Part shown: positions 1 through 64,000 of the stretch, piece by piece
Layout: every line of letters starts with the position of its first letter
Position numbering within the stretch: position 1 is the first letter of the stretch
Source of the DNA: Candidatus Galloscillospira stercoripullorum
GTDB taxonomy: Bacteria > Bacillota > Clostridia > Oscillospirales > Oscillospiraceae
Reading direction: 5' to 3'
Assembly (NCBI GenBank): GCA_018715695.1
Contig: DVLB01000027.1
Span: 6,728 to 70,727 of the forward strand
Length of the DNA: 64,000 nucleotides
Translations under genes and position numbers: made by a program
Notes under the pieces: generated by a model
Seen by the model: only the letters and a program-made list of their open reading frames with translations
What the model was told of the DNA's origin: nothing
Database searches by the model: none

Positions 1-842
1 GGGAGGAGGACACCCTTACCCTGGTGGCCACCACCTATCCGGTCTATCTCTTTACCACCGCCGTCACCCAGGGGGCCGAAGGGGTGGAGGTAAAGCTGCT
101 GGTCAACCAGCAGACCTCCTGCCTCCATGACTATACCCTTACCGTGGGGGACATGAAGGCCATCGAGGGGGCCGACGTGATCGTCATGAACGGCGCGGGG
201 CTGGAGGATTTCCTCTCCGACGCCTTGGCAGGCTCCCAGGCTGCGGTCATCGACTGCTCCGCGGGGGTGGAGATGTTGGAGGAGAGCGGCCATGAGGGCC
301 ACGACCATGACACCACCTGGGACCCCCATATCTGGATGGATCCGGAGCGGGCGGCGCAGATGACGGAGAACCTGGCCGAGGGCCTGGCCGCGGCGGACGA
401 GGCAAACGCCGCGCTTTACCGGGAAAACGGTACGACCACGGCGGAGCAGCTGCGCGCGTGCGCCGAGGAATGCCGCGCTATGGTGGAGCGGTCGGAGGTA
501 ACCTGGTCCCTCATCACCTTCCACAACGGCTTTGGCTACTTTGCCGACGCTTTTGGCCTGACTATCCTCAAGGCCATCGAGGAGGAGGAGGGAGCGGAGG
601 CCAGCGCCCAGGAGATCAGGGAGATTGTCGCCCTCATCGGGGAGTATGACCTCCCCGCCATCTTCACTGAGGTCAACGGTTCCGACTCCACCGCCCAGGC
701 CATCGCCCGGGAGACGGGCTGCGGCGTGGCGCAGCTGGACATGATCATGAGCGGCGACGGAAGCGGCATCCAGCCCTATCTGGACGCCATGACCCAAAAC
801 GTACAGACTCTGGTGGACGCTTTGGGTGAAGGAAAGGTCTGA
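1..842 (+). CDS. Metal (Zn/Mn-type) ABC transporter substrate-binding protein, ZnuA/TroA family; N-terminus lies left of the window
   Basis: The frame of ORF 24..842 stays open back to position 1. It has a His/Asp-rich loop (HEGHDHD) and is followed by matching ATPase and permease genes. Confidence 0.8.
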   Translation, partial: EEDTLTLVATTYPVYLFTTAVTQGAEGVEVKLLVNQQTSCLHDYTLTVGDMKAIEGADVIVMNGAGLEDFLSDALAGSQAAVIDCSAGVEMLEESGHEGHDHDTTWDPHIWMDPERAAQMTENLAEGLAAADEANAALYRENGTTTAEQLRACAEECRAMVERSEVTWSLITFHNGFGYFADAFGLTILKAIEEEEGAEASAQEIREIVALIGEYDLPAIFTEVNGSDSTAQAIARETGCGVAQLDMIMSGDGSGIQPYLDAMTQNVQTLVDALGEGKV

Positions 843-847
843 GCAAG

Positions 848-1615
848 ATGAGCGTACACAAACACGGCGACTTATCCAGCGGCTGCAGCGGCTCTTGCTG
901 CCTGCGGGTGAGCGGGCTGGGGGTGGACATGGGGGATGGCGTGCTGCTGCGCGATGTGTCCTTCCACCTCCACTGTGGAGAGATCGTGGCGCTGATTGGG
1001 CCCAACGGTGCGGGGAAATCCACCCTGTTCAAGACCATCCTGGGCCAGTTGAGCCACACCGGTGAGATCGCCTTTGAGCGGTTTGGCGGCGGGCGGGAGC
1101 GCCCTCTCATCGGCTATGTGCCCCAGTCCCCCGCCTTTGACCGGGGGGACCCGGTGAGTGTGCTGGACTTTTTCGCTGCGGCTATCTCCGACTACCCGGT
1201 CTTTTTACCCATTCCCCGGAAGCTGCGGGAGCGGGTGAAGACGTGCCTGGAGCGGGTCCACGCGGGGGAGCTTATCGACAAGCGGATGGGAGCGTTGTCC
1301 GGGGGCGAGCTGCAGCGGGTGCTCATGGCCATGGCCCTGGAGCCCCTGCCCCATATCTTGATCCTGGACGAGCCTCTCTCCGGCGTGGACATCGACGGGG
1401 AGCGGCAGCTTTTGGATATGCTTGACGAGATCCGCACGGCGTATGATCTCTCCATCCTCCTCTCCACCCACGACTTCTCCACCCTGCGGCAGTACGCCGA
1501 CAAGGTGATACTGCTGCGCAAGACGGTGCTCAAAGTGGGCAAGCCGGAGGAAGTCCTCTCCTCGCGTGAGTTTCAGGAGGTCTTCCACCTGGACCTGGGA
1601 AAGGGGGGCGTGTGA
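848..1615 (+). CDS. Metal ABC transporter ATP-binding protein (ZnuC-like)
   Basis: Walker A GPNGAGKST, ABC signature LSGGELQR and Walker B ILILDEP. It lies 5 nt after the binding-protein gene. Confidence 0.88.
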   Translation: MSVHKHGDLSSGCSGSCCLRVSGLGVDMGDGVLLRDVSFHLHCGEIVALIGPNGAGKSTLFKTILGQLSHTGEIAFERFGGGRERPLIGYVPQSPAFDRGDPVSVLDFFAAAISDYPVFLPIPRKLRERVKTCLERVHAGELIDKRMGALSGGELQRVLMAMALEPLPHILILDEPLSGVDIDGERQLLDMLDEIRTAYDLSILLSTHDFSTLRQYADKVILLRKTVLKVGKPEEVLSSREFQEVFHLDLGKGGV

Positions 1616-2466
1616 TGGAGCTTTGGTACGCGCTGGTGGATCTGCTGCCCTTCTCCTGGGCGGAGCCGGGGCAGATGTACTTTATGAAAAACGCCCTGCT
1701 GGCGGTGCTGGTCATCTCGCCGCTGTTCGGGCTTTTGTCCACCATGGTGGTGCAGAGCCGGATGTCCTTTTTCTCCGACGCCCTGGGCCACTCCGCCTTT
1801 ACCGGCATGGCCATCGGCTCCATTGCCGGGCTTTTCGCCGAGCCGCTGTGGTGCGCGGTGCTCTTTGCCATCGCCTTTTCGCTGCTCTTCTCCTTTGTCC
1901 GGCGGCGCACTAGCCTTGCCAGCGACACGGTCATCGGGGTCTTTTCCTCCACTGCCGTGGCTCTGGGCATCTTCATCGCCACTCTGGACGGAGGGAGCTT
2001 CACCCGCTTCAACAGCCTGCTCATCGGCGATATTCTCAGTGTGGAGCCGGGGAAGATCGGCCTGCTGGCCGTCATTTTGCTCCTGACGGTGCTGCTGTGG
2101 GTTCTTTCCTTCAACGGCCTGATGCTCTCTGCCGTCCATCCCGCCCTGGCTGACAGCCGGGGGGTGCGGGTGTTCTGGCAGGAGGCGCTCTTCTCCGCGG
2201 TCATCGCCGTGGTGGTGACCATCGCCATGACTTGGGTGGGCCTCATGGTCATCAACTCCCTGCTGGTACTGCCCGCCGCGGCGGGGCGCAACCTGGCCCG
2301 GAACATGCGGCAATATCACCTGCTCTCCGTGCTGGGAGCTCTGGTCGCCGGGATTGCGGGACTTATGACCTCGTATTATATCGACGCCTCCGCTGGCGCC
2401 ACCATCACGCTGTATCTGGCGGCCTGGTTCGCCGTTACCTTTCTGCTGCGCAAGGGGCGGCAGTGA
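1612..2466 (+). CDS. Metal ABC transporter permease (ZnuB-like)
   Basis: Polytopic hydrophobic 284-aa protein whose start overlaps the ATPase stop by 4 nt. Confidence 0.85.
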   Translation: MMELWYALVDLLPFSWAEPGQMYFMKNALLAVLVISPLFGLLSTMVVQSRMSFFSDALGHSAFTGMAIGSIAGLFAEPLWCAVLFAIAFSLLFSFVRRRTSLASDTVIGVFSSTAVALGIFIATLDGGSFTRFNSLLIGDILSVEPGKIGLLAVILLLTVLLWVLSFNGLMLSAVHPALADSRGVRVFWQEALFSAVIAVVVTIAMTWVGLMVINSLLVLPAAAGRNLARNMRQYHLLSVLGALVAGIAGLMTSYYIDASAGATITLYLAAWFAVTFLLRKGRQ

Positions 2467-2523
2467 GTAGGATGCCTCTTCGCGGGGCACGCTGAGAGAA
2501 AGAGAAAGGAAGGAGCCTTTGTT

Positions 2524-3585
2524 ATGAATCACCTGAAGAAGATCGCCGAAAAGCTGCCCGAGTACGGGCTGGACGCCATGCTCATCACCTCCGAGAGCGG
2601 GGAATTCTACGCCGTGGGCTTCCACGGGGAGGGCGTGGTTCTGGTCACGAAGGAGAAGTGCTGGTATGCCACCGATAGCCGCTATATCGAGGCGGCGGGG
2701 GCCATTGAGGGCGTGGAGCTGCTGCAGCTCTCGGCGGCCAAGAGCTACCGCCAGATGGTTGCCGAGCTGGTGTCGGAGCGGGGCATCAAGTGCCTGGGCT
2801 TTGAGGAGGAGCGCATGTCGGTGCGGGAGTACACCGCCTGGACCGAAGGGGTGCCCGCCCAGTTCCTGCCCGCCTCGGAGCTGCTCGCCGAGCTGCGCAT
2901 GGTCAAGGACGAGGAGGAGCTCGCTGCCATGGCGGAGGCCCAGCGCATCACCGATGAGGCCTTCACCGAGATCCTGGACTTCATCAAGCCTGGCCTCACC
3001 GAGTCGGAGGTGGCGGCGCGGCTCACTTATATCATGGCACGCAAGGGGGCCATGCGCAACTCCTTTGACCCCATCGTAGCCTGCGGCGCCAACGGCTCCA
3101 AGCCCCACGCCATTCCGGGGAGCAGCGTCATCAGCGCGGGGCAGTTCGTCACCATGGACTTTGGCTGCGTGGTGGGGGGCTACTGCTCGGACATGACCCG
3201 TACCGTGGCGGTGGGGGAGCCCAGCGAGGAGATGCGCCTGGTGTACGACACCGTTCTCAAGGCCCAGAAGGCGGGCATCGCCAAGGCGAAGGCCGGCGTG
3301 ACGGGCCGTGAGGTCCACATGGCGGCAGCGGATGTGATCGCCGCCGCAGGCTATGGGGACTATTTCGGCCACGGCTTTGGCCACTCCCTGGGGGTGGAGA
3401 TCCATGAAGATCCCCGCTTCAGCCCCGCCTGGGACAAGCCCATCCCCGCCGGGGCGACCCTCTCGGCGGAGCCGGGCATCTATCTGCCTGGACGCTTCGG
3501 TGTGCGCATCGAGGACGTGGTGGTGCTCCGGGAGGGCGGCTGCACGGACATCACCAACTCGCCCAAGGAGCTGATTATTCTCTGA
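2524..3585 (+). CDS. M24-family Xaa-Pro aminopeptidase
   Basis: Creatinase-like N-terminal domain plus an M24 metal-ligand pattern (DFG..GGYCSDMTRT, HGFGHSLG, EPG, RIED). The position upstream of efp is typical. Confidence 0.85.
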   Translation: MNHLKKIAEKLPEYGLDAMLITSESGEFYAVGFHGEGVVLVTKEKCWYATDSRYIEAAGAIEGVELLQLSAAKSYRQMVAELVSERGIKCLGFEEERMSVREYTAWTEGVPAQFLPASELLAELRMVKDEEELAAMAEAQRITDEAFTEILDFIKPGLTESEVAARLTYIMARKGAMRNSFDPIVACGANGSKPHAIPGSSVISAGQFVTMDFGCVVGGYCSDMTRTVAVGEPSEEMRLVYDTVLKAQKAGIAKAKAGVTGREVHMAAADVIAAAGYGDYFGHGFGHSLGVEIHEDPRFSPAWDKPIPAGATLSAEPGIYLPGRFGVRIEDVVVLREGGCTDITNSPKELIIL

Positions 3586-3663
3586 AACCCCTTGCCAACT
3601 GGGGAATTTTAGGGTAAAATAGTTTCGCTAAATGTCAAAAGCTTATTTTGGAGGATGAAACCA

Positions 3664-4227
3664 ATGATTTCTGCCAGTGATTTCCGCAACGGCATGACCT
3701 TTGAGATGGACGGCCAGGTGATGCAGGTCGTCGAGTTCCAGCACGTCAAGCCCGGCAAGGGCGCCGCCTTCGTGCGCACCAAGATGAAGAACGTCATCAC
3801 CGGCGGCGTGACCGAGACCTCTTTCAACCCCACCGCCAAGTTCGAGGAGGCCTTCGTGGAGCGCAAGGACATGGAGTACAGCTACAACGACGGCGAGCTC
3901 TATTACTTCATGGACCCCGAGACCTACGATCTGGTGCCCATCGACGGCCATGTGCTGGGCGACAACTTCCGCTTCGTCAAGGAGAACATGCCCTGCAAGA
4001 TCAACTCCTATAAGGGCAAGATCTTCGCTGTGGAGCCCCCCACCTTCGTGGAGCTGGAGGTCACCGAGACCGATCCTGGCTTCAAGGGCGACACCGCCAC
4101 CAACGTCACCAAGCCCGCCACCGTGGAGACCGGCGCTGAGATCAAGGTTCCTCTGTTCATCAACCCCGGCGACAAGATCAAGATCGACACCCGCACCGGC
4201 GAGTACCTGGAGCGCTGCAAGGCTTAA
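3664..4227 (+). CDS. efp: Elongation factor P
   Basis: [18 protein letters not shown]...[16 protein letters not shown] is the canonical EF-P N-terminus. GGAGG at 3650-3654 fits the ATG at 3664 better than the ORF-track ATG at 3655. Confidence 0.95.
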
Positions 4228-4517
4228 GCGTCTGAGCCGTCGCGAACAGCGCGGATGGACCGTAGCGAGGGGGAGGCCAAGGCCGCTTGCGGCATGGGCC
4301 GGAGCCCGAGACGGATGGAAGCCGCGCGTCGTGAGCAGGCGAAGCGTGATAACTTAAGCGTCTGAGCGCCCGGGAGCAGGCGCACAGCGAGCCGCGCAGA
4401 CGAAAAAACAGTTGCGCCGGAGGCGCAAGGCATTTTTCGCGCAGCGGAGAGCAGTGTGCCGTGGCGGAGGGCGCGAAGCGTGATAGTTTAAGCGTCTGAG
4501 CGCCCGGGAGCAGGCGA
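4224..4517. repeat. Three-copy tandem repeat starting at the efp stop codon (period about 130-134 bp)
   Basis: TTAAGCGTCTGAGC occurs at 4224, 4354 and 4488. Copies 2 and 3 share a 43-nt block (4341-4383 and 4475-4517) with 2 mismatches, while the sequence between cores is diverged. Confidence 0.8.
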
Positions 4518-4577
4518 AGCGTGTATCCATGGTCAACGGCCCTTTGCGGCCGACTGCTGAGAAAAGGAGAGCGTAAT

Positions 4578-5015
4578 ATGACCATTTCTGAGAAGGTAGC
4601 CTACCTCAAGGGCCTGGCCGAGGGCCTGGCCATCGACACCGAGAAGTCCAAGGAGGGCAAGCTCATCGGCGTCATCATCGACGTGCTGGAGGAGATCGGC
4701 CTGTCCATCGAGGACCTGGAGGAGAACACCGTGGCGCTGGGCGAGGAGATCGACGCCCTGTCTGACGACCTGTCCGATGTGGAGGATGTGGTCTTTGAGG
4801 ACGAGGACGACGAGGATGACGAGTGCTGCTGCTGCGGCGACGATGAGGACGAGGATTTCTTCGAGACTCCCTGCCCTCACTGTGGTGAGGACCTGGTCAT
4901 CGACCAGGCCGTGCTGGATGCCGGCGTGGTGGAGTGCCCCAACTGCAAGGAGAAGTTCTCCGTGGGCTGCGAGGACGACGGCTGCGGCTGCGGCTGTGAC
5001 CACGACCACGAGTAA
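4578..5015 (+). CDS. Acidic Cys-rich protein with a C-terminal CxxC...CxxC zinc-ribbon-like motif (conserved hypothetical)
   Basis: RBS AAAAGGAGAG lies 7 nt before the ATG at 4578. The protein has a long D/E tract, CCCC, CPHCG...CPNCK and a GCGCGCDHDHE tail. Confidence 0.65.
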   Translation: MTISEKVAYLKGLAEGLAIDTEKSKEGKLIGVIIDVLEEIGLSIEDLEENTVALGEEIDALSDDLSDVEDVVFEDEDDEDDECCCCGDDEDEDFFETPCPHCGEDLVIDQAVLDAGVVECPNCKEKFSVGCEDDGCGCGCDHDHE

Positions 5016-5065
5016 GTAAAAAAAATAAGAGAGGCCCGGCGCTTAAAAGGCGCCGGGCCTCAGTC

Positions 5066-5345
5066 TATCGAAAAACCTCCTCGCAGGGAAGTCTCACAGA
5101 GTTCCGTCGTCCGCAGACGACGGAATAAAATCAAAATCCGTTATTTCCGGGGACCTCAAACTCCCTCCTCGCGGCATAGCCGCTGCGGCCTACGCTAAAA
5201 ATGTGCCACCGGCACATTTTCTTTACGCTGCGGCCTCGGAAATGACACTTCTCATGACGGATGGGGTGACAATTTCGTAAGAAATCGAGCCCCGTCCGTC
5301 ATGCAGACTTTTGTTTGAAAAGACCTTTTGGTCTTTTCAAACAGT
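5066..5345 (+). repeat. Hairpin-mosaic intergenic repeat, family A (long copy)
   Basis: Collinear with the reverse complement of 9431..9636. Shared modules are CGCAGGGAAG, the hairpin TTCCGTCGTCCGCAGACGACGGAA, AATAAAATCAAAATCCGT, GGAAATGACACTTCTCATGACGGATGGGGTGAC...CCGTCATGCA and GAAAAGACCTTTTGGTCTTTTC. This copy has an extra internal block of about 85 nt. Confidence 0.85.
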
Positions 5346-5393
5346 CAAACCATCCCCCGCCCTTGTCAACAAGAGCGGGGGATGGTGGAGATC

Positions 5394-6566
5394 TTATTCA
5401 TAACGCAGCGCGTCGATGGGGTTTAAGCGGGCTGCCTTGTCGGCGGGCAGGTAGCCGAAGAGCACACCCACCGCCAGAGACACCCCGGCGGAGACCAGGA
5501 TGGCAGTGAGGGAGGCCTTGGCGGTGATGCCCACGATGCTTCCCGCCACTGTGGCCAGGATCACCCCCAGCACGATGCCGATGACGCCTCCCAGGATGGA
5601 GGTGGTGCCCGCCTCAATGATGAACTGCCGGCGGATGTCCCTCCCCTTGGCCCCCAGTGACTTGCGGATGCCGATCTCCCGGGTGCGCTCGGTGACCGAG
5701 ACCAGCATGATGTTCATGATGCCGATGCCGCCCACCAGCAGGCTGATGGCGGCGATGGCCACCAGGACGGTCATCACCGTGCCCTGGATGTTGCCCATCA
5801 TGGTCATCATCTCGCTCATGGAGATGACCAGGTAGTGCTCATCGTCGCCGTAAAACCGCTCCAGCGTGCTCTCGATGAGGGCCTTGGCGGCTGCGTTTTG
5901 CTCCTCCCCGGCGGCGGAGAAGAGGTACTGGCTGATGCTGGCGCTGCCGTTTAAGCGGGTGGCGTTGGTGTAGGGGATATAGACGGCGTTGTCGCCCCCA
6001 TAGGAGGTGTTGTCGGCCTGCTCGGTGAGGATGCCCACCACGGTGTACTCGTTGCCGTTGAGGCGCAGCGTCTCTCCCAGGCCGTCGCCGCCGAAGGCCT
6101 CCTCATCCACATAGGAGCCGATGACGCACACGTTCTGCATCCGCTCCACGTCGATATACTGGATGAAGCGCCCTGTCCGCAGCTCCAGGCTTTTGACGGC
6201 CAGGTACTCCTCCCCCACGCCGGTGACGGAGGTGCTCAGGGTCTCTGCCCCCGTCTTGACCGCCGCGGCGCAGGAGACGCTGGGGCTCATGGCGGCGATG
6301 AGGGAGGGGTTTTCCTCCTTGAGGGCGTACATCTCCTCCTGGGAGATGCTGCTTGCCGCGCCCCGGTCCATGATCTGGACCTGGAGGAGGTTGGTGCCCA
6401 TCTTCTCAAACTCGGAGTTGATCATCTCATTCATGCCGTCCCCCAGGGAGATGATGACAATGACCGCCGCCACGCCGATGATGATGCCCAGCATGGTGAG
6501 CAGGGAGCGCATCTTGCTCACCGCCAGGCTCTTGAGGGCCAGGCGGAAGGACTGTGCCGCGCTCAT
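5394..6566 (-). CDS. ABC transporter permease, MacB/FtsX type
   Basis: N-terminal TM segment, a large extracytoplasmic domain and a C-terminal FtsX-like 3-TM bundle. It overlaps the upstream ATPase gene by 4 nt. Confidence 0.85.
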   Translation of the reverse strand: MSAAQSFRLALKSLAVSKMRSLLTMLGIIIGVAAVIVIISLGDGMNEMINSEFEKMGTNLLQVQIMDRGAASSISQEEMYALKEENPSLIAAMSPSVSCAAAVKTGAETLSTSVTGVGEEYLAVKSLELRTGRFIQYIDVERMQNVCVIGSYVDEEAFGGDGLGETLRLNGNEYTVVGILTEQADNTSYGGDNAVYIPYTNATRLNGSASISQYLFSAAGEEQNAAAKALIESTLERFYGDDEHYLVISMSEMMTMMGNIQGTVMTVLVAIAAISLLVGGIGIMNIMLVSVTERTREIGIRKSLGAKGRDIRRQFIIEAGTTSILGGVIGIVLGVILATVAGSIVGITAKASLTAILVSAGVSLAVGVLFGYLPADKAARLNPIDALRYE

Positions 6567-7291
6567 GCCTCCACCTCCTCTCCCTCGTCGTGGGGCTGGA
6601 CCACGGCCCGGGGATCGTGGGCGTCCCCGTCGTAGATAACTCTGCCGTCCTGGAGGCGGATGATCCGCTGGGCCCGGACGGCGATGGAGTTGTCGTGGGT
6701 GATGAGGACCACGGTGTGGCCCTGGGCGTTGAGCCGCTGGAGGAAGGTGAGCACCTCCCGGCCGGTGCGGGAGTCCAGGGCGCCGGTGGGCTCGTCGGCC
6801 AGGATGACGGGGGGATTGCCCGCCAGGGCCCGGGCGATGGACACCCGCTGCTGCTGGCCCCCCGAGAGCTGGTTGGGCCGGTTTTTGTACTTGTCGGCCA
6901 GCCCCACCTTCTCCAGGGCGGTCATGGCGGCGGCGCGGCGCTCCGCTGCGGAGAGCCCGCCATAGAGCAGGGGCAGCTCCACATTCTCCAGCACGCTGAG
7001 GGTAGGGATGAGATTATACTGCTGGAAGATGAAGCCCAGCATCTTGTTGCGGATGACCGCCTGCTGGTCGTCGTCCAGGGTGGACACGTCCGCCCCCGCC
7101 AGTTCATAGGTCCAGCTGGTGGGCACGTCCAGGCAGCCGATGATGTTCATGGCCGTGGACTTGCCTGAGCCGGACTGGCCCACGATGGCCACGAACTCCC
7201 CCTTCTCAATGGAGAAGGACACCCCGTCCAGGGCACGGACCGCCGTATCCCCCATGGGATAGAGCTTATATACGTCGGTAAAACGGATCAT
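6563..7291 (-). CDS. ABC transporter ATP-binding protein, MacB/LolD type
   Basis: Walker A GQSGSGKST, signature LSGGQQQRV and Walker B ILADEPTGALD. Confidence 0.9.
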   Translation of the reverse strand: MIRFTDVYKLYPMGDTAVRALDGVSFSIEKGEFVAIVGQSGSGKSTAMNIIGCLDVPTSWTYELAGADVSTLDDDQQAVIRNKMLGFIFQQYNLIPTLSVLENVELPLLYGGLSAAERRAAAMTALEKVGLADKYKNRPNQLSGGQQQRVSIARALAGNPPVILADEPTGALDSRTGREVLTFLQRLNAQGHTVVLITHDNSIAVRAQRIIRLQDGRVIYDGDAHDPRAVVQPHDEGEEVEA

Positions 7292-8463
7292 GGCGTCTCC
7301 CCCGCTGCGCCGCTCGCCATGCCGCCGGCAAAGCCGCCGCTCATCAGCTGCTCCATAAGGGTGGTAGCCTGGGCCTCATAGACCACCGTCTCCCCCGCCT
7401 CCAGGCCGGAGAGGATCTCGATATAGTCCTCATCATTGCGGCCCAGGGTCACCTGGCGCTCCTCCAGACGGGAGTAGTCGGGATTACCGCTTCTGTCGTA
7501 GGCGTCGGGGGGCAGGACCTGCACCACGTCCCCCCGCTGCACCATCTCCACGGGGACGGTGAGCACATCCTCGGCATGCTCCACCAAAATCTCGGCGGAG
7601 ACGTTCATGCCCGGCAGAAGGCCCTGGGCCTGGTCGATGTCCACCGTCACCGGATAGGTGGTCACCCCGTTCATGGCGGTGCCGTTGATGTTCACCCGGC
7701 TCACATGGCCCGTGAAGGTCTCTCCGGGCAGCGCGTCGGCGGTGATGCGCACCTCCTGGCCCACCTGGATCTCATTGATATACAGCTCATCCACCCGCAT
7801 TTCAAAGGTGAGGGAGGACATGTCATAGATCACCGCCAGGTAGCCGGCGGTGGTGGCGTCCAGGTTGTCCCCGGTCTTGTAGTTCTTCTCGATGACGGTA
7901 CCCGAGATGGGGGAGGTAAGGGTGTAGGCCGAGAGCTGCTCCTGGGCCGACTCCAGGGAGAGCTCGGCCGAGCGCAGGGAGAGCCGGGCGTTTTCCACCT
8001 GGCTGTCAGGGGCGCCGCTGCTGAGAAGGCTCTCGTAGCTCAGCCGGGCCTGCTCCACGGCGATCTCAGCCCGCTCCACGGCGATCTCCACGTCCCCGGC
8101 GTCGATGCGGTAGAGCAGGTCCCCCTGCTCTACCTGGTCTCCCTCCTCAAAGGGGGCCTCCAGGATCTCCCCCCGGACCAGGGCGGTGAGGCGGTAGGCC
8201 TCCGCCGGCTCCACCGCGGCGGTGCCCGAGACCGACACGGTGATGTCCCGGTAGTCGGCGGTACCCAGGGTGTAGAGGCTGCTGCTGAGCTTCTCCCGGG
8301 CGCTCATGACGCCGCGCACCGCCAGAATCAGCACCAGCGCCAGCACCACCAGCACGGCGATGAGCGCCGTGCGCCATCTCTTCTTTTTCCTGGGCGCGGG
8401 GAGACTGATCTCCGGGGCGGCCGCCGGGGTCTTTTTTTCCTGCTTATCCATAGCTCGGCTCAC
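7288..8463 (-). CDS. Efflux transporter periplasmic adaptor (HlyD/MacA-like membrane fusion protein)
   Basis: N-terminal TM anchor, a coiled-coil hairpin region and beta-barrel motifs. It is the first gene of the three-gene efflux operon. Confidence 0.8.
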   Translation of the reverse strand: MSRAMDKQEKKTPAAAPEISLPAPRKKKRWRTALIAVLVVLALVLILAVRGVMSAREKLSSSLYTLGTADYRDITVSVSGTAAVEPAEAYRLTALVRGEILEAPFEEGDQVEQGDLLYRIDAGDVEIAVERAEIAVEQARLSYESLLSSGAPDSQVENARLSLRSAELSLESAQEQLSAYTLTSPISGTVIEKNYKTGDNLDATTAGYLAVIYDMSSLTFEMRVDELYINEIQVGQEVRITADALPGETFTGHVSRVNINGTAMNGVTTYPVTVDIDQAQGLLPGMNVSAEILVEHAEDVLTVPVEMVQRGDVVQVLPPDAYDRSGNPDYSRLEERQVTLGRNDEDYIEILSGLEAGETVVYEAQATTLMEQLMSGGFAGGMASGAAGETP

Positions 8464-8660
8464 TTTCTTTCCATGCGATAGATTTTCCTTTTTAGGATAG
8501 TGACCTGTTTTAGTTAAGTCAATCGAAACGGGGCAAAATTCTTACAATGTTCATATTTTCCAAGGCGGAGCGAAAAATTTCCCCTGCCGGGGCAATTTTT
8601 TCATTTTCTCAGGTATAACCCCTGTCCGACCCGTCCACAATATGGCTCGGAGGTGTTCCC

Positions 8661-9383
8661 ATGAAGAAAAAAGCGATCTTGGAACGCATCGGCGACTTTA
8701 TGGCGGGAAAGGGCTTCTACATAGTCCTGTTCCTGTGCGTCGCCGCAATAGGAATCTCGGGCTATTATCTCGTTTCCACCATGAACCCCGGCGAGGGCCA
8801 GACGGTATCGGGCAACGTCCAAGTGACCGTGAACCCCAGTCCCCTGGTCACCGCCACCCCCAGCCCCACTGAGACCCTCAAGCCCACCCAGACCCCCGCG
8901 CCCACGCCCTCTCCCACTCCCGCGCCCACACCCACGCTCTCTCCCACTCCCGTGCCCACCGTGGCGGCCACCGGCTTCACCTGGCCGGTGAAGGGAGAGG
9001 TGATCGGCAACTTCTCCCTGGAGGTGCTGGCCTATGACCAGACCATGGGCGACTGGCGGGTCCACTCCGCCCTGGACATCGCCGCCGAAAGCGGCACCCA
9101 GGTCCGCTCCATCGCCCGGGGCACGGTGAGCGCCGTGTTCGACGATGACCTGATGGGCACCACCGTGGTCATCGACCACGGGAACGGTCTTAGCAGCATC
9201 TACGCCAACCTGGCCATCACCCCCACCGTTTCGGCGGGTGACGAGGTGGACATGGGAGAGGTCATCGGCTCGGTGGGCAATACCGCCATCGCCGAGAGCG
9301 CCAAGGCAAGCCATCTCCACCTGGAGATGCAGAAGGACGGCCAGGCGGTGGACCCCATCAACTACCTGCCCGACCTCCAATAA
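8661..9383 (+). CDS. M23-family peptidoglycan metalloendopeptidase with TM anchor and Pro/Thr-rich linker
   Basis: HSALDIAA, VVIDHGNGLSSIYANL and SHLHLEM match LytM/M23 zinc-site motifs. A TPSPTP-type linker is present. Confidence 0.85.
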   Translation: MKKKAILERIGDFMAGKGFYIVLFLCVAAIGISGYYLVSTMNPGEGQTVSGNVQVTVNPSPLVTATPSPTETLKPTQTPAPTPSPTPAPTPTLSPTPVPTVAATGFTWPVKGEVIGNFSLEVLAYDQTMGDWRVHSALDIAAESGTQVRSIARGTVSAVFDDDLMGTTVVIDHGNGLSSIYANLAITPTVSAGDEVDMGEVIGSVGNTAIAESAKASHLHLEMQKDGQAVDPINYLPDLQ

Positions 9384-9430
9384 TCGCTTTCCACCCGGGA
9401 AGGGGGACCCTGATGGTCCCCCTTCCCAGG

Positions 9431-9636
9431 GCTGTCGGAAAAGGCCAAAGGTCTTTTCCGACAAGGGGTTGCATGACGGATAGGGTTCGATTTCTGGCGA
9501 AACTGTCACCCCATCCGTCATGAGAAGTGTCATTTCCAAGGCGCATGTCCTTGGAAATGACGGATTTTGATTTTATTCCGTCGTCCGCTGACGCCGGAAC
9601 TTAAGCGAGGCTTCCCTGCGGGGAGGTCTTGCCAAA
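9431..9636 (-). repeat. Hairpin-mosaic intergenic repeat, family A (short copy, inverted relative to 5066..5345)
   Basis: Its reverse complement aligns module by module with 5066..5345. It is bracketed by two copies of a 31-nt hairpin, GGGAAGGGGGAC-N7-GTCCCCCTTCCC, at 9397-9427 and 9641-9671. Confidence 0.85.
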
Positions 9637-9699
9637 CTGTGGGAAGGGGGACAATCAGGGTCCCCCTTCCCTTTTTTTCATCGGTGTGATATAATGCCT

Positions 9700-9834
9700 G
9701 CGACTGGTCTCCAACCCAGTCCAACCGCCGCGGAGAAAGCCGCCCGGAGGCATTGCGTCAGACCTCCGGGGAAGGGACCCGCGGCATTGTGCGGGACGCA
9801 CGCACTCTAAACAAAAAATGGAGGTATTCTTGTC
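9700..9834 (+). promoter_or_regulatory. Structured 5' leader of queT; candidate preQ1-type riboswitch
   Basis: Stems GACTGG/CCAGTC and CCGGAGG/CCTCCGG, a GTGCG/CGCAC hairpin, then CTAAACAAAAAATGGAGG running into the SD. queT genes are commonly preQ1-controlled. The class was not confirmed. Confidence 0.35.
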
Positions 9835-10356
9835 ATGCGCAAATTTTCCGCCCGAGACCTGACCCTCGCCGCCGTGGTGGCGGCCATCTACTTCGTGCTG
9901 TGCTACTTCGGCAACATCTTCAGCCTCACCTTCGGCCCGGTGCAGGTGCGGCTGGGAGAGGCCCTCACCGTGCTGCCCTTCCTCTTTCCCGCCACGACGC
10001 CCGGCGTGGTACTGGGCTGCCTGCTGACCAACATCCTCTCCCCCTACGGCCCCATCGACATGGTGGTGGGCACCCTGGCCACCGCCATCGCCGCCGTGTG
10101 GACCATGAAGATGCCCCGGTGGTATCTGGCCGCCCTGCCCCCCATCGTCATGAACGCCCTATTGCTGCCCCCCATGTGGGCCTGGGCGGAGGCGGGGGCG
10201 GTGAACGGCGCTTTCTGGGCGTCCTACCTCTTCAACCTGTGGACCTTTGTGGTGGGCGAGGCCGTGGCCTGCTATGTGCTGGGCACCGTGCTGCTCAAGG
10301 CCCTGCCCCGGGTCCGGTATTTTCAGCCCATGATCCCCGCCGCCCGGCTCTCCTGA
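9835..10356 (+). CDS. queT: Queuosine-precursor transporter QueT
   Basis: 173-aa protein of about 5 TM segments. The N-terminus MRKFSARDLTLAAVVAAIYFVL and the PYGPIDM motif are typical of the QueT family. Confidence 0.8.
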   Translation: MRKFSARDLTLAAVVAAIYFVLCYFGNIFSLTFGPVQVRLGEALTVLPFLFPATTPGVVLGCLLTNILSPYGPIDMVVGTLATAIAAVWTMKMPRWYLAALPPIVMNALLLPPMWAWAEAGAVNGAFWASYLFNLWTFVVGEAVACYVLGTVLLKALPRVRYFQPMIPAARLS

Positions 10357-10405
10357 GCCGCCGGGGCGGCCTGGGTATCCAGAGTAAACGTTGGAGGTTA
10401 CTGCT

Positions 10406-11275
10406 ATGAAGGTACGCAAGGCCGTCATCCCCGCTGCCGGGCTGGGTACCCGGATGCTCCCCGCCACCAAGACCGTCCCCAAGGAGATGCTCCCCCTGGT
10501 GGACAAGCCGGTGATCCAGTACATCATCGAGGAGGCTGTGAACGCAGGCATTGAGGACATCCTCATCATCACCAACCGTTCCAAGTCCGCCATGGACGAC
10601 TACTTCGACTACTACCCCGAGCTGGAGACCCGGCTCAACCAGGCCGGCAAGGACAAGGAGCTCTCTGAGGTCCGCCGGGCCGCAGACCTGGCCAACATCT
10701 TCTACGTCCGCCAGAAGGAGACCAAGGGCCTGGGCCACGCCATCTCCCGGGCCCGGCGCTTCGTGGGGGACGAGCCCTTCGCCGTGCTGCTGGGGGACGA
10801 CATCATGCGCTCGGACAAGCCGGTCATCGGCCAGCTCATCGAGGCGGCGGAGAAATATGACGCCTCCGCCGTGGGGGTCCAGACCGTGGCCACCGAGGCC
10901 ATCAGCAAGTACTCCTCGGTGAAGGTCTCCCCCCTGGAGGAGCGGGTGTTCTCGGTGTCCGACATGAACGAGAAGCCCACACCCGCCGAGATGTTCTCCA
11001 ACTACGCCATCCTGGGGCGCTATGTCCTCACCCCCGACATCTTCGACATTCTGGACCGCCAGACCCCCGGCTACGGCGGTGAGATCCAGCTCACCGACGC
11101 CCTGCGCACCCTGTGTCTCCAGAAGCCCATGGTGGCGGTGGACTTTGAGGGCCGCCGGTACGACACCGGCAACCTCAGGGGCTTCCTGGAGGCCACCATC
11201 GACTTCTCCCTGGAGCACCCCGAGACCGGGGCGTGGCTGCGGGAATTTTTGAAGAACAAGTCCCACACACTGTAA
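10406..11275 (+). CDS. galU: UTP--glucose-1-phosphate uridylyltransferase
   Basis: MKVRKAVIPAAGLGTRMLPATKTVPKEMLP is the GalU signature. GGAGG lies 8 nt before the ATG at 10406; the ORF-track start at 10391 is TTG. Confidence 0.92.
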   Translation: MKVRKAVIPAAGLGTRMLPATKTVPKEMLPLVDKPVIQYIIEEAVNAGIEDILIITNRSKSAMDDYFDYYPELETRLNQAGKDKELSEVRRAADLANIFYVRQKETKGLGHAISRARRFVGDEPFAVLLGDDIMRSDKPVIGQLIEAAEKYDASAVGVQTVATEAISKYSSVKVSPLEERVFSVSDMNEKPTPAEMFSNYAILGRYVLTPDIFDILDRQTPGYGGEIQLTDALRTLCLQKPMVAVDFEGRRYDTGNLRGFLEATIDFSLEHPETGAWLREFLKNKSHTL

Positions 11276-11334
11276 GCACACAAAAAAGAGCCGGCGGCCC
11301 AAAGGCCGCCGGCTCCCTTTTTGTGGTGTCCGGA

Positions 11335-12606
11335 TCAGTCGTCGTAGTCGGTCTCCCAGTCCAGGATGACGCCGGTGACGGCGTTGATGTCGCACTCATA
11401 CTCGGTGCGGCCGTTGCGCAGCTCCAGCTCGTAGACATAGCGCCCGTCGTCCCGGTCCAGCTCGCACTTGACCACGGTGGTGCCGCTGGGCACCTTGGCA
11501 AGCGCGAGGCGCTTAGCCTCGTCGGCGGTGATGAGGTCGTCGCTGGTGACGGTGCCGGTCTGGCCGCCGATGACATAGTCCTCGATGTCCCGGTCATAGC
11601 TCAGGATGGCGCCGGTGGTGGCGTCGATGTCGTAGTCATACTCGGTGTTGCCCGCGTAGAACTCCACCTCGTACTTGAGGTACCCGTCATCCCGCTCCAG
11701 CTGGTTCTTGAGGACCACGGCGCTGGAGGCGGACACGCCCGCGTGCTTCAGGGCGATCTCCTGGGCCCGGGCGGCGGTGATGGAGGCCTGGGTGGCGGTG
11801 CCGGTCTGGCCGGCCTGATAGCCCTCCACGTCCCGGTCATAGCTCAGGATGGTGCCGCTGGTGGCGTCGATGTCGTAGTCGTACTCGGTGTTGCCCACAT
11901 AGAATTCCACCTCATACTTGAGGCGTCCGTCGTCCCGCTCCAGCTGGTTCTTGAGGATCACGGCGCTGGAGGCGGACACGCCCGCGTGCTTGAGCGCGAT
12001 CTCCTGGGCCTGGGCCGCGGTGATGGAGGCCTGGGTGGCAGTGCCGGAGTTCCACAGGTCGTGGATGGTGTAATTCTCCAGGTCGTGGTCCACGCTGAGG
12101 ATGGCGCCGGTAGTGGCGTCGATGTCGTAGTCATACTCGGTGTTGCCGGAGTAGAACTCCACCTCGTAGACCATGCGCCCGTCGTCGAAGTCCAGGCGGG
12201 CCTTGAGGAAGACGGCCTCGGCGGCGGTGACGCCGGCGTCGGCAAGGGCGATCTCCTTGGCCTTGTCAGCGGTGATATAGGTGGAGGCGGCGGGGTCGGC
12301 GGCCAGGGCCACCTCGCTGGTGGTGAGCTGGGCGGTGTTCTGGTCGGCCACATAGGTCACGTTCAGGCCGGCGGCCTCGCACACGGCCCGGATGGGACCA
12401 TAGATGGTGCCGTTGTAGTTGAAGAGGGCCACTTCGTTGCCCTGCTCATCCTTGGGGGTGAAGCGGGCGCCGTTGATGGTGACGCGGACGTTGTCGCTCA
12501 CGGAGATAGTGCGGCTGGCGGCCAGGGCGGACACGCCAAGACCGATGGCCAGGGCGGAAACCAGGACGCCGGAAACGAGACCTCTGACAAATCCTCTGTT
12601 CTTCAT
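11335..12606 (-). CDS. Secreted protein with an N-terminal copper-amine-oxidase-like stalk domain and four PepSY domains
   Basis: Signal peptide followed by four repeats of the unit ITA..A..IAL..AGV....V.....L..DDG...YEVEF..GNTEYDYDIDA.TG.IL. Confidence 0.8.
   Translation of the reverse strand: MKNRGFVRGLVSGVLVSALAIGLGVSALAASRTISVSDNVRVTINGARFTPKDEQGNEVALFNYNGTIYGPIRAVCEAAGLNVTYVADQNTAQLTTSEVALAADPAASTYITADKAKEIALADAGVTAAEAVFLKARLDFDDGRMVYEVEFYSGNTEYDYDIDATTGAILSVDHDLENYTIHDLWNSGTATQASITAAQAQEIALKHAGVSASSAVILKNQLERDDGRLKYEVEFYVGNTEYDYDIDATSGTILSYDRDVEGYQAGQTGTATQASITAARAQEIALKHAGVSASSAVVLKNQLERDDGYLKYEVEFYAGNTEYDYDIDATTGAILSYDRDIEDYVIGGQTGTVTSDDLITADEAKRLALAKVPSGTTVVKCELDRDDGRYVYELELRNGRTEYECDINAVTGVILDWETDYDD
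11350..12290. repeat. Intragenic tandem duplication (about 240-bp PepSY-coding units)
   Basis: The two central units (about 11590-11830 and 11830-12070) are near-identical at DNA level. The outer units are more diverged. Confidence 0.8.
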
Positions 12607-12745
12607 AGCTTGATTCTCCTTTTCTTCCCGCCGGGGGCGGGGTGTTGTTGGTTTTGTGTCCTTCTGCCCTAATAACGCCCCCGCCCCCGGTTTTATCGCA
12701 GGGGGAAGGGAAAATTTTTTATTTTTCTTTTTTGTGCCTTTCGTC

Positions 12746-12773
12746 TTGACATTTCCCTATTTTCCTATATAAT
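12746..12773 (+). promoter_or_regulatory. Sigma-A-type promoter upstream of rpsF
   Basis: TTGACA (12746-12751), a 16-nt spacer, then TATAAT (12768-12773), about 90 nt upstream of rpsF. Confidence 0.6.
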
Positions 12774-12865
12774 AATGTAGCTTGTTTGCGTGCCATCGCA
12801 GGCAATGCGATCCTTGCTCCCGCCAAAGAGCGGGGGCCATATGTCCATAAGGAGGTGCAAAGAAA

Positions 12866-13162
12866 ATGGCGAAACTCAACGCGAACTACGAAGTGGTGAT
12901 CATCTTCAAGCCCGACCTGGGCGAGGAGGCCACCGCCGCCGCTGTGGAGAAGTTCAAGGCTCTGGTGGCGGCCAACGGCACTCTGGGTGAGGTGGATGAG
13001 TGGGGCAAGCGCCGTCTGGCCTATCCCATCAACGACCTCAACGAGGGCTACTACGTCCTGATGACCTTCAGCTCCGCTCCCGCTTTCCCCGCCGAGCTGG
13101 ACCGCGTCCTCAAGATCACCGACAGCGTGATGCGCTCCATGATCGTCTGCAAGGACGAGTAA
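12866..13162 (+). CDS. rpsF: 30S ribosomal protein S6
   Basis: MAKLNANYEVVIIFKPDLGEE...WGKRRLAYPI, in the canonical rpsF-ssb-rpsR order. Confidence 0.95.
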   Translation: MAKLNANYEVVIIFKPDLGEEATAAAVEKFKALVAANGTLGEVDEWGKRRLAYPINDLNEGYYVLMTFSSAPAFPAELDRVLKITDSVMRSMIVCKDE

Positions 13163-13175
13163 GGAGGGGCCTGTC

Positions 13176-13631
13176 ATGCTCAACCGAATCATCCTCATGG
13201 GTCGCCTGACCCGCGACCCCGAGCTGCGGCACACCCAGACGGGTACCGCCGTGGCCTCCTTCTCCCTGGCCGTGGACCGGGACTTCAAGGACAAGCAGAC
13301 CGGCGAGCGCTCCACCGACTTTATCGACGTGGTGGCCTGGCGCCAGACCGGCGAGTTTGTCTCCCGCTACTTCACCAAGGGCCGCATGGCCGTGGTGGAG
13401 GGTCGGCTTCAGTCCCGCAAGTACACCGACCGGGACGGCAACAGCCGCACCGCCTTTGAGGTGGTGGCCGACAATGTGTATTTCGGCGACTCCAAGCGGG
13501 ATGGCGACGGCGGCTCCTATGTGGGCGCCGCTCCCGCTTACGGCGCCCCCTCCGGCAGCTATGCCCCCGCCGCTCCCTCCGGCAACGCCTTCGGCGACCT
13601 GGCCGACGACGACGGGGACCTGCCCTTCTGA
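13176..13631 (+). CDS. ssb: Single-stranded DNA-binding protein
   Basis: MLNRIILMGRLTRDPELR, an OB fold, a Gly/Pro-rich tail and the acidic DDDGDLPF tip. Confidence 0.95.
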   Translation: MLNRIILMGRLTRDPELRHTQTGTAVASFSLAVDRDFKDKQTGERSTDFIDVVAWRQTGEFVSRYFTKGRMAVVEGRLQSRKYTDRDGNSRTAFEVVADNVYFGDSKRDGDGGSYVGAAPAYGAPSGSYAPAAPSGNAFGDLADDDGDLPF

Positions 13632-13709
13632 CGGCGCCGGTCTTTACAACAACAAACGGTTTTCCGTGTATCATGGGGCTCTGCGCCCCAGGAAAGTGAG
13701 GTTACTACC

Positions 13710-13949
13710 ATGGCTATGGATAGAGAGCGCCCCCGCGGCCGCAAGCGCCGCAAGGTCTGCACCTTCTGTGTGGACAAGATGGAGCACATCGACTATAAGG
13801 ACTCCGCCAAGCTGCGCCGGTTCCTGTCCGAGCGGTCCAAGATCCTGCCCCGCCGGACCACCGGTACCTGCGCCATGCATCAGCGCCAGCTGACCGAGGC
13901 CATCAAGCGGGCCCGTCAGATCGCCCTGCTGCCCTACGTCACCGACTAA
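13710..13949 (+). CDS. rpsR: 30S ribosomal protein S18
   Basis: [10 protein letters not shown]...IDYKD...[27 protein letters not shown]. Confidence 0.95.
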
Positions 13950-13986
13950 TATGACGTCAAAAAGGAGCTGTTCCCGTGGGAACAGC
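13949..13986 (+). terminator. Rho-independent terminator after rpsR
   Basis: GGAGCTGTTCCC / GGGAACAGCTCC 12-nt arms followed by TTTTTT. Confidence 0.8.
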
Positions 13987-14040
13987 TCCTTTTTTGCTGT
14001 GCAAACCCATGGACCGAAACGGCCCATACGCGCATAAACT

Positions 14041-14712
14041 TCATGCGCAGAAGCGGTGCTTGCCGATTACGGTGATCAGCGGGCGGCTCCAGATCCAGGA
14101 GCTGGTGGCGGTGGCGGGGTTGAAATAGTAGATGGCCCCGCCGCTGGGGTCGGCGCCGTTGAGGGCGTCCCGGGCGGCCTTGTAGGCCGAGTCGGCCACC
14201 GGCTGATCGAACTGCCCGTCCACCATGCAGGTGAAGGCCCCCGGCTGGTAGACCACCCCGGCGATGGTGTTGGGGAAGGAGGGGTGCTCCACCCGGTTGA
14301 GGATCACCGCCCCCACCGCCACCTGGCCACTGTACGGCTCCCCGCGGGCCTCGGCGGAGATGACCCGGGCCAGCAGGTCCACGCTCCCCTGCTGGGCCGA
14401 TGAGGTGCTGCCGCCGGTGGGCATGCCCAGGGCCTCCAGGGTCCTGGGCCCCACGATGCCGTCCACCGCCAGGCCGTTTTTACGCTGGAACTCCTTCACC
14501 GCCGCCGTGGTCTCCGAACCGAAGATGCCGTCTATGGCGCCGTCGTAATAGCCCCACCGCTGGAGCTTGGTCTGGATGGTGCGCACCGCCTCGCCGCTGG
14601 AGCCCTGGCGGTAGGTGGCCGCCTGGGCGCTCTGGGCCAGGGTGATGATGAGGATGTTCACCGCGAAGATCACCGCCAGCGACGCCATCAGCTTCCTTCT
14701 CTGTGCTCCCAT
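14041..14712 (-). CDS. SleB-family cell-wall hydrolase with an N-terminal peptidoglycan-binding domain
   Basis: Start reassigned to MGAQRRKLMASLAV (ATG at 14712, RBS AGGAAG). It has a signal/TM segment, a PG_binding_1-like repeat (GYYDGAIDGIFG...AVKEFQ) and the Hydrolase_2 motif ARVISAEARGEPY...ILNRV. Confidence 0.85.
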   Translation of the reverse strand: MGAQRRKLMASLAVIFAVNILIITLAQSAQAATYRQGSSGEAVRTIQTKLQRWGYYDGAIDGIFGSETTAAVKEFQRKNGLAVDGIVGPRTLEALGMPTGGSTSSAQQGSVDLLARVISAEARGEPYSGQVAVGAVILNRVEHPSFPNTIAGVVYQPGAFTCMVDGQFDQPVADSAYKAARDALNGADPSGGAIYYFNPATATSSWIWSRPLITVIGKHRFCA

Positions 14713-14869
14713 GGGCCTTACTTCCTTTCCGCATTCATGTGGCCTTAGTCTACGGTCTTTTCCGCCGGGATATGCGCCCGCGCGCCTTACAAAATCTCCC
14801 GCTTTGCGGCATAAGGACGGCAAAGTTGGGCCATACTGGAAAAGGAAAAGATCAGAAAGGAGCGATGAC

Positions 14870-15139
14870 ATGGTAAAAGGTGTGTCACGTCGGGTCATCA
14901 TCGTCAAGGCCCCCGACCCTCGGCTCTTCGAGCAGGCCATTTTTATCGTCCGGGAGGATGCCGCCACTCAGGGGGTCTCCGCCGAGCAGGTGCTCTCCGA
15001 GGCCCAACGGGTGGCTGACGGCTATATCCGGCGCAACAGCCGCATGGGGCGCAGGCTCTCCCGGGTGCGGGGACCGGCCTTTCTGGCCGTGGGCGCGGCC
15101 CTGGCTTCCCTGGCCTGGGGCCTGGTTCTTCTGCTCTGA
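14870..15139 (+). CDS. Small C-terminally membrane-anchored protein (hypothetical)
   Basis: RBS AAAGGAG lies 10 nt before the ATG at 14870. The 89-aa product ends in a hydrophobic helix. The upstream part of ORF 14615..15139 is antisense to the sleB-like gene. Confidence 0.6.
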   Translation: MVKGVSRRVIIVKAPDPRLFEQAIFIVREDAATQGVSAEQVLSEAQRVADGYIRRNSRMGRRLSRVRGPAFLAVGAALASLAWGLVLLL

Positions 15140-15154
15140 AAGCCTGGGGAGGGC

Positions 15155-15198
15155 AAAAAAAGCCTGACGACAAAATTTTGTCGCCAGGCTCCTTTTTT
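15155..15198. terminator. Bidirectional terminator between convergent genes
   Basis: AAAAAA-AGCCTGACGACA...TGTCGCCAGGCT-CCTTTTTT. Confidence 0.7.
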
Positions 15199-15199
15199 C

Positions 15200-16381
15200 T
15201 CAGATCTTGGTGAGGGGACGGTTCTTGAAGGTGACGTACTTGCGGATGGGCTCTCCCAGCAGGGGGCGGCACCACTCCACAAAGGCGTCGGTCACATCGT
15301 GGCCGTTGGGGTGGATGAACTCCTTGGGCATGGTACGCTCCTCCAGCATGACCTGCTCTATGGGGATGAGCATGGTCTCCACCTTGTATTCCTTGCCCTC
15401 CACGCGCTTGAGGCCCACCATCACGCCGTTCTCCCCGGCCAGAGCGGCCTTCACCGCCGTGGCGCCCACCAGGATGGCCTCCTCCCGGTCCACCGAGGAC
15501 TGGTAGGCCACGCTGGCCCGGCCGGCCAGCCCCGGCTTCTCGCTGCGGGCCTTGATGCCCAGCTTGCGGATGACCAGGTTTGCCAGGTGGGAGCCCACGT
15601 CCCCGTAGTACACCGCCCGGCCCACCTGGAAGATGGGGTCCACGATGGGCTTGCCGTCGGCGTTCTTCAGGCCCTCGCTGGCCACCACCACTACGCCGCC
15701 CTTCTCCTCGTGGAGCCGCTTGACGTCCCGGAGGAACTGCTCCTCGTCAAAGGGCAGCTCGGGCAGGTAGATGAGGTCGGGGCCGTCCCCGTCGCCGCTG
15801 CGGGCCAGGGCGGAGGCGGCGGTGGTCCAGCCGGCGTTTCGTCCCATGGCCTCGATGATGCAGACGTGGATGGGCAGGCTGCGCACGTCCTGGCTGATCT
15901 CGGCGGTGGTCTCGGCGATATAACGGGCGGCGCTGGCGAAGCCGGGGGCGTGGTCGGTGACCGAGATGTCGTTGTCCATGGTCTTGGGGATGCCCACCAT
16001 GTTCACCGTGAGCCCCGCCCGGACGCAGGCCTCATAGGCCTTGCCGCAGGTATCCATGCTGCCGTTGCCGCCGGTGAAGAAGGCATAGCGGATACCGTAC
16101 TTGGCGATGACCTGGGCCATGCGGTCGTAGTCGTCTTTCTCCATGGGGTCCCGGCTGGTGCCGATGGCGCTGCCGGGGGTTTGCTTGAGAAGCTCCAGCT
16201 CCTCCTGGGGCACGGTGAGCAGGTCCAGAAACTCCTCCCGCAGCACCGCGCCGCTGCCGCCGATGGCGGCGTAGAAATGCTCGATCTCAGGATGGGCCTT
16301 GGCCTCCATCACCGCGCCGTAGAGGGACGCGTTGATCACCGCAGTGGGGCCGCCGCCGTGAACGATCAGTGCGTTTGCCAT
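15200..16381 (-). CDS. 6-phosphofructokinase family enzyme (PFK; possibly PPi-dependent)
   Basis: MANALIVHGGGPTAVINASL, FFTGGNGSMDT and GIPKTMDNDI are PFK-family motifs. Confidence 0.85.
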   Translation of the reverse strand: MANALIVHGGGPTAVINASLYGAVMEAKAHPEIEHFYAAIGGSGAVLREEFLDLLTVPQEELELLKQTPGSAIGTSRDPMEKDDYDRMAQVIAKYGIRYAFFTGGNGSMDTCGKAYEACVRAGLTVNMVGIPKTMDNDISVTDHAPGFASAARYIAETTAEISQDVRSLPIHVCIIEAMGRNAGWTTAASALARSGDGDGPDLIYLPELPFDEEQFLRDVKRLHEEKGGVVVVASEGLKNADGKPIVDPIFQVGRAVYYGDVGSHLANLVIRKLGIKARSEKPGLAGRASVAYQSSVDREEAILVGATAVKAALAGENGVMVGLKRVEGKEYKVETMLIPIEQVMLEERTMPKEFIHPNGHDVTDAFVEWCRPLLGEPIRKYVTFKNRPLTKI

Positions 16382-16531
16382 GTATCCTTCCTCCTTTATT
16401 CCCCGTCCGCCCCGGTCCTCTTCCGAGCCGGACGCGCCTTGTCCCTGTTCTCTCTGTTCCGGCTGCGCCGGCTCCCCCGCCGCGCAGCCGCCACCATTAT
16501 AGCGCCGGAGCGCCCCTGTGTCAAAGGTCCC

Positions 16532-17677
16532 TCAGGCGCGGGTGTAGACTACCTCGCCCGCCACCACGGTGGCAGCCACCTCCAGCTCGTCGGTGAGCAG
16601 CACCGCGTCGCCGTCCGCGCCCGGGCGCAGGCGGCCCTTCTGGGGCAGACGCAGCAGGTCGGCGGGGTTCTCCGTGAGCAGCGGCAGCACCCGCTCCAGA
16701 CCTTCGCCAGTGAACTTCACCAGGTTGCGCAGGGCCTGGTCGGTGGTGAGGGTGCTGCCCGCCCGGGTGCCGTCCCGGACCAGCTTGGCGTCCCCATTCT
16801 CCACCACCACGTCGTTGACGCCCAGCTTATAGTACCCATCGGGCAGGCCGGCGGCCTGGATGCTGTCGGTGACCGCCACCACCCGGTCATAGCCCTTGCA
16901 CTTGAGCAGCATGCGCACGCTGCCCGGATGGAGGTGCCGCCCGTCGCAGATGGCCTCGCAGTAGACGTCGCTCTCCAGGGCGGCGCCCATAATGGCCGGC
17001 TCGTGCTGGTGGAACAGCCGCATGGCGTTGAAGGTGTGGGTGGTGGAGCGCACCCCCCGCTTCACGCAGTCCATGGCGGCGTCATACCCCGCCCCCGAGT
17101 GGCCCATGGCCACGGCGATCTCCCCACTGATGGCGCTCACCAGCTCGGGCACGCCCTCCACCTCGGGGGAGACGGTGATATACCGGATGGCGCCGCCGGA
17201 GCGCGCCTGACATGCCCGCACCCAGTCCGCGTCCCCCCGGCGCAGCAGCTCCTCGGGCATGGCCCCCTTATAGGCAGAGGCCAGGAAGGGCCCCTCCAGG
17301 TGGATGCCCAGGATGCGGGCACCGCCGGTGGGGGCGGCCATAGCCCGGGTGATGCGGTCGATGCACAGCTCGGTCTGCTCCTGGGTATCGGTGAGGACGC
17401 TGGTGAGAAAACCGGTGGTACCGTGGGAGGCGAAAAACCGGGCCAGGGTCCGCAGGTCCTCCTCCGTGGCGGCGTTCACGTCCACGTTCATGCCGCCGTG
17501 GGTGTGGATGTCCAGAAAGCCGGGGACGCAGTACCGCCCCTGGGCGGGCAGCACCTGGGCCTCCGGCGCCGAAAGCCCGGCTCCCACCGCGGCGATCTTC
17601 CCGTCCCGGATGAGCAGGTCGCCGGGGACGAAGGCCCCGTCCTGGTAGATCCGGGCATCTTTGATGAGAAGCTCCAT
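16532..17677 (-). CDS. nagA: N-acetylglucosamine-6-phosphate deacetylase
   Basis: PGFLDIHTHGG and LEGPF motifs on an amidohydrolase fold of about 380 aa. Confidence 0.88.
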   Translation of the reverse strand: MELLIKDARIYQDGAFVPGDLLIRDGKIAAVGAGLSAPEAQVLPAQGRYCVPGFLDIHTHGGMNVDVNAATEEDLRTLARFFASHGTTGFLTSVLTDTQEQTELCIDRITRAMAAPTGGARILGIHLEGPFLASAYKGAMPEELLRRGDADWVRACQARSGGAIRYITVSPEVEGVPELVSAISGEIAVAMGHSGAGYDAAMDCVKRGVRSTTHTFNAMRLFHQHEPAIMGAALESDVYCEAICDGRHLHPGSVRMLLKCKGYDRVVAVTDSIQAAGLPDGYYKLGVNDVVVENGDAKLVRDGTRAGSTLTTDQALRNLVKFTGEGLERVLPLLTENPADLLRLPQKGRLRPGADGDAVLLTDELEVAATVVAGEVVYTRA

Positions 17678-17937
17678 CTCATTTCCTCCTTGGGCCGCTC
17701 CGCGCCGTGGGGAGCGGCAGTCCGTGTTCTATTATTATACACGATTTTCCCGCGTTTGCAAAGCCTGCCGCTCCCTCCCGCTTTTATGCTCTATCTGGTC
17801 CCCGCTGTTGCCCCGAATGTAGGTGCAATTTCTTCCAGATATCCAGATGAAACCATCGTCTCTTCTGGTATAGCTGGAAAAAACCTGCGGATACTAAAGC
17901 GTGTCAAAGCGAAGAAACCGCAGGAGGAATTTGATAT

Positions 17938-18480
17938 ATGAAAGCAACTGGTATCGTGCGGCGCATCGACGACCTGGGCCGGGTAGTCATTCCCAAGGAG
18001 ATCCGCCGCACCATGCGCATCCGAGAGGGCGACCCTCTGGAGATCTACACCGACAAGGAGGGGGGCGTGATCTTCAAGAAGTACTCCCTCATGGGCGGAC
18101 TCTCCGATTTCGCCGCCCAGATGTGCGAGACGCTCAACAAGACCACCGGGCAGGTGGCCGTCATCACCGACCGGGACGCCTGCATCGCCGTGTCCGGCGC
18201 GCCCCGCCGGGACCTGGTGGACAAGCGCATCTCCGGCGAGCTGGAGCAGCTCATGGAGGGGCGCCAAATCTATCAGCACAAGGCCGGACAGGCTCCCCTC
18301 CCCGTCTGTGAGGACGCCGACCGGTACAGCGTCGTCACCGCCGCTCCCATCCTCTCCGAGGGGGACGTGCTGGGCTGCGTGCTCTTCGTGAGCACCGACG
18401 CCGACACTGAGGGCAGCGAGACCGATTACAAGCTGGCCCAGACCATCGCCGGCTTCCTGGGCCGGCACATGGAGGCATAA
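17938..18480 (+). CDS. spoVT: Stage V sporulation protein T (AbrB-family regulator)
   Basis: MKATGIVRRIDDLGRVVIPKEIRRTMRIREGDPLEIY is the SpoVT/AbrB swapped-hairpin N-terminus, followed by a GAF-like C-terminal domain. Confidence 0.92.
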   Translation: MKATGIVRRIDDLGRVVIPKEIRRTMRIREGDPLEIYTDKEGGVIFKKYSLMGGLSDFAAQMCETLNKTTGQVAVITDRDACIAVSGAPRRDLVDKRISGELEQLMEGRQIYQHKAGQAPLPVCEDADRYSVVTAAPILSEGDVLGCVLFVSTDADTEGSETDYKLAQTIAGFLGRHMEA

Positions 18481-18483
18481 ACG

Positions 18484-18524
18484 AAAAAAGGAGCGGGAGC
18501 TTTGTAAGCTCCCACTCCTTTTTC
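18484..18524. terminator. Bidirectional terminator (spoVT / ancestral asnS end)
   Basis: AAAAAAGGAGCGGGAGC-TTTGTAA-GCTCCCACTCCTTTTT. Confidence 0.75.
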
Positions 18525-18566
18525 GTTTAGAAATCCGCGTTGCCGACGGTGCGGGGGTGAGGAAGG

Positions 18567-18759
18567 CCCCAGCGGGGCACGCCCTGCCGGGGACCCCATT
18601 TTTCATTTGCCCGGGGCAAATGAATTGCCCCGGACCAAGGTTTTGGGCCTGTGGCCCAAAACGCTTGTACGGCGCGCCGCGCCGCCCCATCCAAGATGGG
18701 GCCCCGACGTCCTTCCCCCAAACGCTGGAGAAGATCGCCGGGGCCTCTTACTTCTTACA
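18567..18759 (+). repeat. Hairpin-mosaic repeat, family B, inserted at the asnS 3' end
   Basis: It shares the core GGGGACCCC...(stem)AAATGAATT(stem)...CAAGGTTTTG(stem)N3(stem)CAAAACGCTTG with 37813..37954 and with the reverse complement of 27710..27837. It is flanked by 40-nt copies of the asnS end at 18527-18566 and 18760-18799. Confidence 0.85.
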
Positions 18760-20154
18760 TTAGAAATCCGCGTTGCCCACCGTTCTGGGGTGGGGAAGGA
18801 CGTCGCGGATATTGCCGATGCCGGTGAGGTACATGACCATCCGCTCGAAGCCCAGGCCGAAACCGGCGTGTTTGCAGCCGCCGTAGCGCCGCAGGTCCAG
18901 GTACCACCAGTAATCCTCGGGATTCATACCCAGCTCCTTGATGCGGTTTTCCAGCACACTGAGCCGCTCCTCGCGCTGGGAGCCGCCGATGATCTCCCCG
19001 ATGCCGGGCACCAGGCAGTCGGCAGCGGCCACGGTCTTGCCGTCGTCGTTGAGGCGCATATAGAAGGCCTTGATGTCCTTGGGGTAGTCGGTGACGAAGA
19101 CGGGCTTCTTGAAAATCTGCTCGGTGAGGTAGCGCTCATGCTCAGTCTGCAGGTCGCAGCCCCACTCCACCTTGTACTCGAACTTGTCGTTGTTGGGCTT
19201 GAGCAGCTCGATGGCCTCGGTGTAGCTCACCCGGCCAAAGTCGGAGGATGCCACATGGGTGAGCCGCTCCTTGAGGCCCTTGTCCACGAAGGAGTTGAAG
19301 AAATCCATCTCGTCGGGGCACTTGGCCATGACGGTGTTGATGATGAACTTGATCATCTGCTCGGCCACGTCCATGTCGCCCTGGAGGTCGCAGAAGGCCA
19401 TCTCCGGCTCGATCATCCAGAACTCGGCGGCGTGGCGGGTGGTGTTGGACTTCTCGGCCCGGAAGGTGGGGCCGAAGGTATACACATCCCCGAAGGCCAT
19501 GGCGAAGTTCTCGGCGTTGAGCTGGCCGGAAACGGTCAGGTTGGCACTCTTGCCGAAGAAGTCCTGGCTGTAATCCACGCTGCCGTCCTCGGTGCGGGGC
19601 AGGTTCTCCAGGTCCAGGGTGGTGACCCGGAACATCTCACCGGCGCCCTCGCAGTCGCTGGCGGTGATGATGGGGGTGTGGACGTAGACAAAGCCCCGGT
19701 CCTGGAAGAAAGTGTGGATGGCGTGGGCGGCCACGCTGCGCACCCGGAAGGCGGCGGAGAAGAGGTTGGTGCGGGGCCGCAGGTGAGCGATGGTGCGCAG
19801 GTACTCCACGCTGTGGCGCTTCTTCTGCAGGGGATAGTCAGGGGTGGAGGGGCCCTCCACAGCGATGGAGGCGGCCTTGACCTCCAGAGGCTGCTTGGCC
19901 TCGGGGGTGAGGACCACCGTGCCGGTGACGGACAGGGCGGCGCCCACGTTCTGGGCGGCGATCTCCTTGTAATTGGCCAGCACGCCCGCGTCCATGACGA
20001 TCTGAAGGTTGCGGAAGCAGGAGCCGTCGTTGAGCTCGATAAAGCCGAAGGTCTTCATGTCCCGGATGGTGCGGGCCCAGCCGCAGACGGTGACCGTCTG
20101 CGCGCCAAAGCGCTCCTGGTCGGCGAAAATCTGCGCGATTTTGGTGCGTTCCAA
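18760..20154 (-). CDS. asnS: Asparagine--tRNA ligase
   Basis: 464 aa with an OB anticodon-binding domain and class IIb motifs, ending ...[33 protein letters not shown]. Confidence 0.95.
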
Positions 20155-20234
20155 AGTGAATCCCCCTTGATCCTCGGTATGTTGTCCCTAAAGTATAGCC
20201 GCTTTCTTCGTATTTTGCAAGGGGGAGCCGTGCA

Positions 20235-20741
20235 TCACCCGATGTAGAGTGGGATCAAAAAGGTCCAGGGTGCGGTGACGATGGCCATGGTGAGGGCCAC
20301 CACGTGCTTTTCGCGCCCGGTGAGCAGGCCGCACCTTCTCATGGCCAGCTTGTCAAAGAAGTAGATGCACACTCCCGCCAGGACCACGCCGGAGAAGATG
20401 AGCATAAACCCGGGGAGGGACCGGAAGGGGTTGAGATAGGCGCCGCTGAAGATCTCGGAAAACCAGGGCAGCGTCTGCTGGGTAAGGCTGGCCAGCAGCC
20501 AGATACCGGTGAGCCAGAGGGTCCCGATGAAGTCGGCGGCGAAGCCCAGCAGCCAGAACCGCCACCAGAGCGTTTTCATGACCCCCTTCTTGTCCCGGTG
20601 GCGGAGGGCCAGCAGCGTGAGGAAGAGCACCAGGCAGTCGATCACAAGGTTGCCGGGGACGACGATGACCCACAGCTGCGGAAAGAAGTAGAGGATCCAG
20701 ACGGGAAAGAGCACATTATAAAGTCTCACATCACGCTTCAC
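20235..20741 (-). CDS. Small polytopic membrane protein (hypothetical), third gene of the LytTR cluster
   Basis: GTG start at 20741 with RBS AAGGAGAG. The 168-aa product has about 5 TM segments and overlaps the upstream gene by 11 nt. Confidence 0.65.
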   Translation of the reverse strand: MKRDVRLYNVLFPVWILYFFPQLWVIVVPGNLVIDCLVLFLTLLALRHRDKKGVMKTLWWRFWLLGFAADFIGTLWLTGIWLLASLTQQTLPWFSEIFSGAYLNPFRSLPGFMLIFSGVVLAGVCIYFFDKLAMRRCGLLTGREKHVVALTMAIVTAPWTFLIPLYIG

Positions 20742-21255
20742 GGTCGTTCTCTCCTTTCTTCTCTCTTTTGGGGACGAGACCCAGCTTTCTCCGCATGGCG
20801 GCCAGCTCCAGGTACCACCCCACCCAGCGGCACAGCCAGATGAGCAGGTAGACCGCCGACAAAAGCCCCAGGTAGATGGCAAGGGGCAAAATCTCCCCCC
20901 AGTTCCACCCGCACAGGACCACCAGTGCGGCAAAAACAGCGGCGGTGGCGGCGAAGTGGGCCAGGGAGCGCAGCACCAGCGCCTTTCCCCCGTCGGCAAA
21001 GGGCAGGGTGGAAAGGCCCACCACCGCCCCCATCAGGAAGTAGAGCAGCAGCTCTGCGGCCAGGGCCAGGGGGACCGAGCCGGTGAGCCGCTCCAGGTCA
21101 TAGCTCACCAGTCGGAAGGGGGTGTGGTTTCCCATGGCGATGAGGCCGCCGCTCACCAGGTCGTTGAAGAGGCCGCCCAGGGGGACGAGAACGGCCACGC
21201 CAATGAGTCCACCCAGAAAAATGCGGATGAGCCACTGTCTGCGTATCTCCGTCAT
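20731..21255 (-). CDS. DUF3021-like membrane protein (partner of the LytTR regulator)
   Basis: Start at MTEIRRQWLIRIFLGG (ATG at 21255). It has four TM segments and sits directly downstream of the LytTR gene. Confidence 0.7.
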   Translation of the reverse strand: MTEIRRQWLIRIFLGGLIGVAVLVPLGGLFNDLVSGGLIAMGNHTPFRLVSYDLERLTGSVPLALAAELLLYFLMGAVVGLSTLPFADGGKALVLRSLAHFAATAAVFAALVVLCGWNWGEILPLAIYLGLLSAVYLLIWLCRWVGWYLELAAMRRKLGLVPKREKKGENDREA

Positions 21256-21269
21256 GCTCTTCCCTCCTC

Positions 21270-21704
21270 TCACAGTCCAAGAGCTTCCTTGATCTTTTTC
21301 ACATACCGCCGGGACACATAGCACACCGTGCCCCCCGCCAGGGTCATTTTGATGGTGCCCGTCAGCTTCAGGTCCAGGGCGGTGACCTTGTGAAGGTTCA
21401 CGATCTCCGACTGGGAGATGCGCACAAAGGTGTGCCGGTCAAGCCGCCCCTCCAGCTCGTAGAGCCGCTCCCTCAGGTCGAACACGCCGCTGGCGGTCTG
21501 GGCCTTGACCCCCTTGTCCTCCCCGTAGCACCGGAGCAGCTCCTCCGCCGGGAGCGGAAAGGCCTCTCCGTCCCGCCAGCCCAGGAGCGTCTCCCCGCCC
21601 TCCAGCCGCCGGGCCAGGGCCTTCACCTCGTCGGTAAGGGCGCCGGCCGTAATGGTCACGGACACGCCCTCACAGCCCGGGTCGATCTGTATCCTGACCT
21701 CCAT
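21270..21704 (-). CDS. LytTR-family DNA-binding protein (no receiver domain)
   Basis: Start at MEVRIQ (ATG at 21704, RBS GGGAGGGGG). The C-terminal segment FVRISQSEIVNLHKV...YVSRRYVKKIK is a LytTR signature. Confidence 0.8.
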   Translation of the reverse strand: MEVRIQIDPGCEGVSVTITAGALTDEVKALARRLEGGETLLGWRDGEAFPLPAEELLRCYGEDKGVKAQTASGVFDLRERLYELEGRLDRHTFVRISQSEIVNLHKVTALDLKLTGTIKMTLAGGTVCYVSRRYVKKIKEALGL

Positions 21705-21797
21705 GCTTCCCCCTCCCTTTCGGTTCCAGTATATAGAAAGTGGGGCCGTCTGTCCACCTGCTTTGGACAAACGGCCCCACCAGCGGGACATTCGGCT

Positions 21798-23885
21798 TTA
21801 CCGCCGCCCTCCGCGGCGCTTGCCCGGCTTGTGCCTGGGCGGCTTGGCCTTGGGCTGCGGCTTGGGTTTGCGCTCCCGAAAGCTCCTGCGCCCCTTGTTC
21901 TCCGGCTCTTGCCTGGGAAGTTCTCCGCCGGGGAGGATGAAGGTGATCTCCCCGCTGGCCGGATCTGCGGCGGCGCACACCACGGCCAGGGCCATGCCGA
22001 AGGAGAACACCTGTCCGGTGTGCTCCCCCCGGAGGGTCATGCGCTCCTCGTCGTGGTGCCAGCGGTCCCCGGGCAGGGCGGACAGGGGCAAAAAGCCCTC
22101 CACGCCGCTCTCCAGGGCCACGAACAGCCCCGACCGGGTCACGCCAGACACCGTCCCCGCCATGGTCTCCCCCACATGGGCGGCCATATACTCGGCCATA
22201 TAGAGCTTCTCGATCTCCCGCTCGGCGTTCTGGGCGGCGATCTCCCGCTGGGAGGACTGCTCTGCGGCCCGGGCCGCGGCGGCGGACAGGCGCTTCTCCC
22301 ATGGCATGGTCCGCCCCTCCCCGGCCTCTCCGTCGGCGATCACCTGGCTCAGGATACGGTGGACCATCAGGTCAGGATAGCGACGGATGGGGCTTGTGAA
22401 GTGGCAGTAATATTTGGCGGCCAGGCCGAAGTGGCCCAGGTTGCGCACGTCATACCGGGCCTTCATCATGGAGCGCAGGACGATGGCGGAGACGACGGGA
22501 GCCTCCGGCTTGCCCCGGACGTCGTCAAGGATCTTCTGGAGGGTAAAGTGGTCAGCTTCCGCAATGGTGTACCCAAAGGGGGCAAGCATGGTCTTGAGGC
22601 CCTCGGCCTTGTCCGTGGAGGGCTTCTCGTGGACCCGGTAGACCGCAGGCTTGCCCAGGTCGCACAGGTGCTTGGCCACCGTCTCATTGGCCAGGAGCAT
22701 GAAAGACTCGATGAGCTTCTCGCTCACCCCCTGCTTCCGGGCCGCTATGTCCACCGGACGGCCGGCCTCGTCGCAGATGATATAGCTCTCGCTGCTCTCG
22801 ATGTCCAGGCTGCCCCGCAGCTGCCGCCGCCGCTCCAGTTTTCCGGCCAGGACCGCCATGTCCCGGAGCATGGGCAGGATATGGGCGTACCGCTCCTCCA
22901 GGTCCCTGTCCTCTCCAGCGAGCAGCGCGTTGCAGTCCGTATAGGTCATGCGCTCGGTGGAGCGGATGACGCTCTTGTGGATGCTGTGGGAGAGGACCGC
23001 CCCGTCCTCCCCGACTGTCATCAGGCAGGAGAGGGTCAGCCGGTCCACGTGGGGGTTGAGGGAGCAGATGCCGTTGGAGAGGGCCTGGGGCAGCATGGGG
23101 ATGACCCGGTCGGCAAAGTAGACCGAGGTGCCCCGCTCAAAGGCCTCGGCGTCCAGAGCCGACTTCTCGGTGACATAGTGGCTCACGTCGGCGATGTGGA
23201 CCCCCAGGACCCACCGGCCCCCGGCGTCCCGGGTGAGGCTCACCGCGTCGTCCAGGTCCTTGGCGCTCTCCCCGTCAATGGTGATGATGGTCTCCTCCCG
23301 CAGGTCCAGCCGAGCGGCGAGGGCGTCGCTCTCCACCTGTCCGGGGGCGCGCTGGGCCTCATCCAGGACGGCGGGCGGAAAGGCCTCGTCGATGTCGTAC
23401 TGGTAGAGGATGGCGGCGGCGGAGGCCTCCCGCGTGCCGTCCCGGCCGAAGGTCTCCCGCAGGGCGCCGGTGGGGGGCAGCTTGGCGGTGCCGTAGCTGC
23501 GCATCTCCACCGCCGCACGCTCTCCGGTGCCCACGCCGTGGAGCTTGCCCAGCACCTTGACGCTCTCGCGCAGCTTGTCCGAGGTGGGCTTGAGCCACAC
23601 CTCCCGCCCCTGGCGGTACAGCACCCCGATCACCGTGCGGTTGGCCCGCTCCAGCACCTTGACCACCCGGGCGGTGGGGCGGCCCTCCCGGCCCGGCGCG
23701 TCCTCCTCCAGCACGGCCTCCACCCTGTCCCCGTCCCAGGCCGCGCCCTCCTCACGGGGCGGCACGAAGAAGTCCTCCTGTCCCGGCACGCCCTCCTCCG
23801 GAATCAGAAAGCCAAAGCCCCGGCCCGTGGCCTGATACCGGCCCTGGAGGCGGGCCTTCCCGTTCTCGCTCTTCTCTTTTGCCAT
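21798..23885 (-). CDS. rnr: Ribonuclease R
   Basis: Cold-shock-like N-terminal domains, an RNB catalytic domain (IDGESAKDLDDA), an S1 domain and a Lys/Arg-rich tail. Confidence 0.93.
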   Translation of the reverse strand: MAKEKSENGKARLQGRYQATGRGFGFLIPEEGVPGQEDFFVPPREEGAAWDGDRVEAVLEEDAPGREGRPTARVVKVLERANRTVIGVLYRQGREVWLKPTSDKLRESVKVLGKLHGVGTGERAAVEMRSYGTAKLPPTGALRETFGRDGTREASAAAILYQYDIDEAFPPAVLDEAQRAPGQVESDALAARLDLREETIITIDGESAKDLDDAVSLTRDAGGRWVLGVHIADVSHYVTEKSALDAEAFERGTSVYFADRVIPMLPQALSNGICSLNPHVDRLTLSCLMTVGEDGAVLSHSIHKSVIRSTERMTYTDCNALLAGEDRDLEERYAHILPMLRDMAVLAGKLERRRQLRGSLDIESSESYIICDEAGRPVDIAARKQGVSEKLIESFMLLANETVAKHLCDLGKPAVYRVHEKPSTDKAEGLKTMLAPFGYTIAEADHFTLQKILDDVRGKPEAPVVSAIVLRSMMKARYDVRNLGHFGLAAKYYCHFTSPIRRYPDLMVHRILSQVIADGEAGEGRTMPWEKRLSAAAARAAEQSSQREIAAQNAEREIEKLYMAEYMAAHVGETMAGTVSGVTRSGLFVALESGVEGFLPLSALPGDRWHHDEERMTLRGEHTGQVFSFGMALAVVCAAADPASGEITFILPGGELPRQEPENKGRRSFRERKPKPQPKAKPPRHKPGKRRGGRR

Positions 23886-23949
23886 ATGCGCTCCTTCTCC
23901 CGCCCTCCGGCGGGGCCGTTTATCCTTAGTATCTCAGTCTCCGGCGGTT

Positions 23950-25392
23950 TTACCAGAAAATATTGCCGCAGGTGCGCCATCCGTCGGTAAGCCGGATCTC
24001 CGTCACCACCTCGTCCGTGGCGGCAAATTCCCCGGTGGCCAGCGTGGCCGCCATCTCAAAGCCGCCCTCCGAGGCCGGGTAGCCCAGCTCCGCCGCCCGT
24101 TCCAGGCTGTCTCCCACCCGCAGGCCGGGCACGGTGGAGTAGGTATCGTCGGTGAGCCGCAGCGTGCAGACGAATTCCCGCTGGGGCCCGCCCTGCTCCC
24201 CGGCGGCCTCCATGAACGCCTCGTACACCGACTGCCCGTCTGCGATCCCCGCCACCCAGTCCTCCGGGTGCTCCCAGTCCAGGCGCACGGTCTGCACCTC
24301 CAGGCCGGGGGCGGTGTAGGTGGTGATGACCCAGGGGGAGGCCAGGTCCGGCCGGGTCTCCAGCAGCCGCTCCTCCCCGCCCCGCGCAAGCTCGGCGCGG
24401 AAATCCTCCGGCAACTCGTCCAGGGCCCGGCCCATGATGTCCAGGCCCAGAACGGTGATCATAGCCCGCTCGGCGTCGGCCGCGCCGGGAGAGCTCGTTC
24501 CGCCGGGATAGTCCCCCTCGTCTATGGAGGTGTCGTAGAAGGTGTCGAAGCGCCAGCCCGCCTCGGTGCGCACCATGGTGATGGGGAAGCGCAGGGCATA
24601 CTCGTACCCCGCCTTCAGCCGCGCCTCGCGCGCCTCCGCGCTCTCTCCCTCCAGGGGGTAGGTATAGGAGTAATAGCCCACCAGATAGAAGCTGATCTCG
24701 TTTTCCGAGCGGTAGAGAAGCTCGAAGGTGTCGGGGAAATACCCATTTTGCCAGTAGCGCCCGCCCTTGCTGGCAGCCACGAAGCACAGCCTGCCGTCCT
24801 TCTCCATATAAATCTTCTGCTCCCCGCCCAGATAGTTGTGCTCCAGGATAAAGGAGTCGGTGAACACCCCGCGGAGCAGGGCGTCGAAGTCCACCCAGTC
24901 CCGGTAGAGGCCCTTGGCGTACAGGTAGGTGTACCCGCCCTCCTCAAAGGACTCATAGGGCTCTGACGGAAAGTCGCCGGGGTACTGCTCAGCATACTCC
25001 ACCCCCGTGGTATCCAGACCGAAGACGTGGACATAGACGCTCCACGCCCGCCGGTAGAGGTCCTGCTGCTCCTCGTCCAGAAAATCGGGAACGGATACGG
25101 CCAGCTCCTCCTGTCCCAGGGGCGGCTGGGCCTGGGTGGGCTGTGGGTCGGTGGAGGGCGTCACTGACGCCGTGGGCACAGGCGAGGGCGTCAATGACGC
25201 ACTGGGCGCGGGGGAGGGCGTCATCGACGCCGTTGGCGCAGGGGAGGGTGTCACCGTTACCGCGGGCGAGGGCGTCACTGACACGCTGGGCGCAGGGGAA
25301 GGCGTCTCCGATGCGGATGGCGCGGGCGTGCATCCGGCCAACAGCAGCACGAGCACAGCGCTCATCGCCCGTTTTCCGATCTTCCGGTCCAT
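23950..25392 (-). CDS. Lipoprotein with a repetitive Pro/Ser/Thr linker (hypothetical)
   Basis: Start at MDRKIGKRAMSAVLVLLLAGC (lipobox LAGC, ATG at 25392). It contains TPSPAPSAS-type 11-aa repeats. Confidence 0.75.
   Translation of the reverse strand: MDRKIGKRAMSAVLVLLLAGCTPAPSASETPSPAPSVSVTPSPAVTVTPSPAPTASMTPSPAPSASLTPSPVPTASVTPSTDPQPTQAQPPLGQEELAVSVPDFLDEEQQDLYRRAWSVYVHVFGLDTTGVEYAEQYPGDFPSEPYESFEEGGYTYLYAKGLYRDWVDFDALLRGVFTDSFILEHNYLGGEQKIYMEKDGRLCFVAASKGGRYWQNGYFPDTFELLYRSENEISFYLVGYYSYTYPLEGESAEAREARLKAGYEYALRFPITMVRTEAGWRFDTFYDTSIDEGDYPGGTSSPGAADAERAMITVLGLDIMGRALDELPEDFRAELARGGEERLLETRPDLASPWVITTYTAPGLEVQTVRLDWEHPEDWVAGIADGQSVYEAFMEAAGEQGGPQREFVCTLRLTDDTYSTVPGLRVGDSLERAAELGYPASEGGFEMAATLATGEFAATDEVVTEIRLTDGWRTCGNIFW
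25150..25335. repeat. Intragenic 33-nt tandem repeats encoding the TPSPAP linker
   Basis: About six GAGGGCGTCANTGACGC..TGGGCGC.GGG units are visible on the plus strand. Confidence 0.75.
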
Positions 25393-25612
25393 CTCTCTTC
25401 TCCTTTCCGGCACAGGGGGCCGCCTGTCTCTTCCAATCTCATTGTACGGGATATTCCCCCTCAAATCAATCCCCCGCCCCCGCGTCCCTTTGCCTTTTTG
25501 ATAAATTTTCAGTTGTCATGGCGGCTCCATTGGTGTATAATGCCTAACATAGCCGCTGAGGCCCCAGCGGGGTCCGGCGCTGTCGCAACCCAAATAGTAA
25601 GGAGTGGAAACG

Positions 25613-27694
25613 ATGATGAGTTATTCCGCGCAAAACATCCGCAACATCTGCCTGCTGGGGCACGGCGGAAACGGAAAGACCTCCCTGGCAGAGAGCATGC
25701 TCTATCTCACCGGCGGGACCGACCGGCTGGGCAAGACCGCCGACGGGAACACCGTTTGTGACTATGATCCCGAGGAGAACCGCCGTCAGATTTCCATCTC
25801 CCTGTCGGTGGCTCCCGTGGAGTATAACGGCAGCAAGATCAACGTGCTGGACACTCCCGGCTACTTCGACTTCACCGGCGAGGTGATGGAGGCCCTTCAG
25901 GTCTCCGACGCCGCCGTCATCGTCTGCTCGGCCAAGGCCGGCATGAGCGTGGGCGCGGAGAAGGCGTGGAAGTACTGCGAGAAGCGTCGCCTCCCCCGCA
26001 TCCTCTACATCTCCAAGACCGACGAGGAAAATTCCGATTATAACGCCGCCTTCAACACCCTGCGCGAGCGCTTCGGCAAGAACATCGCCCCGGTGGTGGC
26101 CCCCATCTGGGATAAGAGCAAGAAGGTCATCGGCATCATCGACGTGCTCCAGAAGCGGGCCTTCGAGATGGGTGAGAAGGGCGAGCGCATCGAGATCGAG
26201 GTGCCCGAGGATAAGCTGAGCGTGCTCGACGAGCTCTATGAGCGGCTCAAGGAGTCGGTGGCCGAGACCAGCGAGGCCTTCATGGACAAGTTCTTCGCCG
26301 GCGAGGACTTCACCTACGCCGAGATGATCCAGGGCCTGCGCCAGGGCGTGAAGGACCTCTCCCTCTTCCCCGTGGTCTGCGGCAGCGCCTACTCTGGCCT
26401 GGGCACCCGCATGCTGCTGGACACCATCGTGGAGCTGCTGCCCAACCCCCTGGAGGGCCAGCCTCTCATGGGCGAGAACGCCGACGGCGAGATCAGCGAG
26501 TTCGTGGCCGCCCCCGGCGCCCTGCCCGCGGCCTATGTGTTCAAGACCGTCTCCGACCAGTACGGCAAGTACTCCTACCTCAAGGTGGTCTCCGGCTCCA
26601 TCAAGCCCGATATGTCCCTGGTCAACCCCCGCACCGGCGCCACCGAGAAGCTGGGTAGACTGTATGTGATGAAGGGCAAAAAGGCCGAGGAGGTCAAGGA
26701 GCTGCAGTGCGGCGACATCGGCGCCGTGGCCAAAATGGACAAACTGCGCACCGGCGACACCCTGTGTGACGCCCGCAAGGTAGTCAAACTGGAGCCCATC
26801 GACTTCCCCGAGCCCTGCTACTCCGTGGCGGTGACCCCCAAGGTCAAGGGCCAGGAGGACAAGATCGCCGCCGGCCTCACCCGTCTCTCTGAGGAAGACC
26901 CCTCCTTCACCTGGGTCAACAATGCCGAGACCCGGCAGATGGTGGTCTCCGGCGCCGGCGACATGCAGATGGACGTGATCGTCTCCCGGCTCAAGAGCCG
27001 CTTCGGCGTGGACGCCGAGCTCTCCGAGCCCCGGGTGGCCTACCGTGAGAAGATCCGCAAGAAGGTGGAGGTCCAGGGCCGCCACAAGAAGCAGACCGGC
27101 GGCCACGGCCAGTTCGGCGACGTGTGGATGCGCTTCGAGCCCGGCGAGAGCGAGGAGCTGGAGTTCTGCGAGGAGGTCGTGGGCGGCGCCGTGCCCAAGA
27201 ACTACTTCCCCGCGGTGGAGAAGGGCATGCGGGAGGCGGTACTCCACGGCGTGCTGGCCGGCTACCCGGTGGTCTACCTGAAGGCCACCCTCTTCGACGG
27301 CTCCTACCACCCGGTGGACTCTTCGGAAATGGCCTTCAAGACCGCTGTACAGCTGGCCTACAAGGCCGGTATGCCCCAGGCCAACCCCGTGCTGCTGGAG
27401 CCCATCGGCGAGCTGAAGGTCACCATTCCCGACAGCTACATGGGCGACATCATCGGCGACCTCAACAAGCGCCGGGGCCGCGTTATGGGCATGAACCCCG
27501 ACCACGAGGGCAACCAGGTGGTGGAGGCCGAGGTGCCCATGGCCGAGATGAGCCGCTACGCCATCGACCTGCGGTCCATGACCCAGGGCCGGGGCTCCTT
27601 CACCTTCCACTTCGTCCGCTACGAGGACGCCACCCCCGCCGCCCAGGAAAAGGCCATCGCTGCGGCCAAGGCCATGCAGGACGAGGAAGGCTGA
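25613..27694 (+). CDS. Elongation factor G family GTPase (EF-G paralog)
   Basis: G1 GHGGNGKTS, DTPGYFDF and NKxD-equivalent motifs plus domains II-V. AAGGAG lies 8 nt before the ATG at 25613. It is not in the canonical rpsL-rpsG-fusA context. Confidence 0.88.
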   Translation: MMSYSAQNIRNICLLGHGGNGKTSLAESMLYLTGGTDRLGKTADGNTVCDYDPEENRRQISISLSVAPVEYNGSKINVLDTPGYFDFTGEVMEALQVSDAAVIVCSAKAGMSVGAEKAWKYCEKRRLPRILYISKTDEENSDYNAAFNTLRERFGKNIAPVVAPIWDKSKKVIGIIDVLQKRAFEMGEKGERIEIEVPEDKLSVLDELYERLKESVAETSEAFMDKFFAGEDFTYAEMIQGLRQGVKDLSLFPVVCGSAYSGLGTRMLLDTIVELLPNPLEGQPLMGENADGEISEFVAAPGALPAAYVFKTVSDQYGKYSYLKVVSGSIKPDMSLVNPRTGATEKLGRLYVMKGKKAEEVKELQCGDIGAVAKMDKLRTGDTLCDARKVVKLEPIDFPEPCYSVAVTPKVKGQEDKIAAGLTRLSEEDPSFTWVNNAETRQMVVSGAGDMQMDVIVSRLKSRFGVDAELSEPRVAYREKIRKKVEVQGRHKKQTGGHGQFGDVWMRFEPGESEELEFCEEVVGGAVPKNYFPAVEKGMREAVLHGVLAGYPVVYLKATLFDGSYHPVDSSEMAFKTAVQLAYKAGMPQANPVLLEPIGELKVTIPDSYMGDIIGDLNKRRGRVMGMNPDHEGNQVVEAEVPMAEMSRYAIDLRSMTQGRGSFTFHFVRYEDATPAAQEKAIAAAKAMQDEEG

Positions 27695-27709
27695 GGCTCC
27701 TCCCCCCTC

Positions 27710-27837
27710 GGCTGACGCCGCAGGTGCGGCGTCCCAAGCGTTTTGCCGCCAGGCAAAACCTTGATGCCGGGCGGATTCATTCCGCCCGAGCAGATCAAGT
27801 GCGGGGTCCCCAAAAAGCCTCCGCTTTTTGGGGCGCG
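27710..27837 (-). repeat. Hairpin-mosaic repeat, family B, inserted just after the EF-G stop codon
   Basis: Its reverse complement carries the family-B core (GGGGACCCC...GGGCGGAATGAATCCGCCC...CAAGGTTTTGCCTGGCGGCAAAACGCTTG). It is flanked by about 60-nt copies of the EF-G end at 27650-27709 and 27838-27896. Confidence 0.85.
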
Positions 27838-27920
27838 AAAGCTATCGCCGCTGCCAAGGCCATGCAGGATGAGGAGGGCTGAGACTCCTCCCCTCTGTGC
27901 CAAACCAAACCCATAAAGCG

Positions 27921-27957
27921 AGGTCCCCGGCCCAAATGGGCCGGGGACCTTTTTGTG
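27921..27957 (+). terminator. Rho-independent terminator (ancestral EF-G terminator)
   Basis: AGGTCCCCGGCCC-AAAT-GGGCCGGGGACCT followed by TTTTGTGTTT. Confidence 0.8.
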
Positions 27958-27982
27958 TTTCGTCAGAGTGCGGATATGGACA

Positions 27983-29353
27983 TCATCCGTCGTCGCGCTC
28001 CTCCGGGACGTTCTCCGGCTCCTCGCCGCTGTGCTTCTCCTCCATGGGGGGCGGCGGCGTGATGGGGGCGTCCTCCTCCAGGGCGTCGAAGTAGTCCTCG
28101 TCCTGGATCACGGGCCGGCGGTGCCGGATGGCTGAGGTGATAATGGGATAGAGAACGATGGCGATGAGGCCGCCGGAAAAGCCGTTATTATAGAGGTTGA
28201 TGCCCTCCACCGGCGTGCCGGCGTGGAGGACCACCGAGGAGTGGAGAAAGCCCGCCAGCACGCCGAAGGGCCAGCCGAAGTACCCCGAGATGGGGGCCAG
28301 GGTGGTGCAGAACAGGCAGGCCAGCTGCACGGCGCTGTCGTGGATGGACCACTGCATGAGCAGGCTGCCCAGAAAGACCCCGAACATGACGGGCACGATA
28401 TTGCGGGCGTGCTTTCCAAAGGCGGAAAAGCCCATGATGGTGAAGATACCCCCCAGGGTGGGCCCGTTGAGGTCCCCGCCGGAGAGGAGGATGAAGGCCA
28501 TGCCGATCAGGCCGTTGACCCCCATGTTCATCAGCACCGGCTCATGGCCGAACATCCGCAGATAGTCGCTGGGGGCCCGGCCGGTGGTCTGGAGCAGACG
28601 GCGGTAGCCCGCCCACACCGACCATGCGGGCTTTTTGGTGAAAAGGAACGCAGACAGGATCAGAAAGGCACACAGTCCGCCCAGCGCCAGCCCCAGGGGC
28701 AGGTCGTACCCGGTGGCCCAGTGATGGGCGGTGGTGGGGGCGTGGCCCAGGGATGAGAGCACCGGCACCAGCATCATGGCCAGCAGCCCGCAGGCAAAGC
28801 CCATGTTATAGAGGTTCATGCCGTTTTGGATGCGGAAGGTATAGGCGGACAGGGGCGGCAGGATGAAGCCGATGCCCGCTCCCACCAGGATACCGGCCAC
28901 CCAGCCCGTCCAACCGTTGCCGGACAGGCACAGGAAGCTGACCACCGGCGAAAGGGAGGTGGCCAGCAGCGCCACCGAGGCATACCGGGAGAACGGTTCC
29001 CGCCTGGCCTTTGCATAAAGCCAGGCGCCCAGAATGATGGGCCAGATGTTCATAAGGTTCTTGCCGAACAGGGCAAAGCCCGCCATCAGGCCGATCTCCA
29101 CCAGGGTGTAGCCGTTGGGAGACTCCTTGGCCAGCCGGAGCACCAGCACGCTCACCGCCGTCACCAGCGCGGCATTGACAAAGGCCGCCCCCGGTCCGGC
29201 GATGGCCACATAGTCGGTGATCAGGGAGTCCTCCGTAATGAGGATCTTCCAAAGTCCTCCCGGGATGTTCTCCGGCCGGTCCAGCAGCAGGCCCAGCAGG
29301 GCCAGCACACCTGCAAAGGCCAGCAGGTAGCGGTACACTTTTTGATAGCGCAT
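27983..29353 (-). CDS. Large polytopic membrane protein (possibly DUF1576 family)
   Basis: 456 aa with at least 10 predicted TM helices and an acidic C-terminal tail. The family assignment is from memory only. Confidence 0.6.
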   Translation of the reverse strand: MRYQKVYRYLLAFAGVLALLGLLLDRPENIPGGLWKILITEDSLITDYVAIAGPGAAFVNAALVTAVSVLVLRLAKESPNGYTLVEIGLMAGFALFGKNLMNIWPIILGAWLYAKARREPFSRYASVALLATSLSPVVSFLCLSGNGWTGWVAGILVGAGIGFILPPLSAYTFRIQNGMNLYNMGFACGLLAMMLVPVLSSLGHAPTTAHHWATGYDLPLGLALGGLCAFLILSAFLFTKKPAWSVWAGYRRLLQTTGRAPSDYLRMFGHEPVLMNMGVNGLIGMAFILLSGGDLNGPTLGGIFTIMGFSAFGKHARNIVPVMFGVFLGSLLMQWSIHDSAVQLACLFCTTLAPISGYFGWPFGVLAGFLHSSVVLHAGTPVEGINLYNNGFSGGLIAIVLYPIITSAIRHRRPVIQDEDYFDALEEDAPITPPPPMEEKHSGEEPENVPEERDDG

Positions 29354-29525
29354 GGACTCACCTCGGTTGGGTAAACTAATTTTGCAAATGAAGCCGATTT
29401 ATTTCATTTTATCAAAAAGTCATCACCCTTACAATCTTTTTCTCCCTGCGTTCCCACCGCCCGGAGCGGAAGTCGCCTCAGGTACGGAAAACCCCTGCTG
29501 GAGGGTGAAAAAATTCATGAAAGGC

Positions 29526-29554
29526 TTGCATTCGGGCTCTGCGTGTGGTACACT
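29526..29554 (+). promoter_or_regulatory. Candidate promoter of the rimP-nusA-infB operon
   Basis: TTGCAT, a 17-nt spacer, then TACACT with a TG at the extended -10 position. Confidence 0.5.
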
Positions 29555-29667
29555 TGCTACGTTAGTATAGGATCGTTATGGTAAGAGTGGGGCTTGTCTC
29601 CGCTCTTTTTGATTGAAAAAATCACTTGTGGATTTTTCTGGAAGTTCCAGGGAGAGGAGTCCTTCCC

Positions 29668-30123
29668 ATGGCGAAAGTCACCGACATCACCGCCGCTCTG
29701 GCCCGGCCCATCATCGAGCAAAACGGCTGCACTCTGTGGGACGTGGAGTACGTCAAGGAGGCCGGGGAGTGGTTTCTCCGGGTGTATATCGACAAGGACG
29801 GCGGCGTAGACATCAACGACTGCGAGGCGGTGAGCCGCCCTCTGAGCGACGCCCTGGATGAGGCCGACCCCATTGAGGGCAGCTACACCCTGGAGGTGTC
29901 CTCGGCGGGGCTGGACCGGGTGCTCAAGCGCCCGGAGCATTTCGCCGCCTTTCTGGGCAGCCAGGTGGACGTGCGGCTCTACCGGCCCCTGGAGGGCCGC
30001 AAGGACCACTCCGGTCTCTTGAAAGGCTATGAAAACGGCGACGTGACGGTGGAGCTCCCCGGCGGGGCCGTCACCTTTCCTAAGAAGGACGTGGCCCAGG
30101 TCCGCCTGGCCGTGTCGTTTTGA
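29668..30123 (+). CDS. rimP: Ribosome maturation factor RimP
   Basis: Start at MAKVTDI (RBS GGGAGAGGAG). LEVSSAGLDRVLK motif and a position upstream of nusA. Confidence 0.9.
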   Translation: MAKVTDITAALARPIIEQNGCTLWDVEYVKEAGEWFLRVYIDKDGGVDINDCEAVSRPLSDALDEADPIEGSYTLEVSSAGLDRVLKRPEHFAAFLGSQVDVRLYRPLEGRKDHSGLLKGYENGDVTVELPGGAVTFPKKDVAQVRLAVSF

Positions 30124-30171
30124 ACCGTAGAAAAAACTGGGCCCCGGGCCTGTTAAGGAGAATCAGATATT

Positions 30172-31335
30172 ATGCCCAAACGAAATGCAAAGGCACAGAA
30201 GTCCAATGAGCTGGACGCGCCCGAGTTCTTCGCCGCCATCAACATGATCGAGAAGGAGCGGGGCATTCCCAAGGCCTACATGCTCGACAAGATCACCCAG
30301 GCTCTGGTGTCCGCCTATAAGCGGGACCACGAGGGCATCGGCGACAACGTGACCGTGGAGGCCGACGAGGAGCACGCCTCGGTGCGCATGTTCATCAAGA
30401 AGGACGTGGTGGAGACGGTGGACAACGAGTTCACTGAGATCAGCCTGGAGGAGGCCCGTCTCTCCCTGCCCCACGCCCAGCTGGGCGACCTGGTGCGTAT
30501 GGAGATCAAGCCCCGCAACTTCGGCCGCATCGCCGCCCAGACCGCCCGCCAGGTGATCATCCAGGGTATGCGGGAGGCCGAACGGGGCATGATTTACGAT
30601 GAGTTCTCCTCCAAGGAGCACGAGCTGCTCACCGGCGTCATCACCCGCATCGACCCCCGCTCGGGTGCGGTGAGCCTGCGCATCGGCTCGGGCAACGAGG
30701 CCACCGACGCCTTCCTCTCTGCCGGAGAGCAGGTCAAGGGCGAGACCTACCGGGAGGGAGACCGGCTCAAGGTGTATGTGGTGGAGGTCCGCCGGTCCAC
30801 CAAGGGGCCCCAGGTCCTCATCTCCCGTACCCATCCGGGCCTTGTCAAGCGTCTGTTCGAGCTTGAAGTGCCCGAGATTTACGACGGCACCGTGGAGGTC
30901 AAGTCCATCGCCCGGGAGGCGGGCAGCCGCACCAAGCTGGCCGTCTGGTCCGCCGACCCCAATGTGGACCCCATCGGCGCCTGCGTGGGTCCCCGTGGCC
31001 AGCGGGTGAACAATATTGTGGAGGAGCTCAGGGGCGAGAAGGTGGACATCGTCAAGTATTCCGACGATCCCGCCGAGTATGTGGCCGCCGCCCTCTCCCC
31101 CGCCGATGTGATCAGCGTCACCACCCTGAGCGACGGCAAGAGCTGCCGGGTAGTAGTGCCTGACGACCAGCTCTCCCTGGCCATCGGCAAGGAGGGGCAG
31201 AACGCCCGTCTGGCCGCCAAGCTCACCGGCTTCAAGATCGACATCAAGCCCGCCTCCGCCCCCGAGGACGAGGAGCCCCTGGAGGAGGATGTGGTCATCG
31301 AGGATCAGGATCAGCAGGAGGAGATCCAGGCCTGA
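30172..31335 (+). CDS. nusA: Transcription termination/antitermination factor NusA
   Basis: N-terminal domain, S1 and two KH domains (GACVGPRGQRV, AIGKEGQNARLAAKLTG). Confidence 0.95.
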   Translation: MPKRNAKAQKSNELDAPEFFAAINMIEKERGIPKAYMLDKITQALVSAYKRDHEGIGDNVTVEADEEHASVRMFIKKDVVETVDNEFTEISLEEARLSLPHAQLGDLVRMEIKPRNFGRIAAQTARQVIIQGMREAERGMIYDEFSSKEHELLTGVITRIDPRSGAVSLRIGSGNEATDAFLSAGEQVKGETYREGDRLKVYVVEVRRSTKGPQVLISRTHPGLVKRLFELEVPEIYDGTVEVKSIAREAGSRTKLAVWSADPNVDPIGACVGPRGQRVNNIVEELRGEKVDIVKYSDDPAEYVAAALSPADVISVTTLSDGKSCRVVVPDDQLSLAIGKEGQNARLAAKLTGFKIDIKPASAPEDEEPLEEDVVIEDQDQQEEIQA

Positions 31336-31404
31336 TCCGCCATCAGCGCGATTTATAACGGGCCGGGGACACCGTCCCCGGCCGACGGAAAGGAGGCGGG
31401 AAGG

Positions 31405-31680
31405 ATGCCCAAAAAGATCCCCATGCGCCAATGTCTGGGCTGCCGGGAGATGAAGCCCAAGGGCGAGCTGATCCGGGTGGTCAGAAGCCCCGAGGGGGAG
31501 ATCTCCCTGGACTTTCGGGGCAAGAAGCCGGGCCGGGGCGCCTATGTCTGTCCCAGCGGCGAGTGCCTGAAAAAGGTGCGCAAGTCCCGCTCCCTGGAGC
31601 GCGCCTTCTCCACTCAGCTGCCCCCAGAGGTGTGGGAGGCACTGGAGGAACAGATGGCCCGGGGAGGTGGCGAGACATGA
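31405..31680 (+). CDS. ylxR: YlxR/RnpM-family RNA-binding protein (DUF448)
   Basis: PMRQCLGCREMKPKGELIRVV signature in the conserved nusA-ylxR-L7Ae-infB order. Confidence 0.9.
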   Translation: MPKKIPMRQCLGCREMKPKGELIRVVRSPEGEISLDFRGKKPGRGAYVCPSGECLKKVRKSRSLERAFSTQLPPEVWEALEEQMARGGGET

Positions 31681-32249
31681 GCGGAAACCTTCTCTCCCTG
31701 GTGGGCCTTGCCAAGAAGGCGGGCCGGCTGGAGGTGGGCGAGGAGCCGGTGGGCGCCGCTGCCCGCGCCCGGCACGCCAGGCTCATCCTGGTGGCCGCCG
31801 ACGCCGCCGACAACACCTGCCGCCGGGCCGCACACTTCGCCCAGGCGGGCAACGTGCCCTGGGTGCGCGTCCCCTTTACCAAGGCCCAGCTGGGCGCCGC
31901 CCTGGGGCGGAGCACCTGCGCCATGGCCGCCTTTACCGACGTGGGGCTGGCCTCGTCCATGGCCGCCAAGCTCTCCGCCCTGGACAGCGAGACTTACGGC
32001 GAGCTGGCCCAGGCCCTGAGCGGCAAGGCCCAAAAGGCCCTGGAACGACAGAAGGAGCAGCGTGCCCACGAGAAAAAGCTCCAGAAAAACAAGAAGCCCT
32101 GGGCCCCGCCCGCCAGAGCGCCGGAACCGCCCGCCGGGAAGGAAAAGCCCGCCAGGACCTATGTGAAGAAGGGCCCCGCCCCCAAGGGCGGCACCCTTAC
32201 CGTCAAGGGGAAGCTTTCCTTCCCCTCCGGCCCCCGGAAGAAGCCGTGA
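31677..32249 (+). CDS. L7Ae/L30e-family RNA-binding protein (YlxQ-like) with a Lys-rich C-terminal extension
   Basis: The ATG at 31677 overlaps the ylxR stop (ATGA). It has [16 protein letters not shown]...LILVAADA motifs. Confidence 0.8.
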
Positions 32250-32364
32250 TGGGCCGAGAGTGCGTACCATTCGTAACTGTATTGAACGGACTTGTTCCAA
32301 TAGGAAAGGGGAAGGAGGTCCTTCCGTTTCCCTATTGGCGCAAGTCCCTATGGAGGTGGCTTAT

Positions 32365-34737
32365 TTGCTGAACAAATACCGTGTGCATGAGGTTGCCAAG
32401 GACTTTGGCAAAAATTCTAAGGAGATCGCCGATATTCTCACCGCCTACGCCACAGCGCCCAAGAACCATATGCAGGTGCTGGAGGACAAGGAGCTCTCCC
32501 TGATCTTTGAGTATCTGACCCAGCACAACGAGATCGAGAGCATCGAGAGCGTCTTTGCCGAGGTCTACCATGAGCCCAAGGCCCCGGCCGCCGCGCCCAA
32601 GGCGCAGCCTGCGGCCAAGGCCGCTGACCACGCCGCCGCGCCCGCCCAGGGCGGCGACGCAGCCAAGAGCGCCGCTCCCGCTCAGAGCGGGGAGGGCAGC
32701 GCGCCCAAGGCGCCTCAGCAGGAGAGCGCGCCCCGCAGCGCCACCCGGGTGCCCGAGAAGAAGGTGGTAGACACCCGCAAGGCCACCAACGTGAACCTGG
32801 ACAAGTACGACGAGCGGCTGGAGAACATCGCCTCCCAGCGCACCCAGAACCCCCATATGCAGGCCGGCAAGCAGAAGTTCCAGGGCCGGGGCCAGCGCCG
32901 GGGCGGCGGCTTCCAGGGCAACAAGCGCCGGGCCGAGGAGCAGGAGAAGATGCGCCGTCTCCAGGCCGAGATCGCCAAGAAGCACCCCACCGTGGTCAAG
33001 ATCCCCGACGAGATCGCCGTGGGCGAGCTGGCCTCCCGCATGAAGAAGACCGGCGCCGAGGTGGTCAAGTGCCTGATGAAAAACGGCGTCATGGCCTCTC
33101 TGAGCGAGATCATCGATTTCGACACCGCCGCCATCATCGCCGAGGAGATGGGCTGCAAGGTGGAGAAGGAGGTCATCGTCACCATCGAGGAGAAGCTCAT
33201 CGACACCGCCGAGGACAAGGCCGAGGACCTGGTGCCCCGGGCCCCCGTGGTGGTGGTCATGGGCCACGTGGACCACGGCAAGACCTCCCTGCTGGACTAT
33301 ATCCGGGACAGCCATGTGGCCGCCGGAGAGGCCGGCGGCATTACCCAGCATATCGGCGCCTACCAGGTGGAAGTCCAGGGCAAGCCGGTCACCTTCCTGG
33401 ACACCCCCGGCCACGAGGCCTTTACCGCCATGCGGGCCCGGGGCGCCATGATCACCGACATCGCCATCCTGGTCGTGGCCGCCGACGACGGCATCATGCC
33501 CCAGACGGTGGAGTCCATCAGCCACGCCAAGGCCGCGGGCATCCCCATCATCGTGGCCATCAACAAAATGGATAAGCCCGACGCCAACCCCGACCGCATC
33601 AAGGAGCAGCTCACCGCCTACGAGCTGGTGCCCGAGGAGTGGGGCGGCGAGACCATCATCTGCCCTATCTCGGCCAAGACCGGCATGGGCATCGACAACC
33701 TGCTGGACATGGTGGTGCTCACCGCCGAGATGCAGGAGCTCAAGGCCAACCCCAACCGCTCCGCCCACGGTGCCGTCATCGAGGCCCGGCTGGACAAGGG
33801 CCGCGGCCCCATCGCCACCCTGCTGGTGCAAAACGGCACCCTTCACCAGGGCGACGTGATCATCGCCGGCACTGCCGTGGGCCGCGTGCGCGCCATGACG
33901 GACCACACCGGCAGAAAGGTCACCCAGGCGGGTCCCTCGGTGCCTGTGGAGATCATCGGCATGAGCGAAGTGCCCGGCGCAGGCGACGACTTCCACGCCG
34001 TGGCCGACGAGCGCATGGCCCGTGAGCTGGTGGAGCAGCGCAAGCATGAGCAGAAAACCCTCACCACCGGCGGCGTGAAGCAGAAGGTCTCCCTGGACGA
34101 TCTGTTCAGCCAGATCCAGGCCGGCGAGATGAAGGATCTGAACATCATCGTCAAGGCCGACGTTCAGGGCAGCGCCGAGGCGGTGAAGTCCTCCCTGGAG
34201 AAGCTCTCCAACGAGGAGGTCCGGGTCCGGGTCATCCACAGCGCCGTTGGCGCCATCAGCGAGAGCGATGTGATGCTGGCCGCCACCTCCGGGGCCATCA
34301 TTGTGGGCTTCAACGTCCGTCCCGACAACAACGCCCGGGACAACGCCGCCCGGCTGGGCGTGGATATGCGGATGTACCGCGTGATCTATGACGCCATTGA
34401 AGAGATCGAGACCGCCATGAAGGGCATGCTGGCTCCCAAGTTCCGGGAGGTGGCCCTGGGCCAGGCTGAGGTGCGGGAGGTCTTCAAGATCACCGGCGCA
34501 GGCATCGTGGCCGGTTGCTACGTCACCGAAGGCAAGATCCAGCGCGGCGCCCAGCTGCGGCTCATGCGGGAAAACATCGTCATCCACGAGGGCGTCATCG
34601 CCACCCTCAAGCGCTTCAAGGACGACGTCAAGGAGGTCGCCCAGGGCTATGAGTGCGGCATTACCATTGAAAAGTACGGCGACGTGAAGATCGGCGACGT
34701 CATCGAAGCGTTTATTATGGAACAGATCCAGGTGTAA
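32365..34737 (+). CDS. infB: Translation initiation factor IF-2
   Basis: GTPase domain ([21 protein letters not shown]). TTG at 32365 lies 6 nt after GGAGGTG and gives [15 protein letters not shown]. In-frame alternatives are the ATG at 32350 and the GTG at 32260. Confidence 0.9.
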
Positions 34738-34778
34738 TCTCTTCCCGGCAAATCAAAGGTGAAAGGGAGGATTCTTCT

Positions 34779-36347
34779 ATGCGGTGGAAATTCTTTGGAC
34801 GGCGCTTTGCCGCCGCCGCCCTAGCACTGAGCCTTACCGTCGGCGCGGCGGGCGTCATGCCCGCAGAGGCGCTGAGCGAATACTACACCCAGTACTCCGG
34901 ATGGGCCGCCGCCGACCTGCAGCGGGCGGAGGACATGGGCCTTTTGATGTCCTACTACATGGAGGCCGACCTTAAGGGGGACATCACCCGGCATGAGTTC
35001 GCCGTGCTGGCGGCCAAGGTCGCCCGTGAGCTGGGCCTCACCCTGGACTTCGACGTAGCCGACTGTCCCTTCACCGACCTGCCCTACAAGAGCAGGTCCT
35101 ATGTGGCAGCCGCCTGGAAGGCGGGCCTCATCAACGGCGTCTCCGCCACGGAGTTTGACCCCTACCGCACCATCACCCGCATGGAGGTCTGCACCCTCGT
35201 CAGCCGGATCATGGACAAGTGCGGCGCCGTCCTGCCCCAGAAGGTGGGCGGTGTGGCGCAGCTGCTGGACTCGGGCAGTGAGGGCTCCATCCCCGCCTGG
35301 GCCAAACAGGGCGTCATTGACATCGTGGGTGCCGGTCTCATGGAGGGCTACGGCGGCTCCCTGCACCTGCGGGACTCCCTCTCCCGGGAGGAGGCCGTGG
35401 TCCTCATCCTGCGCAGCCTGGACCAGGGCTCCGACGCCCAGGTGGCGGACCTCTTCACCGAAGCGGAGTGGGCCGAGATCGAGCAGCTGCGGGCGTTGGC
35501 CGACTTCGGCTACTCCGGCTCTGCCTATGCCCAGATACCGTCCTCCGGCGCCCCCTATGCCCAGGGCTCCCTCAATGACGCCTTCCTCCAGAACGGCCTC
35601 AACACCGTCAACTACGTCCGTGCCCTGGCGGGCCTGGATGCGGTCACCCTCTCCGCGTCCAAGAACGACGCCGCCCAGGCCGGGGCCTTGCTGCTGGCCG
35701 CCAGCAATTACAGCCACTACCCTTCCCAGCCCGCGGATATGTCCGATGAGCTGTACGCCAAGGGCTACGCCGCCACCTCCACCAGCAACATCGGCAGCGG
35801 CTACTATAACCTCTCTGAGTTCACTCTGGACTGTATCGATGACTCCCAGCCCTCCAACATCACCGGCCTGGGCCACCGGCGCTGGCTGCTGGACCCCACT
35901 CTCACCTCCGTGGGCATGGGCTATGTGGAGGGGCGGTGCACCACCCAGGTGGTGGACAGCACCTTCCGCAGCTGGCAGAGTTCCGACCAGGACTATGTGC
36001 TCTGGCCCTCGGCGGGGCTGTTCCCCTCGGAGCTGTTCCACGACGGGCTGGCCTGGAGCTGTTCTCTCAACCCCAGCGTCTATTCCTCCAAGTCCCAGCC
36101 CACCATCACCGTCACCGACGGCCGGGGCAACACCTGGAGCAGGACCGCCGCCTACGGCCAGATCGACCTGAATGACTTCGCCATCATGGACGTCTCCATC
36201 GGCTACGGCGGCTCCCCCTGCATCATCTTCGTCCCCTCGGGGCTGGAGTACGCCGTGGGCGAGACCATTACGGTGGAGATCTCGGGGCTCTACCTGCAGT
36301 CGGGCGCACCCAACACCATCACCTATACCGTCAAGCTGTTTGAATGA
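34779..36347 (+). CDS. Secreted SLH-domain protein with a C-terminal CAP/SCP (YkwD-like) domain
   Basis: Signal peptide, SLH repeats (FTDLP...AAAWKAGLINGVSATEFDPYRTITRMEV) and a CAP motif GHRRWLLDP. Confidence 0.8.
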   Translation: MRWKFFGRRFAAAALALSLTVGAAGVMPAEALSEYYTQYSGWAAADLQRAEDMGLLMSYYMEADLKGDITRHEFAVLAAKVARELGLTLDFDVADCPFTDLPYKSRSYVAAAWKAGLINGVSATEFDPYRTITRMEVCTLVSRIMDKCGAVLPQKVGGVAQLLDSGSEGSIPAWAKQGVIDIVGAGLMEGYGGSLHLRDSLSREEAVVLILRSLDQGSDAQVADLFTEAEWAEIEQLRALADFGYSGSAYAQIPSSGAPYAQGSLNDAFLQNGLNTVNYVRALAGLDAVTLSASKNDAAQAGALLLAASNYSHYPSQPADMSDELYAKGYAATSTSNIGSGYYNLSEFTLDCIDDSQPSNITGLGHRRWLLDPTLTSVGMGYVEGRCTTQVVDSTFRSWQSSDQDYVLWPSAGLFPSELFHDGLAWSCSLNPSVYSSKSQPTITVTDGRGNTWSRTAAYGQIDLNDFAIMDVSIGYGGSPCIIFVPSGLEYAVGETITVEISGLYLQSGAPNTITYTVKLFE

Positions 36348-36414
36348 AAACATGGGCCCGTTCCATCCCCAGGTCATGGAGGAGGGGACGGGCCCTGATA
36401 TTAAGGAGAATCAT

Positions 36415-36804
36415 ATGTCTGGAAATCGAATGGGACGCATCAACGAGGAGATTCAGCGGGAGCTCTCCGCTCTCATCCCCACGGTGAAGGACCCCCGGGT
36501 CACCGGCCTGATCTCGGTGACCGCGGTGGACACCACCGCTGACCTCAAGTACGCCAAGGTCTATATCAGTGTGCTGGACCGGTCCGACCGCGCCCAGGTC
36601 CTCAAGGGGCTCAAGTCGGCCGCCGGCTATCTGCGCCGGGAGCTGGGCCGCACGCTGAACCTGCGCGCCACCCCCGAGCTCACCTTCATTCAGGACGACT
36701 CCATCGACAAGGGCGCCCACATCCTGGGCCTTCTGCGGGATGAGACGGTGGTCAAGCCCGCCAACCCCGCCAACGCCCACATCGTGCTCGGCGAGGAGGA
36801 GTGA
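36415..36804 (+). CDS. rbfA: Ribosome-binding factor A
   Basis: RMGRINEEIQRELSALI...DPRV...ITVTAVD..DLKYAKVY. RBS AAGGAG lies before the ATG at 36415. Confidence 0.92.
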   Translation: MSGNRMGRINEEIQRELSALIPTVKDPRVTGLISVTAVDTTADLKYAKVYISVLDRSDRAQVLKGLKSAAGYLRRELGRTLNLRATPELTFIQDDSIDKGAHILGLLRDETVVKPANPANAHIVLGEEE

Positions 36805-37757
36805 CCATGACCATCCAGGAGGCCGCCGCCTTCCTCGCCGCCCACGACGGCTATCTCATTCTCACCCATGTCCGGCCCGACGGGGACACGGTGGGCTCCG
36901 CCGCCGCTCTGTGCCGGGGTCTCCGGCAGCTGGGCAAGCGGGCCTTCGTGCTGCCCAATCCCGAGGCTACCGCCCTCTTCACCCCCTATTTTGAGGGCCT
37001 GCTCTCTCCCGAGGGCTTTGCGCCTGATACAGTGGTGTCAGTGGACATCGCCGCCCGTTCCCTCTTTCCGAAAAACGCGGAGCCCTATGTGGAGCGGGTG
37101 GATCTGGCCATTGACCACCACCCCTCCCAGGAGTTTTTCGCCCGGGAGACCTGTCTGGACAGCGGTCGGGCTGCCTGCGGGGAGCTGATGTATGACATTC
37201 TCCGGGAGCTGGGCCCCCTGAGCGCCGAGATGGGAGAGGCTCTCTATGTGGCCGTGTCCACCGACTGCGGCTGCTTTGTTTACAGCAACACCACCCCCGA
37301 CACCCACCGGGTGGCGGCCGCGCTCATGGAGACCGGCTTTGACGCCTTCCCTGTAAACCGCCGCTTCTTCCGCACCAAGTCCTTCAAGCGGCTGAAGCTG
37401 GAGGGGATGCTCACCGAGGGCATGGAGCTGCGGGACGGCGGTTCCACCGCTCTGGTCTTCCTCACCATCGCCATGGTGGACGCTCTGCAGGCCACCGAGG
37501 AGGACATGGACGACATCTCCGCCTTCGTAGGTCAGATCGAGGGAGTACGCACCGGGGCCACCCTGAAGGAGACCCGGGACGGGAACGTGAAGATCTCACT
37601 GCGCACCGACCCCGCCGACCTCAACGCCAGCGCCGTGTGCGCTCTGCTGGGGGGCGGCGGCCACGCCGCCGCCAGCGGTGCCATGCTCCGGGGAGTCACC
37701 ATGGCCCAAGCCCGGCAGGCCTTGGTGGACGCCATGGAGAAGGTGCGCCATGGCTGA
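36801..37757 (+). CDS. nrnA: DHH/DHHA1 phosphoesterase (NrnA-type oligoribonuclease/pAp phosphatase)
   Basis: HVRPDGDTVGS, AIDHHPS and GGGHAAASG motifs. The start overlaps the rbfA stop. Confidence 0.85.
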   Translation: MTMTIQEAAAFLAAHDGYLILTHVRPDGDTVGSAAALCRGLRQLGKRAFVLPNPEATALFTPYFEGLLSPEGFAPDTVVSVDIAARSLFPKNAEPYVERVDLAIDHHPSQEFFARETCLDSGRAACGELMYDILRELGPLSAEMGEALYVAVSTDCGCFVYSNTTPDTHRVAAALMETGFDAFPVNRRFFRTKSFKRLKLEGMLTEGMELRDGGSTALVFLTIAMVDALQATEEDMDDISAFVGQIEGVRTGATLKETRDGNVKISLRTDPADLNASAVCALLGGGGHAAASGAMLRGVTMAQARQALVDAMEKVRHG

Positions 37758-37812
37758 CGGCATCCTCATCATCGACAAGCCCGCCGCTTGGACAAGCATG
37801 GACGTATGCGCC

Positions 37813-37954
37813 CCACGCCCAAGGATGGGCGCGGGGACCCCTAAGATTTTCTCATCCTCGGCGGAAATGAATTCCGCCTGCGGCAAGGTTTTGCCTCCGG
37901 CAAAACGCTTGTACGGCGCAAAAGCGCCGGATCTTGGCGCACGGGAGGCTCTCT
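37813..37954 (+). repeat. Hairpin-mosaic repeat, family B, inserted 63 nt into the ancestral truB 5' end
   Basis: It carries the family-B core (GGGGACCCC...GGCGGAAATGAATTCCGCC...CAAGGTTTTGCCTCCGGCAAAACGCTTGTACGGCGC). It is flanked by 63-nt copies of the truB start at 37750-37812 and 37955-38017. Confidence 0.85.
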
Positions 37955-38827
37955 ATGGCTGACGGCATCCTCATCATCGACAAGCCCTCCGGGTGGACAA
38001 GCATGGACGTGTGCGCCAAGCTGCGGGGCGTGTTCCACGAAAAGCGCATCGGCCACGGCGGCACTCTGGACCCCATGGCCACGGGGGTGCTGCCCGTCTT
38101 CATCGGCCGGGCCACCCGGGCAGTGGAGTTTGCGGACAAATCCGACAAGGAATATGTGGCCCAGTTACAACTGGGCGTGATCACCAACACCCAGGATATG
38201 AGCGGCACGGTACTGGAGCAGCGGCCGGTTTCCGTGACGGAGGAGGCGCTGGACGGGGCACTCTCCCTCTTCCGGGGGGAGATCGACCAGGTGCCCCCCA
38301 TGTACTCCGCCATCAAGATCGGCGGACAGAAGCTCTACGAGCTGGCCCGGAAGGGCCATGAGGTGGAGCGGCCGCCCCGGCGGGTCACCATCCGCTCCCT
38401 GACGGTGGAGAGGCGGGAGGCTCCCGACCGCTTCACCCTGCGCGTGCGCTGTTCTAAAGGTACCTATGTACGCACCCTCTGCCACGACATCGGGCAGGCC
38501 CTGGGCTGCGGCGGGTGCATGGCCTCTTTGCGCCGGACCGAGGCGGCGGGCTTTTCTTTGTCAGACGCCGTTACCCTGGAGCAGGTGCTTGAGGCCGAAG
38601 ATCCCCTTGCCCTCCTGCTGCCGGTGGACGCCTATTTTGCCGGCCGGCCCATGCTCATCCTGCGGGGAGCGGAGGAGAAGAAGCTGCGCAACGGCATGAC
38701 CCTGACCGCCCCGCCGCAGCTCTCCCCGGGCGAGCTGCGCGTCTATGGCGAGAACGGGGAATTCCTCGCCCTGTGCCGCTGCGACGGTGGGCGGCTGATT
38801 ACCATCAAAAGTTTTTTCAAGGTGTGA
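37955..38827 (+). CDS. truB: tRNA pseudouridine(55) synthase
   Basis: MADGILIIDKPSGWTSMDV...HGGTLDPMATGVLPV. GGGAGG lies 6 nt before the ATG at 37955. Confidence 0.92.
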   Translation: MADGILIIDKPSGWTSMDVCAKLRGVFHEKRIGHGGTLDPMATGVLPVFIGRATRAVEFADKSDKEYVAQLQLGVITNTQDMSGTVLEQRPVSVTEEALDGALSLFRGEIDQVPPMYSAIKIGGQKLYELARKGHEVERPPRRVTIRSLTVERREAPDRFTLRVRCSKGTYVRTLCHDIGQALGCGGCMASLRRTEAAGFSLSDAVTLEQVLEAEDPLALLLPVDAYFAGRPMLILRGAEEKKLRNGMTLTAPPQLSPGELRVYGENGEFLALCRCDGGRLITIKSFFKV

Positions 38828-38835
38828 TAAAATCC

Positions 38836-39744
38836 ATGAACAACCCCAAACGCGTCATCGCCCTAGGCTTCTTCGACGGGGTCCACCTGGGTCACGGAGC
38901 GCTCCTCCGCCGGGTTTCAGAAGCCGCCGAAGTCCTGGGCGCCACCCCCGCGGCTTTCACCTTTGACCGCCATCCCGGCAGTGCCATCACCGGACACCCC
39001 ACCCCCCTGCTCACCTCGGTGGAGGACCGGGCGGGGCTCATGCGCCGGCTCTACGGCATCCAGGAGGTCATCGTGGCCCCCTTTGAAGCTATGCAGCGCA
39101 TGGACTGGGAGGACTTTGTGACCGACTACCTCTCCCGGGAGCTGGGCGTGGTCCATGCGGTGGCGGGGCATGACTTCCACTTCGGCTACATGGGCCAGGG
39201 CAGTCCCGAGCGGCTGAAGGCCAAGTGCGCTCAGCTGGGCATGGGCTGCGACATCATCCCCCCGGTGACGGTAGAGGGCCGGACGGTCTCCTCCACCTAC
39301 ATCCGCACGCTGGTTGCCCAGGGGGAGATGGAGCGCTCGGCCCTGTTCCTGGGCCACCCCTATACCCTCACCGACACCGTCTCCCACGGCAAGAAGCTGG
39401 GCTCCACCCTGGGCTTCCCCACGGTGAACCTCCGCTTCCAGCCCGGAGTGCTGGTTCCCGCCCGGGGCGTGTACGCCACCCGGGTGTGGTTTGAAAACGG
39501 GGAGAGCCGTCTTGCCGTCACCAACGTGGGAGTGCGTCCCACGGTGGACGAGAACGGCGAAGTCAATGTGGAGGGCTATCTTCTGGACTTTGACGGCGAT
39601 CTCTACGGGCAGCGCGTGCGCATGGAGTTTTTCCGCCACCTGCGCGGTGAGGAGAAATTTCCTTCCCTGGAGGCGCTGCGCCGGGAGGTGGAGCACAACG
39701 CCCAGCAGACCCGGGACTATTTCGCAAACCTCCCTCAGCAATAA
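38836..39744 (+). CDS. ribF: Bifunctional riboflavin kinase / FMN adenylyltransferase
   Basis: Start at MNNPKRVIALGFFDGVHLGH. The C-terminal kinase region has GFPTVN...GVY...EGYLLDF motifs. Confidence 0.9.
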   Translation: MNNPKRVIALGFFDGVHLGHGALLRRVSEAAEVLGATPAAFTFDRHPGSAITGHPTPLLTSVEDRAGLMRRLYGIQEVIVAPFEAMQRMDWEDFVTDYLSRELGVVHAVAGHDFHFGYMGQGSPERLKAKCAQLGMGCDIIPPVTVEGRTVSSTYIRTLVAQGEMERSALFLGHPYTLTDTVSHGKKLGSTLGFPTVNLRFQPGVLVPARGVYATRVWFENGESRLAVTNVGVRPTVDENGEVNVEGYLLDFDGDLYGQRVRMEFFRHLRGEEKFPSLEALRREVEHNAQQTRDYFANLPQQ

Positions 39745-39790
39745 AAAGAGCGCGCAGGCCGCTTGGCCTGCGCGCTCTCTTCATTTTCTT
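39744..39790. terminator. Bidirectional terminator (ribF / LCP gene)
   Basis: AGAGCGCGCAGGCC-GCTT-GGCCTGCGCGCTCT with an A-run on the left and a T-rich tract on the right. Confidence 0.75.
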
Positions 39791-40904
39791 AAGCGGCGGG
39801 TTTCTGGAAGATGTTGAGTTCCTCCAGCTCCAGGTCCTCCTCATAGGGGTTGAGAATGGTGTTGACCGTCTCCAGCGTCTTGTCGGGGTAGAGCTGGTAG
39901 ACACTGGCTCCCTTGTAGCTCACCGCGCCGTTGCCCTCCAGGGTGGCAGTGGTGATGTTGTTGGGAAGGTCCACACTCTGATAGGCCTTGCTGGCAAACC
40001 AGAGCATGTCGTTGACGGTCAGATTGGTGGTGACGTTCTCGTTGGCGATCTCGATGTACTCGTTGATCCTGGTAAGGCTCCCCCAGGAGAGCATCTTCTT
40101 CCCGATGGCCATGAGCAGCTGCTGCTGGGTGCGGGTACGGCCGATGTCCGAATCGGGGTAGGCGGCGTAGTAGCCGCCGTTGACGTTGGGGTCCCCGTCG
40201 TTGTTCTGGCGGCAACGGGCGATCTCCATGACCTGCTGTCCGGTAAGGCCGTAGTACATCTGGGGCTCATAGTGGATATGCAGATTTTGGGTAGGATCGT
40301 CGTAGCTCATGTGGACGGGGACCTGGAAGTCAATGCCGCCCACCGCGTCCACCAGGCGGATGAAGCCGTTGAGGTTGACCCGGACGGTATAGTCGATGGG
40401 GATACCCAGCAGATCGGTCACCGCCGCCTTAAGCTCATCCATGCCGCCGTAAGAGTTGGCGGCGTTGATCTTGATGTAGCTGTGGCCGTTTACCTCCCGG
40501 TTGACCAGGGTGTCCCGGGGGATGGAGACCATGCCCACGGACTGGTTCGGCACGTCGTAGGTGACCACCATGATGGTGTCGGTATTGCCACCGGTGGCAT
40601 CGGTGGCCGCCAGCAGGAAGGTATAGACCTGCTTGCGCCGCTCATGGACCGGCCCGGGGTCCGGGGTGAGCTGGCTCTCATCGATCTCGGTATTGGGATC
40701 GTCGGTGGGCGTGTCCACACCGGCGGTGGGCGGGGCAGCCATCTCAGGCTCCCGGATGGCCAGCACCACTCCCACATAGACCGCTACAATGATGGCCGAG
40801 ATTACCACCAAGGTCCGATATGCGTACCGGAGGACCCGCTGCCAGACGGGACTGCCCGGTTTCTTTTTCTGTACGCGCTTTCCTTGCGTGGTCACTGTGC
40901 TCAC
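39789..40904 (-). CDS. LCP-family (LytR-CpsA-Psr) cell-envelope glycopolymer transferase
   Basis: N-terminal TM anchor and TDTIMVVTYD...VSIPRDT motifs. Confidence 0.85.
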   Translation of the reverse strand: MSTVTTQGKRVQKKKPGSPVWQRVLRYAYRTLVVISAIIVAVYVGVVLAIREPEMAAPPTAGVDTPTDDPNTEIDESQLTPDPGPVHERRKQVYTFLLAATDATGGNTDTIMVVTYDVPNQSVGMVSIPRDTLVNREVNGHSYIKINAANSYGGMDELKAAVTDLLGIPIDYTVRVNLNGFIRLVDAVGGIDFQVPVHMSYDDPTQNLHIHYEPQMYYGLTGQQVMEIARCRQNNDGDPNVNGGYYAAYPDSDIGRTRTQQQLLMAIGKKMLSWGSLTRINEYIEIANENVTTNLTVNDMLWFASKAYQSVDLPNNITTATLEGNGAVSYKGASVYQLYPDKTLETVNTILNPYEEDLELEELNIFQKPAA

Positions 40905-41021
40905 CTTTTCCTCTGTTGTGGGGTTATGTCAACGATGTGCTTTCTTAGTATACTGAATTTGACGACATTCGGCAAGGGAAAGTTGCATCCTTTATAATTT
41001 TTTCATTTTTCCCATGGCCGG

Positions 41022-41357
41022 TCACGGCCCTTCCCGTCCAGCCAGCAGGGCAGTGGCCAGGGCTCCCTGCCCCTCCTGCAGCTGCTGCAGGAGCAGATTC
41101 TGCCGACATTCCTCTTCCAGCAGCCGTCCCAGCAGCAGGTTCTGCTCCCGGATCAGGCAGGACAGGCACTCTCCGCCGGCCTGGGGGACAAAAGCTGGAT
41201 TGGGGTAGCGGCGCATGGGGACCTCCTCCGCTGCCCTCTCCGCCTCATGCGCTGCAGCGCGCAGTTCTTCCGCCGCGGCACGCAGCTTTTCCTCCGCGCT
41301 GCGGCAGCTTTGCTCCGTGTTTCTCACCATAGGGCATACCCTCCATTTCTGAGCCAT
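41022..41357 (-). CDS. Hypothetical coiled-coil protein
   Basis: The evidence is the ORF only. It has Ala/Glu/Leu-rich heptad-like stretches, an uncertain start and no recognisable family. Confidence 0.35.
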   Translation of the reverse strand: MAQKWRVCPMVRNTEQSCRSAEEKLRAAAEELRAAAHEAERAAEEVPMRRYPNPAFVPQAGGECLSCLIREQNLLLGRLLEEECRQNLLLQQLQEGQGALATALLAGREGP

Positions 41358-41411
41358 TCTATGCCGCTCTCACCCATTGCGGGACAAAAGAAGAAAAAAG
41401 CCGCCCCCCAC

Positions 41412-41441
41412 TTGACATTCCGCATTTCCGGGGGGTATCAT
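41412..41441 (+). promoter_or_regulatory. Candidate promoter of the ABC transporter operon
   Basis: TTGACA, an 18-nt spacer, then TATCAT, about 90 nt upstream of the lipoprotein gene. Confidence 0.45.
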
Positions 41442-41528
41442 TTTTCTGTTAGTCACATTACGCTGCCGGCAGCCCTGTGTTTCCGCAGCGTCTTTTGTCC
41501 CACAGTCTGCACAGAAAGGAATCTCGCC

Positions 41529-42584
41529 ATGAAACGACTCACTTTTCCGGCCCTGGTCCTGACCCTGGGTCTCCTGCTCACCGGCTGCGTGGGGAATCCT
41601 CAGCCCTCTCCCACCGCCGATCCCACCCCGTCTCCCACCGCCACGCCCACCCAGGCACCCACCACTTCCCCCACCGCCGGCGATGACCGCCCGGTGGTCA
41701 ATGTGGTCATGCTCAGCGGCCCCACGGGCATGGGCTCGGCCAAGCTCATGGCCGACGCCGAGGCCGGGACCACCGCCCTTGACTACCGCTTCACCGTGGA
41801 CCCCGACGCCACCGCCATCCCCGCCAAGCTCACCAGCGGCGAGGTGGACATCGCCGCCATTCCCACCAACGTGGCCGCCAACCTGTTCAACAAGACCGGC
41901 GATGTCCAGATGCTGGCCCTCAACACCCTGGGCGTGCTCTATATCCTGGAGCAGGGGGACTCCATCTCCTCCATGACCGACCTGATCGGCAAGACCATCT
42001 ACGCCCCTGCCAACACCCGGGGCGCCAACCCTGAGTTTGTGCTCAACTTCCTGCTGGAGCAAAACGGGCTCACCCCCGGGACCGACGTGACCATCGAGTG
42101 GCTGGCCGCCGATGAGCTCACCGCCCAGGCCGCCAGCGGCGATATTGACGTGTGTATGCTTCCCGTGCCTGCCGCCACCACCGTGCTCATGAAAAACAGC
42201 GACATGTGCCAGGCCCTGGACCTCACCGAGGAGTGGGACCTGACCGTCACCGACGGCAGCGTGCTCACCATGGGCTGCGTGGTGGCCCGTACCGAATTCA
42301 TTGAGGCCAACCCCGGCGTGGTGGATACCTTCCTCACCGAGTATGCCGCCTCCATCTCCTACGTCCGGGATAACGCCGAGGAGGCCTCCGAGCTGGTGGC
42401 CCAGTACGGCATCACGCCCAGCGCCGCCATCGCCGCCGCCGCCATCCCCCAGGCCAACCTGGTGTGCGTCACGGGGCTTGACATGGCCGCCTCCATCCAG
42501 GGCTACTACGAGGTGCTCTGGGCCGCCGATCCCACCTCTATCGGCGGCAGCATCCCCTCTGACGGGCTTTACTATGTCCCCTGA
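41529..42584 (+). CDS. ABC transporter substrate-binding lipoprotein (NMT1/THI5-like, NitT/TauT family)
   Basis: Start at MKRLTFPALVLTLGLLLTGC (lipobox), a Pro/Thr linker and a periplasmic-binding fold. A permease and an ATPase follow. Confidence 0.8.
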   Translation: MKRLTFPALVLTLGLLLTGCVGNPQPSPTADPTPSPTATPTQAPTTSPTAGDDRPVVNVVMLSGPTGMGSAKLMADAEAGTTALDYRFTVDPDATAIPAKLTSGEVDIAAIPTNVAANLFNKTGDVQMLALNTLGVLYILEQGDSISSMTDLIGKTIYAPANTRGANPEFVLNFLLEQNGLTPGTDVTIEWLAADELTAQAASGDIDVCMLPVPAATTVLMKNSDMCQALDLTEEWDLTVTDGSVLTMGCVVARTEFIEANPGVVDTFLTEYAASISYVRDNAEEASELVAQYGITPSAAIAAAAIPQANLVCVTGLDMAASIQGYYEVLWAADPTSIGGSIPSDGLYYVP

Positions 42585-43419
42585 CCGTGCCGCCGGGAAA
42601 AACCGGCGGTCCCTTGCCCGCCGGGCGGCGGTGGTGGTGTTCTGGCTGGTGGTGTGGCAGGCTCTGGCCATGTTCACCGCCCGGGAGTCCATCGCCCAGG
42701 CGCTGACCCAGGGCAGCATGAGCGAGCTGCTGCGCGCCCTGGAGCAGGGGCATATTCTGCTGCTGCCCGCCCCCGTTCTGGTGGCGGAGACCCTGTTCTC
42801 CCTGGCCCTCACCCCCTCCTTCTGGGCCATCACGGCCGCGTCGCTGCTGCGCATCTTCTCCGGCTTCGTGGCCGGGGCGGTCCTGGGCGGGCTGATCGCC
42901 TGCCTGACCGCCTTCCTCCCCTGGGCTGACACACTCTTTTCCCCCCTCATCCGCATTATCCGGGCCACCCCGGTGGCCTCCTTTATCGTGCTCATATTGC
43001 TCTGGGTGCGCACCGGCATGGTGCCCGGGGTCATCTCGGCCCTGATGGTGCTGCCGGTGGTGTGGGGTAATGTCCACGCCGGTCTCGTCTCCGCCGATGG
43101 ACAGCTTCTGGAGATGGCGGACGCCTACTCTCTGGGCCCCTGGCGCACCCTGGGCCTGGTGCGTCTGCCCTCTGCCCTGCCCCACTTCGCCAGCGGCTGC
43201 ACCACCGCCCTGGGTCTTGCGTGGAAGTCGGGCGTGGCCGCCGAGGTGCTGTGTCTGCCCCGGCAGGCCATCGGCACACAGGTGTACTACTCCAAGCTCT
43301 CCCTGGAGACCCCTGCCCTCTTCGCCTGGACGGCGGTGGTCATCGTGCTGAGCTTCGCCCTGGAGAGCCTGCTGCGCCGAGCCCTGGAGCGGCTGAAGGG
43401 AGGACGGCGATGGAAGTAA
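42574..43419 (+). CDS. ABC transporter permease (NitT/TauT family)
   Basis: Start at [10 protein letters not shown] overlapping the upstream stop. It has 6 TM segments and a BPD_transp_1-like loop. Confidence 0.8.
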
Positions 43420-43985
43420 AGGACCTGCACGTCTCCTTTGGAGACAAGGCAGTGCTCAGCCGCTTCTCCCTCACCCTGCCTGACCGGGGCATCACCGCCC
43501 TGTCCGGCCCCTCGGGCTGCGGCAAGACCACCCTGCTGCGGGTAATGGCGGGGCTGGAGAGCGGCGGCGGGACGGTGTCCCTGCCGGGCCGGGCGGCCCT
43601 GCTTTTTCAGGAGGACCGGCTGCTGCCCTGGCTCACGGCGGAGCAGAACATCGCCGCCGTGCTCCCCCGCGCGCTTCGGAGCGAAGCGGGGCGCTTTCTC
43701 GCCCTCACCGAGCTGGAGGAAGAGGGAGGCGTCTACCCCGGGGAGCTCTCCGGCGGCATGGGCCGGCGACTCTCTCTGGCCCGTGCCCTGGCCCTGGGCC
43801 GGGAGGTGCTGCTGCTGGACGAGCCCTTCACCGGGGTGGACCTGCCCCGCGCGTCGCGTATCCTGGATCGCATCCGCGCCCTGGAGGTCCCGGTGGTGCT
43901 CACCAGTCATGAGCCCGGCATCCTCGCCCTGTGCGACGCCGTCTTTTCTCTGGACGGCCCGCCCCTGCGCCTCATATCCCCCTGA
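43410..43985 (+). CDS. ABC transporter ATP-binding protein
   Basis: Start at MEVKDLHV. Walker [10 protein letters not shown], signature LSGGMGRRL and Walker B LLLDEP. Confidence 0.85.
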
Positions 43986-44153
43986 AACCCTTGTCTCCCA
44001 ACGCCGGAGCGCACCAGTGCGCCCCGGCGTTTTTTCGTCTTCCGCCCCTTTCCTCCCCTGCCAGTTTGACACAAGGGGTCCCTTTTCCTTGCTTTTTGCC
44101 GCTATTTGTCGTATCCTCTAGGTATATCTCAACAAAGGCAAGGAACGAATGGT

Positions 44154-46154
44154 ATGAATCTGCTCACCTCTCCCACGCCCACCATCACCCCCTGGGACAA
44201 GCTCCCCGTCGCCGTATGGAAGCGGGGTCTCATCGTGGCGGCTGTCTCCGCCGTCGCCCTTTTCTCCGCGCTGATGGTCTGGGGCGGCTTCCCCTGGGCC
44301 GTGTGCCTGGGGTGGGCCCTGGCGGTGTTCGTCCTCATCCCCCTGCGGCTGCGCCTGGGGGAAAAGGCTGCGCTCTGGCTGGGCCGGCTGTGCTTTGTGC
44401 TCTACCCCTTCGCGGGCTTTTGCACCGTGGAATTTCTCAGCGGCCTGGACCCCTTTGCCACGCTCTCCCCACTGTATCTGGCCCTCAACCTGGCCTTCTA
44501 CTACCTGATCGCCCTGCTGCTCTACCTCATCACCGGCCGCACCAAGCTCTCCGCCGGCATCTCCCTGGGGCTGTTCTGGTTCATCGGCCTGGCCAACTGC
44601 TATGTCTACACCTTCCGGGGCCGGGCCATTGTGCCGGGGGACCTGCTCACCCTGGGCACCGCCGCCAACGTGGCCGGGAACTACGACTTCACCCCCTCCG
44701 CCCCCCAGGTACTCTCGGCGCTCCTCTGCCTGGTGCTGGTGCTGGCGCTGGCGGTCCTCCCCCGGCAGAAGGGCCGCGCCCAGCTGCGTCTGCGCTCGGC
44801 CTTGCCGGTGGGCGCGGCGGCTCTGGCATTTTTGATCGGCTTTTTCGCCACGCCCCTGCTCTCGGCCAAGGGGATACAGCCCTCGGGCTGGGACACCCGG
44901 ACCGACGGCTTCGCCCTTCACTTTGCCCTGTGCATTTACTACTCCTCGGCGGACAAGCCCCAGGGCTATTCCCAGCAGGCCCTGGACGCCATCGTGGACA
45001 GCCTGCCCGACTCCCAGAGCGCCATTGGGGACGGCACGGCGGACACCGAGCCCGTCAATGTCATCGTCATCATGAATGAGTCCTTCTCCGACCTCTCGGT
45101 GCTGGGGGTGGAGACCAACCGGGACCCGCTCTCCTTCTACCACTCCCTGACGGAGAATACCATCAAGGGCTACGCCTACTCCTCGGTCTTCGGCGGCACC
45201 ACCGCCAACTCCGAATACGAGTTTCTCACCGGCCACACCATGGCCTTCCTGCCCCCCGGCACCGTGCCCTACCAGATGTATGTGGAGCCGGGGGCAGACT
45301 CCCTGGTGGGTCAGATGGACGACTTGGGCTACACCACCATCGCCATGCACCCCTTCTACGCCTCGGGCTGGAACCGCCCCACGGTCTACGCCGACTTTGG
45401 CTTTGACCAGGTCCTCTTCTACGACTCCTACCAGAACGCCTCCTGGATTCGTGCCTTCATCTCCGACCAGTCCAACTACGAGAACATCGTGCGGCTGTGC
45501 GAGGAGAAGGAGGAGGGAGAGAAGCTCTTCTTCTTCAACGTGACCATGCAAAACCACGGCTCCTACGATCAGGAGTGGGTCAACCTGCCCCGGGAGGTGT
45601 GGCTCACCGGGGAGCTGGAGGGGCTCTATCCCACGGTGGACCAGTTCCTCTCCCTGATGTACCAGAGCGACCTGGCCCTGGAGTACCTGGTAAACTACTT
45701 TTCTCAATCTGAGGAGCCCACGGTGATCCTCCTCTTCGGGGACCATCAGCCCCAGGTCTACGGCACCTTCTACGAGGACGTGCTGGGCACCGATCTGGAC
45801 GCGGAGACCGCCCAGCGCAAGCAGGCGGTGCCCTTCCTTCTCTGGGCCAACTACGACATCCCTGAGGCCGACGGCATGGAGCTGTCCATCAACTACCTCT
45901 CCTCTCTGCTCACCGAGTGCGCGGGCATTCCCCAGACCAGCTACCAGCGCTTCCTCGCAGCGCTTTGGGCGGAGGTGCCGGTGGTCAACGCGGTGGGCTT
46001 CCTGGACGGCGACGGGACGTGGAGCTACGACGCCACCCAGCTCTCTCAGGACGCGCAGCAGGGCCTCGCGTCCTACGAGATGCTCCAGTATAACGCCCTG
46101 TTTGAATCGCCCCGCAGCCGCCTGGAGGACTTCTTCTCCCGGCCCTCTACCTGA
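44154..46154 (+). CDS. LTA-synthase-family sulfatase-like membrane enzyme (LtaS-like)
   Basis: N-terminal block of at least 5 TM segments and an extracellular sulfatase domain (NVIVIMNESFSD, FGDHQP). Confidence 0.8.
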   Translation: MNLLTSPTPTITPWDKLPVAVWKRGLIVAAVSAVALFSALMVWGGFPWAVCLGWALAVFVLIPLRLRLGEKAALWLGRLCFVLYPFAGFCTVEFLSGLDPFATLSPLYLALNLAFYYLIALLLYLITGRTKLSAGISLGLFWFIGLANCYVYTFRGRAIVPGDLLTLGTAANVAGNYDFTPSAPQVLSALLCLVLVLALAVLPRQKGRAQLRLRSALPVGAAALAFLIGFFATPLLSAKGIQPSGWDTRTDGFALHFALCIYYSSADKPQGYSQQALDAIVDSLPDSQSAIGDGTADTEPVNVIVIMNESFSDLSVLGVETNRDPLSFYHSLTENTIKGYAYSSVFGGTTANSEYEFLTGHTMAFLPPGTVPYQMYVEPGADSLVGQMDDLGYTTIAMHPFYASGWNRPTVYADFGFDQVLFYDSYQNASWIRAFISDQSNYENIVRLCEEKEEGEKLFFFNVTMQNHGSYDQEWVNLPREVWLTGELEGLYPTVDQFLSLMYQSDLALEYLVNYFSQSEEPTVILLFGDHQPQVYGTFYEDVLGTDLDAETAQRKQAVPFLLWANYDIPEADGMELSINYLSSLLTECAGIPQTSYQRFLAALWAEVPVVNAVGFLDGDGTWSYDATQLSQDAQQGLASYEMLQYNALFESPRSRLEDFFSRPST

Positions 46155-46156
46155 CA

Positions 46157-46219
46157 GCACACGCAAAGGAGCCCGCCCGCGCCGAAATGGCGCAGGCGGG
46201 CTCTTTTGCGTGCTTTTTC
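46157..46219. terminator. Long-stem terminator shared by convergent genes
   Basis: GCACACGCAAAGGAGCCCGCC...GGCGGGCTCTTTTGCGTGC followed by TTTTT. Confidence 0.75.
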
Positions 46220-47030
46220 ACTCCAGCAGATCGGGGCCGGAGAGGTCCATCTTCCGCTTGCGTGAGGCGGAATAGTCCAGTTTTTTCGCCAGGGCCTCCC
46301 GGTCTCCTGAGGCGATGGCCTCGCGGTAGGCGTGGAGGTTGTCCTCCAGCCGGTCCAGGGCGGCGAGGAGGGCGGGCGAGTTCATGGAGAACAGCTGCGT
46401 CCACAGCCCCACATCCAGGGCGGCTACCCGGGTGCAGCCCCGGAAGGAGCTGCCCTCAAAGCCCTTGCAGGTGAAGAGCATGGGATCGTCGCACACGGAC
46501 ACGGCGATGATGTGCATCATCTGGCTGGTGTAGGCCAGGATGGCGTCGTGCTCCTCCGGGGTGGTACGCACCACGTCGGCACAGCCGATGTGGTCGGCCA
46601 GCCGCTCCATAAGAGCCAGGTGCTCGGCGGTGCTGCTCGCCCGGGGGGTGAGGATCAGGTGGGAGCGCTGGAACATCTCGGGGAAGGCGTGCTCGATGCC
46701 GGAGAACTCGGTGCCCGCCATGGGGTGGCAGCCGATGAAGTCCACCCCCTCGGGCAGGACCTCCGCCCCCTCCATGATGGCGGTCTTGACGCCGCACACG
46801 TCGGTGACCAGGCACCCGGCCTTGAAGTCATCCCGGTAGCGGGCCATAAAGTCCACGATGCCCCGGGGGTGCATGCACAAAATGACCACGTCGGCGCGGG
46901 GGAGAACCTCCAGCGCGTTGGCGGTGACGCAGCTGGCCACACCGTGCTCGGAGGCGTAGCGCACCGTGGGCTCGGAGACGTCCACACCCACGATCTCAAA
47001 ATCCTCAAATCCCTTGAGGGCCATGGCCAT
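46218..47030 (-). CDS. tyrA: Prephenate dehydrogenase (the true N-terminus probably lies upstream of the first ATG)
   Basis: CHPMAGTE motif and a TyrA fold. The in-frame sequence upstream of ATG 47030 encodes TIAVIGLGLIGGS, the Rossmann motif, with no ATG/GTG/TTG before it. Confidence 0.85.
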   Translation of the reverse strand: MAMALKGFEDFEIVGVDVSEPTVRYASEHGVASCVTANALEVLPRADVVILCMHPRGIVDFMARYRDDFKAGCLVTDVCGVKTAIMEGAEVLPEGVDFIGCHPMAGTEFSGIEHAFPEMFQRSHLILTPRASSTAEHLALMERLADHIGCADVVRTTPEEHDAILAYTSQMMHIIAVSVCDDPMLFTCKGFEGSSFRGCTRVAALDVGLWTQLFSMNSPALLAALDRLEDNLHAYREAIASGDREALAKKLDYSASRKRKMDLSGPDLLE

Positions 47031-47096
47031 AGAGCCGCCTATCAGTCCCAGGCCAATGACTGCGATGGTTTTTGACGTGCCAGTCTCCCTCCCCGC

Positions 47097-48113
47097 TTAC
47101 AGCTCTCTCCCCACACACCCGGCCACCTGGGAGAGCTTGGGCATGAGGGCGGCGAAGTCGTAGGGGGTGATGGACTGGGCCCCGTCGCACAGGGCGTTTT
47201 TGGGGTCGTTGTGGACCTCGATGATGAGCCCGTCGGCCCCGGCGGCGATGGCCGCCATGCTCATCCGCTCCACCATGGCCGCCCGGCCGCAGGCGTGGGA
47301 CGGGTCCACCACCACCGGCAGGTGGGAGAGGGTCTTGACCGCCAGCACCGCCGAGAGGTCCAGGGTGTTGCGGGTGTAGGTCTCAAAGGTGCGGATGCCC
47401 CGCTCGCAGAGGATGACCTGGTCGTTGCCCGCGGCCATGATATATTCCGCCGACATGAGCCACTCCTCAATGGTGGAGGAGAGCCCCCGCTTGAGCAAAA
47501 TGGGCTTTTTCATCTTGCCCACCTTCTTGAGCAGGTCAAAGTTCTGCATGTTCCGCGCCCCGATCTGTACCAGGTCCACCTTCTCCTCAAAGAGGGGGAT
47601 CTGGTCGGGGCTCATAAGCTCGGTGACGATGGGAAGGCCGGTCTGCTCCTTGGCCTCCAGCAGCAGCTCGATGCCCTTCTCCCCCATGCCCTGGAAGGAG
47701 TAGGGGGAAGTGCGGGGCTTGTAGGCCCCGCCCCGCAGGGCGGCGGCCCCGCTCTCCTTCACGGCGCGGGCCACGGCGGTAATCTGGGTCTCGCTCTCCA
47801 CCGAGCAGGGGCCGGCGATGACGGTCAGCTTCTTTCCCCCCACCTTCACGCCGCCGCCGATGTCGATCACCGAGTCGTCGGGGTGATACTTGCGGTTGGC
47901 CTTCTTGTAGGGCTCGCTCACCCGCATGACCCGCTCCACGCCGGGCAGCTGGGAGAGCTTCTCCTCATCCAGCCCGCGGGCATCGCCCTCTGCGCCCAGG
48001 ATGGTGGTCTCGCTGCCCCGGGAGATCATCACCTTCACGCCGCCCTGCTCCATGCTCCGGACCGCTTCCTCCAACTCCCGCTGGGTAAAGCCCGGCTTCA
48101 TGATCACTACCAT
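47097..48113 (-). CDS. aroF: 3-deoxy-7-phosphoheptulonate (DAHP) synthase, type I-beta with an N-terminal regulatory domain
   Basis: GPCSVES motif, a KDO8P-synthase-like barrel and a ferredoxin-like N-terminal extension. Confidence 0.88.
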   Translation of the reverse strand: MVVIMKPGFTQRELEEAVRSMEQGGVKVMISRGSETTILGAEGDARGLDEEKLSQLPGVERVMRVSEPYKKANRKYHPDDSVIDIGGGVKVGGKKLTVIAGPCSVESETQITAVARAVKESGAAALRGGAYKPRTSPYSFQGMGEKGIELLLEAKEQTGLPIVTELMSPDQIPLFEEKVDLVQIGARNMQNFDLLKKVGKMKKPILLKRGLSSTIEEWLMSAEYIMAAGNDQVILCERGIRTFETYTRNTLDLSAVLAVKTLSHLPVVVDPSHACGRAAMVERMSMAAIAAGADGLIIEVHNDPKNALCDGAQSITPYDFAALMPKLSQVAGCVGREL

Positions 48114-48135
48114 TTATCTCTCTCCTTTCTTTCAG

Positions 48136-48174
48136 AAAAACAAAAACTGCGGCGAGCCCATCGCTCCGCCGCAG
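48136..48174 (-). terminator. Intrinsic terminator inside the aroF 5' leader (attenuator)
   Basis: On the minus strand, CTGCGGCGGAGC-GATGG-GCTCGCCGCAG is followed by TTTTTGTTTTT. It lies about 20 nt before the aroF RBS. Confidence 0.7.
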
Positions 48175-48334
48175 CCAGGTCGTCTTCCCCCGGGGAAGTC
48201 CTCCGTCTGTGTGGTGCCGGTCATGGGCAGGACAAAATGCCGCTATCGTAATAGCGGTAATACCCGTATCCACGACCCATGGCAGAGTTCACGGATGACC
48301 TCCCCTTTCTCTGTGTCTGAGATGACTTTAGCAC

Positions 48335-48363
48335 TTTTTGGTGCTAAAGTCAAGAAAAAATTT
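48335..48363 (-). promoter_or_regulatory. Promoter of the aroF leader embedded in an 11-bp perfect inverted repeat
   Basis: On the minus strand, TTGACT, a 17-nt spacer, then TAAAGT. The palindrome GACTTTAGCAC-N6-GTGCTAAAGTC spans 48334-48361. Confidence 0.55.
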
Positions 48364-48378
48364 TGTCCTTGAATTCCT

Positions 48379-48407
48379 AGTAAAATAGTTGTATTATGGT
48401 GCATGAC
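48379..48407 (+). promoter_or_regulatory. Candidate promoter of the Rrf2 regulator gene
   Basis: TTGAAT, a 17-nt spacer, then TATTAT. Confidence 0.5.
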
Positions 48408-48441
48408 CGGATACCGGGAATCCAAGGACAAGGTGATGGAC

Positions 48442-48864
48442 ATGAAAATTTCCACCAAGGGGCGTTATGCCCTGCGGCTGATGCTGGATCTGGCCCTCCA
48501 CAGCGGTGGGAGCGCCGTCTCCCTGCGGGACGCGGCGGCGCGGCAGGAGATCTCGGACAAATATCTTGAGCAGATCGTCACGCAGCTCTCCCGGGGTGGA
48601 CTGGTAAAGAGCGTCCGGGGGGCCGGGGGCGGGTATCTGCTCACCCGGAAGCCGGAGGAGTACACCGTGGGGGAGATCCTGCGGCAGCTGGAGGGAGAGC
48701 TCTCTCCGGTGAGCTGCCTGGCGGGCGGATGTCGGTGCAGCCGGGCCGACCAGTGCGTGACCATTGAGGTCTGGCAGGAGATTCAGGCGGCGGTGGATGG
48801 GGTGGTGGACCGCATCACCCTCCGTGACCTGGTGGACCGCTACCACGCAAAAAATCCAGAGTGA
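48442..48864 (+). CDS. Rrf2-family transcriptional regulator (CymR/IscR-like)
   Basis: MKISTKGRYALRLMLDLAL is the Rrf2 N-terminus and three Cys residues sit in the C-terminal half. It is convergent with cysK. Confidence 0.88.
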   Translation: MKISTKGRYALRLMLDLALHSGGSAVSLRDAAARQEISDKYLEQIVTQLSRGGLVKSVRGAGGGYLLTRKPEEYTVGEILRQLEGELSPVSCLAGGCRCSRADQCVTIEVWQEIQAAVDGVVDRITLRDLVDRYHAKNPE

Positions 48865-48902
48865 AAAAAGCGTGCCGGGAGAGGCTCTCTCCCGGCACGC
48901 TT

Positions 48903-49820
48903 TTATTCCCGGAACAGCCCGGTGGAGAGGTATCGCTCCCCGGTGTCGGGCAGGATGGCCACGATGGTCTTGCCCCGCAGGTCGCTCCGCCGGGCCAAGG
49001 CTAGCGCGGCGGCGGCGGCGGCTCCGGAGGACACCCCGGCCAGAACCCCCTCGGTCCGGGCCAGGCACCGGGCGCTGCTGGCGGCCTCTTCCCCGGTGAC
49101 GGTGACCACCTGGTCCACCACGCTCATGTCCAGGGTGCCCGGCACGAAACCGGCTCCGATGCCCTGGATGGTGTGAGGTCCCGGCTTGCCTCCGGAGAGC
49201 ACCTGGGACTCCGCCGGCTCCACCGCCACCACCCGGACGGCGGGATTTTGCTCCTTGAGGTACCGGCCCGCCCCGGTGATGGTACCCCCGGAGCCCACTC
49301 CGGCTACCAGCACGTCCACCGTGCCGTCGGTAGCGCGCCAGATCTCCGGGCCGGTGGTCTCATAATGGGCCTGGTCGTTGGCGGCGTTGTTGAACTGGTC
49401 GGGCATCCAGGCCCCGGGCAGCTGCCGGAGCAGCTCTTGGGCGCGGGCAATGGCCCCGGCCATCCCCTCCCCAGCGGGCGTGAGCACCAGCTCCGAGCCC
49501 AGCGCGGAGAGCAGGGCGCGCCGCTCGGCGCTCATAGTCTCGGGCATGGTGAGGATGACCCGGTAGCCCCGGATGGCGGCAATGTAGGCAAGGCCCACTC
49601 CGGTGTTGCCGCTGGTGGGCTCCACGATGACCCCGCCCTTCTTCAAAAGTCCCTTTGCCTCGGCATCCCGGATCATATAGAGCGCGGCCCGGTCCTTGGC
49701 CGAAGAGAGCGGATTGAAGCTCTCCAGCTTGCCCAGCACCCGCTCCCCGGGAGCAAATCGCTCCAGGGCCAAAAGAGGCGTATTTCCAATCAGTTCGGTC
49801 AAGTCGGCGGCGATCCTCAC
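48903..49820 (-). CDS. cysK: Cysteine synthase A (O-acetylserine sulfhydrylase)
   Basis: The PLP-lysine context (NPLSSAKDR) and GSGGTITG loop, in a protein of about 305 aa. Confidence 0.92.
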   Translation of the reverse strand: MRIAADLTELIGNTPLLALERFAPGERVLGKLESFNPLSSAKDRAALYMIRDAEAKGLLKKGGVIVEPTSGNTGVGLAYIAAIRGYRVILTMPETMSAERRALLSALGSELVLTPAGEGMAGAIARAQELLRQLPGAWMPDQFNNAANDQAHYETTGPEIWRATDGTVDVLVAGVGSGGTITGAGRYLKEQNPAVRVVAVEPAESQVLSGGKPGPHTIQGIGAGFVPGTLDMSVVDQVVTVTGEEAASSARCLARTEGVLAGVSSGAAAAAALALARRSDLRGKTIVAILPDTGERYLSTGLFRE

Positions 49821-50000
49821 GGTTCTTCCTCCTCAGCGTGCATAGTGTCTTGCCCTTCCCGGCAACCTATGGACAGTGTATCGGCTCCGGCCGCCCTTGT
49901 CAAGGCGGCGGAACGGGGGCGCGATTTTGATTGACTTGCCCCAGCCCCGGTGATATAGTGAAAGTGGAACCATTTTATCCCTGGCAGGAGGAGCGTGACT

Positions 50001-51125
50001 ATGGACAGAAAACTTTTCCGCAGTATCCTGTGGATCATCACTTACGCCGTGCTGCTGGTGCTTTTCATCGTACAGTTTAACGAGCTGCGGGCTCTGGCGG
50101 GCACTGTACTGGGTATCTTTCAGCCGCTGTTCATCGGCTTTGCCATCGCCTTCGTCCTCAACCGCCCCTGCCACATGCTGGCAGTGCTCTATGACCGGGC
50201 ATTGGGAAACACCCGGGCCAAAAAGCTCTCCCGCCCCCTGGCGGTGGGCACCTCCTACCTGATCCTGCTGGTGCTGATCGTGGCCTTCTTCGCCATTGTC
50301 CTGCCCAAGCTGGTGGAGAGCATCACCCTTTTCGTCAACAGCATCAACGGGTACCTTGCCAACCTCCAGACCTGGCTCACCCCCCTGCTGGATCTGCTCA
50401 ATCTGGAGTCCTTCAACCTCTCCAATCTCTCCGAGTGGATTCGTACCGCCCTCAACGGCGTGCTCAACACCCTGACCACCGCGGTACCCCAGATCATCAG
50501 CACCGCCATGGCCGTGGTGTCCATCGTGGTTACCGCTTTCCTGTCCATCATCTTCTCCATCTATATGCTCTCGGGCAAGGAAAAGCTTCTCTCTCAGTGC
50601 AGGCGGGTCCTTCTGGCCTATGTGCCCAAGCGGGTCAACAGCGTGGTCCTGGAGGTGCTCCGCCTCACCGCCGATACCTTCACCGCCTTTGTCACCGGCC
50701 AGCTTTTGGAGGCCTGCATCCTGGGTGGCCTTACCACCGTGGGCATGCTCTTCATTCAGGCCGACTATGCCCCCCTGGTGGGTATCATCGTGGGGGTCAC
50801 CGCTCTGGTGCCTATGATCGGCGCCTTTGTGGGCGGCGCCCTGTCCGCCATTCTGCTGCTCATGGTCTCCCCTATCAAGGCCCTTATCTTCCTCATCTTC
50901 ATTCTCTGCCTCCAGCAATTTGAGGGCAATGTCATTTACCCCAAGGTAGTGGGCTCCTCCATCGGCCTGCCCGCCATCTGGGTGCTCACCGCCGTCACCG
51001 TGGGCGGCGGACTGCTGGACTTTGTGGGCATCCTCATCAGCGTGCCCATCGCCTCGGTGTTCTATACTCTCCTGCGCCGGGACGTCCACAAGCGCCTGGG
51101 AGAGCCCGCCCCCAAGGAGGACTGA
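50001..51125 (+). CDS. AI-2E-family (PerM/YtvI-like) transporter
   Basis: AGGAGGAG lies 7 nt before the ATG at 50001. It has 8 TM segments and an LQQFEGNVIYPKVVG motif. Confidence 0.85.
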   Translation: MDRKLFRSILWIITYAVLLVLFIVQFNELRALAGTVLGIFQPLFIGFAIAFVLNRPCHMLAVLYDRALGNTRAKKLSRPLAVGTSYLILLVLIVAFFAIVLPKLVESITLFVNSINGYLANLQTWLTPLLDLLNLESFNLSNLSEWIRTALNGVLNTLTTAVPQIISTAMAVVSIVVTAFLSIIFSIYMLSGKEKLLSQCRRVLLAYVPKRVNSVVLEVLRLTADTFTAFVTGQLLEACILGGLTTVGMLFIQADYAPLVGIIVGVTALVPMIGAFVGGALSAILLLMVSPIKALIFLIFILCLQQFEGNVIYPKVVGSSIGLPAIWVLTAVTVGGGLLDFVGILISVPIASVFYTLLRRDVHKRLGEPAPKED

Positions 51126-51149
51126 CTCCCCATTTCCCCTCTGAATATC

Positions 51150-51190
51150 AAAGGGCCCGCCGTCTGTTTTGACGGCGGGCCCTTTTCTGT
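51150..51190. terminator. Bidirectional terminator
   Basis: AAAGGGCCCGCCGTC-TGTTTT-GACGGCGGGCCCTTTT. Confidence 0.8.
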
Positions 51191-51215
51191 CTTTCGGTTT
51201 CTCTCAGGCGCAGTC

Positions 51216-51785
51216 TTACCGCATCTGAGCATCCCAGCGCTCCATCGCCTGGCGGAGGATACCCTCCACATCAGCACCCCACACATCCAGTCCCTCTGCC
51301 TGGAGGCACTGGACCTGGGGAATGTGGAAAAACGTATCCGCCAGGGCCTTTATATAGTCATAGCCCAGGTTCTGCCCGCCCATGGGTCCGCCTGAGGTGG
51401 TGACGTAAATCAGCCGCCGCGCCCGGCACAGACCCGCAGGCACACCCTGGTCGTTATAGTGGAAGGTCACCCCGGTCACCGACACCCGCTCCAGATAGGC
51501 CCGCAGGACGGCGGGAAAGGACAGGTCCCAACAGGGGGCGGCGATGAGGATCTGATCCGCCCGGGCAAATTGCCGGGCATAGTCCAGCAGGGGGTCGTCC
51601 AGCGCCCCCGCCTTCACCAGTCGCTCCCGCCGCTCGGCCTCCTCCGCGCTCAAAGGAAGGACCTGCCCCAGGCTCAGGTCCACCTCCTCCGTCCGGCCGC
51701 CCAGCCCCTCCAGTACATGCCGGGCCAGGCGCAGGGTGCGGGACTGGGGTCTGATACAGGCGTTGACAAAGAGAACCTCATCCAT
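51216..51785 (-). CDS. Flavodoxin-fold NAD(P)H-dependent oxidoreductase (azoreductase/ACP-phosphodiesterase-like)
   Basis: Start reassigned to MDEVLFVNAC (ATG at 51785, RBS AGGAAGGAG). It has the pattern of the FMN_red/Flavodoxin_2 family. Confidence 0.75.
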   Translation of the reverse strand: MDEVLFVNACIRPQSRTLRLARHVLEGLGGRTEEVDLSLGQVLPLSAEEAERRERLVKAGALDDPLLDYARQFARADQILIAAPCWDLSFPAVLRAYLERVSVTGVTFHYNDQGVPAGLCRARRLIYVTTSGGPMGGQNLGYDYIKALADTFFHIPQVQCLQAEGLDVWGADVEGILRQAMERWDAQMR

Positions 51786-52014
51786 GGAACATGCTCCTTC
51801 CTGTTCTTCCGTCCTACTTCTAGGGTGGACGGGTATGGGCGGGACGGCTCTGCACGGCAGCTTTTCCTTCCCGGCCTGCTCTGTCCTTTCAGTATACATC
51901 CGATTCATCCGGCAGGACAACCCCATTTCCTCACCACCCGGCAAAGGAGGGATATACAAAAGCGGGGCCGCTGCGCTGGGCTCGCGCGGGGGCCCCAGGA
52001 GCTGGGCGAGGTAA

Positions 52015-52052
52015 AAGGGGCCGCTGCCTTTTGCCCGTGTCCCATAAGGAAA
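52015..52052. other. attL: host hairpin arm (52015-52028) joined to the left terminal repeat of the element
   Basis: AAGGGGCCGCTGCC is the exact reverse complement of 61206-61219. The following TTTTGCCCGTGTCCCATAAGGAAA is an imperfect inverted repeat of the right end. Confidence 0.75.
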
Positions 52053-52091
52053 CCCAAGGACAGGCAGACGGGCGAGTGGTAAATTGAACAG

Positions 52092-52129
52092 AACCGGGGA
52101 CCGGCAAGAAGCTGGTCCCCGGTTTTGTT
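52092..52129. terminator. Hairpin with flanking T tracts near the left end of the element
   Basis: AACCGGGGACC-N11-GGTCCCCGGTT followed by TTGTT on the plus strand. Confidence 0.55.
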
Positions 52130-52410
52130 ATGCTCTGGTCCCTGTGTCTATTGTGGTGTGGTAGCAGACAGACCGAGCAGTGCTGTCCCTCTCGGCCCTG
52201 CCTATCTCACGCCCCGCAGGGCGTCAGAGCGACAGCAATCCCCACGGGGACGAGGCCACAAGTTACCACCACCAACCGGCGGGGGATTGCGAAGGAGCGT
52301 ACCCACCTTATTCCCCGCCTTGCTTACGGCTCCGTCACTTGCCCGGCCTCCGCCCGTGGCGGGCCACCGGCTCCCAGCTTACCGGACAAGCCTCTCTCTG
52401 AACAACAAAA
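52130..52410. other. G+C-rich, stem-dense non-coding block inside the element (candidate structured RNA or single-strand origin)
   Basis: No plausible CDS is present. All three forward frames are open across 52180-52401 but their translations are not protein-like. Stems: 52209-14/52219-24, 52235-43/52282-90 (9 bp), 52294-301/52325-33 and 52350-54/52358-62. Hairpins bracket the block on both sides. Confidence 0.5.
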
Positions 52411-52414
52411 AGCT

Positions 52415-52449
52415 CGGAACACTTGTACGCTCAAGTGTCCGGGCTTTTT
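52415..52449. terminator. Bidirectional terminator downstream of the XRE gene
   Basis: CGGAACACTTG-TACGCT-CAAGTGTCCG with AAAAAGC on the left and GGCTTTTT on the right. Confidence 0.7.
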
Positions 52450-52759
52450 ATGTCTTTTCATTCATGGCTTTCATAATTTCTAATACTGCCATTTTTTGCC
52501 GAGACGTTAGATTTGCCCATTGACGGAATACTGCATCCAGTTCCGGGGTCAGCTCCACCATTTCCCCCTCTGCAAAGAACTGTGAAAGTGTTATTCCAAA
52601 CCCTTTGCAAATTGCTTCTAAAGTGGAGACCGAAGGAATGGTATTGCGCTTATAGATATTTGCTATTGTGGCATGGGACAAGTTGCTGTTTTTTGCCAGA
52701 CGATAGGTTGTCCATCCTTGACTTTCCAACAGCTGGTGTAGCCTTTCCAGAACATCCAT
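52448..52759 (-). CDS. XRE-family helix-turn-helix transcriptional regulator (element repressor candidate)
   Basis: WTTYRLAKNSNLSHATIANIYKRNTIPSVSTLEAICKGFGITLSQFF is a classic XRE HTH. It is divergent from the cargo operon. Confidence 0.88.
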   Translation of the reverse strand: MDVLERLHQLLESQGWTTYRLAKNSNLSHATIANIYKRNTIPSVSTLEAICKGFGITLSQFFAEGEMVELTPELDAVFRQWANLTSRQKMAVLEIMKAMNEKT

Positions 52760-52905
52760 ACTTTCAACACCATCCTTTTGTAGCTATTTTATCGTTAAGC
52801 TTGATGGTATTATATGAAAGTATTGTAACTATATTATTGTTATGTTAGAATATAATTCGAGCAGCACAGCGAGAGTGCGAATGAAAGCTTGAAAGGACTG
52901 ATATT
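52760..52905. promoter_or_regulatory. A+T-rich divergent promoter/operator region
   Basis: Plus strand: TTGTAA, a 17-nt spacer, then TAGAAT at about 52823-52851. ATTGTWA half-sites are repeated (ATTGTAAC, ATTGTTAT). Confidence 0.5.
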
Positions 52906-53505
52906 ATGAGTAACCAAAGCGGCGGCTGGGATACCGCCATTGAGACCCAGAACTACACCCCCAGCGGAGGGGCGGCCCCGCAAAAGGGCGCAAGTATCTT
53001 GGTTGACCAGAGCGAGAGCATTGTGTCCACCATCGGCAGCAACTATTTGCAAAATTTCCTTTCCGGCGGCACGGTGTCGAAGGGCGTAGGCGTCCTGACC
53101 CAGAGGCGATTTTACTACAAGGGCAGGAATTTCAGCGGTTCGGGTAAAGATATGAAAGTAACCACTGAGGAAGGGGTCGTATCTATTGAGGATATTACCT
53201 TCAGCAATTTTTCTTACACAAGAAACATTGGTGCCTTGGTTGTAGGCTTACTGCTGGCTGTTGTAGGTGCTTTTTGTACTCTTTTTTTAGGCGGCTACGG
53301 CAGCATCGGCGGACTTGGACTGTTAGGAGTTGCTGCTTTCCTGTTGGTCAATTTTTTTGTCAGTCGAAAATCTCTTTTTATCGTTTCCTTCCCCGGCGGC
53401 AGTTTTGGTTTTGACATTCGTTATTACCCCATTTCCGACATTCGGGACTTCCAGCGGCAGCTTCACCTATTAAAAGACCACCGCAAGGAGGACGGGAACC
53501 TATGA
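52906..53505 (+). CDS. Membrane protein, paralog 1 (PH-like beta domain interrupted by a TM hairpin)
   Basis: GVLTQRRFYYKGR...EDITF, then two TM helices, then LFIVSFPGGSFGFDIRYYPISDIRDFQRQLHLL. A purine-rich stretch (AAAGGA) lies 8 nt upstream of the ATG. Confidence 0.75.
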   Translation: MSNQSGGWDTAIETQNYTPSGGAAPQKGASILVDQSESIVSTIGSNYLQNFLSGGTVSKGVGVLTQRRFYYKGRNFSGSGKDMKVTTEEGVVSIEDITFSNFSYTRNIGALVVGLLLAVVGAFCTLFLGGYGSIGGLGLLGVAAFLLVNFFVSRKSLFIVSFPGGSFGFDIRYYPISDIRDFQRQLHLLKDHRKEDGNL

Positions 53506-54266
53506 GGGAACAGTACCCCTTTTTCCGGGAGGAGGACGAGCGCACCCGGGCGGTCATCGGCGCGGACGCTGCGGAAGCGGATCTGGGCGGAGAATATCAA
53601 AAACCCTACGCTATTCTTACCCAGAAGCGGCTCTACTGTAAGAACGAAGCAGGAAATTTTATTACACAGTCTGCTGACCTGCGGGGAGTGGGCAAAAGTT
53701 TTCCACCTGAGCTAACACAATGGTTTTGGGCAGAAGTAGTTTGTATGGTATTGCTCGTTTGTATGGTCATCTTCTATCATTTTGCTCCGTGGGGGCATAA
53801 CAATTTGAATGATTATTATAGTGCAGTCGGCTCTCTCGCTCAAATGCCTGCATCTGCTTATTTTGACCTGCTTGTGTCTGTTCTTTTGTGCCTCGAATGT
53901 GTTATCGCCTATATATTTATTTTTCAGAAAAGTTTTACAGCAGCTCATCGGCTGGTGTCGGTAGCTATAATAACAGCTCTGGCGTATAGCATTTTTTTAT
54001 GCAGTAAAAGACTTCTTGACCATTCCCTTACTGGTTGGATAGGGGTTAGTTTTGATGATGTTTTTTTACCGCTTATGTCCCTCGTAGCGATTATATCTTT
54101 TGTGTTGTCTGTTATAAATAGTTGGCATAGCAAAAGAAATGTTACCTTTCAAATTACCCACAACGCCGGCGCCTTTTCCTTTAACCCCAGACTGTATTCC
54201 TCTGCCGAGCTGAAACACTTTGCAGCCCAGGTTAAGACCCTAAAAGCAGGTGACGCAAATGGGTAA
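53502..54266 (+). CDS. Membrane protein, paralog 2 (same split architecture, larger TM block)
   Basis: ATGA overlap with paralog 1. YAILTQKRLYCKNEAG, then about 5 TM helices, then VTFQITHNAGAFSFNPRLYSSAELKHFAAQVKTL. Confidence 0.75.
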   Translation: MREQYPFFREEDERTRAVIGADAAEADLGGEYQKPYAILTQKRLYCKNEAGNFITQSADLRGVGKSFPPELTQWFWAEVVCMVLLVCMVIFYHFAPWGHNNLNDYYSAVGSLAQMPASAYFDLLVSVLLCLECVIAYIFIFQKSFTAAHRLVSVAIITALAYSIFLCSKRLLDHSLTGWIGVSFDDVFLPLMSLVAIISFVLSVINSWHSKRNVTFQITHNAGAFSFNPRLYSSAELKHFAAQVKTLKAGDANG

Positions 54267-54798
54267 TAACCCCGGTTTTCTGCTCGGCGGTGCCTCTTGC
54301 TCCGCTGTCCTTACCGCCGAAACCGTCACCCTCAGCGGGAACTATTACCGCTATGACATTCACAAACGGCGCAAGGTGTCCGGGACTGTCACGGTGGACT
54401 TGCTCAATGTGCTTCGGGTGGGGCTTACCAAAACCTATTCCCGCCTAATGCTGGCCGTCCCAATGTGTTTCGGTTTCGCCGCTTTAGGCATCAAGGCCAT
54501 TCCCTCTGTCGAGGTAAAAAAGACCCTTTTGGAAATTCCAGATGTTTGGAGCTTCTCCCCTGGCGTTACATTCTGGAGCCTGCCCCACCAGGATTTCCTG
54601 TGGAAGCTGTGCGCCGTGCTGTGCCTGCTCACCATCCCCCTGTACTGGTTGAGCTACCGCAACGATTTGGAGGTCAACACCACCCAGGGCCGCTATCTGC
54701 TGCCCCAGAAAGGAATGGACGCGGCACAGATCGCCAGCTTCCAGCGAGAGTTTACGCAAGCAAAAATAGCTCGACAGAAGCAGAGCAAGCGTATATAA
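54250..54798 (+). CDS. Membrane protein, paralog 3 (same split architecture)
   Basis: 17-nt overlap with paralog 2. AVLTAETVTLSGNYYRY, then TM helices, then LEVNTTQGRYLLPQKGMDAAQIASFQREFTQ. Confidence 0.7.
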   Translation: MTQMGNNPGFLLGGASCSAVLTAETVTLSGNYYRYDIHKRRKVSGTVTVDLLNVLRVGLTKTYSRLMLAVPMCFGFAALGIKAIPSVEVKKTLLEIPDVWSFSPGVTFWSLPHQDFLWKLCAVLCLLTIPLYWLSYRNDLEVNTTQGRYLLPQKGMDAAQIASFQREFTQAKIARQKQSKRI

Positions 54799-54807
54799 TT
54801 CAAAAAG

Positions 54808-54843
54808 GCGGACGGTCAAAGGGCCGTCCGCCACTTGTTTTTG
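54808..54843 (+). terminator. Terminator after the three-gene membrane cassette
   Basis: GGCGGACGG-N8-CCGTCCGCC followed by ACTTGTTTTT. Confidence 0.7.
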
Positions 54844-54855
54844 AGGAGAGGTTAT

Positions 54856-55902
54856 ATGAAAAAAGGCTCCAAAAAGATGCGTCCAGAAATTAAGCAGCCG
54901 ATTTATTATGAAATAGACTGGGGTCGAGCTGGTGTACACTATATCCCGTTGAATAACGGCACCTTTGGCCTAAGTGACATAACCGACGGAATAAAGCATC
55001 TGTTAGAGGACCACAGCTATAAAATATCTGATTTGGTAAAGGCATTTGTTTCCTGGAAAGAAAAGAACGGTTTATTGGTGCAGGACGTACCTAGTGAGGA
55101 TACAAGTCTAAGGCGCTATCTTAACAATAAAATCGTTATGCCAATGGAGGTGATGATTGATGTGTTTTGCGTTTTAGATAACTTGGGTAAGCAACTCCCG
55201 GAAGAAGAATCTGTTAAATATTTTGAAACGCTTTGCAAATTGCATAAAATGGCGGCTCAATACCAGTGGGAAACGAATTATTTTAACGAAAAACTTGAGA
55301 ATCTTCTTGAACAGCTAAATGAGTTAGATGCTGATGATATTATCCGTTTTTTGCGGTCTTTTGAATTACTGTCACTGGGGGAAGAAACTTGGTGTTTCTG
55401 GCTTTGTTATGCTACATTGCCTAGAGAAATGAGGGAAGAAACTGAACAGGTCTTATGCCGGTGTACGACACCGCATACATTCCATCGGTTGTTCTCCCGA
55501 TATCATTTCTATGCAGAGGAAGCCCATGTACTGGACGAAAAAATACTGAGAGCGAAAAGGGCTGCCCAGGAAAATCAAGAGGCGCTGAAAAAGCGCCTGG
55601 TCAGCATGGCTCGGGAAACATTTAACAGAGTTCCTAAAACCGATAGCGCCCTAAAACGAATATGTGAGATTATCAATTTGGCACTTCATTTAGACAGTGG
55701 CGATTGGATGGTGCTGCTAATGTATGAGTACACGGAAGATTGCAAATCCGCCATAGAGTTTGTATTGTCAGCTATGGAGACCCCAACCAATTACAAAAGT
55801 AAATGTCCGGAAGAAGTGGTGCGCTCCTTCAAAGAACGTCTTGTCGAACAGGTAGACCGGCGAGAGCAAGCAGAGTTAGAAATGATGTTTTTGGATGATT
55901 AA
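54856..55902 (+). CDS. Cytoplasmic all-helical protein with a degenerate XRE-like HTH near the N-terminus (hypothetical regulator)
   Basis: GAGGAGAGG lies 5 nt before the ATG at 54856. SLRRYLNNKIVMPMEVMIDVFCVL resembles the second half of an XRE HTH. It occupies the most A+T-rich stretch of the window. Confidence 0.7.
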   Translation: MKKGSKKMRPEIKQPIYYEIDWGRAGVHYIPLNNGTFGLSDITDGIKHLLEDHSYKISDLVKAFVSWKEKNGLLVQDVPSEDTSLRRYLNNKIVMPMEVMIDVFCVLDNLGKQLPEEESVKYFETLCKLHKMAAQYQWETNYFNEKLENLLEQLNELDADDIIRFLRSFELLSLGEETWCFWLCYATLPREMREETEQVLCRCTTPHTFHRLFSRYHFYAEEAHVLDEKILRAKRAAQENQEALKKRLVSMARETFNRVPKTDSALKRICEIINLALHLDSGDWMVLLMYEYTEDCKSAIEFVLSAMETPTNYKSKCPEEVVRSFKERLVEQVDRREQAELEMMFLDD

Positions 55903-55925
55903 GCGTAAGTAAATACCCATAAAAA

Positions 55926-55961
55926 CGGCTGGTGTTCAAAAGATGACACCAGCCGCTTTTA
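55926..55961 (+). terminator. Terminator after the helical-protein gene
   Basis: CGGCTGGTGT-N10-ACACCAGCCG followed by CTTTT. Confidence 0.65.
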
Positions 55962-56119
55962 TCAGCAATAATGCGGACAGTACAAATGATTGTTGCTTTT
56001 GACGATGTTTTTTACTTATGGCAGAATATCATCATAGGGACGCCTATTTGAAATATAGCCGCCGCCTTTGGGGTCGCGACCTGGGGGACGGTGGACACAA
56101 TTAAGAAGAAGGTAATACC

Positions 56120-56497
56120 ATGGCAAAATTCAATATTTCTTTGACCTGTGAACAGGCAACCGGTACCGCTACCCCCTTTCTTGTCGGGGTGTCGGAGGAC
56201 TGGGAATGGATAGATGGCCCGGACGGTAAGCGCCATCCCGGCTCTACGATTGGGACCCGTTACACCGTCCTCATGCTCCAGAGCGAGTGTGCCCCGCTGG
56301 TCGTGAAGACCCCGGAGACCACCCCGGCCGTGAGCGCCGAGGAAGTGGCTGCGGCCTGTTTGTCCGGAAATTTTATCCGGGTCCGATTCGAGGGTTTCAC
56401 GGCCAGCCCCTACCAGGGCAGGAACGGCCTGGGCATCAGCGCCAACGCTGAGAAGTGCATGGTCGTGACCCCTGCGGCTAACACTTCCAAGACCTAA
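56120..56497 (+). CDS. Small soluble protein (hypothetical), first gene of the transfer/replication block
   Basis: 125-aa ORF with a moderate RBS (GAAGAAGG). It looks beta-rich and no family was recognised. Confidence 0.6.
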   Translation: MAKFNISLTCEQATGTATPFLVGVSEDWEWIDGPDGKRHPGSTIGTRYTVLMLQSECAPLVVKTPETTPAVSAEEVAAACLSGNFIRVRFEGFTASPYQGRNGLGISANAEKCMVVTPAANTSKT

Positions 56498-56541
56498 CCA
56501 ACTCATAACCAGCGGCCCCGGCAGGGTCGGGGCCGCCCTCA

Positions 56542-57336
56542 TTGTTAATAAAGGAGATGAATACTATTAAAACTTTAATTGCTTTCTTTGCTGCGCTTGC
56601 ATCTCCGCTGATCAGTCAGTGGACCAAGTGTGGCCAAGCCATTGAGGACCGGGACCCCCTGGGGGCTGTGTTTCATTTCCTCCTGGTGGTCCTTTATATC
56701 GGTGGGCTGAGCGCCGCTGCCTGCGGGCTTGTGGCTCTGGTCTGCGAGTTCTGGTTTTATCTGATTATCCCCATCCTTATCGTCTGGCTTATCCTGTATT
56801 ATGCCGGGAAGAAGCCACAGACCCCGCCTCCCCCGCCTCCACCTCCCCCGCCTCCGGGGATTGAGGAAGTGCGTGCCCGGGCGGAGCGGGCTTATCCGCT
56901 CATGCAGCAGGCAGTTTATCTCCTGTTTACTGACCTGTGCCGCTACCTGCCCGGCCTTGTGTCCCCCTTTTCCCTGTCGGCGGTGACAGCCCCGGTGAAT
57001 TTTGACATTACCGCCAGCCTCGTCACAAGGTTTCACTTTGTACTCTCCAAAGGCCAGTGCAGCGCACCCGTCAGTGATGTAAAGGATATCCTGGACAACA
57101 TTATCTTCCAGCGTCTCCGTGTCCAGGACCTGCCCATCTCTATTCCGGCTATTTACACTGCGGCGGACGGCAGCACCTGGCCCGGGTTGGTTGTGGACGG
57201 TGTCTTTGACTTGGGCAATCAGTACCGGGTGGATTTGGTCATCACCAACGAGGCCGAGGTGGCCGCCCTCCGGGCCAAGGGCCTATCCTGGTCCGAGGAC
57301 GACGAGGCCGCCGACCCCCAGGACCCGGACCTTTAA
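56542..57336 (+). CDS. Membrane protein with a 12-residue polyproline tract (hypothetical)
   Basis: Three N-terminal TM helices, PPPPPPPPPPPP, a soluble C-terminal domain and an acidic tail. The start is ambiguous (TTG 56542 or ATG 56557). Confidence 0.65.
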   Translation: MLIKEMNTIKTLIAFFAALASPLISQWTKCGQAIEDRDPLGAVFHFLLVVLYIGGLSAAACGLVALVCEFWFYLIIPILIVWLILYYAGKKPQTPPPPPPPPPPPGIEEVRARAERAYPLMQQAVYLLFTDLCRYLPGLVSPFSLSAVTAPVNFDITASLVTRFHFVLSKGQCSAPVSDVKDILDNIIFQRLRVQDLPISIPAIYTAADGSTWPGLVVDGVFDLGNQYRVDLVITNEAEVAALRAKGLSWSEDDEAADPQDPDL

Positions 57337-57341
57337 TCGTC

Positions 57342-58058
57342 ATGCTGATTGGATATGAGTATAACGCCTACCGGCTGGGTGTGGCGCTGGGGGTCCACTG
57401 GACCCCTGGCCCCACGGCCCCGCCCCATTGGCTGGTCGTTGGTCCAAGCGGAACGGGGAAAACGGTGTTTTCTGGCCAGCTTGCAGCCCGCATGGTGCTG
57501 CGGGAAAATGCCCGTCTGTGGATAGTCAACTACAAGGACGATGATTTTTTCCAATTTCTCCAAGAGGTACAGGGGCGGTATTACCGATTCCGGGACGCGG
57601 CCAACGGCATACGGGATTTTTATACCGTCCTGGAGAACAGGCTGGGTGGAGACCCGGACCGCTCCCTATGCCTGCTGTGGGTGGACGAGCTGGCAGCTAT
57701 GGTAACGGGCCTGGACAAGAAGGAGGGGGAACTTGCGAAGTCCGCTGTGGCCTCCATCCTCCAAACCGGCCGCTCCCTCAACTGTCAGCTGCTGGTCAGC
57801 GTCCAGCGGGCGGACAGCGCTTACTTCAACAACGGAGCGAGAGAGAATTTTGGGAATGTGGTGTTCCTGGGTCCCAATATCACAAAGGAGGCAGCGGGGA
57901 TGTTTGGGATAGACCGGGCAGCTCTGCCCTCTGTGACCGGGCGGGCAGGATACTACATCGTCAACGGCAACAGCGAAGCAATCCGCCCCATCCAGTGCCC
58001 CATCATCAAGGACACCGCCAAGCTGAAAGAGGCCCTTTCGTTGGGGTTGACGAGGTGA
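57342..58058 (+). CDS. Short FtsK/SpoIIIE-family DNA-translocase-like ATPase
   Basis: Walker A GPSGTGKT, Walker B LLWVDELA, and TGRSLNCQLLVSVQRAD, which matches the FtsK QRP-type motif. Confidence 0.8.
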   Translation: MLIGYEYNAYRLGVALGVHWTPGPTAPPHWLVVGPSGTGKTVFSGQLAARMVLRENARLWIVNYKDDDFFQFLQEVQGRYYRFRDAANGIRDFYTVLENRLGGDPDRSLCLLWVDELAAMVTGLDKKEGELAKSAVASILQTGRSLNCQLLVSVQRADSAYFNNGARENFGNVVFLGPNITKEAAGMFGIDRAALPSVTGRAGYYIVNGNSEAIRPIQCPIIKDTAKLKEALSLGLTR

Positions 58059-58120
58059 CAAGCTGGGAGCGGCGGCGGAGCCGTAGGCGGAAGCCGCCGC
58101 TCCTGTTAACTTGATTCTTT

Positions 58121-59059
58121 ATGAACATTAGCAGAATGGCAAAACATGAGCGCCCACAGCCCAGGGACGATGTAACGGTAAAAGAGTGCGCAAACCTTGT
58201 TGAAGTGCGGTACAGCGTGAATACTCCCCCGGAAACGGTCATTCAAAAACTGACAGCAGACCTATACCTGGACAAACGGACGGGAGAAGTCAAGGCTTTC
58301 CGGCACACGGAAAACCGGGCAGAAGACAAGTCCAGCGTGGCGCAAAGTCTGTGCAGGCTGCGGGACCTCATCAACACCAATGTGACAGACCCGGACTGGG
58401 TTCTATGGGTAACGCTGACCTACCGGGAAAATATGCGTGACCCCTCCCGGCTGTATGAGGACTTCCGCCGCTACCGGCAGCGACTAAACTACTACCTGGA
58501 CAAACGGGGCCAGCCGAAATGTGAATACATAGCGGCAGCAGAGCCACAGGGCCGTGGGGCGTGGCACCTCCATTTGCTGCTCCTGTTTCCCGACAAGGCC
58601 CCATTCATTCCCAACACTGAAATGGCCCGTCTGTGGGGGCAGGGATTTACCAAGACCAAGAGCCTAAAGGGCGTGGATAACCCGGGCCTCTATCTGACCG
58701 CCTATCTGGGCGACATGGAACTGACCGAGGCGGTGACGGCTGGACAGTTCCAAGCGGCCCACATCCAGGAGAAGGCAGCGGGGAAAGCGGTGGTAAAAGG
58801 GGCGAGGCTACGGCTGTACCCCAGCGGATTCAACTTGTATCGCTGTTCCAGAGGGGTGAAGCGGCCACAAGTCATACAGATGACCGAGGGAGAGGCCCGC
58901 CAAGTCATCAGGGACGCCCCTCTTGTCTATGAAAAAACCATAGCGGTCTTGAATAACGAGGGTGAGACAGTGAACATCATCAACTACCGCCAGTACAACC
59001 GAGCCAGGGTCGAGGAAGAAACCGCCCCCGCCGTGGCATCAGGAAAGACAGAGGCATGA
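58121..59059 (+). CDS. HUH-type rolling-circle replication initiator / relaxase
   Basis: Motif order WVTLTY (motif 1), GAWHLHLLLLF (HUH) and GLYLTAYLGD (Tyr motif). Confidence 0.75.
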   Translation: MNISRMAKHERPQPRDDVTVKECANLVEVRYSVNTPPETVIQKLTADLYLDKRTGEVKAFRHTENRAEDKSSVAQSLCRLRDLINTNVTDPDWVLWVTLTYRENMRDPSRLYEDFRRYRQRLNYYLDKRGQPKCEYIAAAEPQGRGAWHLHLLLLFPDKAPFIPNTEMARLWGQGFTKTKSLKGVDNPGLYLTAYLGDMELTEAVTAGQFQAAHIQEKAAGKAVVKGARLRLYPSGFNLYRCSRGVKRPQVIQMTEGEARQVIRDAPLVYEKTIAVLNNEGETVNIINYRQYNRARVEEETAPAVASGKTEA

Positions 59060-59203
59060 GCTGTCCGGGAGACACCCAAAGAATAAAATCCGGCGGCAAG
59101 CGCCGCCCACCACTAACCCCATACAGATAGCCGTCGCAACGGCAACCGCTAAAAAGGAAATATCCTCCATATCAAGTAAAGGGTAAAACAAGGAGGCAGA
59201 ACT

Positions 59204-59398
59204 ATGAGTGACCAACAAGAACAAGACCGGGTATTGGTCGTGACCCCCATTATTTTTAAGGAGATAAGCGGGACGATATACGGCGTCTATGGCTATTTCA
59301 GCCCGGAGGCAAAGGAAACAGCGAGGGAGAAAATCAGACGGCTTTTGACGAAGGAGCCAGAGAGCAAAACACGGAAGAAAGTTGCAAAAATCATATAA
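59204..59398 (+). CDS. Small basic-tailed protein (hypothetical; possible recombination directionality factor)
   Basis: A strong RBS (AAGGAGG) lies 7 nt before the ATG. The 64-aa ORF sits immediately upstream of the recombinase. Confidence 0.6.
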   Translation: MSDQQEQDRVLVVTPIIFKEISGTIYGVYGYFSPEAKETAREKIRRLLTKEPESKTRKKVAKII

Positions 59399-59479
59399 AA
59401 TGCTGTACTTTTAGGCAGAAATAAGGTATAATATAGACATACCACAAGCCCGTTCTGCCACACAAAGGAGGTTAATTTC

Positions 59480-61144
59480 ATGTGGCAGTACGATACAATC
59501 AAAGGCAAATTTATCCCCGGCGAACTTCCCGCCGACGGTGCAAAAATCACTGCTTGCTATGACCGGCTGAGCCAGGAGGACGAGCAGGAGGGGGACAGCG
59601 GGTCCGTCGTTAATCAGCGGGACTTCCTGCGGAAATACTGCGTAGAGCATCATTTCCTCAATGTGCGGCACTTCTCAGACGATGGCTATACTGGGACGAA
59701 TTTTGACCGGCCCGGTTTCCAGGAGATGATGGACCTGGTGGAGCAGGGCCGTGTCTCCGCCGTCATTGTCAAGGACCATTCCCGGCTGGGTCGTAACCGC
59801 CTTCTGGTGGGCGCTCTCATGGAGCGGTTCACGGAGGATTACGGGGTGCGATATATCGCTGTGACGGACAACATCGACAGCGCAAAGGGCCTGGACGATA
59901 TGACGGCAGTGCGGGAGTTGTTTAATGAGTTTTACCCCCGTGACACCTCCAAGAAAATACGGGCGGTGTTCACCAGCAAGGGCAACAGCGGACAGAGGTT
60001 GTGTACTCAGGTCCCCTATGGCTACAAGGGCAATAAATACGGCTGGGAGGTAGACGAGGAAGCGGCCCAGGTGGTGCAAGAGATATTCAGCCTGTGTATG
60101 GCAGGGTTGGGTCCCATGCAGATCGCCAAGCGGCTGAAAACGGCGGGGGTGCTGACCCCCACGGCGTACAAGCTGGAAAAGGGCCTGTCCGTTACCCATA
60201 AGCCGACAGCGGACCCTTGCGGCTGGGACCATCGGGCGGTAGTGAAAATCCTGGAGCGCATGGAATACCTAGGCTGTACGGTGAACTTCAAGACCCGGAA
60301 GAAGTCATACAAGTCTAAAAAGACGCTGTACCTCCCCAAAGAGGAATGGAAGGTATTTCCCGACACTCACCCAGCTATTATAGACCAGGAAACATGGAAA
60401 CGGGTCCAGGAGCTGCGGAAGCACAAGCGCCGTCCCACTAAAGCGGGCAAGCGGGGTTTGTTCTCCGGGCTGGCCTATTGCGCCGACTGCATGAGCAAGC
60501 TGTATTTCTCCACCCACAAGGGGTCCACAGAGGACCAGGACCACTATGTATGCGCCAACTACAAGAGCAACACGGGCAGCTGCACCATCCACTATATCCG
60601 GGAAAAGGTACTGTCTGCCCTGGTGCTGGCCCACCTGCAAGCCACCCTTGCCTATGTCCAGGCGGACGAGGACGCTTTTACCCGTCTGGTGATGGAAAAG
60701 GACGCCCAGGAGCAGCGGCGGGATTTAGCCCGAAAGAAAGCAGAGCTGACCAAGGCGGAGAAGCGGGGCATGGAACTGGACGGGCTTTTCCAGCGGGTCT
60801 ATGAGGACCACGCCCTGGGTAAGCTGACAGAGGAGCGGTACAACCGCCTCTCCAGATCTTACGAGGCCGAACAGAGAGAGCTGGAGGCCAGAGTGGAAGA
60901 ACTGCGGCGGGACCTGGAAAAAGGCCAGGAGGAGGCCGTAAATGTGGCCCAATTCGTGGCGCTGGTGAAGAAATACACGGAGGTCCGGGAACTGACGCCC
61001 ACTATCGTCAATGAGTTTATCAAGATGGTGATTGTTCACGCTCCATCGAAGGTCAACGGCAGACGATTCCAGGCGGTGCAGGTCGTTTATAATCTGGTGG
61101 GTGAGGTCACGATACCCGACACCCAGAACAGAGAAACGGCGTAA
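59480..61144 (+). CDS. Large serine recombinase (TnpX/TndX-like)
   Basis: The N-terminal resolvase domain has the catalytic-Ser context ACYDRLSQED and VIVKDHSRLGRN. It also has a recombinase domain, a Cys-rich zinc ribbon (CADC...CANYKSNTGSC) and a coiled-coil C-terminus. Confidence 0.92.
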   Translation: MWQYDTIKGKFIPGELPADGAKITACYDRLSQEDEQEGDSGSVVNQRDFLRKYCVEHHFLNVRHFSDDGYTGTNFDRPGFQEMMDLVEQGRVSAVIVKDHSRLGRNRLLVGALMERFTEDYGVRYIAVTDNIDSAKGLDDMTAVRELFNEFYPRDTSKKIRAVFTSKGNSGQRLCTQVPYGYKGNKYGWEVDEEAAQVVQEIFSLCMAGLGPMQIAKRLKTAGVLTPTAYKLEKGLSVTHKPTADPCGWDHRAVVKILERMEYLGCTVNFKTRKKSYKSKKTLYLPKEEWKVFPDTHPAIIDQETWKRVQELRKHKRRPTKAGKRGLFSGLAYCADCMSKLYFSTHKGSTEDQDHYVCANYKSNTGSCTIHYIREKVLSALVLAHLQATLAYVQADEDAFTRLVMEKDAQEQRRDLARKKAELTKAEKRGMELDGLFQRVYEDHALGKLTEERYNRLSRSYEAEQRELEARVEELRRDLEKGQEEAVNVAQFVALVKKYTEVRELTPTIVNEFIKMVIVHAPSKVNGRRFQAVQVVYNLVGEVTIPDTQNRETA

Positions 61145-61181
61145 CCCCGTAAGGTTACGCCGTTCTCTCCAAATATTGATA

Positions 61182-61219
61182 CTTCTTTATGGGACATGAC
61201 CCTTTGGCAGCGGCCCCTT
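61182..61219. other. attR: right terminal repeat of the element joined to a host hairpin arm (61206-61219)
   Basis: The reverse complement of 61182-61205, AAAGGGTCATGTCCCATAAAGAAG, pairs with the left end. GGCAGCGGCCCCTT is the exact complement of 52015-52028. Confidence 0.75.
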
Positions 61220-61235
61220 GTGGTATTGGGGAAGA

Positions 61236-62606
<1,371 letters not shown>

Positions 62607-62677
62607 TCACGCCCGCCGGGATCATATGGTAAGGGCCCCTTTCTCTCGATGGAGTGCCAAGGCCCGGATACCCGCTT

Positions 62678-64000
62678 TCAGTTGCAGATAAGGGTGCTGC
62701 CGTCCATCTCTTCCGGCTTGTTGAGGCCCATCAGGTCCAGCATGGTGGGGGCGATGTCGGCCAGGCGGCCGTCGCGCAGCTTCACGCTGGCGCCCACGAT
62801 GCAGAAGGGCACGGGGTTGGTGGTGTGGGCGGTATAGGGGGTAATGCCGTCGTCCTCCACCATGCGCTCGGCGTTGCCATGGTCGGCGGTGATCAGGGCC
62901 ACGCCACCCATCTTCCGGGTGGCCTCCACCACCTTGCCTACGCACTCGTCCACCGTCTCAACGGCCAGGCGAGCGGCCTCGTACACACCGGTGTGGCCCA
63001 CCATGTCGCAGTTGGCGAAGTTGAGGATGATCACGTCGTACTCGCCGCTCTCGATGCGCTTTACCGCCTCGTCGGCCACCTCCACGGCGCTCATGGCGGG
63101 CTGGAGGTCGTAGGTGGGCACCTTGGGAGAGGGGATGAGGCAGCGGTCCTCCCCAGGGAAGACCTGCTCCACGCCGCCGTTGAAGAAGAAGGTGACATGG
63201 GCGTACTTCTCGGTCTCGGCGATGCGCAGCTGGGTCAGGCCCAGCTTGGAGACATACTCCCCGAAGGTGTTGTGCAGCTCGTGATGGGGGAAGGCCACGG
63301 TCACACCCGGCATGGTGGCGTCATACTCGGTGGTGCAGACGAACTGGACGCTCTGGAAGCCGTTTTTCCGCTCCACGTCGGTGAAATCGCTATCCACAAA
63401 GCACCGGGTGATCTCCCGTGCACGGTCAGGCCGGAAGTTGAAGAAGATGATGCTATCCCCCTCGCTGACCTTGGCGTTCCGCTCGCAGACCACGGGCACC
63501 ACAAACTCGTCGGTGACCTCGGCGTCATAGGACTTCTGCACCGCCGCCACAGGGTCGTCGCACTTGACACCCTCGCCGCAGGCGATGGCATCGTAGGCCT
63601 TCTGCACCCGGTCCCAGCGCTTGTCCCGGTCCATGGCGTAGTAGCGTCCCATGACGGTGGCGATGGTGCCCACGCCGATCTCCCGGCACTTCTCTACGAG
63701 TTCGGCCACGAAGGCCTTGCCCGAGGCGGGCGGCACGTCCCGGCCATCCAGGAAGCAGTGGATGAACACCTTCTTGAGGCCCCGCTCCTTGGCCATCTTC
63801 AGCAGGGCATAGAGGTGGGTGTTGTGGCTGTGGACGCCGCCGTCGCTCAGAAGACCCATCAGGTGGAGGGCGGTACCCTTCTCCTTGCAGGCGTCCATGG
63901 CGGCGATATAGGCGGGGTTTGCGAAGAAATCCCCGTCGGCAATGGCCTTGGAGATGCGGGGCAGGTCCTGGAACACCACCCGGCCGGCGCCGATGTTGGT
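62678..64000 (-). CDS. gpmI: 2,3-bisphosphoglycerate-independent phosphoglycerate mutase; N-terminus lies right of the window
   Basis: LLSDGGVHSH and ADHGNAE motifs. The frame remains open to the window edge. Confidence 0.92.
   Translation of the reverse strand, partial: TNIGAGRVVFQDLPRISKAIADGDFFANPAYIAAMDACKEKGTALHLMGLLSDGGVHSHNTHLYALLKMAKERGLKKVFIHCFLDGRDVPPASGKAFVAELVEKCREIGVGTIATVMGRYYAMDRDKRWDRVQKAYDAIACGEGVKCDDPVAAVQKSYDAEVTDEFVVPVVCERNAKVSEGDSIIFFNFRPDRAREITRCFVDSDFTDVERKNGFQSVQFVCTTEYDATMPGVTVAFPHHELHNTFGEYVSKLGLTQLRIAETEKYAHVTFFFNGGVEQVFPGEDRCLIPSPKVPTYDLQPAMSAVEVADEAVKRIESGEYDVIILNFANCDMVGHTGVYEAARLAVETVDECVGKVVEATRKMGGVALITADHGNAERMVEDDGITPYTAHTTNPVPFCIVGASVKLRDGRLADIAPTMLDLMGLNKPEEMDGSTLICN

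Follow-up and report, generated by a model that had tools for sequence, protein, structure and literature searches.

What has separated the two arms of the eno terminator by 9 kb, and how was this site chosen? In the 64-kb window, that is, the whole stretch of DNA analysed, positions 52015-52028 (AAGGGGCCGCTGCC) and 61206-61219 (GGCAGCGGCCCCTT) are exact reverse complements. The sequence between these 14-nt arms (52029-61205) is very probably an integrative mobilizable element of ~9.18 kb, which entered the loop of the eno terminator by conservative site-specific recombination with its own TnpX/TndX-like DUF4368 serine recombinase and accepts many hairpins as targets.

The occupied and the empty eno terminator

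The site comprises the following features.

51216-51959, minus strand: flavodoxin-fold/FMN-reductase gene, first host gene after the eno terminator (PF02525, 3.6e-20; directly after eno in the empty locus L001)
52015-52028, plus strand: eno-distal host arm, descending in the eno sense and followed by the T-run (next to the other arm in L001 and L004, both empty)
52029-52032, plus strand: TTTT, left junction; the crossover dinucleotide within it is deduced as TT (the N12 rule gives 52030-52031; both junctions have it, at 12 nt from the conserved end motifs TTAT/ATAA)
52032-52053, plus strand: left element end, attP P′ half-site, TGCCCGTGTCCC-ATAAGGAAAC (imperfect inverted repeat of the right end; abuts other host hairpin arms in L067, L069, L070 and L071)
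52092-52132, plus strand: inward terminator-like hairpin with a 14-bp stem and a 5-nt loop, then TTGTTATG; ~62 nt in from the left end (position conserved in relatives)
61134-61165, minus strand: inward terminator-like hairpin ~40 nt inside the right end, then UUUCUCUGUUCU in the eno sense; candidate replacement terminator for eno (offset conserved in relatives)
61181-61202, plus strand: right element end, attP P half-site, ACTTCTTTAT-GGGACATGACCC (in L059-L062 the identical end is joined to another host arm)
61203-61205, plus strand: TTT, right junction, with the deduced TT crossover (61203-61204; the shared junction dinucleotide)
61206-61219, plus strand: eno-proximal host arm, ascending in the eno sense (adjoins the other arm in the empty site)
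61236-62537, minus strand: eno (enolase), whose terminator the element splits (PF00113, 5e-131; PF03952, 2e-61)

The arm 14-mer has two copies in the window and none besides (chance expectation 0.14 matches with at most one mismatch). In an inverted-repeat search the pair grows to 37 nt with 78% complementarity and takes in the host arms and the imperfect element ends, which have TGTCCCATAA in common. The 9.18-kb interior has a G+C content of 52.5%, compared with 64.2% in the remainder of the window. Within 64 kb, two inverted 14-nt copies at a distance of 9 kb are unremarkable by themselves. It is the empty site that decides the matter.

Without 52029-61205 the window aligns over 3,323 nt, at 99.79% identity, with the metagenome contig L001, whose enolase is identical. 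Apart from the 3-nt loop and a GTT indel in the T-run, the alignment has no gaps. The identical Eno protein carries the name phosphopyruvate hydratase of Candidatus Galloscillospira stercoripullorum. On the contigs encoding it, the flavodoxin-fold gene directly follows eno and the site reads GGGGCCGCTGCC-TTT/AAA-GGCAGCGGCCCC-GTTTTTT. In L001 it lies 16 nt past the eno stop codon, the same distance as between stop codon and arm in the window, and folds into a 12-bp stem; the loop is TTT, and the tail GTTTTTT gives the U-tract of the transcript. The AAA-loop allele was found on three contigs, each breaking or diverging ~70 nt downstream, and could conceivably be an assembly effect. The initial annotation had described an A+T-rich element in the loop of the eno terminator, with directly readable junctions and attP half-sites at its ends, and had proposed a search for adjoining arms in related genomes; all of this is borne out. 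It had also expected deletion of 52029-61205 to leave a 14-bp stem with a TT(T) loop. The hairpin exists, but the exact deletion leaves no loop and the stem of the empty site has 12 bp.

The left junction has four Ts, the right junction three and the empty sites three. These numbers do not simply balance and require either an attP or an ancestral loop with four Ts. Aligned directly, the two element ends are out of register by 1 nt, an offset that disappears when the Ts are split as N12-[TT]-N12; the loop Ts are the crossover region, common to host and element. Neither an excised circle nor an attP junction was seen among the loci examined or the viral contigs, and mobility thus rests on presence/absence and on multi-site polymorphism.

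Eno was thought to be left without a terminator by the insertion. This is probably not so, because terminator-like hairpins face inwards just inside both ends, also in the closer relatives. The right one (12-14-bp stem) directly follows the recombinase stop codon and probably replaces the split terminator. The left one keeps its position with differing stem sequences in L007/L078, L009, L011 and L013. Both hairpins are present in relatives of the Oscillospiraceae clade, and the one at the recombinase end is found in several of the Lachnospiraceae clade.

Target sites and the position of the crossover

The eno site is nothing special. The identical 554-aa recombinase with the identical right end is also found joined to [TT]GTGCCGGGGGCCTCTTCTG, a second hairpin adjoining the 3′ end of a gene of 798 aa. 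Elements with the identical XRE protein have the same left end (near-identical in L071) at at least four other hairpin arms (L067, L069, L070, L071), most of them followed by a T-run; in L071 the arm is that of an eno terminator, occupied in the opposite orientation. An F. plautii-type recombinase occurs as identical protein at two sites, one ICE-internal and the other AAAAACCGCCCCCCGGCG[CA]GGCCGGGGGGCGGTTTTT.

We reconstructed 13 attB sites, which are the targets of relatives with 48-99% identity. At 12 of them the crossover dinucleotide falls within the apical loop of the MFE hairpin, which is terminator-like. Eight of the 13 have a perfect stem of 11 bp or more with the core at its centre (background 3.9e-4 per position); the hairpin at the L013 site (core GA) is unconvincing. 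In the Lachnospiraceae clade a T-run lies 4-12 nt past the core in 28 of 34 distinct flanks, compared with a background of 6.8%, and is missing in a few. AttP and attB half-sites have a consensus in common (G8 in 11/11, G2 in 10/11, C10-C12 in 9-10/11), although several of these half-sites are from eno sites and not independent. Relatives of the element enter the loops of many unrelated terminator hairpins, and terminator-loop insertion looks like a general, apparently undescribed targeting rule. The earlier idea that a palindromic terminator supplies the dyad symmetry for the recombinase fits the data and holds for many other hairpins as well.

Supercoiling can cause perfect palindromes of 11-17 bp to extrude, and the recombinase might read structure instead of duplex sequence, either in an extruded cruciform or in a single-stranded hairpin during replication or conjugation. 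Such recognition would account for exact loop insertion in stems of unrelated sequence, and it agrees with a core position that is constant while stem sequences vary widely among sites. We consider it unlikely, since the action of serine recombinases as dimers on duplex sites, the degenerate motif common to attP and attB half-sites, and natural sites that are poor hairpins (the ICE site of L007, and L013) all speak against it. In addition Cp36, a member of the same DUF4368 clade, works on duplex DNA in human cells and integrates into chromatin at a motif A-rich/AA/T-rich (Durrant et al., 2022, PMC10083194). Recognition of duplex DNA by sequence is thus the reading we prefer.

Genes of the element

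The genes and remaining features of the interior are listed below.

52133-52416, strand not assigned: G+C-rich non-coding stretch that could be an origin or oriT region (~270 nt absent from L071)
52417-52440, minus strand: predicted terminator-like hairpin of the XRE gene itself
52448-52759, minus strand: XRE/Cro-C1-type HTH regulator (PF13443, 2.6e-9; PF01381, 8.7e-8)
52906-54798, plus strand: three ORFs of 199, 254 and 182 aa, putative membrane proteins from their hydrophobic stretches; cargo or other
54835-55902, plus strand: ORF of 355 aa (ORF list)
56120-57336, plus strand: ORFs of 125 and 264 aa (ORF list)
57342-58058, plus strand: P-loop ATPase, 238 aa, putative FtsK/TcpA-type coupling protein (PHROG 1358, FtsK/SpoIIIE-like, 4.4e-8)
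58121-59059, plus strand: rolling-circle replication initiator (Rep), putative relaxase (PF23343, REP_ORF2-G2P, 4.7e-21; PHROG 3419, 2.1e-17)
59204-59398, plus strand: TnpW-family small protein, 64 aa, where an excisionase or directionality factor would sit (PF14202, 2.5e-9)
59480-61144, plus strand: large serine recombinase, 554 aa, TnpX/TndX-like with C-terminal DUF4368 (PF00239, PF07508, PF13408, PF14287)

The set of XRE repressor, P-loop ATPase, rolling-circle Rep, TnpW and large serine recombinase is that of an integrative mobilizable element. The XRE protein is indexed in identical form in 182 blocks of the assembly collection. The non-coding stretch has no match in Rfam and folds no better than shuffles (z = -1.2); part of it and 58060-58096, which lies immediately before rep, are inverted repeats of 37 nt with 70% complementarity. 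The three ORFs of 199, 254 and 182 aa gave no match in Pfam, NCBIfam, PHROG or PADLOC, and neither the 355-aa ORF, located where the element is richest in A+T (40-43% G+C), nor those of 125 and 264 aa have a family match. The 264-aa product has a poly-Pro run and a hydrophobic N-terminal part. All Pfam and NCBIfam matches of the ATPase are under the curated cut-offs, and its similarity to TraB, CedB, AAA_10 and the TrwB P-loop is weak and sub-threshold; the assignment as FtsK/TcpA-like is weak. Members of the Rep cluster bear the name rolling circle replication-associated protein, and TnpW is kept upstream of the recombinase in relatives.

With a size of ~9 kb, a Rep matching PF23343 (ORF2/G2P) and phage rolling-circle PHROGs, and several putative membrane ORFs adjoining the ATPase, the region could also be an integrated filamentous-phage-like or satellite virus whose Rep, ATPase and small membrane proteins serve virion morphogenesis. 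This is improbable: there is no family match to Zot/pI, coat, capsid or terminase, no phage record has DNA in common with the element, and the ATPase is closest to FtsK/SpoIIIE-like proteins, besides its weak similarity to TraB, CedB and TrwB. Moreover, the order ATPase, Rep, small protein, integrase is that of IMEs and AICEs, and one relative, the F. plautii-type copy, is nested within a T4SS-encoding element.

The recombinase ORF ends, as annotated initially, 61 nt from the right junction, and all its domains were found (Resolvase, Recombinase, Zn-ribbon, DUF4368). A PDB search gave the TnpX catalytic domain as closest solved relative (2MHC, 8e-31). The protein had been taken for a serine integrase; it is a serine recombinase, but of the multi-targeting kind and not a single-site phage-type integrase. 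An enzyme specific for the eno terminator, comparable to a phage serine integrase with its attB and with the other hairpins as coincidence, would explain why this terminator is occupied in three different hosts (the window, L016 and L071). That is very unlikely given the same protein and end at a different hairpin, near-identical ends at three more, the identical F. plautii-type protein at two sites, and a DUF4368 that marks a clade described as multi-targeting (Durrant et al., 2022, PMC10083194). That there was no insertion, the perfect inverted repeats being the element's own termini or the empty form a deletion of ancestral DNA, has next to no probability, since empty sites retain the arms as a canonical terminator that is intact, these element ends adjoin different arms elsewhere, the composition is foreign, and a precise deletion restoring a perfect hairpin is what recombinase excision is expected to produce.

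Proposed course of integration and related systems

On the reading as an integrative mobilizable element, the element would have inserted itself into the chromosome of Candidatus Galloscillospira stercoripullorum, a gut bacterium of the Oscillospiraceae. Recombinase dimers would bind attP, ACTTCTTTAT-GGGACATGACCC-[TT]-TGCCCGTGTCCC-ATAAGGAAAC, and the host site with the two terminator arms as half-sites, and a 2-nt staggered cut with strand exchange would take place at the TT of the loop. Because the arms are a perfect palindrome, the orientation would depend on the loop dinucleotide alone (TT or AA). Accepted targets are many G+C-rich, dyad-symmetric, terminator-like hairpins with a degenerate half-site of about T-G-G-C-N-G-N-G-N-C-C-C-N-T-T from the core. 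Among sequences of that shape intrinsic terminators are the commonest, and they are found outside coding sequence, which makes them abundant, low-cost landing sites. The inward hairpins, 40-60 nt inside each end, probably also insulate the element from host read-through. TnpW may assist excision, after which Rep would replicate or nick the circle and the ATPase would pass it to the conjugation pore of a conjugative element in the same cell.

Several of these components resemble known systems. The YDRLSQED segment of the recombinase aligns with YERLSRDD of TnpX. The F. plautii-type relative has ORFs of 124 and 253 aa in place of those of 125 and 264 aa, a likeness by position and size alone (gene order, L072-L079). 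The gene set as a whole matches the reviewed class of IMEs with an RCR-type relaxase and a TcpA-type coupling protein (PMC5704250).

The eno terminator and the inserted element

The interval 52029-61205 lies between two arms that are exact reverse complements of each other, AAGGGGCCGCTGCC at 52015-52028 and its partner at 61206-61219. This 14-mer has no other copy in the window, where 0.14 matches with up to one mismatch are expected by chance. In a repeat search the inverted pair could be extended to 37 nt with 78% complementarity; the extended pair consists of the host arms and the imperfect inverted ends of the element, both of which contain TGTCCCATAA. The initial annotation had described the arms and the inverted ends in just this way. 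It was also right in placing the end of the recombinase ORF (61144) 61 nt from the junction and in calling the interior richer in A+T: the G+C content is 52.5% in the element interior versus 64.2% in the rest of the window. Altogether, the element has ten ORFs.

Features of the element and the adjoining eno gene
61236-62537, minus strand: eno (PF00113, 5e-131)
XRE-type repressor (family match)
Three putative membrane proteins: each ORF contains hydrophobic segments
355-aa protein: no family matched
125-aa and 264-aa proteins: similarly sized ORFs at the same positions in one relative
P-loop ATPase, 238 aa: best match to the FtsK/SpoIIIE-like PHROG 1358 (4.4e-8)
Rolling-circle Rep: PF23343 (4.7e-21), PHROG 3419 (2e-17)
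TnpW-family protein (family match), adjoining the recombinase gene
Large serine recombinase, 554 aa: Resolvase, Recombinase, Zn-ribbon and DUF4368 domains

Contigs retrieved through an exact match of the Eno protein carry the flavodoxin-fold gene directly after eno. Two of them, L001 and L004, contain an empty site that reads ...CCACAAGGGGCCGCTGCC-TTT-GGCAGCGGCCCCGTTTTTTACC... in the eno sense; the arms adjoin around TTT, as had been proposed for related genomes. The window without 52029-61205 is 99.79% identical to L001 across 3,323 nt, and gaps in this alignment are confined to the three bases of the loop and a GTT indel of the T-run. As RNA, the empty site is predicted to form a G+C stem of 12 bp, which closes a 3-nt loop, precedes GUUUUUU and starts 16 nt past the eno stop (the same distance separates stop and arm in the window); the 85-nt fold around this hairpin has a minimum free energy of -38.5 kcal/mol. 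The empty eno site is thus predicted to be a canonical intrinsic (Rho-independent) terminator, which agrees with the initial annotation, except that the 14-bp stem given there is 12 bp long in the empty site. The intact hairpin of the empty site rules out that the arms are part of the element: since they stay behind as a predicted terminator, they are not element sequence.

Three further contigs (L003, L005, L006) have the same empty site with the loop flipped to AAA. The occupied junctions in the window read GCTGCC-AAA-GGGTCATG and CACGGGC-AAAA-GGCAGC in the eno sense, and because they read AAA and AAAA the orientation of the insertion matches the AAA allele. This allele is to be treated with some caution, as all three contigs end or diverge about 70 nt downstream. 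In L003 (4400-4563) and L006 (3404-3545) the divergence about 70 nt past the terminator is followed by about 100 nt of unrelated sequence, after which the last ~55 nt of eno and the start of the terminator are repeated; the end of the L005 contig is exactly the divergence point. This repeat reflects a local duplication, the footprint of a different element, or else an assembly effect of a strain mixture. The window junctions hold 4+3 T compared to three in the empty sites, which requires four T either in attP or in the ancestral loop. The same logic of loop and orientation appears independently at two other loci. In L016 the reconstructed loop is AAT in the eno sense and the recombinase end adjoins eno, and in L071 A[TT] follows the eno-proximal arm in the eno sense and the XRE end adjoins eno.

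Two further repeats were seen in the host DNA. A perfect 16-nt inverted repeat (51997-52012 and 61279-61294) brackets the eno terminator, with one copy, AGGAGCTGGGCGAGGT, within the 3' end of the eno coding sequence and the complement, ACCTCGCCCAGCTCCT, directly past the T-run; it is also present in L001, and by our own estimate about 0.02 such pairs are expected by chance per 13 kb. About 25 nt past the eno terminator a second hairpin-like G+C-rich palindrome, GGGGCCCCCGCGCGAGCCCAGCGCAGCGGCCCC (51962-52000), is followed, in the eno sense, by GCTTTTG. The GGGGCCGCTGC motif recurs in this palindrome, which may be a tandem terminator.

The recombinase and its target sites

The catalytic domain of the recombinase (PF00239, 9e-19) spans residues 25-167 and is followed by PF07508 (1.2e-22), PF13408 (4.9e-13) and the C-terminal DUF4368 domain (PF14287, 3.4e-21, residues 479-543). 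Among solved structures the best match is the TnpX catalytic domain of Tn4451 (2MHC, 8e-31), in which YERLSRDD aligns with YDRLSQED of the window protein; structures of the SPbeta recombinase are also matched (5e-14). Exact sequence matches assign the host to Candidatus Galloscillospira stercoripullorum, and the 90% identity cluster of the recombinase has 373 members, Flavonifractor plautii among them. Large plasmids of Salmonella, Klebsiella, Enterobacter and Citrobacter (records H3-H7) carry annotated DUF4368 recombinases with 43% identity to this protein, and the clade is therefore also found on plasmid records from Proteobacteria.

In 13 elements the same dinucleotide is present at both junctions, 12 nt from TTAT/ATAA motifs, which is consistent with a 2-nt crossover without target duplication. 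This core is TT in the window element and CA, TA, AC, AA or GA in relatives. All relatives from the genome scan with at least ~48% identity have the end architecture ...ACTTCCTTAT-N12-[core]-N12-ATAAGGAAGT..., and with this rule we reconstructed 13 independent attB sites, among them AAAAAGCCCCCGCCG[TA]CGGCGGGGGCTTTT (L009), GCGCCCCCGCCGG[AC]CTGGCGGGGGCGC (L011) and AAAAAGAATGCGCG[AA]GCGCATTCTTTTT (L027). The core is located in the apical loop of the minimum-free-energy fold in 12 of the 13 sites. In 8/13 the core is at the centre of a perfect stem of 11 bp or more, compared to a background of 3.9e-4 per position (133,271 host positions). The right end of the Lachnospiraceae clade (22 nt) was used to scan metagenomes and retrieved 28 contigs with 19 distinct flanks, all with the core AA. 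When metagenome and genome loci are taken together, a T-run starts 4-12 nt past the core in 28 of the 34 distinct flanks versus 6.8% of background positions. Two loci proposed as elements by the end-finding script, L042 and L056, were discarded as chance matches with wrong geometry or A+T-rich pseudo-ends, and a 3-kb reconstruction (L104) was set aside as unreliable.

Close relatives of the window element occupy several sites. In L059-L062 the identical recombinase with the identical right end is joined to [TT]GTGCCGGGGGCCTCTTCTGTTCTGTTT at the 3' end of a gene for a 798-aa protein, and elements with an identical XRE protein and the same left end are joined to [AA]CGGGCCGGCCCCTGTTTTG, [AA]TGGCTCCGCCCGTTTTG and [AA]TGCCCGGGGGTCTTTCTTG. 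A near-identical left end lies at the eno terminator of another species in opposite orientation (L071). A first metagenome scan with the left-end 22-mer gave no match. The F. plautii-type recombinase P0005 is found as an identical protein inside a T4SS-encoding element in most contigs, and in L078 its element is inserted in AAAAACCGCCCCCCGGCG[CA]GGCCGGGGGGCGGTTTTT, a perfect 17-bp palindrome resembling a bidirectional terminator. Most sites with called genes adjoin the 3' end of a gene. This statement rests on the called genes; a cruder ORF test agrees and suggests that many sites lie between convergent genes, but is indicative only, given the spurious antisense ORFs in high-G+C DNA (for example 61218-62837 opposite eno). 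In many hosts this recombinase lineage enters the loops of predicted terminator hairpins whose sequences are unrelated.

For the window-type enzyme, eleven half-sites read outward from the core have G8 in all cases, G2 and C12 in 10/11, and C10 and C11 in 9/11, followed by T-rich sequence; both halves of attP fit this pattern. Positions common to attP and attB argue that a symmetric dimer recognises a degenerate half-site in duplex DNA, of which the palindromic stem would supply two copies. The suggestion of the initial annotation that a palindromic terminator serves as attB through its dyad symmetry fits the data and extends to many other hairpins. A minority alternative, against which the shared half-site positions speak, is that the recombinase recognises an extruded cruciform or hairpin. 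We lean slightly towards the view that a clade of DUF4368 elements, present in at least Oscillospiraceae and Lachnospiraceae gut bacteria, uses predicted intrinsic terminator hairpins as generic landing pads that are cut exactly in the loop, that the loop dinucleotide sets the orientation, and that at least the elements of the Oscillospiraceae clade bring inward-facing replacement terminators at both ends.

The evidence for mobility is the polymorphism between genome sequences; a search of viral contigs and all loci examined for the excised circle or its attP junction (predicted as GGGACATGACCC-TT(TT)-GCCCGTGTCCC) gave no match.

Inward-facing hairpins and gene content

The native eno hairpin is split by the element, as the initial annotation had pointed out, but the loss of a terminator that it expected for eno is opposed by a predicted 12-14-bp hairpin (61165-61134), which is located about 40 nt inside the element in the eno sense and is followed by UUUCUCUGUUCU. 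A mirror-image hairpin (52092-52132) lies about 62 nt inside the left end and is followed by TTGTTATG. In L007/L078, L009, L011 and L013 both inward hairpins are conserved at matching offsets, with stems that differ in sequence, and in several relatives of the Lachnospiraceae clade the hairpin at the recombinase end is followed by TTTTT. We infer that the element carries inward-facing terminators, which would replace the split terminator and shield the element from read-through.

The element is best described as a putative TnpX-like serine-recombinase IME. Based on gene order and the literature, we infer that TnpW, Rep and the ATPase have roles in excision and transfer. The assignment of the ATPase to the FtsK/TcpA type is weak: its TraB, CedB and AAA_10 matches are all below the Pfam/NCBIfam cut-offs, and in the PDB only the P-loop of TrwB matches. 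None of the ten ORFs matched a T4SS family in Pfam, NCBIfam or PHROGs, and the same databases gave no match to capsid, coat, terminase or Zot-type morphogenesis families. When the whole element was compared by megablast with records of plasmids and phages, no DNA match was obtained. A prophage or filamentous phage is unlikely, as matches to morphogenesis families and DNA similarity to phage records were both absent. PADLOC found no match in the cargo ORFs apart from mad8 for the ATPase, which is at the level of the P-loop and was disregarded. The region of the 355-aa ORF (54750-55750) has the lowest G+C content of the element (40-43%), well under that of the remainder, which points to separate acquisition of this gene as cargo.

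With permissive settings, Rfam gave only three sub-threshold chance matches in 51000-62000, and the 300-nt non-coding stretch at the left end folds no better than shuffled sequences (z = -1.2). A 37-nt inverted repeat with 70% complementarity connects this stretch (52344-52380) with the intergenic DNA just upstream of rep (58060-58096), and a further pair is located at 52322-52334 and 58076-58088; these repeats may belong to an origin or oriT or serve as binding sites for Rep. Sequence near the left end is variable. About 270 nt of the G+C-rich non-coding stretch (~52130-52400) are missing in the otherwise similar L071 element, and in L063-L066 and L068 a different, A+T-rich sequence takes the place of the left end; the genes that follow it, for an HD-domain protein and a SASP, are either element cargo or host flank. 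Inside the left end a subterminal inverted repeat (52033-52043 and 52058-52073, GCCCGTGTCC and GGACAGGCAGACGGGC) forms a strong predicted hairpin with the host arm in the plus-strand fold. In Lachnospiraceae relatives the recombinase end bears a comparable hairpin (CGTCCCCTCCAC-TTCCTTAT-GTGAAGGGGACG), and such subterminal hairpins may act as accessory sites for the recombinase.

Should terminator loops be the natural targets of this recombinase clade, small mobilizable elements could spread across many genera of gut Clostridia without gene disruption, with hundreds of suitable sites of conserved structure available in every genome. Host transcripts, here that of enolase, would be predicted to be affected locally at their 3' ends. 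The resulting design rule, dyad-symmetric arms and a loop dinucleotide that sets the orientation, might be used for safe-harbour insertion in bacteria.

Comparison with known systems

The window element resembles Tn4451/Tn4453 (TnpX) and Tn5397 (TndX) in the domain set of the recombinase, in the adjoining TnpW homologue and in the use of several targets by one protein. It differs in its mobilisation module, which consists of Rep and an FtsK-like ATPase in place of the TnpZ Mob of Tn4451, and in its targets, terminator hairpin loops, for which a literature search found no report in Tn4451 or Tn5397. The crossover dinucleotide of TnpX and TndX is GA, whereas the window core is TT and relatives have CA, TA, AC and AA. 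Durrant et al. (2022; PMC10083194) describe the DUF4368 clade as multi-targeting, with one protein using many attB sites that have a TT or AA core and A-rich 5' and T-rich 3' flanks; because they report TT and AA, GA is a property of Tn4451/Tn5397 and not of the whole clade. Use of several sites by one recombinase is also seen here, at the eno and 798-aa-gene sites and for P0005 at two sites.

The clade member Cp36 integrates in human cells at A-rich 5' / AA / T-rich 3' sites (PMC10083194), and this motif, used there in duplex chromatin, is the pattern of the Lachnospiraceae sites found here. That study treats the pattern as a relaxed sequence motif, and terminator, hairpin and palindrome are absent from its main text. 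Unlike in that account, the natural sites here are stem-loops with the core in the loop, and in high-G+C hosts the G+C-rich stem itself bears the common half-site positions. If this is true, terminator-loop targeting would explain in biological terms both multi-targeting and the published A-rich/AA/T-rich motif, and would allow a new reading of the 'relaxed specificity' of multi-targeting serine recombinases developed as genome-engineering tools. Our literature search found no report linking DUF4368-type recombinases to terminators, and terminator-loop targeting as well as the putative replacement terminators in closer relatives appear to be undescribed. IME_Rho_tet was considered as a prior report of terminator targeting and rejected, since the 'Rho' of the name refers to Roseburia hominis and MAFF2 ORFs are the targets of those elements.

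Firmicute IMEs with a relaxase of the rolling-circle initiator type and a TcpA-type coupling protein have been described by Guedon et al. (2017; PMC5704250). The window element shares with them an integrase, a Rep-like protein and a putatively FtsK-related ATPase, the lack of T4SS genes of its own, a size of ~9 kb and a relative nested in a conjugative element; the layout ATPase-Rep-small protein-integrase is also theirs. The nested relative is of the F. plautii type (L072-L077, L079), is 8.6 kb long with a 91% identical recombinase, and lies within a larger conjugative element encoding TrbL_2, PrgI, a VirB4-like ATPase, NlpC/P60, a relaxase and DNA methyltransferases; by its gene content it would be an IME nested in a potential helper. 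The window element departs from these IMEs in its short ATPase (238 aa), which shows only weak resemblance to FtsK/TcpA; for the streptococcal IMEs that have been described, the usual targets are 3' or 5' ends of specific genes. The gene order also resembles the rep-xis-int order of AICEs; the host here is a member of the Clostridia, and the matches to TraB (3.4e-4, 19 bits versus a cut-off of 800) and RepSA (2.8e-3, 17 bits versus 34) are below threshold.

Terminators or palindromes are also targeted by class C group II introns, by IS1397/ISKpn1, which insert in the loops of REP/BIME palindromes, and by Tn7 at the glmS terminator. The strategy is the same, as landing in or just past a stem-loop provides a neutral, abundant and conserved site. 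The chemistry differs: these systems employ a retrohoming ribozyme and reverse transcriptase, DDE transposases and TnsD recognition of glmS, respectively, whereas the window element would use conservative serine recombination in the loop.

Follow-up and report, generated by a model that had tools for sequence, protein, structure and literature searches.

A conserved, partly hairpin-forming non-coding module of small rolling-circle elements of gut Clostridia, a candidate single-strand origin

The window, i.e., the whole 64,000-nt stretch of DNA analysed here, contained an integrative element with a G+C-rich non-coding block at its left end, as an earlier note made from the letters had proposed. 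The flanking sequences 52015–52028 and 61206–61219 were exact reverse complements of each other, and TGTCCCATAAGG (52038–52049) was found as an inverted repeat of CTTTATGGGACA (61185–61196), one at each end of the element; the element therefore corresponds to 52029–61205, and the block lies inside these borders. The end repeats look as the two attP halves of a serine recombinase would be expected to look. The eno terminator hairpin has the element inserted in its loop. Left of the junction in five other host contexts (L008, L010, L011, L012 and L014) an A-rich stretch is followed by a G+C-rich one, and these left flanks could be a candidate first arm of an intrinsic terminator; the recombinase of the element may target terminator loops. 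The gene order of the element, from left to right, was HTH, p199, p254, p182, p355, p125, p264, ATPase, Rep and recombinase, and no virion genes were recognisable among them. The features were as follows.

52029–52055, plus strand: left end of the element, attL (element-derived half of attP); homology to elements elsewhere begins at 52030
52092–52135, plus strand: P0, a G+C-rich hairpin followed by TTTTGTT, terminator-like
52205–52411, plus strand: conserved core of the block, from nhmmer/Infernal matches in 65 loci and alignments
52209–52214/52219–52224, plus strand: P1 hairpin, ACGCCC-CGCA-GGGCGT, supported by covariation
52235–52243/52282–52290, plus strand: P2 hairpin, base stem GCAATCCCC/GGGGATTGC, with compensatory changes at four pairs
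52314–52319/52358–52363, plus strand: P3, a possible long-range pairing CCCGCC/GGCGGG, formable in every sequence
52412–52449, strand unassigned: right hairpin (52412–52444), preceded by an A run and followed by a T run, reported by the consensus scan as a minus-strand intrinsic terminator behind the HTH gene
52448–52759, minus strand: HTH gene, adjoining the block on the right
p199, p254, p182 and p355: four proteins, each of no known family
56120–56497, plus strand: p125, without Pfam or PHROG match
ATPase: FtsK/SpoIIIE-like P-loop protein of 238 aa
58066–58117, plus strand: predicted double-strand origin, hairpin GGAGCGGCGGC/GCCGCCGCTCC followed by TGTTAACTTGATTC, directly upstream of the rep start
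58121 (start): Rep, HUH type (PF23343), 312 aa
Large serine recombinase: 554 aa, last gene on the right

The structure predicted for p125 was an OB fold (mean pLDDT 78), whose best structural matches were SSB, PriB and OrfM of ICESt3 (Z 6–7.4, rmsd 3–4 Å over 80–94 residues); this model is consistent, with middling support, with a single-stranded stage of the element. The product of p264 (56542–57336, plus strand) contains a run of eleven prolines, gave no family match and is 77–93% conserved in related elements. A small ORF (59205–59399, plus strand) lies between rep and the recombinase gene, and its counterpart in L012–L015 is a weak TnpW hit; together with the DUF4368-type recombinase it recalls the recombination module of Tn4451.

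The HUH Rep named in the earlier note was confirmed as one of the two-tyrosine type, with motifs HLHLLL and YLTAY. A hairpin and AACTTGAT make up the predicted nick site at 58066–58115, the nick motif itself being at 58109–58115 on the plus strand, and ACTTGAT is kept upstream of rep in 10 diverged elements whose Reps are 54–95% identical. This motif is that of the phiX174/pC194 class (CTTG/ATA, the slash marking the nick), and by analogy the nick is expected after G58113 of the plus strand. Since the nick motif with its hairpin is found at 58066–58115 on the plus strand, directly in front of rep, the double-strand origin is separate from the block, and it is the plus strand of the block that becomes single-stranded. 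The block is also unchanged in an element whose Rep and origin differ.

The three forward frames are indeed open together across the block (ORFs 52125–52523, 52130–52483 and 52180–52401), and a Pfam search at E up to 1 gave no match for these three ORFs nor for one ORF of a minus-strand frame. Close relatives of the block were distinguished by 1- and 2-nt indels and distant ones by a deletion of about 38 nt. The G+C content of the block was 0.63–0.67 versus 0.37–0.46 in the neighbouring region 52400–52900, which agrees with the G+C-rich island described before as far as the adjacent A+T-rich cargo is concerned; the same value is, however, the host average and that of the right half of the element, and the block is therefore an island only relative to its A+T-rich neighbours. 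The two flanking hairpins with T tracts were present at 52092–52129 and 52412–52449. Folding of 52130–52449 as RNA gave z-scores of −4.4 (plus strand) and −2.8 (minus strand), and folding of 52087–52449 as DNA gave −5.9 and −5.6. These values are due largely to the two flanking hairpins, and the impression of a stem-dense region therefore rests largely on them: the term holds for the whole stretch, but not for the core alone, which folded no better than dinucleotide shuffles (mean z −0.7 on the plus and −1.1 on the minus strand; n = 17 sequence types). Neither strand was favoured by the energy, the structure-conservation index or the z-score.

Copies of the block were gathered via homologues of the adjacent p199, by two scans with exact motifs (the first gave 87 genome hits, of which 13 were genuine and the others due to chance) and by a covariance model run on genomes. 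The core (~52205–52411, ~210 nt) was found by nhmmer and Infernal in 65 loci from Oscillospiraceae-type gut bacteria, representing 41 distinct sequences, i.e., 37 plus another 4 contributed by the covariance-model search. Two of 150 genomes of the host family were matched by this model. Among the named carriers were Flavonifractor plautii ATCC 29863 (copy at L068 4497–4743) and two more strains of Flavonifractor, along with MAGs of Oscillibacter, Faecousia and Oscillospiraceae, and the samples came from human, chicken, goat and mouse gut. BLAST of the block showed it to be single-copy in the window's own genome (a MAG, 74% complete) and detected none in PLSDB plasmids, INPHARED phages or the genomes of 60 relatives. 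The neighbouring HTH protein was letter-identical on many metagenomic contigs whose flanking genes are unrelated, and on those contigs the homology to the window starts at 52013–52030 or at 52201–52209 and continues through the block. The block thus moves with the element, having been found in at least six host contexts with homology starting at the element border.

In a widespread variant (L002–L009) a 176-aa ORF and an HD-domain gene were observed about 300–2500 nt past the block, before a small acid-soluble spore protein gene, and in L016 and L027 a gene of the latter kind is separated from the block by about 60 nt. This neighbourhood suggests a preferred insertion site behind the spore protein gene.

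Identity of the block was about 96–97%, versus 61–87% for the adjacent p199 protein, and the block was the sole non-coding segment that could be aligned among distant relatives of the element. Among carriers of the block the identity of the ATPase drops to 27–40% and the Rep switches family; every protein of the element was less conserved than the block. In agreement with the comparison that the earlier note had suggested as a check, the block is present in homologous elements and two of its stems, P1 and P2, covary. The block is genuine, being a conserved non-coding module that in part forms hairpins and is carried by a family of small rolling-circle integrative elements of gut Clostridia.

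The core is made up, in order, of P1, AGAGCGAC, P2, GGAGCG, ACCTTATTCCCCGCCTTGCT (52305–52324), a variable stretch, CCGTGGCGGGCC (52354–52365), a variable hairpin and CTGAACAACAAAAA (52398–52411). Four stems had been proposed for it by eye. Two of them, ACGCCC/GGGCGT and GCAATCCCC/GGGGATTGC, are upheld by compensatory changes and correspond to P1 and P2, whereas GGAGCGTA/TACGGCTCC and the local CCGCC/GGCGG hairpin, together with the GGCC/GGCC extension of the latter, were not conserved in relatives. Three of the six pairs of P1 showed compensatory changes (C-G to T-A, C-G to G-C and C-G to T-A), the variants being ACGCCC/GGGCGT, ATGCCC/GGGCAT and ATGGCC/GGCCAT, and also ATGCCT/AGGCAT in genome G094. 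The base stem of P2 was found as GCAATCCCC/GGGGATTGC, GCAATTCCC/GGGAATTGC or GCAATTT/AAATTGC, and as GGAATCCC/GGGATTCC in G118. The distal 38 nt of P2 are variable and are absent from the minimal forms (L019, L145, L139, L090 and L159–L162); in nine sequences this distal part is replaced by a loop of 3–4 nt. With an arm spacing of either 3–4 or about 38 nt, P2 fits a hairpin and does not fit a dimer-binding palindrome. When P1 and P2 were evaluated together in 34 sequences, 97% of the cells were paired and six pairs changed on both sides; none of 500 shuffles was as good, and slid controls were 30–50% paired.

Both sides of P3 are invariant, and there is therefore no covariation evidence for this pairing; a mutual-information scan revealed no helix beyond P1 and P2. 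Three further stems were tried and rejected: GGAGCGG/CCTGCTCC, whose AGCG/TGCT core is invariant with no consistent covariation; CCACGG/CCGTGG, the 5′ partner of which is missing from the minimal forms; and a helix of GCTGTCCCTCT with AGAGCGACAGC, found only in the window and L016 types. Invariant or near-invariant and seemingly unpaired were AGAGCGAC after P1, GGAGCG after P2, CCCCGCC within ACCTTATTCCCCGCCTTGCT, CCGTGGCGGGCC and CTGAACAAC. Wobble pairs, read on the plus strand, were G-T in five lineages versus A-C in two, a weak preference for that strand.

The block had the orientation of rep in every element showing a Rep or an ATPase. Genome G094 contains three copies of the block, one of which (element 1) accompanies a CRESS-type Viral_Rep (PF02407) protein, a Pfam family other than that of the Rep at 58121. 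The origin of this element contains, on the rep-sense strand, a stem-loop GTAGCGGAAAGG-TTAGTATTAC-CCTTTCCGCTAC whose loop includes TAGTATTAC, the nonanucleotide of circovirus-like Rep origins, and the block is again oriented as rep. The integrases found with the block were diverse: a DUF4368-type serine recombinase, a 556-aa serine recombinase, a tyrosine integrase and a divergently placed serine recombinase. Judged from these arrangements, the block behaves as a Rep-independent cassette that would serve different Rep/origin pairs and lies in each case on the strand displaced by Rep. The occurrence of the same cassette with different Reps and integrases fits a conserved host factor, and not an element protein, as its recogniser, and the fact that no protein of the element is conserved like the block also points to a host partner.

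In the L148 type no Rep was found within 7.7 kb, a point against the cassette being tied to Rep-driven elements; in copies of this type the recombinase gene diverges from the block and a D5 primase is encoded close by. These copies looked like a Rep-less counter-example, but G094, which is arranged alike, has an ATPase and a Viral_Rep protein. A second mobile unit (serine recombinase, HTH and D5-type primase-helicase) occupies L148 7501–11977, 2.4 kb to the right of the block copy, and may have been inserted into a block-bearing element. On L163 (G094:C12:7000-26999) two block-bearing elements are placed head to head, at about 6000–6345 and 10168–13887, one of them being that with the Viral_Rep protein and the TTAGTATTAC loop; the two blocks are separated by genes for an HTH protein and a 509-aa serine recombinase and by an Abi_alpha-like gene.

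The earlier note left two readings of the block, a structured RNA or a single-strand origin (sso) or transfer-related DNA structure. The second is favoured in its general functional sense, and we give about an even chance to the block being a candidate single-strand (lagging-strand) origin of a new type, outside ssoA and ssoU. The serine recombinase would excise the element and the Rep would nick the plus strand at AACTTG/AT just upstream of rep; the plus strand would be displaced as ssDNA, with the block becoming single-stranded about 3.3 kb after the start. P1 and P2, possibly together with P3 and the flanking hairpins, would next fold and expose the invariant unpaired motifs, and RNA polymerase of the host, or its primase together with the primosome, would start the complementary strand at the block. 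Excision, nicking and displacement can be read or follow from the sequence; hairpin folding and priming are the steps that we infer. The family comprises ~9-kb integrative elements with rolling-circle replication, and transfer probably takes the same route.

Known sso are extensively folded. The hairpins P1 and P2 are supported, but a point against the single-strand origin is that the core overall is no more stable than shuffles and contains long invariant stretches that are seemingly unpaired. Host enzymes read single-strand origins, which are cassettes of fixed orientation and flexible position that occur with more than one Rep family (PMC5703833, PMC4595007). Location on the displaced strand and fixed orientation to rep, as well as the formation of hairpins, are among the properties expected of them (PMC4595007); the block shows all three, the first two being necessary and not sufficient for an sso, and its fixed orientation could be explained by mere synteny.

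The specific link to ssoA made in the earlier note was not supported. The AGCGTA loop, taken there as a resemblance to the CS-6 motif, is not conserved because the sequence of the right hairpin differs from type to type, and neither TAGCGT nor TAGCGA was found in a conserved hairpin loop. The words GAGCGA and GAGCGT (5/6 to CS-6) are conserved and placed after P1 and P2, outside the loops, and are regarded as a lead only. The RSB, TTTATGCCGAGAAAA, is the conserved sequence of RNA-polymerase-dependent sso (PMC6395029) and occurs in ssoA, ssoU, ssoT and ssoW (PMC5703833). At up to three mismatches it was absent from 52029–52449, and the two matches elsewhere in the window were at chance level. 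As a positive control, an exact match was obtained in pT181 at 3771–3785; the match in pUB110 had three mismatches, i.e., chance level, and is therefore not a clean control. The partial likeness of CTTATTCCCCG to RSB (7/11) was judged to be chance, and inspection of the block by eye revealed no hairpin-borne −35/−10 pair. When covariance model R1 was run with filters off on pT181 (ssoA) and pUB110 (ssoU), the best score was 6 bits (E 0.18). As far as these sequence comparisons go, the block belongs neither to ssoA nor to ssoU.

The first alternative is that the block encodes an uncatalogued structured non-coding RNA with a conserved target in the host or the element, read from the plus strand from a weak promoter in the left spacer or from the excised circle only. 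The covarying hairpins and the high G+C content beside A+T-rich cargo would suit such an RNA, as would the slight preference of G-U pairs for the plus strand and, on the minus strand, a UNCG-type P1 loop (UGCG). The window type also has a weak promoter-like TTGTTA-18 nt-TATTGT at 52134–52163, which is below the scan threshold, and, at the 3′ end, a plus-strand hairpin followed by a T run. No sigma-70-type promoter was detected, however, in a scan of 52029–52449. Among 23 sequence types scanned on either strand none was consistently placed, and 14 of the 23 had no promoter-like site up to 150 nt upstream or up to 60 nt downstream. P0-related hairpins (GGGGACCG...CGGTCCCC and a T run) were located 10–95 nt upstream of P1 in the window, L068, L116, L127 and L025 types, and several types have a terminator or the element border 10–20 nt upstream of P1. 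On the right side there is no conservation of the plus-strand T run that follows the 3′ hairpin; most types retain just the minus-strand terminator reading (hairpin and UUUUGUUGUU), with a U tract corresponding to the conserved AACAACAAAA. The terminators on the left and on the right both face inwards, and the block is therefore shielded from transcription on both sides. The combination of a conserved sigma-70-type promoter and a terminator on one strand, as in an independent small-RNA gene, was not found.

In agreement with the statement that the block could not be matched by eye to tmRNA, RNase P, SRP RNA, a tRNA or a riboswitch, the whole window gave no Rfam 15 match at gathering score, and ARAGORN found neither tRNA nor tmRNA. 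At E up to 10 no Rfam family was assigned to the block, the only matches being hairpin-level ones to miRNA models and abiF (18 bits versus a gathering score of 37). With the core also folding no better than shuffles, an RNA of this kind is conceivable and on balance rather unlikely. Unlikely as well is a structured nucleic acid of a new class whose cooperation with a conserved host machine would be of an undescribed kind, either an RNA made only from the circle or a folded ssDNA that recruits a host factor through the invariant unpaired motifs and not through a promoter on a hairpin; such a class would be common to rolling-circle elements of the phiX-like and the CRESS-like kind in gut Clostridia.

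Other DNA signals, of which we are more doubtful still, are a packaging or transfer site (for the FtsK-like ATPase or a helper), a single-strand promoter and an accessory site beside attP that helps to control excision. Invariant stretches longer than the hairpins require, and words of the CCCGCC/GGCGGG type repeated in both orientations, would fit a signal of this sort; on the circular map the block is always beside the recombinase and the att region, the element encodes the FtsK/SpoIIIE-like ATPase of 238 aa, and one block-carrying contig is listed among viral contigs. The block is not an integrase site, because the same block is found with three unrelated integrase types. No element protein is as conserved (the low ATPase identity and the change of Rep family were given above), which argues for a host partner, and the compensatory changes and the variable length of P2 point to a folded single strand and not to duplex recognition. 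Finally, an origin of the block from host DNA, or from what is left of a gene or pseudogene disrupted where the element is inserted, would account for the host-like G+C content and the three open plus-strand frames but is most improbable, being contradicted by the position of the block within the element borders (52029–61205), its 92–99% identity in elements inserted at unrelated host contexts, the lack of BLAST matches in 60 relatives and of Pfam matches in any frame, and the 1-, 2- and ~38-nt indels of its relatives.

To our knowledge, second-strand priming sites are known from a handful of plasmid families of Bacilli and from one or two conjugative elements, and we know of no such site reported from the small integrative elements that abound in gut Clostridia. 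The module is sharply defined (~210 nt), widespread, present in a cultured type strain and associated with unrelated Reps, and is thus a candidate open to direct testing. As a single-strand origin, if it is one, the block would mark the host factor that limits the host range of these elements and would provide a handle to find such elements in metagenomes; if it is an RNA, it would represent a new family.

The large structured RNAs of mobile elements in Rfam resemble the block in being G+C-rich, conserved, intergenic and endowed with covarying stems; unlike them, the block has no Rfam 15 match and no promoter, and its flanking terminators point inwards. The complementary-strand origins of ssDNA phages include hairpins B/C of Ff (RNA polymerase), that of G4 (primase) and the primosome assembly site of phiX174, and the intergenic hairpin region of Ff is bracketed by a terminator-like hairpin. 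These origins share with the block a set of hairpins in the intergenic plus strand, and the Rep of the element is of the phiX174/G2P kind; the element differs from the phages in having no recognisable virion genes.

Integrative and mobilizable elements of Firmicutes combine a relaxase of RCR-initiator type (Viral_Rep, PHA00330 or Rep_2) with a TcpA/FtsK-like coupling protein (PMC5704250, PMC5357655). The present element is similar in its HUH Rep, small FtsK-like ATPase and site-specific recombinase, and a putative transfer as ssDNA would need second-strand priming too. In contrast, the elements of PMC5704250 and PMC5357655 are streptococcal, and the term sso is absent from PMC5704250.

With respect to the known sso (ssoA of pT181/pMV158, ssoU of pUB110, ssoT, ssoW, and sso1 of ICEBs1; PMC5703833, PMC4595007), the block has no RSB and no CS-6 in a loop, gave no model match in pT181 or pUB110, is far more G+C-rich, and combines long invariant unpaired stretches with a modest predicted stability. 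It resembles them in being non-coding, hairpin-forming, orientation-fixed and located on the displaced strand, in its flexible position relative to rep, in its use as a cassette across different Reps, and in its expected host specificity.

Follow-up and report, generated by a model that had tools for sequence, protein, structure and literature searches.

A translationally coupled trio of membrane proteins with a plausible split PH-like domain on a mobile element of Candidatus Galloscillospira stercoripullorum

Gene layout and predicted topology

The window, that is the whole stretch of DNA that was analysed, comprises 64 000 nucleotides from Candidatus Galloscillospira stercoripullorum and carries an element on which genes for three membrane proteins (P1, P2 and P3) lie next to a gene for an XRE-family regulator (Table 1). 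The three overlapping ORFs were found where an earlier note on this DNA had placed them. The stop codon of P1 and the start codon of P2 overlap as ATGA (53502–53505), as that note stated; the overlap of 17 nt that it gave for P2 and P3 corresponds to the GTG start of P3 at 54250, and this part was revised. The ATG at 54259, which leaves an overlap of 8 nt (ATGGGTAA), is the more likely start because it is preceded by an AGGTGA Shine–Dalgarno sequence and because the closest P3 homologues are 179 residues in length; more distant homologues are shorter.

Table 1. Positions of genes, signals and variable segments at the P1–P2–P3 locus, numbered from the first nucleotide of the window
Feature	Position	Strand	Basis or remark
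XRE-family HTH regulator	52448..52759	-	Divergent from the trio; matches Pfam HTH_26 and HTH_3
Promoter-like site, XRE/P1 intergenic region	52823..52851	+	Consensus scan
P1, 199 aa	52906..53505	+	ORF, hydropathy, family alignment, AF2, Foldseek
Hypervariable island 1 (P1 TM hairpin)	53195..53374	+	Nucleotide identity to L024
P2, 254 aa	53502..54266	+	ORF, hydropathy, family alignment
Hypervariable island 2 (P2 membrane core)	53683..54152	+	blastn against L001; same break against L024
P3, 179 aa from ATG 54259	54259..54798	+	ORF also opens at GTG 54250
Terminator-like hairpin	54807..54832	+	GC-rich stem followed by T-run

The intergenic region between the XRE gene and P1 is 146 bp long, and its promoter-like site consists of TTGTAA, a 17 nt spacer and TAGAAT with a TG extension, which is a consensus match alone. 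The hairpin behind P3 has an 11-pair stem with nine GC pairs and is terminator-like on both strands. P1, P2 and P3 are thus delimited as a predicted transcription unit of their own, opened by the promoter-like site and closed by the hairpin. The earlier note had described the trio as the first operon of the element; it is not simply the opening part of a transfer operon series, since it has this hairpin of its own and the next gene downstream is separately promoted. The GC content of the module is lower than that of the element backbone.

Hydropathy analysis gave two TM segments for P1, four for P2 and two for P3. P1 consists of a disordered N-terminus, a PH-like N-terminal half (residues ∼34–107), a TM hairpin (residues ∼108–152, nucleotides ∼53227–53361) and a C-terminal half (residues 153–199) made up of two strands and a helix. 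In P2 a near-invariant N-terminal half (residues 1–70) is followed by a four-TM core (residues ∼71–210) and a C-terminal half (residues 211–254). In P3 the N-terminal half (residues 1–61) and the C-terminal half (residues 132–179) enclose TM1, an outer loop and TM2 (residues 62–131); the outer loop is conserved and spans ∼30 residues. Placement of both soluble halves on one side of the membrane requires an even TM count, and all three counts are even. Lysine and arginine residues lie beside the TM segments, on the side that faces the domain, and the N-terminal zinc ribbons of homologues are consistent with a cytoplasmic location. It is strongly supported that both halves are cytoplasmic and able to re-form one domain under the membrane, because an even number of TM helices interrupts the domain after strand 5. 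A single architecture common to the three proteins, as proposed in the earlier note, was recovered by hydropathy, by homology and, for P1 and P3, by the order of elements in the AF2 models, and the sequence motifs quoted there coincide with the best-conserved positions when each family is aligned.

Homology and the PH-like fold

P1 and P2 were aligned by BLASTP in two collinear HSPs (E values of 4e-5 and 8e-5) and by hhalign with a probability of 98% and E values between 1e-13 and 5e-16, the aligned stretch of about 100 columns covering both halves. P3 gave no significant match to P1 or P2 by BLASTP or by family-level hhalign. Against a profile of the wider P1 superfamily from which the TM insert had been removed, P3 was matched with a probability of 94% and an E value of 1.4e-7 over 93 columns; this alignment spans both halves and was seen only with the wider profile lacking the insert. 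By these comparisons P1, P2 and P3 are homologous proteins, and the paralogy suspected from the start greatly exceeds what chance would give in the case of P1 and P2 and, distantly, through the superfamily profile, extends to P3.

AF2 models of the monomers (pLDDT of 73 for P1 and 80.7 for P3) independently gave the same predicted order for both proteins: a block of five strands, a pair of TM helices, a further two strands and a helix at the C-terminus. The seven strands of a beta sandwich and the C-terminal amphipathic helix, as in the PHb superfamily, are accordingly predicted by both models. The top Foldseek match of P1 was the bacterial PH structure 3dcx_A (probability 0.94, E value 0.03, with the TM insert included in the query), and about half of the next 25 matches were PH domains (Brag2, Exo84, GRK2, Trio, LARG, NET1), with a TM-score of 0.58 on the target for the PH domain of Exo84. 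The highest-probability match of P3 was again the PH domain of Exo84 (probability 0.69, E value 0.68, likewise with the TM insert). No Foldseek match of P1 or P3 reached E < 0.001, the rmsd values were large for both (around 10 Å for P1) and no significant match was obtained in the viral structure library. Scans of P1–P4 against Pfam, NCBIfam, PADLOC and PHROGs returned no family match, the nearest and sole one from PADLOC being that of a 2TM effector model to P2 (E value 0.11). The Pfam HMM search of each protein matched no characterised family, and no enzymatic motif was found, in agreement with the earlier note. Neither the full-length proteins nor, at E values up to 10, the TM-spliced domains matched bPH_1 to bPH_6, bPH_2 included. 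Relatives of known structure were also sought by sequence, and the profile searches of the PDB returned zinc-ribbon and TM noise alone.

Together, the AF2 order and the Foldseek list of P1 make it plausible that the two soluble halves together form a single PH-like domain of bacterial type into which TM helices are inserted. The split domain proposed in the earlier note is retained in this form, and a link to bPH_2 or YdbS/YdbT is not supported at the level of sequence. Bacterial PH domains form rings; the majority of their families are held at the membrane by TM segments that leave the PH domain on the inner side, and phage lysogeny modules encode one of the families (PMC2817789). The trio resembles the PHb families (bPH_1 to bPH_6, 3dcx; Xu et al. 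2010, PMC2817789) in its predicted seven strands and C-terminal helix and in being membrane-anchored with a predicted intracellular domain and a presumably membrane-linked function, and differs in that its TM helices stand between strands 5 and 6, whereas those of PHb precede the domain.

The P1 superfamily comprises 973 clusters at 50% identity, and no database model for it was found in Pfam, NCBIfam, PADLOC or PHROGs. In its distant members the same unannotated core is enclosed by a zinc ribbon and a SHOCT domain, with SHOCT in 40 of the 56 members sampled and zinc ribbons in about half; neither is present in P1, P2 or P3 of the window. Membrane proteins combining DZR and SHOCT have already been noted (PMC3581485), and distant superfamily members have exactly such an architecture, although the core common to them was never described as a domain. 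These earlier-noted proteins, for which no explanation had been given, are now unified by a common core, and the superfamily forms a sizeable family of unusual topology with TM helices inserted inside a PH-like fold. P1-type proteins also stand alone in ordinary non-mobile chromosomal settings, and the ancestral role may for this reason be housekeeping. A phage origin was considered and dropped, since no relatives turned up in the phage, plasmid and viral collections: none of P1 was found by tblastn in the phage and plasmid collections, and none of P1 or P3 by pattern scans of IMG/VR.

A portable module with replaced membrane cores

The Rep of the element is of the RCR type (weak RepSA match) and is accompanied by an FtsK-like translocase and an integrase. 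Each complete trio with enough flank (the window, L001, L018, L024, L072 and L073) belongs to an element that also encodes an RCR Rep and an FtsK-like ATPase. The form with all three genes, P2 included, was found on mobile elements, and the P1–P3 pair also occurs in elements or loci without Rep or FtsK. Of 20 loci that are related through Rep and have 6 kb or more of upstream sequence, one carried P1, P2 or P3 and 19 lacked the cassette, and the trio-less elements include some with a 90% identical recombinase. Presence in most homologous elements, on which the earlier note had made its proposal depend in part, was not found, and the absence from 19 of 20 argues against the core transfer role of the Spd type to which the trio had been likened.

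The XRE protein has counterparts of 97% identity in L001 and L024, and one of 46% identity is encoded upstream of P1–P3 in the tyrosine-integrase element L020-23; among the trio-less Rep-related loci an XRE-like match was seen in L036 alone and was weak (31% identity). These comparisons strongly support the assignment of the XRE gene and the trio as a self-contained portable cargo on different backbones. The earlier note had placed the trio directly under the XRE repressor and operator. As the XRE gene and the trio move together in one lower-GC module, the XRE protein is probably the regulator of the module rather than the master repressor of the element.

When the element in the window was compared with its sister elements, island 2 showed no blastn similarity to L001 between flanks that are 93.6 and 96.4% identical. 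Amino-acid identities of P2 among the window, L001 and L024 are 15–22% in the core, 87–90% in the N-terminal half and 66–82% in the C-terminal half. Island 1 of P1 has a nucleotide identity to L024 of 38–55%, with 88–100% in the 5′ flank and 70–88% in the 3′ flank, and the amino-acid differences of P1 among the same three elements are concentrated in this island; P3 is 96–97% identical among them. By these alignments the hairpin of P1 and the core of P2 are replaced as whole cassettes by unrelated sequence, and the PH halves and P3 are conserved. Long variants of P2 carry a predicted outer segment of ∼300 residues with a predicted coiled-coil.

Allelic hypervariability between sister elements, as is found in proteins of the entry-exclusion type, is thus present in the P2 core and the P1 hairpin. 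Such wholesale swaps of membrane parts suggest a specificity function, although diverged alleles could also have recombined into such mosaics with no selection for specificity. A diversity-generating retroelement was considered as the source and rejected, as the element contains no reverse transcriptase or template repeat and the change is replacement of a whole segment, not targeted point mutation. Replacement of a core within domain boundaries provides a concrete and testable handle on function. If the cores are specificity cassettes, the finding would bear on competition among small integrative elements of gut Firmicutes or on protection of the host; if they do not set specificity, there is still a clear gain in annotation, namely a new PH-like family of bacteria.

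Candidate functions

The edge strands of bacterial PH domains pair in the assembly of rings. Since PH domains of this kind pair into rings and the three genes are translationally coupled, P1, P2 and P3 would most likely use their PH halves to join into a hetero-oligomer below the membrane, and their TM inserts would form a membrane-embedded bundle. The preferred reading, to which a probability of roughly 0.35 is assigned, is that this PH-mediated hetero-oligomer with swappable membrane parts would act as an accessory module that protects by immunity or exclusion. The exchange of P1 and P2 cassettes and the long outer segment of P2 variants point to the membrane and outer-facing part as the specificity determinant, with P3 and the PH halves as a constant scaffold. 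The module might then recognise or withstand a membrane-acting threat, candidates being membrane-active peptides or bacteriocins and the machinery of incoming DNA transfer or injection; the swapped TM cores would set the allelic specificity and the linked XRE regulator the expression.

A parallel to the hetero-oligomer is offered by the entry-exclusion and superinfection-exclusion proteins (such as TraS, Eex and TrbK; PMC5704250), which are likewise small inner-membrane proteins encoded by accessory genes of conjugative elements or prophages and likewise have highly divergent alleles among sister elements, the alleles of exclusion proteins defining specificity groups. The trio has no homology to them, the element in the window lacks a T4SS of its own and no T4SS gene adjoins the trio. 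No exclusion protein is known to have a PH-like domain. A more far-reaching form of the same reading would be a new specificity system of mobile elements, in which P3 builds a constant split-PH ring with the PH halves contributed by P1 and P2, the conserved PH halves serve as recombination handles, and interchangeable membrane and outer cassettes define exclusion or immunity groups in gut Clostridia, whether between rival elements or towards agents that act on the membrane; as a complete proposal this is doubtful.

The trio might instead be a general envelope-stress or sub-membrane scaffold without allelic specificity, comparable to the sigma-W-regulated bacterial PH proteins and the SHOCT-linked membrane proteins, the TM variability being due to relaxed constraint and recombination. 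The size of the superfamily (973 clusters), its frequent chromosomal location and its fusion to zinc ribbons and SHOCT domains, which have been proposed as anchors or oligomerisers at the inner leaflet, are in line with this, as is the report that YozO is sigma-W-regulated and stress-induced (PMC2817789). Relaxed constraint, however, cannot make nucleotide identity fall abruptly within a gene from about 95% to that of random sequence, and the occurrence of the three-gene form on mobile elements and the gain of a large outer segment by long P2 variants also make such a scaffold unlikely.

A dedicated carrier of a small peptide is less probable again. In this scheme a PH ring would bind a leaderless peptide in the cytoplasm and the TM bundle would export it, possibly with self-immunity, as for DdE/DdF (enterocin DD14), LnqC/D (lacticin Q) and Orf7/8 (aureocin A53). 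These YdbS/YdbT pairs are adjacent TM-anchored PH-like paralogues of Firmicutes, sometimes on mobile DNA, that are thought to act jointly at the membrane; the tandem arrangement, the coupling, the Firmicutes host and the mobile DNA are shared by the trio, and the Foldseek result for P1 adds similarity at the level of the fold. DdE/DdF and homologues of YdbS/YdbT are needed in the handling of leaderless bacteriocins, and tandem TM-anchored bacterial PH proteins have been studied experimentally in this role alone (PMC8657885). The trio nevertheless has no sequence similarity to the pairs and no bPH_2 match, and its domain is split where YdbS is arranged as TM–TM–PH and YdbT as three such units. 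The pairs lie in bacteriocin clusters with peptide genes and often ABC-transporter genes; around the trio no bacteriocin-like small ORF or other candidate peptide gene was found, the intergenic regions contain no small cationic ORF and the element encodes no ABC transporter. Hypervariable TM cores would in addition need a matching diversity of peptides, which was not seen in the loci examined.

A part in DNA transfer or mobilisation, either Spd-like or as an adaptor between an FtsK/TcpA-type ATPase and the mating pore of a helper, the TM parts varying to suit different helpers, is similarly improbable. The Spd proteins, known from the integrative and conjugative elements of actinomycetes, are also several small membrane proteins encoded beside an FtsK-like translocase, an RCR-type Rep and an integrase; every complete trio with enough flank shares its element with an RCR Rep and an FtsK-like ATPase, and integrative mobilisable elements are known to carry a few pore-reshaping or exclusion proteins (PMC5704250). 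No similarity of the trio to Spd or T4SS families was detected in Pfam or NCBIfam, and its host is a gut member of the Clostridia and not a mycelial actinomycete. Against a transfer function, which the survey of Rep-related loci led us to put aside, also stand the absence from most related elements (19 of 20, some of them with the 90% identical recombinase), the separate terminator-like hairpin, the lower GC content and the P1–P3 pairs in elements or loci devoid of Rep or FtsK.

Effectors in which a part that spans the membrane is coupled to a sensing domain in the cytoplasm are an established class of defence protein, and an abortive-infection or toxic pore module, in which the PH domain senses a cytoplasmic signal, the TM bundle depolarises the membrane and the XRE protein keeps the system silent, would match them and the repressor-linked, cargo-like placement on a mobile element; it is highly improbable in view of a PADLOC result that goes no further than the 2TM effector model (E value 0.11), the lack of a linked sensor or signal-generating enzyme, hypervariable TM segments that are atypical of pore effectors, and the widespread occurrence of P1 relatives as single chromosomal genes.

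Gene organization and transcription unit

The three consecutive open reading frames for membrane proteins described in the earlier note (P1, P2 and P3, together the trio) were borne out in the window, as was the ATGA that joins the P1 stop codon to the P2 start codon. The 17 nt claimed for the P2/P3 overlap needs correction: the GTG at 54250 is without a ribosome-binding site, the ATG at 54259 lies five bases after AGGTGA and 179 aa is the length of the nearest P3 homologues (more distant ones are shorter), so that a start at ATG 54259 and an overlap of 8 nt (ATGGGTAA) are more likely. Because they are flanked by a divergent XRE-type helix-turn-helix (HTH) gene, a promoter-like site, a hairpin behind P3 and a downstream gene (P4) with a promoter-like site and hairpin of its own, P1, P2 and P3 are marked as a separate predicted transcription unit. 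P4 is soluble and helix-rich and gave no family match. The same slot is occupied in sister elements (L024, L018/19) by XRE-type HTH genes, some with a transmembrane (TM) segment, and P4 may therefore stand in a regulator position.

Features of the trio locus, its host element and long P2 variants
Feature	Position	Strand	Remarks
XRE-type HTH gene	52448-52759	-	Divergent, upstream of P1; family match
Promoter-like site	52823-52851		Between XRE and P1; TG extension
P1	52906-53505	+	ORF, 199 aa
Low-identity island, P1 hairpin	53195-53374		Profile versus L024
P2	53502-54266	+	ORF, 254 aa
Low-identity island, P2 core	53675-54154		Profile versus L024
P3	54250-54798	+	ORF as opened at GTG 54250
Promoter-like site of P4	54771-54799		
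Terminator-like hairpin	54807-54832		Directly 3' of P3; strong, GC-rich, with T-run
P4	54835-55902		ORF, 355 aa
Terminator-like hairpin	55926-55955		3' of P4
TM protein	56542-57336		264 aa, run of 11 prolines
FtsK/TcpA-like ATPase	57342-58058		238 aa, without TM region
Long P2 variant, L002	10576-12024		
Long P2 variant, L003	10624-12243		
Long P2 variant, L004	3561-4997		
Long P2 variant, L018	1604-3241		

Homology and fold of P1, P2 and P3

Hydropathy analysis gave two TM segments in P1, four in P2 and two in P3, flanked by Lys/Arg on the side facing the soluble segments. P1 and P2 were aligned by BLASTP in two collinear segments (E = 4e-5 and 8e-5) and their family profiles by hhalign with 98% probability (E = 1e-13); after removal of the TM insert, ~100 columns over both halves were aligned (E = 1.6e-14 and 5e-16), and the family HMMs match each other reciprocally on N- and C-segments alike. 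P3 had no detectable similarity to P1 or P2 in BLASTP and a marginal one to their family-level profiles (E of about 0.002-0.01, probability 3-14%). Against a wider profile, made from distant P1 relatives of an exhaustive search with the insert spliced out, P3 aligned over 93 columns spanning both halves with 94% probability (E = 1.4e-7). Since the P1 and P2 profiles align and P3 aligns to the wider P1 profile, all three are, on this profile evidence, homologous with P3 as the divergent member, and the paralogy proposed earlier holds.

AlphaFold2 models of P1 (pLDDT 73, N-terminus disordered) and P3 (pLDDT 80.7) were built from family alignments. Both run through five strands, a pair of TM helices, two more strands and a long helix at the C-terminus. 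In these models, that is how the elements of a PH domain would be ordered if a membrane hairpin interrupted it between strands 5 and 6. Foldseek was run with the TM insert kept in the query. The best PDB match of P1 was a bacterial PH domain, 3dcx_A from the DUF1696 family (prob 0.94, E = 0.03), followed mainly by other PH domains (Brag2, Exo84 with a TM-score of 0.58 on the target, GRK2, Trio, LARG and NET1); the highest-probability match of P3 was the Exo84 PH domain (E = 0.68). Neither query had a match at E < 0.001, and no match was found among Pfam bPH models, NCBIfam or PDB sequences, spliced soluble domains included. The PH-like fold is well supported but not proven, because no match reached E < 0.001 with a query that included the TM insert. 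The earlier proposal of a split bPH_2-type domain is plausible from the element order and the PH-led Foldseek list of P1, but has no Pfam bPH sequence match behind it.

Variable membrane segments and family distribution

The window was compared with two sister elements, L001 (Flavonifractor genome) and L024 (gut metagenome). Identity among the three is 97% for XRE, 96-97% for P3, 94-96% for the FtsK-like protein and 91-95% for Rep. Pairwise identities of P1 are 89, 64 and 64%, and it is mainly the TM hairpin that differs; in P2, the first 60 residues are 87-90% identical, the core 15-22% and the last 44 residues 66-82%. Compared with L001, the nucleotide sequence is 93.6% identical as far as 53682 and 96.4% identical again from 54153; the P2 core between these positions has no detectable nucleotide similarity to L001. 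A 60-nt identity profile versus L024 contains two islands at 28-55% and is elsewhere mostly at 70-100%. Gradual drift was rejected for these islands on account of their sharp borders. The pattern in the P1 hairpin and P2 core is one of recombinational segment replacement bounded by the conserved PH halves, i.e. the soluble segments on either side of the TM insert. About four hydrophobic segments are kept in most P2 variants. Long variants (480-545 aa) carry 250-300 coiled-coil-like residues between TM1 and TM2, predicted to lie on the outer side if the PH halves are cytoplasmic.

P1 relatives form 160 clusters at 90% identity with near-invariant soluble halves, a freely variable TM hairpin and, in many, added N-terminal zinc ribbons. 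The 142 clusters of P3 relatives have 72% mean column identity, and conservation extends to the TM helices and the ~30-aa loop between them. P2 relatives (34 clusters, word-seeded search) share an almost invariant stretch of residues 1-60 and a moderately conserved C-terminal 44, around a membrane core that is unalignable and variable in length. An exhaustive P1 profile search yielded 973 clusters at 50% identity. A C-terminal SHOCT domain was present in 40 of 56 sampled distant members and zinc ribbons in about half; no Pfam model covers the core. The SHOCT paper (PMC3581485) mentions, unexplained, a 'double zinc ribbon + SHOCT' architecture, which appears to be the one seen here. Hosts are Oscillospiraceae (Flavonifractor, Vermiculatibacterium, Flintibacter), Lachnospiraceae (Catonella) and other Eubacteriales; solitary P1-type genes occur in ordinary chromosomal contexts, and the module was not found in the phage, plasmid and viral-contig collections searched.

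Host element, portability and proposed function

The host element (~52.05-61.18 kb) has a lower GC content than the flanking chromosome and encodes a rolling-circle Rep (PF23343, weak RepSA match) and a large serine recombinase with DUF4368. The proline-run TM protein and the FtsK/TcpA-like ATPase, 5 nt apart, look like a translocase split into membrane and motor parts; no T4SS genes were found in the element. The host element matches a class of integrative mobilisable elements of Firmicutes in which an RCR-type relaxase is combined with a coupling protein of TcpA type (PMC5704250). Its backbone (Rep, FtsK-like ATPase, serine recombinase) is also similar in composition to actinomycete integrative elements, and recurs in a Flintibacter element (L072) with a tyrosine integrase replacing the serine recombinase.

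All complete trios with enough flank, that of the Flintibacter element included, lie at the same end of Rep/FtsK-type elements. In a reverse survey of 48 metagenomic loci for Rep relatives, 20 had at least 6 kb upstream, and P1, P2 or P3 was present in one of these (L024). Elements lacking the trio, some with a recombinase 90% identical, carry other cargo at that position, often zinc-ribbon, TM or surface proteins; among them an XRE-like match was found only in L036 (weak, 31% identity). The locus at 5012-8483 of L020-L023, in an unrelated element with a tyrosine integrase and a GmrSD-like gene, has P1 and P3 homologues without P2. They follow a 702-aa zinc-ribbon/FecR-domain membrane protein in an operon that lies 3' of, and is controlled by, a diverging XRE homologue (46% identity). 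Very large surface proteins of the CarboxypepD_reg type enclose a P1 with a zinc ribbon and a P3 homologue in L014 (9205-11172; also L015 and L016). A secreted-looking protein of 221 aa and an ORF of 33 aa come before the pair, and no mobility genes were called over some 10 kb on each side. Lone P3 homologues beside a large serine recombinase or at a chromosomal junction (L074, 9001-9531; L075, 384-914) are probably remnants of a decayed module. GC is 0.42-0.55 from XRE to P4, 0.57-0.60 in the backbone and 0.64 in the host. Rarity among Rep-related loci, the other arrangements and the lower GC therefore argue for XRE and the trio as portable cargo with its own regulator rather than core transfer apparatus, and the survey speaks against a core transfer role like that of the Spd proteins to which the trio was likened earlier.

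That the trio comprises homologous, co-translated membrane proteins with a split, PH-like cytoplasmic domain, a constant P3 and constant PH halves, the membrane parts of P1 and P2 being swapped like cassettes, is demonstrated or strongly supported. The fold class and the concept of membrane-anchored bacterial PH proteins are already known; new are the unannotated family, the TM helices inserted inside the domain and, on a mobile element, hypervariable membrane cassettes with borders at the domain limits. The outcome is a solid annotation result plus a testable lead on function, which is proposed only. Bacterial PH domains form rings via edge-strand pairing; in most families a TM anchor holds the PH domain on the intracellular side, and a role in capping membrane complexes was proposed by Xu et al. 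(PMC2817789). Among tandem TM-anchored PH proteins, only DdE/DdF and the YdbS/YdbT homologues (LnqC/D, Orf7/8) have been studied; they jointly handle leaderless bacteriocins at the membrane (PMC8657885). Going by the literature on bacterial PH domains, the trio would form a PH-mediated hetero-oligomer, the variable membrane/outer face of which would set specificity. For the element or its host, such a complex may act as a module of the immunity or exclusion type, to which we assign a probability of roughly 35%. A non-specific envelope scaffold would suit the wide chromosomal P1 family but does not fit the sharp P1/P2 mosaic, and a toxic or abortive-infection pore is a rival without any supporting signal. 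The roles of peptide carrier and of transfer or adaptor component are weakened, the former because the locus has no peptide gene and the latter because most related elements lack the trio.

The host element lies between two inverted copies (51997-52051 and 61183-61294) of the 3' end of the enolase gene together with the hairpin downstream of it. On the left, the copy is on the + strand and lacks 57 nt internally; the one on the right is the true end of the - strand eno gene. Inverted flanks are odd for a simple serine-recombinase insertion and may be a trace of the attachment site or of an earlier inversion.
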